Notes: generated from the sequence alone by a model not told the origin. 64,000 nucleotides of DNA from Eledone cirrhosa (GCA_964016885.1 OZ024740.1:38750001-38814000), one strand, 5' to 3'; shown: positions 1-64,000, counted from the first letter of the stretch. Made by a program: numbers and translations.

Positions 1-82
1 ATATATATATATATAAATATATATATATATAAATATATATATATATAAATATATATATATATAAATATATATATATATAAAT

Positions 83-150
<68 letters not shown>
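1..150. repeat. (TA)n/(TATAAA) microsatellite
   Basis: Pure TA dinucleotide with AA interruptions. Confidence 0.97.
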
Positions 151-151
<1 letters not shown>

Positions 152-259
152 GAGAGAGAAAATTGAGGTTGGTAATGGCACATGGAATATATAAGAGACA
201 GAATACTTTTTCGTGAAAAAACATAATTTTATATGGTAAGGAAATAATAAAGGGTATAA

Positions 260-307
260 AAAATGACCGGTTTCGATGGGTCTGCAAAAGCCATCTTTTC
301 AAATGTT
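260..307 (-). ncRNA. Minimal type I hammerhead, U3-A8 variant (inverted copy)
   Basis: Reverse complement of 2380-2427. Confidence 0.55.
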
Positions 308-702
308 GATTAATATTAAGAAAAATTAATAATACGAAGAGTTAAAATTTGAGATTTGAAAATTCAAGTATAAAATTCATTGTGGGATTTCATAGTAGTT
401 TTCATCTAGGTAGCAACAACAAGTTGACTGCTGTGTCCCTTTCTGGTTGTGAATGAGAAGTTATTTGTGGTGTGGGTTATTTTATAAAGGTCAGATTTAG
501 CAATGGCCAACTGGCCAGCTGCTGGTCAGTGAGGGGGTGGAAGCAATATACATACATATATCTTCCTGTGGTGGGTAGGAGAGTGGAGCGTGATAGAAAG
601 GGATTTAGTGCACTTACACCTATATATACACACATACCTTCATCCACTTAAAGATGTAAAAATGAAGTCTATTCTTGAAACACACAAGATCCTTAAAAGT
701 AA

Positions 703-1170
703 ATGACAACCCAAATCACTGGACCAAATATACCCAAACCAATCCTCAACCCTACAGTTACCAAATGTGGTAGAACAAACTGTGGAACGTGCCTCTACCT
801 CACTGAAGGACAAACATTTACATTCAAAGATGGCCAAACATTTACAGTAAAAAACAATTTCACCTGCAACTCGGAGAACTTGATTTACGCAATAATTTGC
901 GGTGCGTGCAAACACAACTACATAGGACAGACGGGCACCTCATTACGCAAAAGAATGACTATCCACCGCCAACAAATCCGGGACGCTAACACAAGAAAAA
1001 TCCCCTTGAGCAGCCATATTGCGAACTGCGCAGGAATGACACTACCCAACTTTAAAATCTTCCCCTTCTACAAGTGCTCAGATTCGTTCACACAGCAACA
1101 AAGAATAAACAAAGAAAATCTATTCCTTAACAAATTTAAACCAAAACTAAACGGGTTATCACCCCAATAG
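703..1170 (+). pseudogene. PLE C-terminal Cys-rich linker + GIY-YIG endonuclease fragment (Neptune-like linker)
   Basis: KCGRTNCGTC...FTCNSENLIYAIICGACKHNYIGQT...R...H...H...E...LN; RT is missing. Confidence 0.85.
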
Positions 1171-1459
1171 AATTGTCATAAAATATAAACACACATACGC
1201 ACGGAATCACTACTATTAAAGACCAGAGACCAATTCTGTAGAATCAGGTTTATTCGTCGACAGACCATGCCTTTGTGTGACCAACACATCCATGTTAAAC
1301 CCTGCACGTGCACACACATATATCTATATATATATATATGCGCACACAGAATTCACCACTGTCGGTTGCGGGGCCCAATCTACATGAAGAACTCAATGTG
1401 ATCAGAATGACTTGTATTTTAATTTCACTATCCCAACTTCTTATATTATGGAAAAAATA

Positions 1460-1762
1460 TATCTGTATGTATGTATATATATACATATATTTGGAGGCCA
1501 TTTCTCTGTGTGTGGGTGTATGTATGTGTATATGTGTATGTGTGTGCATGTGGATGTATGTATTGTGTGTGCGTGTGTGTGTGTGTGTGTTTATGTATGT
1601 GTGTATCTGGATGTATGCGTATGTGTATATATATATATATATGTGTGTGTGTATATATGTGTGTGTATGTGTATATATATGTGTGTGTGTGTGTATGTTT
1701 GTATGTGTGTATGTATATATATATATATGTATATATATGTGTGTGTGTGTATGTATGTGTGG

Positions 1763-1796
<34 letters not shown>

Positions 1797-1869
1797 GTGT
1801 ATATATATATGTGTATATATATATGTGTGTGTGTGTGTATGTATCTGGATGTATGTGTATGTATATATA

Positions 1870-1902
<33 letters not shown>

Positions 1903-2066
1903 GTGTGTGTATGTGTATATATATGTGTGTGTGTGTGTATGTGTGTATGTATATGTATGTGTGTGTGTGTATGTATGTGTGTATATGTATATATATATAT
2001 ATATATGTATATGTGGATGTATATGTATATGTATGTATGTGTGGATGAATGTATGTGTGTATATAT
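1460..2066. repeat. Compound (TA)/(TG)/(TATG) microsatellite inside the PLE 3' UTR
   Basis: Direct reading. Confidence 0.95.
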
Positions 2067-2379
2067 AGGTGTAAGTGCACTAAATCCCTTTCTATCACGC
2101 TCCACTCTCCTACCCATCACAGGAAGATATATGTATGTATATTGCTTCCACCCCTCACTGACCAGCAGCTGGCCAGTTGGCCATTGCTAAATCTGACCTT
2201 TATAAAATAACCCACACCACAAATAACTTCTCATTCACTACCAGAAAGGGACACAGCAGTCAACTTGTTGTTGCTACCTAGATGAAAACTACTATGAAAT
2301 CCCACAATGAATTTTATACTTGAATTTTCAAATCTCAAATTTTAACTCTTCGTATTATTAATTTTTCTTAATATTAATC

Positions 2380-2427
2380 AACATTTGAAAAGATGGCTTT
2401 TGCAGACCCATCGAAACCGGTCATTTT
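2380..2427 (+). ncRNA. Minimal type I hammerhead, U3-A8 variant
   Basis: aacat TTGAAAA gatgg-cttttgcagac-ccatc GAAA ccgg TC atttt; palindromic ccgg in stem III; stem I has one mismatch. Confidence 0.6.
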
Positions 2428-2577
2428 TTATACCCTTTATTATTTCCTTACCTTATAAAATTATATGTTTTTTCACAAAAAAGTATTCTGTCTCTTATAT
2501 ATTCCATGTGCCATTACCAACCTCAATTTTCTCTATAACCTTCGTTTTATGTAGAAAATTACACTTTTCATATAATA

Positions 2578-6484
<3,907 letters not shown>

Positions 6485-7178
6485 ACAGCAAGTGCCCCAA
6501 AATACTAGCTCTTTCAATTGCACAGAGGGTTCTATAGAAATAGTGGACAGCTTCCGTTACCTGGGTGACAAAATCACCAGTGGGGGAGGGTGCTCCGAAA
6601 GTACAGTAGCTAGAGTCAGAACTGGATGGAAAAAGTTCAGAGAGCTTATACCACTATTAGCCGCTAAAGGGTTCTCCCTAAAAGTGAAAGGCAGGTTGTA
6701 CGATGCCTGCATACGAACAGCAATGTTGCATGGCAGTGAGACCTGGGCATTGTGTGCAGAGGATATACGCAGACTAGAGAGGAACGAAGCTTGCATGTTC
6801 CGCTGGATGTGTAATAGTAATATACGTGAACGGCAAAGCATAAACGAACTAAGGAAACAATTAGAAATAAGAGGGATCAGATGTTGTTTACTCGAGAGAA
6901 GGCTACGTTGGTATGGTCACGTGATGCGCATGAAAGACGACAACTGTATAACAAAGTGCAGGGCAATAAAGATAGACGGTAGCCACGGAATAGGCAGACC
7001 TAGAAAAACCTGGGACGAGCTGATAAATTCCGACCTCACACACTTACACCTCTCCAAGACAATGTCACAGGACCGAGAGCTTTGGCGGTACTCAGTAATA
7101 GAGAAGAGCCGCCTTACCTAAATACAAAGTAAAACCTACTAGTCAGTAGGCATCTCTAACAAAATACATAACTTTACA
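6485..7178 (+). mobile_element. 3' fragment of RTE-clade LINE (ORF remnant 6492-7121), tail-to-tail with the long copy
   Basis: FRYLG...LRWYGHVMRM...GRPRKTW; highly similar but not identical to the C-terminus of 7277-9394. Confidence 0.92.
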
Positions 7179-7276
7179 TAGAACGGGGTGGTGTGGATGG
7201 GGTGGGGGTGGTGGCGGTGGGACGGGGTGTATTTTGTTAGTGATGCCTACTGGCTGGAGTAGGTTTTACTATATAT

Positions 7277-9494
7277 TTAGGTAAGGCGGGTCTTCTCTGT
7301 TACTGAGTACCGCCAAAGGTCTCGGTCCAGTGACATTGTCTTGGTGAGGTGTAAGTGTGTGAGGTCGGAGTTTATCAGCTCGTCCCAGGTTTTTCTAGGT
7401 CTGCCTATTCCGTGACTACCGTCTATCTTTATTGTCCTGCACTTTGTTATACAGCTATCGACTTTCATGCGCATCACGTGTCCATACCAACGTAGCCTTC
7501 TCTCGAGTAAACAACATCTGATCCCTCTTATCTCTAATTTTTTCCTTAGTTCGTTTATGCTTTGCCGTTCACGTATATTACTGTTACACATCCAGCGGAG
7601 CATGCAAGCCTCGTTCCTCTCTAGTCTGCGTATATCCTCTGCACACAATGCCCAGGTCTCACTGCCATGCAACATTGCTGTTCGTATGCAGGCATCGTAC
7701 AACCTGCCTTTCATTTTTAGGGAGAACCCTTTAGCAGCTAATAGTGGTATAAGCTCTCTGAACTTTTTCCAACCAGTTCTGACTCTAGCTACTGTACTTT
7801 CAGAGCACCCTCCCCCACTGCTGATTTTATCGCCCAGGTAACGGAAGCTGTCCACTATTTCTATAGAACCCTCTGCGCAATTGAAAGAGCTAGTATTTTG
7901 TGGGCACTTGCTGCTACTTATTGCACCAGAACACCGGCCACATGTAAAATCTATGTTCTTAGTTAGCTTACCTGTGATTCCACTACATCTTTTATGCACC
8001 CATACTTTGCATTTAGGACATAAAATGGAGTTTCTACCTACGCCTTTCCTACACACTGAGCATGGCCACTTGCCGGAATGGACCGTCGCCTTATTTTCTT
8101 TCCTACAAACTAGAACTTTAGTCTTAGCCAGGTTAATTTTAAGTCCTTTTGATTCTAGGCCGTGCTTCCATGTTTGGAATTTCTTCTCTAGTTCGGTCAT
8201 TGATTCAGCTATGAACGTTAGGTCGTCTGCGTATAGGAGTTCCCATGGGCAGCCTGTCTTGAACTCCTCTGTTATAGCCTGAAGGGCAATAATAAATAGT
8301 AGGGGGCTGAGAACAGAGCCCTGATGGACGCTAACTTTTACGCTAAACTCTTCACTATATTCGTTGTTAATTCTAACCTTGCTGACTGTTTCTTTATACA
8401 TGGCTTGTATAGCCCTCACAAGCCATTCGTCAACGCCTAGTTTTCTAAGAGCCCACCAGATAATGGAGCGGGGGACTCTGTCGAAGGCTTTCTCCAAGTC
8501 GACAAAAGCTAAGTAGAGGGGTTTACCTTTAGCTAGGTACTTCTCCTGTAGTTGTCGTACTATGAAAAGAGCGTCTGTGGTACTTTTACCTGACACAAAC
8601 CCGAACTGCATTTCATCTAGGTCAATTCGCTCTCTGATTAGTTGCGCTATTACTTTTTCCGTGACCTTCATGACCTGGTCGATTAATTTAATGCCTCTAT
8701 AGTTGCTCCTATCTAGGGCGTCTCCTTTACCCTTATAACAGTTAACGATGATGCTGCTATGCCAGTCCTTCGGAACAACCCCATTCTGTACGACTTGGTT
8801 AACTATGCGGGTGACCATGGTGTGTCCCACCGTGCCAGATGCCTTCAGCATCTCAGCAACTATTTCCGAAGGCCCAGCCGCCTTACCCGTCTTCATATCC
8901 TTGATTGCCTTACTTATTATACTCCCCTCGACTAACACTGCTGGTCCCTCTATTGGGTCGATATGGGGGAGACTGTCTTTCTCCCATTTATTCTCCTCAT
9001 TTAGTAGTCTTTCATAGTGACACTTCCAAGCTACCTTCTTATCAGTGTCGGTGATGGCAAGTATGCCATCATCGTTAAGTACACACTTCTCCCCGACAAT
9101 ATCACGGTTTTCCTTGACGCATTGCCTAGCAATCCTGAACACCTCACGTTTTTGGTCATCGCGTTGTAGAACATGCTTGAACTTTCTTTCCTCAGCTTCC
9201 CTTCTTGCTAAGTACACTTCTCTCCTAGCTTCCCTCCTAGCCACTTGATAGTCTACTCTACTTCCCCCATCCCGCCATACTTTCCAAGCCTGCTTTTTGG
9301 CCTTAATTGACCCCTCCACCTTACTGTTCCACCACCATGTTACTCTCCTCCTGCCTACAGGCCTGCTCCAGCCACAGACTTCGTCTGTCGCCAACAGCAG
9401 GTTTGCTTTCAGAAATTCCCACTGTCCCTCTATATTGTCCGACTCTAAATGTTCTTCCTTACTGTCGAAGGCATCAAGTAATATGCTTTGAAAT
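7277..9494 (-). pseudogene. RTE reverse transcriptase with inserted PHD-like Cys/His finger
   Basis: NYRGIKL, QFGF, FVDLEKAFDRV, HQGSVLSP, LYADD, CSVC...CPKC...HKRC...CGRC, FRYLG, GRPRKTW. Confidence 0.93.
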
Positions 9495-10547
9495 TTATTT
9501 ATTTCTGGCTGTGGGGTCCTTTAGCTTCCATATTTTTCTCCTGAGGATAGTCCTCTTCTGCTGTCGAGTACGTCTCGTCCTGACTATGAGGTCGCTAATT
9601 ATCAGTCTATGTTGGGAGGTGCATTCTTCATGGGGGAGGGATTTAGTGTTTACAACAGACACTCTGTCACGTCTTCTGGTAAGGATATAATCTACCTGGC
9701 TTGTGTGTTCCCCGGATCTATAGGTGATCAGGTGATTGTCACGTTTTTTGAAGTTAGTGTTACAGATAGTTAGGTTATTTGCATCACAGAATTCCAGGAT
9801 TCTGGAGCCTTCCTCATTTCTAGTACCAAACCCATAGCCTCCATGGATTTCGTCGTAGCCGTCACAATGTTGTCCAACGTGACCATTTAGGTCGCCTGCA
9901 ATAATTATATAGTCACTGTCAGATATTTGGGAGGTAGTTAGCAACAGTGTCTCATAGAATCTGTCTTTTATAGTGCCGGGCAGTCCGGATTGGGGTGCGT
10001 ACGCTGATATTACTGTCACCGTAGTTCTATTGAGGACAAGTCGTATTTTAATTATTCTGTCGTTCACTCTATTTACGTCTATTATCTTATCTGCCCACTT
10101 TTCTGCTACCATGATTCCTACTCCACCCAGCCCATCGTCGTTTCCCACCCAGAAAAGCTTATAACATCGTTTTTTACCCTCAATGAATCTAGCAGACCCA
10201 CCCCTCCACCTGGTCTCTTGAATACAACAAACATCGACCTCCTTACGTTCAAGCATTTCTACAACCTCGTTAGCGCGACCCTTTAGGGTGCCTACATTTA
10301 TGGTACCAACTCTGAAGTTTTGGATTGCGTTTGGGGGGTGGGGGCGGTGGGGGGCGGGGGGAGATGGGGTTATGTTAGCCATCCGCGGACGAAACAAAGA
10401 GGAGTGCTCGCATTCTCGTCCACGAGGTGAATTTGACTTTAACTTTGGCATTTTCGCTCTGAGCGTCCAGATTTTTCTCTCCCTTCCACTCTCCAGGATT
10501 CCGCAGTCCGTCCATCCATCCATCCATCCATCATATATCAAAGGCAA
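9495..10547 (-). pseudogene. RTE apurinic-like endonuclease (EEP) domain
   Basis: TINVGTL, CIQETRW, SAYAP, GDLNGHVG, QVDYIL, SQHR; the true start is probably downstream of 10547. Confidence 0.92.
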
Positions 10548-10569
10548 CCGGGCAAGCGATAGTATAGGC

Positions 10570-10700
10570 CTCTGGCTTATGATTGGTCCGCGTAATAATA
10601 ATAATGGTGATGCGTGGGGGGGGGGGGTCTCTGGCTTATAATAATAATGGTGATGCGTGGGGGAGGGCTCTGGCTTATGATTGGTCCACGTATTAAGAAT
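10570..10700. repeat. Short imperfect tandem repeats in the RTE 5' UTR
   Basis: ctctggcttat x3, ataataatggtgatgcgtgggg x2, gattggtcc x2. Confidence 0.7.
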
Positions 10701-11239
10701 GGTGGTGTGTGGAGGTGGGTGGGAGGGGTGTGGGGTAGCTAGCTGGAAGGTTATGAATGTTTAACAAGCGATTAACAAAAAGCAAAACTGCAAGATTTGT
10801 TCTGTTCAATACGACAAAAACAACCGTATTTAAACCTAAATAAATAACAAAAAATACAGATTTCGGATTTTGCGAGATTGGATGTTTGGACTATGTACGA
10901 AATTGGAGCGTGGAGTAGATAGAAAAATGTGTACGTTACGATTACATGGGCACACCGTAGTAGGAATAATTGAAGCAGCAATGGATTGGATAAAGTGAAT
11001 AAACATAAAGGGGAATTTATCTTATATATATATATATATGTGTAGCTAAGAGAGAGAGAGAGGGGAAGGGGAAGAGAGAGAGGGGGGAAGAGGGAGAGAG
11101 AGAGTGGCTGACCGCTGCCCCTCGTGTGAAGTAGATGGAGGGTGAAGGGTGTAGAAGCGGGATTTTTTGACTTTCGAAGTAGCATAATATATATATTTAA
11201 AGGAATTTATAAGAAGTAGAATGGGAAGGATTTTATATA

Positions 11240-13666
<2,427 letters not shown>

Positions 13667-13670
<4 letters not shown>

Positions 13671-13880
13671 TTAATTTTATAGAAGGAGCTTCTACAGGTC
13701 TAGTACTGTTTCATTCAGATGAAATCTTCAGGAAATCTCCAGGCGCTTCCTGAAGATTTCATCTGAATGAAACAGTACTAGTCCTGTAGAAGCTCCTTCT
13801 ATAAAATTAAAAAATTTTACTCTGCCATGTATTGAGTACCTTACTTACTGTGGTTATCCCCGACTCAACCCGGGACCTAC

Positions 13881-13881
<1 letters not shown>
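13667..13881 (+). mobile_element. Miniature fold-back PLE remnant: 68-bp inverted arms, 12-nt spacer, ~67-nt tail
   Basis: Arms at 13667-13734 / 13747-13814; tail homologous to the reverse complement of 20331-20395 (gtattgagtaccttacttactgtggtta). Confidence 0.82.
13745..13793 (+). ncRNA. Type I hammerhead ribozyme (mirror copy on the minus strand at ~13688-13736 with weaker stem I)
   Basis: gcttc CTGAAGA tttc-atct-gaat GAAA cag-tactagtc-ctg TA gaagc. Confidence 0.82.
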
Positions 13882-13937
<56 letters not shown>

Positions 13938-14226
13938 CAAATAACGAAACGAAATTAAATTTTGTTTCGTTTGTAACTCACTTTTGTATGACTGACGCTT
14001 AAACAATTAAGTTAAAGATGTACATCCATATATGTATACTGAAATACTAGTATGTATATGAATACACACACGTATACATATGTAGATGTACCAAGTTTTT
14101 TCACTGGTCACTTTACTGTGAGTGGCCAGCTATTCTGTATGTAAACACACAGACAAACCGGTTTTTAGAGTCATACTGGTTTTTGAGGAAACACCTTTCC
14201 TCTATTCTCCAGAAAGCCAGACAAGG

Positions 14227-14271
14227 AATATTGAACTAGTTTCGTTGTTGTTACAACTCATCAGCAATATT
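14227..14271 (-). ncRNA. Minimal type I hammerhead of the 467-bp unit (also 14693-14737, 15160-15204, 15627-15671, 16094-16138, 16561-16605)
   Basis: Minus strand: aatattg CTGATGA gttg-taacaa-caac GAAA ctag TT caatatt; 7-bp stem I, 4-bp stem II, palindromic ctag, GUU triplet. Confidence 0.9.
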
Positions 14272-14330
14272 TACCTATCTTCCGGCCTCTCTAGAGAATC
14301 GTAAAAGCACATAGCGTTATATGCTTTTTC

Positions 14331-14365
14331 TATGAAAATTAGTAGTGGGCAGACTAATTTGCATA
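14331..14365. promoter_or_regulatory. Octamer dyad ATGAAAAT...ATTTGCAT in each 467-bp unit
   Basis: tatgaaaattag-tagtgggcaga-ctaatttgcata; conserved in the 508-bp unit at 55260-55295; function is inferred. Confidence 0.4.
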
Positions 14366-16906
14366 GAGTGTGAGTAAGTACCGGTTCAGCGGAGACGATA
14401 AAAACAAATAACGAAACGAAATTAAATTTTGTTTCGTTTGTAACTCACTTTTGTATGACTGACGCTTAAACAATTAAGTTAAAGATGTACATCCATATAT
14501 GTATACTGAAATACTAGTATGTATATGAATACACACACGTATACATATGTAGATGTACCAAGTTTTTTCACTGGTCACTTTACTGTGAGTGGCCAGCTAT
14601 TCTGTATGTAAACACACAGACAAACCGTTTTTAGAGTCATACTGGTTTTTGAGGAAACACCTTTCCTCTATTCTCCAGAAAGCCAGACAAGGAATATTGA
14701 ACTAGTTTCGTTGTTGTTACAACTCATCAGCAATATTTACCTATCTTCCGGCCTCTCTAGAGAATCGTAAAAGCACATAGCGTTATATGCTTTTTCTATG
14801 AAAATTAGTAGTGGGCAGACTAATTTGCATAGAGTGTGAGTAAGTACCGGTTCAGCGGAGACGATAAAAACAAATAACGAAACGAAATTAAATTTTGTTT
14901 CGTTTGTAACTCACTTTTGTATGACTGACGCTTAAACAATTAAGTTAAAGATGTACATCCATATATGTATACTGAAATACTAGTATGTATATGAATACAC
15001 ACACGTATACATATGTAGATGTACCAAGTTTTTTCACTGGTCACTTTACTGTGAGTGGCCAGCTATTCTGTATGTAAACACACAGACAAACCGGTTTTTA
15101 GAGTCATACTGGTTTTTGAGGAAACACCTTTCCTCTATTCTCCAGAAAGCCAGACAAGGAATATTGAACTAGTTTCGTTGTTGTTACAACTCATCAGCAA
15201 TATTTACCTATCTTCCGGCCTCTCTAGAGAATCGTAAAAGCACATAGCGTTATATGCTTTTTCTATGAAAATTAGTAGTGGGCAGACTAATTTGCATAGA
15301 GTGTGAGTAAGTACCGGTTCAGCGGAGACGATAAAATCAAATAACGAAACGAAATTAAATTTTGTTTCGTTTGTAACTCACTTTTGTATGACTGACGCTT
15401 AAACAATTAAGTTAAAGATGTACATCCATATATGTATACTGAAATACTAGTATGTATATGAATACACACACGTATACATATGTAGATGTACCAAGTTTTT
15501 TCACTGGTCACTTTACTGTGAGTGGCCAGCTATTCTGTATGTAAACACACAGACAAACCGGTTTTTAGAGTCATACTGGTTTTTGAGGAAACACCTTTCC
15601 TCTATTCTCCAGAAAGCCAGACAAGGAATATTGAACTAGTTTCGTTGTTGTTACAACTCATCAGCAATATTTACCTATCTTCCGGCCTCTCTAGAGAATC
15701 GTAAAAGCACATAGCGTTATATGCTTTTTCTATGAAAATTAGTAGTGGGCAGACTAATTTGCATAGAGTGTGAGTAAGTACCGGTTCAGCGGAGACGATA
15801 AAAACAAATAACGAAACGAAATTAAATTTTGTTTCGTTTGTAACTCACTTTTGTATGACTGACGCTTAAACAATTAAGTTAAAGATGTACATCCATATAT
15901 GTATACTGAAATACTAGTATGTATATGAATACACACACGTATACATATGTAGATGTACCAAGTTTTTTCACTGGTCACTTTACTGTGAGTGGCCAGCTAT
16001 TCTGTATGTAAACACACAGACAAACCGGTTTTTAGAGTCATACTGGTTTTTGAGGAAACACCTTTCCTCTATTCTCCAGAAAGCCAGACAAGGAATATTG
16101 AACTAGTTTCGTTGTTGTTACAACTCATCAGCAATATTTACCTATCTTCCGGCCTCTCTAGAGAATCGTAAAAGCACATAGCGTTATATGCTTTTTCTAT
16201 GAAAATTAGTAGTGGGCAGACTAATTTGCATAGAGTGTGAGTAAGTACCGGTTCAGCGGAGACGATAAAAACAAATAACGAAACGAAATTAAATTTTGTT
16301 TCGTTTGTAACTCACTTTTGTATGACTGACGCTTAAACAATTAAGTTAAAGATGTACATCCATATATGTATACTGAAATACTAGTATGTATATGAATACA
16401 CACACGTATACATATGTAGATGTACCAAGTTTTTTCACTGGTCACTTTACTGTGAGTGGCCAGCTATTCTGTATGTAAACACACAGACAAACCGGTTTTT
16501 AGAGTCATACTGGTTTTTGAGGAAACACCTTTCCTCTATTCTCCAGAAAGCCAGACAAGGAATATTGAACTAGTTTCGTTGTTGTTACAACTCATCAGCA
16601 ATATTTACCTATCTTCCGGCCTCTCTAGAGAATCGTAAAGCACATAGCGTTATATGCTTTTTCTATGAAAATTAGTAGTGGGCAGACTAATTTGCATAGA
16701 GTGTGAGTAAGTACCGGTTCAGCGGAGACGATAAAAACAAACGAAACAAAATTTAATTTCGTTTCGTTATTTGTTTTTATCGTCTCCGCTGAACCGGTAC
16801 TTACTCACACTCTATGCAAATTAGTCTGCCCACTACTAATTTTCATAGAAAAAGCATATAACGCTATGTGCTTTTACGATTCTCTAGAGAGGCCGGAAGA
16901 TAGGTA

Positions 16907-16951
16907 AATATTGCTGATGAGTTGTAACAACAACGAAACTAGTTCAATATT
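16907..16951 (+). ncRNA. Minimal type I hammerhead in the inverted arm of the array (also 17374-17418)
   Basis: aatattgCTGATGAgttgtaacaacaacGAAActagTTcaatatt read directly. Confidence 0.9.
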
Positions 16952-17866
16952 CCTTGTCTGGCTTTCTGGAGAATAGAGGAAAGGTGTTTCCTCAAAAACC
17001 AGTATGACTCTAAAAACCGGTTTGTCTGTGTGTTTACATACAGAATAGCTGGCCACTCACAGTAAAGTGACCAGTGAAAAAACTTGGTACATCTACATAT
17101 GTATACGTGTGTGTATTCATATACATACTAGTATTTCAGTATACATATATGGATGTACATCTTTAACTTAATTGTTTAAGCGTCAGTCATACAAAAGTGA
17201 GTTACAAACGAAACAAAATTTAATTTCGTTTCGTTATTTGTTTTTATCGTCTCCGCTGAACCGGTACTTACTCACACTCTATGCAAATTAGTCTGCCCAC
17301 TACTAATTTTCATAGAAAAAGCATATAACGCTATGTGCTTTTACGATTCTCTAGAGAGGCCGGAAGATAGGTAAATATTGCTGATGAGTTGTAACAACAA
17401 CGAAACTAGTTCAATATTCCTTGTCTGGCTTTCTGGAGAATAGAGGAAAGGTGTTTCCTCAAAAACCAGTATGACTCTAAAAACCGGTTTGTCTGTGTGT
17501 TTACATACAGAATAGCTGGCCACTCACAGTAAAGTGACCAGTGAAAAAACTTGGTACATCTACATATGTATACGTGTGTGTATTCATATACATACTAGTA
17601 TTTCAGTATACATATATGGATGTACATCTTTAACTTAATTATATATATATATATAACTATATATATTTAACTGTATATATATATAAATATATATCTATAT
17701 AAATATATATCTATATAACTATATATCTATATAACTATATATATATATATAAATATATATCTATATAACTATATATCTATATAACTATATATCTATATAA
17801 CTATATATCTATATAAATATATATATATATAAATATATATATATATAAATATATATATATATAAAT

Positions 17867-18025
17867 ATATTGTTATACTTTGGGAGGGTCATGTTGCCAA
17901 TAAGAAACACATGCACCAGGTGCTTGTGTTTCTTATTGGCAACATGACCCTCCCAAAGTATAACAATATCGGTTTCAACACACGATTTCAGATAAAGAAT
18001 CTTGCTAAACAAATTCAGAAACGAA
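17867..18025 (+). mobile_element. Miniature fold-back PLE terminus (51-bp arms, 1-nt loop at 17918, ~56-nt tail)
   Basis: Right arm and tail homologous to the PLE end at 48539-48612 (atgaccctccc...taacaatat...acacacgatttca). Confidence 0.78.
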
Positions 18026-18079
18026 ATATATAAATATATATATATATAAATATATATATATATAAATATATATAAATAT

Positions 18080-18110
<31 letters not shown>

Positions 18111-19167
18111 AATATATATATATATAAATATATATATATATAAATATATATATATATAAATATATATATATATAAATATATATATATATAAATATATATA
18201 TATATAACTATATATATATATAAATATATATATATATAAATATATATATATATAACTATATATATATATAAATATATATATATATAAATATATATATATA
18301 TAACTATATATATATATATAAATATATATATATATAACTATACATCTATATAACTATACATCTATATAACTATATATATATATAACTATATATATATATA
18401 ACTATATATATATATAACTATATATATATATAACTATATATATATATAACTATATATATATATAACTATATATATATATAACTATATATATATATAACTA
18501 TATATATATATAACTATATATATATATAACTATATATATATATAACTATATATATATAACTATATATATATATATAACTGTATATATATAACTATATATA
18601 TATATATAACTATATATATATAACTATATATATATATAACTATATATATATATAACTATATATATATATAACTATATATATATATAACTATATATATATA
18701 ACTATATATATATAACTATATATATATATAACTATATATATATATAACTATATATATATATAACTATATAAATAACTATATATATATAACTATATATATA
18801 TATAACTATATATATATATAACTATATATATATATATAACTATATAACTATATATATATATAACTATATATATATAACTATATATATATATAACTATATA
18901 TATATATAACTATATATATATATAACTATATATATATATAACTATATATATATATAACTATATATATATATAACTATATATATATATAACTATATATATA
19001 TGACTATATATATAGAGATATAAATATATATATATATAAATATATATATATATAAATATATATATATATAAATATATATATATATAAATATATATATATA
19101 TAAATATATATATATATAAATATATATATATATAAATATATATATATATAAATATATATATATATAA

Positions 19168-19224
<57 letters not shown>

Positions 19225-19432
19225 TATATATATATAAATATATATAAATATATATATATAAAATATATATATATATAAATATATATATATATAAATATAT
19301 ATATATATAAATATATAAATATATATATATATAAATATATATCTATATAACTATATATCTATATAACCATATATCTATATAACTATATATCTATATAAAT
19401 ATATATATATATAAATATATATATATATAAAT
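18026..19432. repeat. (TA)n tract dominated by a ~12-bp (TATATATATAAC) unit
   Basis: Direct reading. Confidence 0.95.
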
Positions 19433-19591
19433 ATATTGTTATACTTTGGGAGGGTCATGTTGCCAATAAGAAACACACGCACCAGGTGCGTGTGTTTCTT
19501 ATTGGCAACATGACCCTCCCAAAGTATAACAATATCGGTTTCAACACACGATTTCAGATAAAGAATCTTGCTAAACAAATTCAGAAACGAA
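19433..19591 (+). mobile_element. Second copy of the miniature fold-back PLE terminus
   Basis: Near-identical to 17867-18025; palindrome centred at 19484. Confidence 0.78.
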
Positions 19592-20330
19592 ATATATAAA
19601 TATATATATATATAAATATATATATATATAAATATATATATATATAACTATACATCTATATAACTATATATCTATAAATGTATATATATATAACTATATA
19701 TATATATATAACTATATATATATATAACTATATATATATAACTATATATATATATATAACTATATATATATAACTATATATATATATATAACTATATATA
19801 TATAACTATATATATATATATAACTATATATATATATAACTATATATATATATAACTATATATATATATAACTATATATATATATAACTATATATATATA
19901 TAACTATATATATATATAACTATATATATATATAACTATATATATATAACTATATATATATATATAACTATATATATATATAACTATATATATATATATA
20001 ACTATATATATATATATAACTATATATATATATAACTATATATATATATAACTATATATATATATAACTATATATATATATAACTATATATATATATAAC
20101 TATATATATATATAACTATATATATATATAACTATATATATATATAACTATATATATATATAACTATATATATATATAACTATATATATATATAACTATA
20201 TATATATATAACTATATATATATATAACTATATATATATATAACTATATATATATATAACTATATATATATATAACTATATATATATGACTATATATATA
20301 GAGATATAAATATATATATATATAAATATA
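19592..20330. repeat. (TATATATATAAC)n tract
   Basis: Direct reading. Confidence 0.95.
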
Positions 20331-20413
20331 CGTTATTCCGGGTTGAATCGGAGGTAACCACAGTAAGTAAGGTACTCAATACATAGCAGAGTATAATAGT
20401 TTTAATATAGATG

Positions 20414-20464
20414 AGATTCTACAGGACTAGAACTGTTTCATTCATTAGAAATCATCAGGAATCT
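20414..20464 (-). ncRNA. Type I hammerhead in the left pLTR arm
   Basis: Reverse complement of 28650-28700. Confidence 0.82.
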
Positions 20465-20989
20465 GGGTATCAAAAAATAAATATGGTATTTATAGGTCTC
20501 TACAAGTGGTAGGAGAGGGTGGGGAGTGGGATGGGTGCAGGTCATTGGTTGATAGAGAAGGGAATTCATTAAAGGCTAATTCTACATAGCTATAGTTAAT
20601 TTATATTTATTTATGTTTTTAGAGTAACAAAGGCAGACAGAAATCTATAAACAAGTTCCGGATGGCATACCATTCCTTGTCAATAAGTTTCTCTTAAGCT
20701 AGCAGATGTCTATAAAATCAGTAGGGGGTCATTCATGCTCGATAGAATTAAAGAAAAGGGGGATTCTTTAAAAGCTAAAGTCATTAAGTTCTGCTAAGTG
20801 ACAAAGGTCTAGGGAATTCTGCAGACAGATTCAAAATACTGAGTGCATATCTTACTATTATCTTCGAACTTCTCCTAAACTAATCAACAATATGCCAAAT
20901 CAACAGACACATTCACAAAAAAACAAAAAAACCCCAAAAAAACCCCAAAAAACAGAAAAACAAAAAAAACCACACCTAAAAAAAACCAA

Positions 20990-21191
20990 AAAAACACACA
21001 TACTCACTCACACACTTACGCGCAACCATAAACACACACATAAACACAAATACACACATAAAAACACACACACATATATAAAAAAAGTATATAAATATAT
21101 ACAAATATATATTCATGTACACGCACATACATACACACATACATACATACATACATATATAAAATACATATACACATATACATACGCACAC

Positions 21192-21289
<98 letters not shown>

Positions 21290-21456
21290 CACACACATAT
21301 ACATATATATACATATACATATATATACACACACACATACATATACACACATACACATACATATATATATATATACACACATACACACACACACACATAC
21401 ATACATATATATATACATATACATATATACACACATACATATATATACACAAATAT

Positions 21457-21493
<37 letters not shown>

Positions 21494-21674
21494 CATACAT
21501 ATATATATATACATATACATATATATATATATATATACACACACACACGGATACACACACACATACACATACATACACACATACACACAAATATATATAC
21601 ACAAGTAAATACACTCACACGCATACATACAAACACGAGTATACATATGTATAAATATCTATACACACACACAT

Positions 21675-21731
<57 letters not shown>

Positions 21732-21844
21732 CATATACACACATACATACACACACACATACACATATATACACATACACACACATATATACATATATAT
21801 ACATATATATACATACAAATATACATATATATACATACACATAT

Positions 21845-21877
<33 letters not shown>

Positions 21878-22137
21878 CACAAATACATACATACACACAC
21901 ACACACATACATACATATATATATATATCTCTCTAAATACACACATACAAATACATATATATATATATATACATATATATACACATGCATATATATATAT
22001 ATATATATACACATATATATATATATATACACATATCCATACATACACAAACATACACATGCATACACAGACCTATACATAAATATACACATATATATAC
22101 AGAGATATAACGCACAAATACACACACATATATACAT

Positions 22138-22197
<60 letters not shown>

Positions 22198-22230
22198 GCA
22201 TACACACACACATACACACACACATATATG

Positions 22231-22265
<35 letters not shown>

Positions 22266-22334
22266 GCGTGCATACACACATACACACACCCACACACAAA
22301 ATATATATACACACACACATTCTCTCTCTCATGC

Positions 22335-22425
<91 letters not shown>

Positions 22426-22506
22426 CACACACATATACACATACATATATGTATGTACATATACACAGACACATACAAATACATACATACACACACATAC
22501 ACATAC

Positions 22507-22549
<43 letters not shown>

Positions 22550-22710
22550 TATACATATATATATATATATACGCGCATGCATATACACATACATATACAT
22601 ATACATACACATACGTACATACACACACACACATATATGTACATATACACTCACAAATACACACACAAACACACAGATATACAAATACATACACACAAAC
22701 ACATACATAT

Positions 22711-22755
<45 letters not shown>

Positions 22756-22792
22756 CGCACACATATACACACATACACACGCACACGCACAC

Positions 22793-22833
<41 letters not shown>

Positions 22834-22848
22834 CATACACATACATAT

Positions 22849-22888
<40 letters not shown>

Positions 22889-23084
22889 ATATATACACAC
22901 ATACACACACATATATATACACATATACACATACACATACACATACATATACATATATACACATATATACACAGACAAATATATACACACATACACATAT
23001 ACAAACATACATATACATACACATACATACACACACACATATACATACACATACAAATACATACATATACATATATATATATAT

Positions 23085-23121
<37 letters not shown>

Positions 23122-23480
23122 CACACACATACAAATACATACATACACACACATACATACATACATTTACATACATACACACACATACATACATACATAC
23201 ATACATAAATACAGACACATACAGACATATACCTGCATAAATATACACACATAAAACACGTATTCACACAAACATATATATATATATATACACATACATA
23301 CATACACACACACATATACATATATATATATATATATACATATAAATATATATACATATATATATATATACACATACACATACATATATATATACACACA
23401 CAACACATACACATATACACATATACAGACAAATATATACACATACAAGTAAATAGGTACTCAATAAATATACGCATATA
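20990..23480. repeat. Compound (CA)/(TA)/(CATA) microsatellite carried in the PLE 3' UTR (mirror at ~25620-28120)
   Basis: Direct reading. Confidence 0.95.
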
Positions 23481-23625
23481 CACAGGCACATAAAGACACC
23501 TCTACAGGGAGAAAAAGTAGATACAAAAGAGGTACTCACATGACCATAGTGGCCGTATTTCAGGTTGAGGAGGGGTGGGGGTAGGGTGGGGAGGAGGTAT
23601 AGGGGCCAATAGGGGGAGGTCGTTT

Positions 23626-24098
23626 TTAGCCATCGGGCTTTAACACTGGCTTAAAGTGTTTGAATGTTGCAAAGTTCTTGTGCATGCAGTTCGGGCAGTG
23701 TTCAGAGAGTTTGTTCAGTAGCGGGCCCTTGGCGAACAAAATTTCGTAACTCTCTGAGATACAAAGGTCGCAGCCCTTGTGTCCTCCGTCGTAAGAGCGC
23801 GCTTTCTGGAGTATTTTCCAATTAAGCGTGAAGGGGGTGGAGTTCCTTTTGAGGTCCCAAACGTAGGAGGCGAGTGTTGTTTGGTTTGATTTATCCGGTC
23901 TTCTGAAGGAGTGGGTATGGGCATACCAGCGGGTCTTAAAGGTGTTGGATGTCATGCCGATGTAAGTTTTTTTGCAATCCTCGGTGCCCAAGCTATTCCT
24001 CCTCTGCAATTTTGCGGTGGTTTCTAGGTAAGTTATCTTATCTTTAAATCCGCTACGGGCTAGGGCGTCATTGTAGTAGGAGGCAGATGCATTAAAAA
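23626..24098 (-). pseudogene. Inverted, internally deleted copy of the PLE thumb/GIY-YIG region
   Basis: QRRNS|LGTEDCKKTYIG joins the reverse complements of ~24676-24782 and ~25111-25476. Confidence 0.85.
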
Positions 24099-25476
24099 AA
24101 CTACTATGCCTCTATCTCGGAGCCCCTCCTGAAGGACGCAATTAACTTTGCCAGGAATTTTACCACCATTACCGATGCCGAGCAAGTTATTATCCTCCAC
24201 GCTCGTAAGACCTTTCTATACCACGATGGATCTTACTGGATCAACAAGAAATCTCAGACCCCATTTGACGTTAGCATGGGGGCGAGTGACTCGGCTGAAA
24301 TTAGCGACCTAGTGGGCCTGTACATCCTACATAACCTGAAGAACCTCTTTACCGGCCTTACTGGAGGTTTATACCGAGACGACGGCCTCTTCGCCCTGCA
24401 TAAGGTTAGCCCCAGAACCACCGATGGGTTTCGGAAAAACTTAAGCTCTTTCTTCTCTAATCTAGGATTTAGTATTACTATAGATTCTAATTTGACTAGG
24501 GCCAACTTCTTAGATGTCACTCTCGACCTAGATACTTCCCTCTATTACCCGTACCACAAACCTAACGAGTCCCTTAAATATATTAATGTTAATTCAAACC
24601 ACCCCCAAAACATTACTGATAACCTAGTAAAAAGCGTCTCTATTAGAATATCTGGCCTCTCCGCCAACAAAGATATTTTTAATGCATCTGCCTCCTACTA
24701 CAATGACGCCCTAGCCCGTAGCGGATTTAAAGATAAGATAACTTACCTAGAAACCACCGCAAAATTGCAGAGGAGGAATAGACATAGGCAGATTAGCTGG
24801 TACAACCCTCCCTTCAATAGAGAGGTATCTACTCCGATAGCTAGGATTTTCTTCACTTTACTGAAATTACACTTCCCCATACAACATAGGTACTACACCA
24901 TCTTTAATAAGAACACTATAAGACTGTCTTACTCCACCACACCTAACCTAGCTAGGAATATAGCCAACCACAACTCTAAACTAAATAAGCCAACCACCTC
25001 CGAAACCAATCCCCGGACTGGGGCTCTATGTAATTGCCTAAATAAGGAAACATGCCCACTAGAAAACAAATGCCTCACAAACGACATCGTATACAAATGC
25101 GATGTCATCTCGGGCACCGAGGATTGCAAAAAAACTTACATCGGCATGACATCCAACACCTTTAAGACCCGCTGGTATGCCCATACCCACTCCTTCAGAA
25201 GACCGGATAAATCAAACCAAACAACACTCGCCTCCTACGTTTGGGACCTCAAAAGGAACTCCACCCCCCTTCACGCTTAATTGGAAAATACTCCAGAAAG
25301 CGCGCTCTTACGACGGAGGACACAAGGGCTGCGACCTTTGTATCTCAGAGAGTTACGAAATTTTGTTCGCCAAGGGCCCGCTACTGAACAAACTCTCTGA
25401 ACACTGCCCGAACTGCATGCACAAGAACTTTGCAACATTCAAACACTTTAAGCCAGTGTTAAAGCCCGATGGCTAA
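24099..25476 (+). pseudogene. PLE RT (YRDD type) + Cys linker + GIY-YIG; 5'-truncated, frameshift at the C-run ~25265
   Basis: MGASDSAEISDLVG, LYRDDG, NFLDVT, WYNPPF, CNC..CPL..CL, IVYKC...YIGMT. Confidence 0.9.
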
Positions 25477-25972
25477 AAACGACCTCCCCCTATTGGCCCC
25501 TATACCTCCTCCCCACCCTACCCCCACCCCTCCTCAACCTGAAATACGGCCACTATGGTCATGTGAGTACCTCTTTTGTATCTACTTTTTCTCCCTGTAG
25601 AGGTGTCTTTATGTGCCTGTGTATATGCGTATATTTATTGAGTACCTATTTACTTGTATGTGTATATATTTGTCTGTATATGTGTATATGTGTATGTGTT
25701 GTGTGTGTATATATATATGTATGTGTATGTGTATATATATATATATGTATATATATTTATATGTATATATATATATATATATGTATATGTGTGTGTGTAT
25801 GTATGTATGTGTATATATATATATATATGTTTGTGTGAATACGTGTTTTATGTGTGTATATTTATGCAGGTATATGTCTGTATGTGTCTGTATTTATGTA
25901 TGTATGTATGTATGTATGTGTGTGTATGTATGTATATGTATGTATGTATGTGTGTGTATGTATGTATTTGTA

Positions 25973-26017
<45 letters not shown>

Positions 26018-26213
26018 ATATATATATATATGTATATGTATGTATTTGTATGTGTATGTATATGTGTGTGTGTATGTATGTGTATGTATATGTATGTTTG
26101 TATATGTGTATGTGTGTATATATTTGTCTGTGTATATATGTGTATATATGTATATGTATGTGTATGTGTATGTGTATATGTGTATATATATGTGTGTGTA
26201 TATATGTATATAT

Positions 26214-26257
<44 letters not shown>

Positions 26258-26272
26258 ATATGTATGTGTATG

Positions 26273-26313
<41 letters not shown>

Positions 26314-26350
26314 GTGTGCGTGTGCGTGTGTATGTGTGTATATGTGTGCG

Positions 26351-26401
<51 letters not shown>

Positions 26402-26562
26402 ATATGTATGTGTTTGTGTGTATGTATTTGTATATCTGTGTGTTTGTGTGTGTATTTGTGAGTGTATATGTACATATATGTGTGTGTGTGTATGTACGTA
26501 TGTGTATGTATATGTATATGTATGTGTATATGCATGCGCGTATATATATATATATATGTATA

Positions 26563-26605
<43 letters not shown>

Positions 26606-26686
26606 GTATGTGTATGTGTGTGTATGTATGTATTTGTATGTGTCTGTGTATATGTACATACATATATGTATATGTATATATGTGTG

Positions 26687-26775
<89 letters not shown>

Positions 26776-26844
26776 GCATGAGAGAGAGAATGTGTGTGTG
26801 TATATATATTTTGTGTGTGGGTGTGTGTATGTGTGTATGCACGC

Positions 26845-26879
<35 letters not shown>

Positions 26880-26912
26880 CATATATGTGTGTGTGTATGT
26901 GTGTGTGTATGC

Positions 26913-26974
<62 letters not shown>

Positions 26975-27234
26975 ATGTATATATGTGTGTGTATTTGTGC
27001 GTTATATCTCTGTATATATATGTGTATATTTATGTATAGGTCTGTGTATGCATGTGTATGTTTGTGTATGTATGGATATGTGTATATATATATATATATG
27101 TGTATATATATATATATATATATGCATGTGTATATATATGTATATATATATATATATGTATTTGTATGTGTGTATTTAGAGAGATATATATATATATGTA
27201 TGTATGTGTGTGTGTGTGTATGTATGTATTTGTG

Positions 27235-27267
<33 letters not shown>

Positions 27268-27380
27268 ATATGTGTATGTATATATATGTATATTTGTATG
27301 TATATATATGTATATATATGTATATATGTGTGTGTATGTGTATATATGTGTATGTGTGTGTGTATGTATGTGTGTATATG

Positions 27381-27433
<53 letters not shown>

Positions 27434-27559
27434 ATGTGTGTGTGTATAGATATTTATACATATGTATACTCGTGTTTGTATGTATGCGTGTGAGTGTATT
27501 TACTTGTGTATATATATTTGTGTGTATGTGTGTATGTATGTGTATGTGTGTGTGTATCC

Positions 27560-27593
<34 letters not shown>

Positions 27594-27618
27594 GTATATG
27601 TATATATATATATGTATG

Positions 27619-27652
<34 letters not shown>

Positions 27653-27824
27653 TATATTTGTGTATATATATGTATGTGTGTATATATGTATATGTATATA
27701 TATATGTATGTATGTGTGTGTGTGTGTATGTGTGTATATATATATATATGTATGTGTATGTGTGTATATGTATGTGTGTGTGTATATATATATGTATATG
27801 TATATATATGTATATATGTGTGTG

Positions 27825-27922
<98 letters not shown>

Positions 27923-28649
27923 GTGTGCGTATGTATATGTGTATATGTATTTTATATATGTATGTATGTATGTATGTGTGTATGTATGTGCGTGTACATG
28001 AATATATATTTGTATATATTTATATACTTTTTTTATATATGTGTGTGTGTTTTTATGTGTGTATTTGTGTTTATGTGTGTGTTTATGGTTGCGCGTAAGT
28101 GTGTGAGTGAGTATGTGTGTTTTTTTGGTTTTTTTTAGGTGTGGTTTTTTTTGTTTTTCTGTTTTTTTGGGTTTTTTTGGGGTTTTTTTGTTTTTTTGTG
28201 AATGTGTCTGTTGATTTGGCATATTGTTGATTAGTTTAGGAGAAGTTCGAAGATAATAGTAAGATATGCACTCAGTATTTTGAATCTGTCTGCAGAATTC
28301 CCTAGACCTTTGTCACTTAGCAGAACTTAATGACTTTAGCTTTTAAAGAATCCCCCTTTTCTTTAATTCTATCGAGCATGAATGACCCCCTACTGATTTT
28401 ATAGACATCTGCTAGCTTAAGAAAAACTTATTGACAAGGAATGGTATGCCATCCGGAACTTGTTTATAGATTTCTGTCTGCCTTTGTTACTCTAAAAACA
28501 TAAATAAATATAAATTAACTATAGCTATGTAGAATTAGCCTTTAATGAATTCCCTTCTCTATCAACCAATGACCTGCACCCATCCCACTCCCCACCCTCT
28601 CCTACCACTTGTAGAGACCTATAAATACCATATTTATTTTTTGATACCC

Positions 28650-28700
28650 AGATTCCTGATGATTTCTAATGAATGAAACAGTTCTAGTCCTGTAGAATCT
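28650..28700 (+). ncRNA. Type I hammerhead in the 3' pLTR
   Basis: agattc CTGATGA tttc-taat-gaat GAAA cag-ttctagtc-ctg TA gaatct. Confidence 0.85.
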
Positions 28701-28719
28701 CATCTATATTAAAACTATA

Positions 28720-28739
28720 TATAAATATATATATATATA

Positions 28740-28773
<34 letters not shown>

Positions 28774-28792
28774 AATATATATATATATAAAT

Positions 28793-28851
<59 letters not shown>

Positions 28852-28852
28852 A

Positions 28853-28948
<96 letters not shown>

Positions 28949-29304
28949 TTATATATAAATATATATATATATAAATATATATAAATATATATATATATAA
29001 ATATATATAAATATATATATATATATAAATATATATATATATAAATATATATAAATATATATATATATAAATATATATAAATATATATATATATAATATA
29101 TATATATATAAATATATATATATATAAATATATATATATATAAATATATATATATATAAATATATATATATATAAATATATATATATAAATATATATAAA
29201 TATATATATATATAAATATATATAAAATATATATATAAATATATATAAATATATATATATGTATATATATATAAAATATATATATAATATGTATAAATAT
29301 ATAT

Positions 29305-29337
<33 letters not shown>

Positions 29338-29366
29338 AATAAATATATATATATATATATATATAA

Positions 29367-29412
<46 letters not shown>

Positions 29413-30144
29413 CTATATATATATATAGTTATATATATATATATTTATATATATATTTATATATATATATATATATATTTATAACTATATATATATATGG
29501 GGTGGGGTTGGTGGGACGGGGGTGTATTTTGTTAGAGATGACTACTGCCTGTAGTAGGTTTTACTTTGTATTTAGGTAAGGCGGGTCTTCTCTATTACTG
29601 AGTACCGCCAAAGGTCTCGGTCCAGTGACATTGTCTTGGAGAGATGTAAGTGTGTGAGGTCGGAATTTATCAGCTCGTCCCAGGTTTTTCTGGGTCTGCC
29701 TATATATATTTATAACTAAATATATAAATATATATATATAAATATATATATAAATATATATATATAAATATATATATAAATATATATATATAAATATATA
29801 TATATAAATATATATATATAAATATATATATAAATATATATATATAAATATATATATATAAATATATATATAAATATATATATATAAATATAAGATTATA
29901 TATAATTATATATAATATTATATAAATATATATATATATATATAGATATATAATATATAAATATATATATATAATATATATATATAATTATATATATAAA
30001 TATATATATATAAATATATATATAAATATATTATATATAATATAATATATATATAAATATATATATATAAATATATATATATAAATATATATATAAATAT
30101 ATATTATATATAATATATATATATAATATATATATATTATATAC

Positions 30145-30176
<32 letters not shown>

Positions 30177-30191
30177 CATATATATAAATAT

Positions 30192-30222
<31 letters not shown>

Positions 30223-30262
30223 AATATATACTATATATATAAATATATACATATATAATAAA

Positions 30263-30293
<31 letters not shown>

Positions 30294-30304
30294 TATAAAT
30301 ATAT

Positions 30305-30355
<51 letters not shown>

Positions 30356-30472
30356 AATATATATAATATATATATATATATATAAATATATATATAAAAT
30401 ATATTATATATATATATATATATAATATATATATATATATATAAATATATATATATAAATATATATATATAA

Positions 30473-30528
<56 letters not shown>

Positions 30529-30555
30529 AATATAATATATATATATAAATATAAT

Positions 30556-30622
<67 letters not shown>

Positions 30623-30697
30623 AATATATATATTATATATATATATAATATATATATATATAAATATATATATATATAAATATATATATATATAAAT

Positions 30698-30768
<71 letters not shown>

Positions 30769-30805
30769 TATATATATATAAATATAAATATATATATATA
30801 TAAAT

Positions 30806-30840
<35 letters not shown>

Positions 30841-30866
30841 AATATATATAATATAAATATATATAT
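28720..30866. repeat. (TA)n tract interrupted by an RTE fragment
   Basis: Direct reading. Confidence 0.95.
29499..29701 (-). mobile_element. ~200-bp 3' end of the same RTE family
   Basis: Matches ~7200-7408 (tttaggtaaggcgggtcttctc...cagctcgtcccagg). Confidence 0.9.
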
Positions 30867-31333
30867 GTAGGAGGTGAGTTTTATTGTAGTACAATAAAGC
30901 AAGCAGGTATCGGATAAGAAGCACTCTACAGTTTGTAGGACTGGATTATACATAATATATAAGATCAAAAGATGGTTAAAAGAGTTCCATGTATTTTATT
31001 ACGCGCATTTCAAAAACAAATATCATCATGCAATAACATTTGTGTTTTCAACAGATAAAAAGGGAAGGCATGATATGAAGGTTAAAAACACTTGTGGATA
31101 GTGCAGTTTTAAATCAACATATAAAGGTTAAAAACACTTGTGGATAGTGCAGTTTTAAATCAACATATGTTGATTTAAAACTGCACTATCCACAAGTGTT
31201 TTTTAACCTTCATATCATGCCTTCCGTTTTTATCTGATGAAAACACAAATGTTATTGCATGATGATATTTATTTTTGAAATGTGCCTAATAAAATACATG
31301 GAACTCTTTTAACCATCTTTTGATCTTATATAT
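30867..31333. mobile_element. Non-coding fold-back pLTR-like element centred at 31166/31167; ~46-bp tandem duplication in the left arm; ~85-nt tail at left
   Basis: caacat|atgttg centre; arms at ~30953-31166 / 31167-31333; HHR-like motif in each arm. Confidence 0.75.
31228..31294 (+). ncRNA. Degenerate hammerhead (mirror at 30994-31060 on the minus strand has CTGTTGA and stem III tgcgcg)
   Basis: ttttat CTGATGA aaacacaaatgttat...ttt GAAA tgtgcc TA ataaaa. Confidence 0.55.
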
Positions 31334-31396
31334 TATAAATATATATATATATATAAATATATATATATACATAAATATATATAAATATATATATAC

Positions 31397-31439
<43 letters not shown>

Positions 31440-31673
31440 TATATATAAATAAATATATATATAAATAAATATATATATAAATAAATATATATATATATAA
31501 ATATATATATATATAAATAAATATATATATAAATAAATATATATACATATAAATATATATATATATAAATATATATATATATAAATATATATATATATAA
31601 ATATATATATATAAATATATAAATATATAAATATATATATATAAATATATAAATATAAATAAATATATATATA

Positions 31674-31755
<82 letters not shown>

Positions 31756-31770
31756 AATATAAATATATAT

Positions 31771-31801
<31 letters not shown>

Positions 31802-32002
31802 AATATATAAATATATATATAAATACAAATATATATATATGGGAGGAGGTTATAGTTCACTTGAAGCATTGTGTAATGACGCTAGAGACCGAGACACACA
31901 CACCACACATTTCCTCGAAGTACTCAAACTGAACGGATACACGACATCCACCACAAACCGTGCCAGAAAGAACAGAGAACACCACACCCGAGGCACTAAC
32001 AC

Positions 32003-56026: not shown

Positions 56027-56395
56027 TATACATACAGGTACACATACATATATGTACGTATCAGTTTAGCGGACGCTTATTATAGCGCCCGCTTTGTTCG
56101 TTTGTAAACAAACTGAACAGCCTGAATTTATGCCGCACGGTGTTAAGGCAACCACGTCACCTTTTTGTTCAACACTGACACAGGAACGATGTACTAGTTT
56201 CAAGCTTGTTAGCTATCATCAGCACCGTATAACCATCTGCCAGATAGTTGAACGTTCGAAAGTATATACTTTCCTTATGAAAATTAACGGCTGAGCAGCC
56301 TAATTTGCATATCGAGTGAGTTAAATCGGTCAGGCGCACCGAAAACGATGAGTTGTAATAAAATGAAAACGAAATTTCATTTCTCACTCTTAGTA
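54827..56395 (-). repeat. 508-bp hammerhead-containing tandem array (candidate retrozyme): 3 units + 45-nt terminal redundancy
   Basis: Units start at 54827, 55335 and 55843, with a partial unit at 56351-56395; near-identical, including the internal microsatellite. Confidence 0.93.
55170..55212 (-). ncRNA. Minimal type I hammerhead of the 508-bp unit (also 55678-55720, 56186-56228)
   Basis: Minus strand: acggtg CTGATGA t agct-aaca-agct t GAAA ctag TA catcgt. Confidence 0.85.
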
Positions 56396-56474
56396 TAAAT
56401 ATATATATAAATATATATATATAAATATATTTATATATAAATATATATATAAATATATAAATATATATATATAA

Positions 56475-56505
<31 letters not shown>

Positions 56506-56552
56506 AATGTATATATAAATATATATATATATATATATAAATATATAAATAT

Positions 56553-56705
<153 letters not shown>

Positions 56706-56716
56706 TATAAATATAT

Positions 56717-56751
<35 letters not shown>

Positions 56752-56789
56752 AATATATATGTATGTATATATATAAATATATATATATA

Positions 56790-57465
56790 TATCTTGAGGA
56801 CTTTCCTTACAAGAGATCGAGACACCATGTTGACACTGTGGAGGACTTTTGTCCTAAGCCGCCTGGACTACTGCTCCCAGCTGTGGTCACCCCATAGTGT
56901 CAAACTAACCACAGAGCTTGAGGCAATCCAGCGAAGCTACACCAAGAGGATTGCCAAGATGAGGGAGACAAGCTACTGGGAGAGGCTGAAGGAACTGAAC
57001 CTCTACTCCTTGGAGCGAAGACGGGAGAGATACGCAGTGATCTACATGTGGAAAATCCTGGAGGGACTAGCACCAAACTTTGGCATTGGGAGCTGGACCA
57101 ACCGTCGAACAGGACGTCACTGTGTGGTGCCAAAGGTCCCGTCTTCCACATCTAGAATAAGGAGCAGGTATTGCAATAGCCTGGGATTCAAGGGCCCTCA
57201 ACTCTTCAACAGGCTGCCGAGGCATCTGCGAGACTTGCATGACGTGGAGGTGGATGTCTTTAAGAAACATCTCGACACCTTGTTATCCAGGATCCCGGAT
57301 GAGCCCACAGCAAGACACGAGGGAAACCTAAGGGCAGCAGCAACAAACTCCCTCCTACACCAGTGGCCAACCTATACAGGCTGGAGATAAAGTGTGTAGC
57401 AGCAAGGGCGGTGCCCCAGCATGGCCTCAGCCGGATGGCTGAAACAGGTAAAAGAGTAAAAGAGT
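56790..57465 (+). mobile_element. 3' fragment of the same CR1-like LINE (open frame 56794-57390)
   Basis: Near-identical to 36003-36680 but lacks its stop and frameshift. Confidence 0.92.
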
Positions 57466-57528
<63 letters not shown>

Positions 57529-57589
57529 TATATAAATATAAATAAATATATATAAATATAAATATATATATATATAAATATATAAATAT

Positions 57590-57622
<33 letters not shown>

Positions 57623-57727
57623 AATATATATATAAATATATATATAAATATATATAAATATAAATATATATATATATAAATAAATATATAAATATATATA
57701 TATATATATAAATATATATATATATAA

Positions 57728-57800
<73 letters not shown>

Positions 57801-57803
57801 AAT

Positions 57804-57840
<37 letters not shown>

Positions 57841-57867
57841 AATATATATAAATATATATAAATATAT

Positions 57868-57925
<58 letters not shown>

Positions 57926-58611
57926 GAGCCCTCTGCCGATCATCTCGAATTTTGTTTATCGTGAACTCGTGCGCCGATTTTTCGATACTCGATTATTCTA
58001 CTATATTTAGCTCTAGACTTAGCTATTGACCAGTTAATTTTATTGTTCATTTTTTGTCGATTCTATTAAATGATGAATAGCCCCTGTTTATTTTAACATG
58101 TCTATTGAGCACTCTTATTCGATATGTGTTTTTGTCACATTTTTCCGAATATTTTTGCGGATATAGAGGTTATCTCCCTTGCTGAAATCCATGTGCGTAT
58201 TTTTAGCCTGGGTCTTATCTTTTTATCCATTCGGACGAAGCTCGTTGATGAAGTAACTCCAGTCCCCCGATTATCTGTAAGGCTTATATTTTTATATGAG
58301 CTGATAGATGACGGTTTAAGGATTTACAGAAACCCAAGAAGCTAGATATTCCATCTCTCTAGTGGGTCCGGGTATGCATTTTACATTCATTTCATTTATT
58401 GATTTATTGATAATTTATCTGAGTGGCCCGAATCTTCCATATCGAACTTTTCGGTTATTTGGTTGATTGTAGACATATTCTACGTGTGACGGTATTTTAA
58501 CGATAGTTATAGCTCTAATTTATTTGAATTATAGAGCCCTCTGCCGATCATCTCGAATTTTGTTTATCGTGAACTCGTGCGCCGATTTTTCGATACTCGA
58601 TTATTCTACTA
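57926..58611. mobile_element. Unclassified non-coding insertion: one 608-bp unit + ~78-bp direct terminal redundancy
   Basis: gagccctctgccgatcatctc...gattattctacta at both 57926 and 58534; TA flanks. Confidence 0.6.
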
Positions 58612-59980
<1,369 letters not shown>

Positions 59981-60170
59981 GTAGATAAATCTACCAAGAG
60001 TTTACGGTAGTGTCCAATCCGTATGAAGAACTCAATGTATTCCGGATATCATGGAAAGAAGAAATGTAATGAAAAATCACTTTCGGTGAAAGATAAACGG
60101 TATACAGAGTCAAGATAAAATATTAAACAAATAATGAATAAACAATTCCTTATATTAAACAAAAAAAGTT

Positions 60171-60320
60171 CATTATTTAACGATCGTTTCTAGGATATAT
60201 ATGTGTTAGAGTTGGCATGCATATTCAACAGATCTATGTACAAAATTATACAAAATTATACAAACTATCAAGATTAAATATACATACCAACACATATATA
60301 CGCCGTCTTCAGAAATAATG
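60171..60320 (-). ncRNA. Type I hammerhead with a greatly extended stem II
   Basis: Minus strand: cattattt CTGAAGA cggcg tatatatgtgttgg...ctaacacatatata tccta GAAA cgatcg TT aaataatg. Confidence 0.65.
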
Positions 60321-61061
60321 AAATATATTTATTGATAATAACAACAATTCAAACTTTCAGGTCCGTTTGGGAACAAAATTGACCAATGAAAATACAGCAA
60401 AGTGAACTTGTACGAGATAATAATTCTGAGTCCCGGGAAAAATATATACTAATGCTAACCGGGACTCAGAATTATTATCTCGTACAAGTTCACTTTGCTG
60501 CACTGGGTCGTTGCTGGCCCGGGATGGAAACCTTTATTGTTTATTTCGTGGTAGTCTCTTTAGTATTTTGGCCCCGTTTGTTGACCCGTCACCGTATCAT
60601 TTACGTACTTATACCTCTTAAAAGGGTCCTTGCCTTATCCGTCCCACCTAGTTCTCTTACTTATTTCCTTATTTATTCATTTATTTATTTTTTTACTTCT
60701 TTCTTTCTTTCTTTATTTTATTCTCGCCTAACAATAGCCTGACACCTAGGTCGTAGAATTTAATTTACTTTACTTTTCTTTACACTTATTTGCCTTTCTT
60801 CACTCTCAGTATTTTTTTTTCTTTCCTATTTCTACCCCCCATTGTTCTACCTACCGGTCCGACTTCCTCCCCCTCCCCCTCCCCTGTATCTTCTTTGACC
60901 TCATGCCCAGCTGTAGCTGGCACTACCAACGCTTGATTGGGTCTACTCCACCCCCTCCCCTCTTTCTCCTACTGGCAGGTTTAGCCACCATCTCCCCTAC
61001 TAATTTGCAACCACAGAATTACTACTGATTTTTGACAATCACTTTGACCATATATGGAATT

Positions 61062-61155
61062 ACCCCTTGAGAAGATCGGCTATTTAAATACCAGGATAAA
61101 TTTTCATTTAGTCCAGAATTAGCCGTCGAAACGGCTTGAGCTCAGCTGTCGGGGT
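61062..61155 (+). ncRNA. Type I hammerhead, U3-A8 variant with a full stem III
   Basis: acccc TTGAGAA gatcggct...agccgtc GAAA cggct-tgagctc-agctg TC ggggt. Confidence 0.8.
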
Positions 61156-61247
61156 CTTACTGGTTCCTATTACCCACTCAACTACCTCAAGTATTGAGTA
61201 CTTTGGTGCGTTATGGTCCACCTGGTTCCTTACCACATTTCCTTCGT

Positions 61248-62347
<1,100 letters not shown>

Positions 62348-62481
62348 CATGGAAAGTTATATTTAAAATTCTTGGGTTACAACTAGTAAATATTTATAAC
62401 TGATATAAAAGCACTCGACAAATATTTGGAGTATATTTACAATATTAAATAAATGGAAACCATATTTATAAAACCATATTT

Positions 62482-62545
62482 ATTTCATTATATATATTTC
62501 AGGGATATCATATTAACAATATGCTATGCCTTCCTCAGACAAAAT
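62482..62545 (-). ncRNA. Type I hammerhead in the inverted pLTR
   Basis: Minus strand: attttgt CTGAGGA agg...cct GAAA tatata TA atgaaat. Confidence 0.7.
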
Positions 62546-62984
62546 ACAATATAAACAGTTTTATAGATAAATAGCTTCGACATACCGTAACAACATCGAC
62601 TTGCATTTGAAGAGGTTGATTTGGCAGTGAAAAAATTGTACACAGAGAGAAAGAAAGAGAGAAAAAAGAAAGAAAGACAGAAAACGAAGAAAAGGAAGAA
62701 AAAGAAGAAATGCATGGAACAAAATAGAGAGATGGAAAGATAGATAAAGAGAAGAACTTCATGTAAAGAAACAGAAAGAGATATATATATATAGAGAGAG
62801 AGGAAATAGAGATAGATACATATATATATAGAAAATTAGGTAGTGGGAGGTCTGTTGAGTAAATGTATCAATGATACATTTATTTATTTATTTATTTATT
62901 TAGCTCTAGTATTAATGTAAGGGAGATATATATAGAGAGAGAAAAATATAGAGAGAGAAAAAATATAGCGAGAGAAAAAAAAAT

Positions 62985-64000
62985 AATAAGTTTATTCAAC
63001 TTGATATCGCTAACTATTATTCTTCTATTACCCCTAATCTACTAAATAAGGCACTAAATTACGCATTCAAACATACTGACCTAACTAGCAATGAAATGCA
63101 TATTATATTATCGGCTAGGAAAACTTTGATAGAATTTAATGACAAACTATGGACCAGAGCAGATAGAGATAGCAATTTTGACATAACTATGGGATCATCC
63201 GACTCAGCTCAGGTAACTGACCTTGTGGGCTTATTTTTAATCAATTCGCTACATAGGAAAATACCTGGTACTACCGGAGGTTTATATAGAGATGACATGC
63301 TTTTACTTATTGATAATAATAACCCTGAACTAAATAGAAAATGTAAACAAATTACACAATTTTTTAATTACTTTAATCTTAAAATAGAAATTGAGAACAA
63401 CCATAGAATAGTCAATTTCCTAGATATAACATTAAATCTCAACACATGTCTTCACTATCCTTTTCACAAGTTGAATGAAAACTTAAACTATGTCAACTTT
63501 AACTCTAACCACCCCAGATCTGTCAAAAACACTATAGTAAACTCTGTTCAAAAACGTATCTCTAGGATCTCGTCGAATAGAAAGATTTTCGACGAAAAAG
63601 CCCAATACTATAATGAAGCATTAGCTAGAGCAGGATATGCTGATAAGATTGTGTACATAGATAATGATAGACAAACTAAACAAAGTAACAACTTTTTTAA
63701 TTACGGCAACAACCTTAACAACTATAATAGAAAGCATTACAATAATTCCAAAGGCCAAAAAAGAAATAGAACTAGGAACATAATTTGGTCCCCCCCCCCC
63801 TTTCTCACTAAACATTAAAACCCACATCGCTAAACTATTTTTCAAAGCTCTTGATAATCGCTTCCCTAGAACACATAGGTATCACTCAATTTTCAATAGA
63901 CATACAATAAAATTAACCTACTCATCCACCAAAAAATTAGCACAAAATATTAATAGAATAAATAATAGGAACTTAAAACCTAGTGATAATAGCATAAATA
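62985..64000 (+). pseudogene. PLE RT fragment (YRDD type), frameshift at the C-run ~63795
   Basis: NKFIQLDIANYYSSI, MGSSDSAQVTDLVG, LYRDD, NFLDIT. Confidence 0.88.

Follow-up and report, generated by a model that had tools for sequence, protein, structure and literature searches.

A dispersed non-coding hammerhead retrozyme in Eledone cirrhosa inserts as head-to-head palindromes with two fixed ends and is likely integrated in trans by PLE enzymes

The window analyzed in this study, a stretch of 64,000 nucleotides from Eledone cirrhosa (GCA_964016885.1 OZ024740.1:38750001-38814000), is a succession of (TA)n tracts carrying inserted retroelements. One of these tracts, with its left flank at 13882-13930 and its right flank at 17641-17870, is the target of an insertion composed of two arms of a tandem repeat with no coding capacity. 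The long (forward) arm (13931-16741) possesses 6.02 tandem units of 467 nt, with the hammerhead sense on the minus strand and the RNA 3' end at 13931, the distal site (unit position 1). The inverted arm (16737-17640) contains 1.94 units identical in sequence to the long arm, with the hammerhead sense on the plus strand and ribozyme cores at 16914 and 17381. Since the hammerhead sense is outward in both arms, the layout is head-to-head. The outer end of the inverted arm pairs with 14005 and lies at unit position 75, the proximal site, so the 74 nt of 13931-14004 are found on one side only. This minus-strand tail, which would be the stretch between two RT start sites, includes a hairpin at unit positions 7-44 (13937-13974, minus strand) predicted from sequence and folding. 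Both arms share ACAAA at 16737-16741, a 5-nt junction microhomology at the base of the unit hairpin; the junction is known from the assembly. Mapping confirmed the ends given in the original prediction, namely an array 3' end at 13931 and an inverted arm that reaches 17640 and lacks the last 74 nt.

Every unit carries a type I hammerhead with a short palindromic stem III, located at 14211-14282 (minus strand) in unit 1, and all of the cores in the array (8/8) are intact. A full-length match to Rfam HH9 was obtained (37.7 bits, E 9.6e-08), which is under the gathering score of 52; the Rfam search at gathering level returned 0 matches for the 467-nt array. The cut is predicted after GUU, between 14234 and 14233 (unit position 304/303). 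Folded in isolation, the hammerhead did not exceed shuffled sequences in stability (z -1.5). No ORF of at least 150 aa was found in the array, and none of at least 120 aa inside the arrays of 21 entries. The RT plus GIY-YIG ORF of an autonomous PLE is absent from the 467-nt family, here named family A. Its features are those of a non-LTR retrozyme: a type I hammerhead in every tandem unit, neither a protein-coding frame nor the layout of an LTR element, dispersed copies on many contigs, and target duplications of more than 4 bp at three informative sites. Outside the hammerhead, the block best conserved between family A and a second ribozyme repeat of the window, family B, lies at 16790-16850 and holds ATGCAAAT (16814-16821, plus strand), which we take to be the octamer of snRNA-type promoters. 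On its sequence, this block is a candidate internal promoter ~100 nt upstream of the ribozyme.

Four coding PLEs are found in the same window. A truncated Neptune-type element (151-2576, plus strand) has a GIY-YIG domain with a CX4CxxC linker, an inverted arm and a tail of ~42 nt (2535-2576). The element at 20331-28718 displays Hydra-clade motifs (DKT, CxCX5C), inverted arms and a 65-nt tail (20331-20395); other copies possess a 758-aa ORF, and DKT is found in that full ORF. The element at 38042-41811 (plus strand) has a CxCX5C linker (Hydra-type), an inverted arm and an 87-nt tail (41725-41811), and the one at 46343-48619 (minus strand) has an RT, a CX4CxxC linker, an inverted arm and a 55-nt tail (48565-48619). 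As originally predicted, all four share the asymmetry of the ribozyme array, with tails (~42, 65, 87 and 55 nt) that differ in length, and coding PLEs of this genome show the same distal/proximal end pairing. Clade labels rest on motifs from the covered part of PMC8557442, because a homologue search with the Neptune-type ORF gave RT/GIY-YIG relatives that lack clade names.

Several further elements were observed beside these PLEs. A very young and abundant Neptune-type family (L091-L096) possesses an intact 784-aa ORF and a 39-nt tail; a simple pattern search found no canonical hammerhead inside it. The 3' UTR of the 20331-28718 element contains a (TA)/(CA) microsatellite of ~3 kb that is present in both arms. 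By eye, the Hydra-type tails of the elements at 20331, 38042, 59989 and 30868 share a small ACTC...GAGT stem just past the proximal site, a candidate RT-start signal which family A resembles loosely. Tiny non-coding tailed palindromes are located at 13666-13881 (86% like the end of the 20331 element), 17867-18023 and 19433-19589 (like the end of the 46343 element), 50659-51120 (like the end of the 38042 element) and 30868-31338, and look like minimal PLE derivatives from the same two-site priming. RTE, CR1-like and L1-like elements are present as well; a minus-strand RTE-type LINE occupies 6489-11232, and a partial copy on the plus strand is attached to it tail-to-tail at ~7170-7205.

In the 3.0 Gb genome, one 22-mer of the young subfamily of family A has 2,901 exact matches. 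The family comprises about two thousand scattered insertions. Most are head-to-head palindromes, in which one outer end lies at unit positions 1-7 (distal) and the other at 69-76 (proximal), two fixed sites ~70 bases apart. Three samples were mapped: 20 top-match loci, 18 end-blind loci and 75 distal-anchored entries. The end-blind sample consists of every other locus (18) represented in the first 100 matches listed for the 22-mer, with ends ignored in the choice. Among these listed matches, 14 of 18 loci have one distal (1-7) and one proximal (69-76) outer end, twelve of them two-armed and two (L051, L056) in which the second arm is very short; none of the 18 lacks an end at the distal or proximal site. 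The exceptions are L060, which is proximal at both ends, L061, with an irregular end, and L067 and L069, in which a proximal end is combined with a foreign other half; L035 and L146 are further exceptions to the end rule.

Each of the 75 distal-anchored entries was fixed on a TA-flanked distal end, and 43 of the 44 inverted arms that end at TA stop at unit position 70-76, with 0 at position 1 (binomial p 5e-75). Other sequence follows the inverted arm in four of the 75, one of which stops at 69 in impure TA. Twenty-four of the 75 were scored single-armed, several of them carrying a second arm of just 8-24 nt, and three ran beyond the stretch examined. L105 and L106, probably one duplicated insertion, were both included in the counts. 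Seven long loci were extended; five closed at 1/70 or 1/75 and two were still open past 31 and 34 units, and one mis-parsed locus, once closed, also fits the distal/proximal rule. Genome-wide, TA+distal junctions number 1002 and 981 per strand, and TA+proximal junctions number 1047 on the strand free of overlapping matches, whereas TA followed by an internal control 17-mer was found 0 times. The ends of other copies are thus fixed rather than random and no poly(A) is present at mapped family A ends, the outcome that the original prediction had called for. An inverted arm with a one-end tail between two fixed sites, and insertion into (TA)n or AT-rich DNA without poly(A), are features of PLE-mobilised sequence.

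Short-read contigs of run X1, which possibly comes from the assembly's own sample, contain TA loose ends at positions 1 and 70 (5 and 4 contigs, respectively). No strand-changing joint is listed among the contigs of two short-read runs, and two Hi-C runs from another organism yielded 0 mapped reads. Single arms of more than 30 units (>14 kb) were observed at L129+L205, L143+L206 and L203+L074, and family A therefore also builds satellite-sized arrays. Runs X1-X20, filed under many organism codes, contain part of the 467-nt repeat; with mapping limited to X1 and X4, a wide host range is a lead only. No RNA run is among those listed as containing the repeat, which says nothing about its expression.

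The automatic scan for target duplications was uninformative at TA flanks. Read by eye, three copies whose sites are irregular or not TA carry duplications that fit a length of 9-13 bp, with short stretches at either end that match the element. LINE-type target-site duplications had been named in the original prediction as evidence against PLE-type insertion, yet PLEs themselves make duplications of 8-10 bp according to the covered part of PMC3846280, and this argument falls away.

The inner breakpoints of family A are scattered and copy-specific. Only one junction pair is shared among 62, by two loci 18 kb apart, so the palindromes were made anew at each insertion and not copied. Eight of the 62 junctions are nearly symmetric and 54 are asymmetric. 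Among 46 resolved junctions, 18 display microhomology of 2-8 nt, 9 are blunt or have a single nt in common, and inserted bases occur in 19, a count possibly inflated by old mutations; random joins reach at least 2 nt of microhomology in 18% of cases. The original prediction had placed the inversion at ACAAA next to the unit's hairpin. The 5-nt microhomology at the hairpin base stands, but location in the hairpin is no more frequent than chance: it was observed for 15 of 124 inner ends where 10.1 would be expected (p 0.08) and for 10 of 100 in another count (p 0.30), and the hairpin was rejected as the cause of inversion. Run-off at the ribozyme cut was not supported, with 5 of 124 inner ends near position 303 (p 0.06-0.26).

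Both arms of one locus derive from one haplotype. The arm-to-arm difference within a locus has a median of 0.005 and exceeds 0.03 in 0 of 62 cases, as compared with 0.0435 between loci. Among 25 loci with at least three full units, 22 different fixed haplotypes were found, and in the young locus L053 all units (17/17) are identical. These fixed haplotypes and identical units are compatible with a one-unit bottleneck, e.g. a circle. L058, L074 and L135 display repeating patterns of unit variants, which implies that later exchange or multimer templates, and not one circle, account for some of the array length.

Family B is represented in the window by a single-armed copy of 3.08 units of 508 nt with its own hammerhead (54827-56392, minus strand). 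It is homologous to family A (global score 144.5, as compared with at most 5.5 for shuffled sequences), and its core pattern has 14,181 matches genome-wide. Of 20 loci, 13 yielded both ends, one near position 1 and the other at 56-66; in the remaining seven the probe located one end or none. Family B carries the same two-fixed-end signature as family A, and a fold comparison places a hairpin like that of the 467-nt unit tail close to its distal end. Further B-like subfamilies were observed at L044, L116, L084 and L033, L044 being an A/B chimeric array; they suggest a larger superfamily of ribozyme repeats.

Head-to-head palindromes with two fixed ends are a PLE mark, and thus PLE enzymes likely copy the 467-nt repeat into the genome. 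We interpret 13931-17640 as the insertion of a dispersed non-coding non-LTR retrozyme, likely integrated in trans by a PLE RT and GIY-YIG endonuclease. PLE-type insertion of ribozyme RNA in trans, as first proposed from the window, is well supported by the other copies; the role given to the hairpin and the pairing with a PLE of the same window are not. For this autonomous/non-autonomous pair, no homology to the PLE ends was detected, tail lengths differ, and chimeras come from several families including RTE.

The helper was sought by homology: families A and B were compared, in 40 alignments with shuffled controls, with ten end regions of coding elements, namely those of the window PLEs, the young 784-aa Neptune-type family and the window RTE, a sample of the PLE families of the genome; the best z was 2.1. 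The only matches at 30 GIY-YIG loci, most of them Neptune-type, were of low complexity or came from B copies nearby. The tail length of 69-74 nt has no exact counterpart among the tested PLEs, and clustering of TA-adjacent ends yielded tail lengths for other families, none of which matches family A. Chimeric second arms contain pieces of Neptune-type (L090, L117), Hydra-type or Hydra-like (L125, L069), E4-like (L107) and RTE (L048, L067, L125) elements. As these arms come from several families, no helper is named; the chimeras could be template switches, or deletions between neighbours. Intact Hydra-type and Neptune-type ORFs are abundant in the genome, so the enzyme is plausibly available.

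The 467-nt unit might instead be the pLTR of an unseen autonomous PLE, with the arrays as truncated cis products or derivatives. PLE pLTRs do carry type I hammerheads and occur in tandem, TE matches, nearly all to PLEs, exist for 24 of the 57 retrozyme families of Xenopus (bioRxiv 10.64898/2026.07.22.740005, portions covered), and the search for a parent PLE covered a sample of families. However, the mapped loci show unit after unit, in runs that can exceed 34 copies, the pieces of PLE ORF joined to arms at L090 and L125 are head-to-head and not upstream in the same sense, and the tested PLE ends are without homology to the unit. We therefore regard a pLTR origin as improbable.

Mobilisation of the RNA by a LINE (RTE, CR1 or L1/Tx1), with the inversion as ordinary twin priming, is very unlikely. 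In L1 twin priming, the internal sites are variable, whereas the second primer of family A is at a fixed site. RTE, CR1-like and L1-like elements do occur in the window, three chimeras have RTE pieces, two family A copies end in RTE-like (TCA)n tracts, and target duplications exist. But neither poly(A) nor a shared LINE tail, by which a LINE-mobilised SINE is recognised, was found in the 467-nt family, the window RTE ends are without homology to it (CR1 and L1 ends were compared by window self-BLAST only), and the pattern matches that of the neighbouring coding PLEs.

A DNA-level process, in which the array is a foldback or MITE-like element, a Helitron-type repeat or a local satellite rearrangement, is largely refuted and retains little probability. 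Its appeal lies in the inverted outer ends in TA, the tandem arrays, the 3' hairpin, signs of later unit exchange and the nearly symmetric minority of junctions. MITE, foldback and Helitron elements are copied whole, with a constant interior, and have symmetric TIRs or, in Helitrons, TC and CTRR ends. In contrast, TC/CTRR ends are absent from family A, its junctions are copy-specific, its inverted ends show a constant offset of 69-74 nt, and target duplications are present. Finally, although palindromes within TA-rich DNA are difficult to assemble and the junction described here comes from an assembly, a fold-back read or assembly artefact is hardly credible, since it would not halt at position 69-76 in 43 of 44 loci, asymmetric junctions and target duplications would be unexpected from it, and the run X1 contigs show both fixed ends.

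Integration in trans by PLE enzymes could proceed as follows. A PLE enzyme, probably dimeric, would nick both target strands with a stagger of ~9-13 bp. A single species of retrozyme RNA would then serve both target 3' ends as template, with priming at the distal site by one and ~70 nt inward by the other. The two cDNAs would traverse several units, likely around a ribozyme-made circle, and repair would join them head-to-head via microhomology or short inserted bases. In the parts of PMC11167929 covered here, purified Poseidon protein acts on both strands of AT-rich DNA, cutting and extending each, RT begins at two internal RNA sites whose spacing is that of the tail, the tail is termed unique to PLEs, and the PLE protein is predicted to be dimeric. 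Family A behaves as those parts predict, and we add that the ends are paired, one distal and one proximal.

Tentatively, and with slightly less than even confidence, we propose a more specific form, in which a PLE dimer sits on one 467-nt ribozyme circle and both active sites fire together from two sites ~70 nt apart, one per target strand, the two multi-kilobase cDNAs being sealed head-to-head. The retrozyme would be recognised by RNA shape and not by shared sequence, possibly by several PLE families. If this holds, the one-distal/one-proximal rule would be the footprint of the dimer and would explain the inverted-repeat-plus-tail structure of all PLEs. The origin of PLE tandem and inverted structures and tails is named as open in the passages covered of PMC8557442, and antisense self-priming was proposed in those of PMC3846280; the one-distal/one-proximal rule favours sense-RNA priming from both target strands over the latter. 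Being short and non-coding, with its start sites mapped, family A lends itself as a template to the in vitro assay already available for PLEs.

Non-LTR retrozymes were defined in PMC7229834 (Cervera and de la Pena 2020), which, in the portions covered, presents PLEs as a strong candidate helper. The retrozyme-PLE link was argued from co-occurrence and pLTR homology in the covered text of bioRxiv 10.64898/2026.07.22.740005 (Li et al. 2026), whose main text, so far as covered, is free of the words 'tail', 'palindrom' and 'inversion'. According to the covered part of PMC7761336, no conserved motif points to a retrozyme helper. The inverted arm and tail of PLEs and the non-autonomous Chlamys elements are described in PMC8557442, and mobilisation in trans is shown in PMC3846280, again in the parts covered; retrozymes are unmentioned in the covered passages of PMC13282606. 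No report of this insertion anatomy for retrozymes was found in the literature searched, mostly open-access main texts. The earlier case for the enzyme that spreads animal retrozymes consisted of shared ribozymes, co-occurrence and pLTR homology only, whereas the PLE footprint is now seen in the retrozyme insertions themselves, in two families and at thousands of sites.

The 467-nt family is a new member of the retrozymes and provides strong structural evidence for the proposed PLE link. Like the animal non-LTR retrozymes in the covered portions of PMC7229834 and bioRxiv 10.64898/2026.07.22.740005, it has non-coding tandem units of low GC with one type I hammerhead each, dispersed multimers, target duplications of more than 4 bp and co-occurrence with PLEs. 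Its unit of 467 nt slightly exceeds the range of 150-450 bp given in 2020 and is inside that of 51-972 bp given in 2026. It differs in being mostly head-to-head palindromes with two fixed ends, which are undescribed for retrozymes in the main-text portions covered of either paper, and in showing no pLTR homology among the PLE regions compared, whereas 21 of the Xenopus TE matches in the 2026 paper have it. As in the trans mobilisation of Chlamys MRC1 and that driven by pLTRs in Adineta vaga (PMC8557442, PMC3846280, parts covered), non-coding or foreign sequence is moved, often as head-to-tail multimers; those cases share 3' sequence or pLTRs with the autonomous family, whereas none was detected for family A, which carries a canonical hammerhead instead. 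With the EN+ PLEs (Hydra, Neptune, Poseidon) of the covered parts of PMC8557442, PMC3846280 and PMC11167929, family A shares the inverted 5'-truncated arm, the one-end tail, the (TA)n microsatellite target, duplications of 8-13 bp and a hammerhead in the terminal region. Unlike them, it lacks an ORF and forms pure multimers that can exceed 34 units, and its tail is 69-74 nt, as compared with the 30-40 bp usually quoted for EN+ PLEs and the 39-87 nt of the coding PLEs found here.
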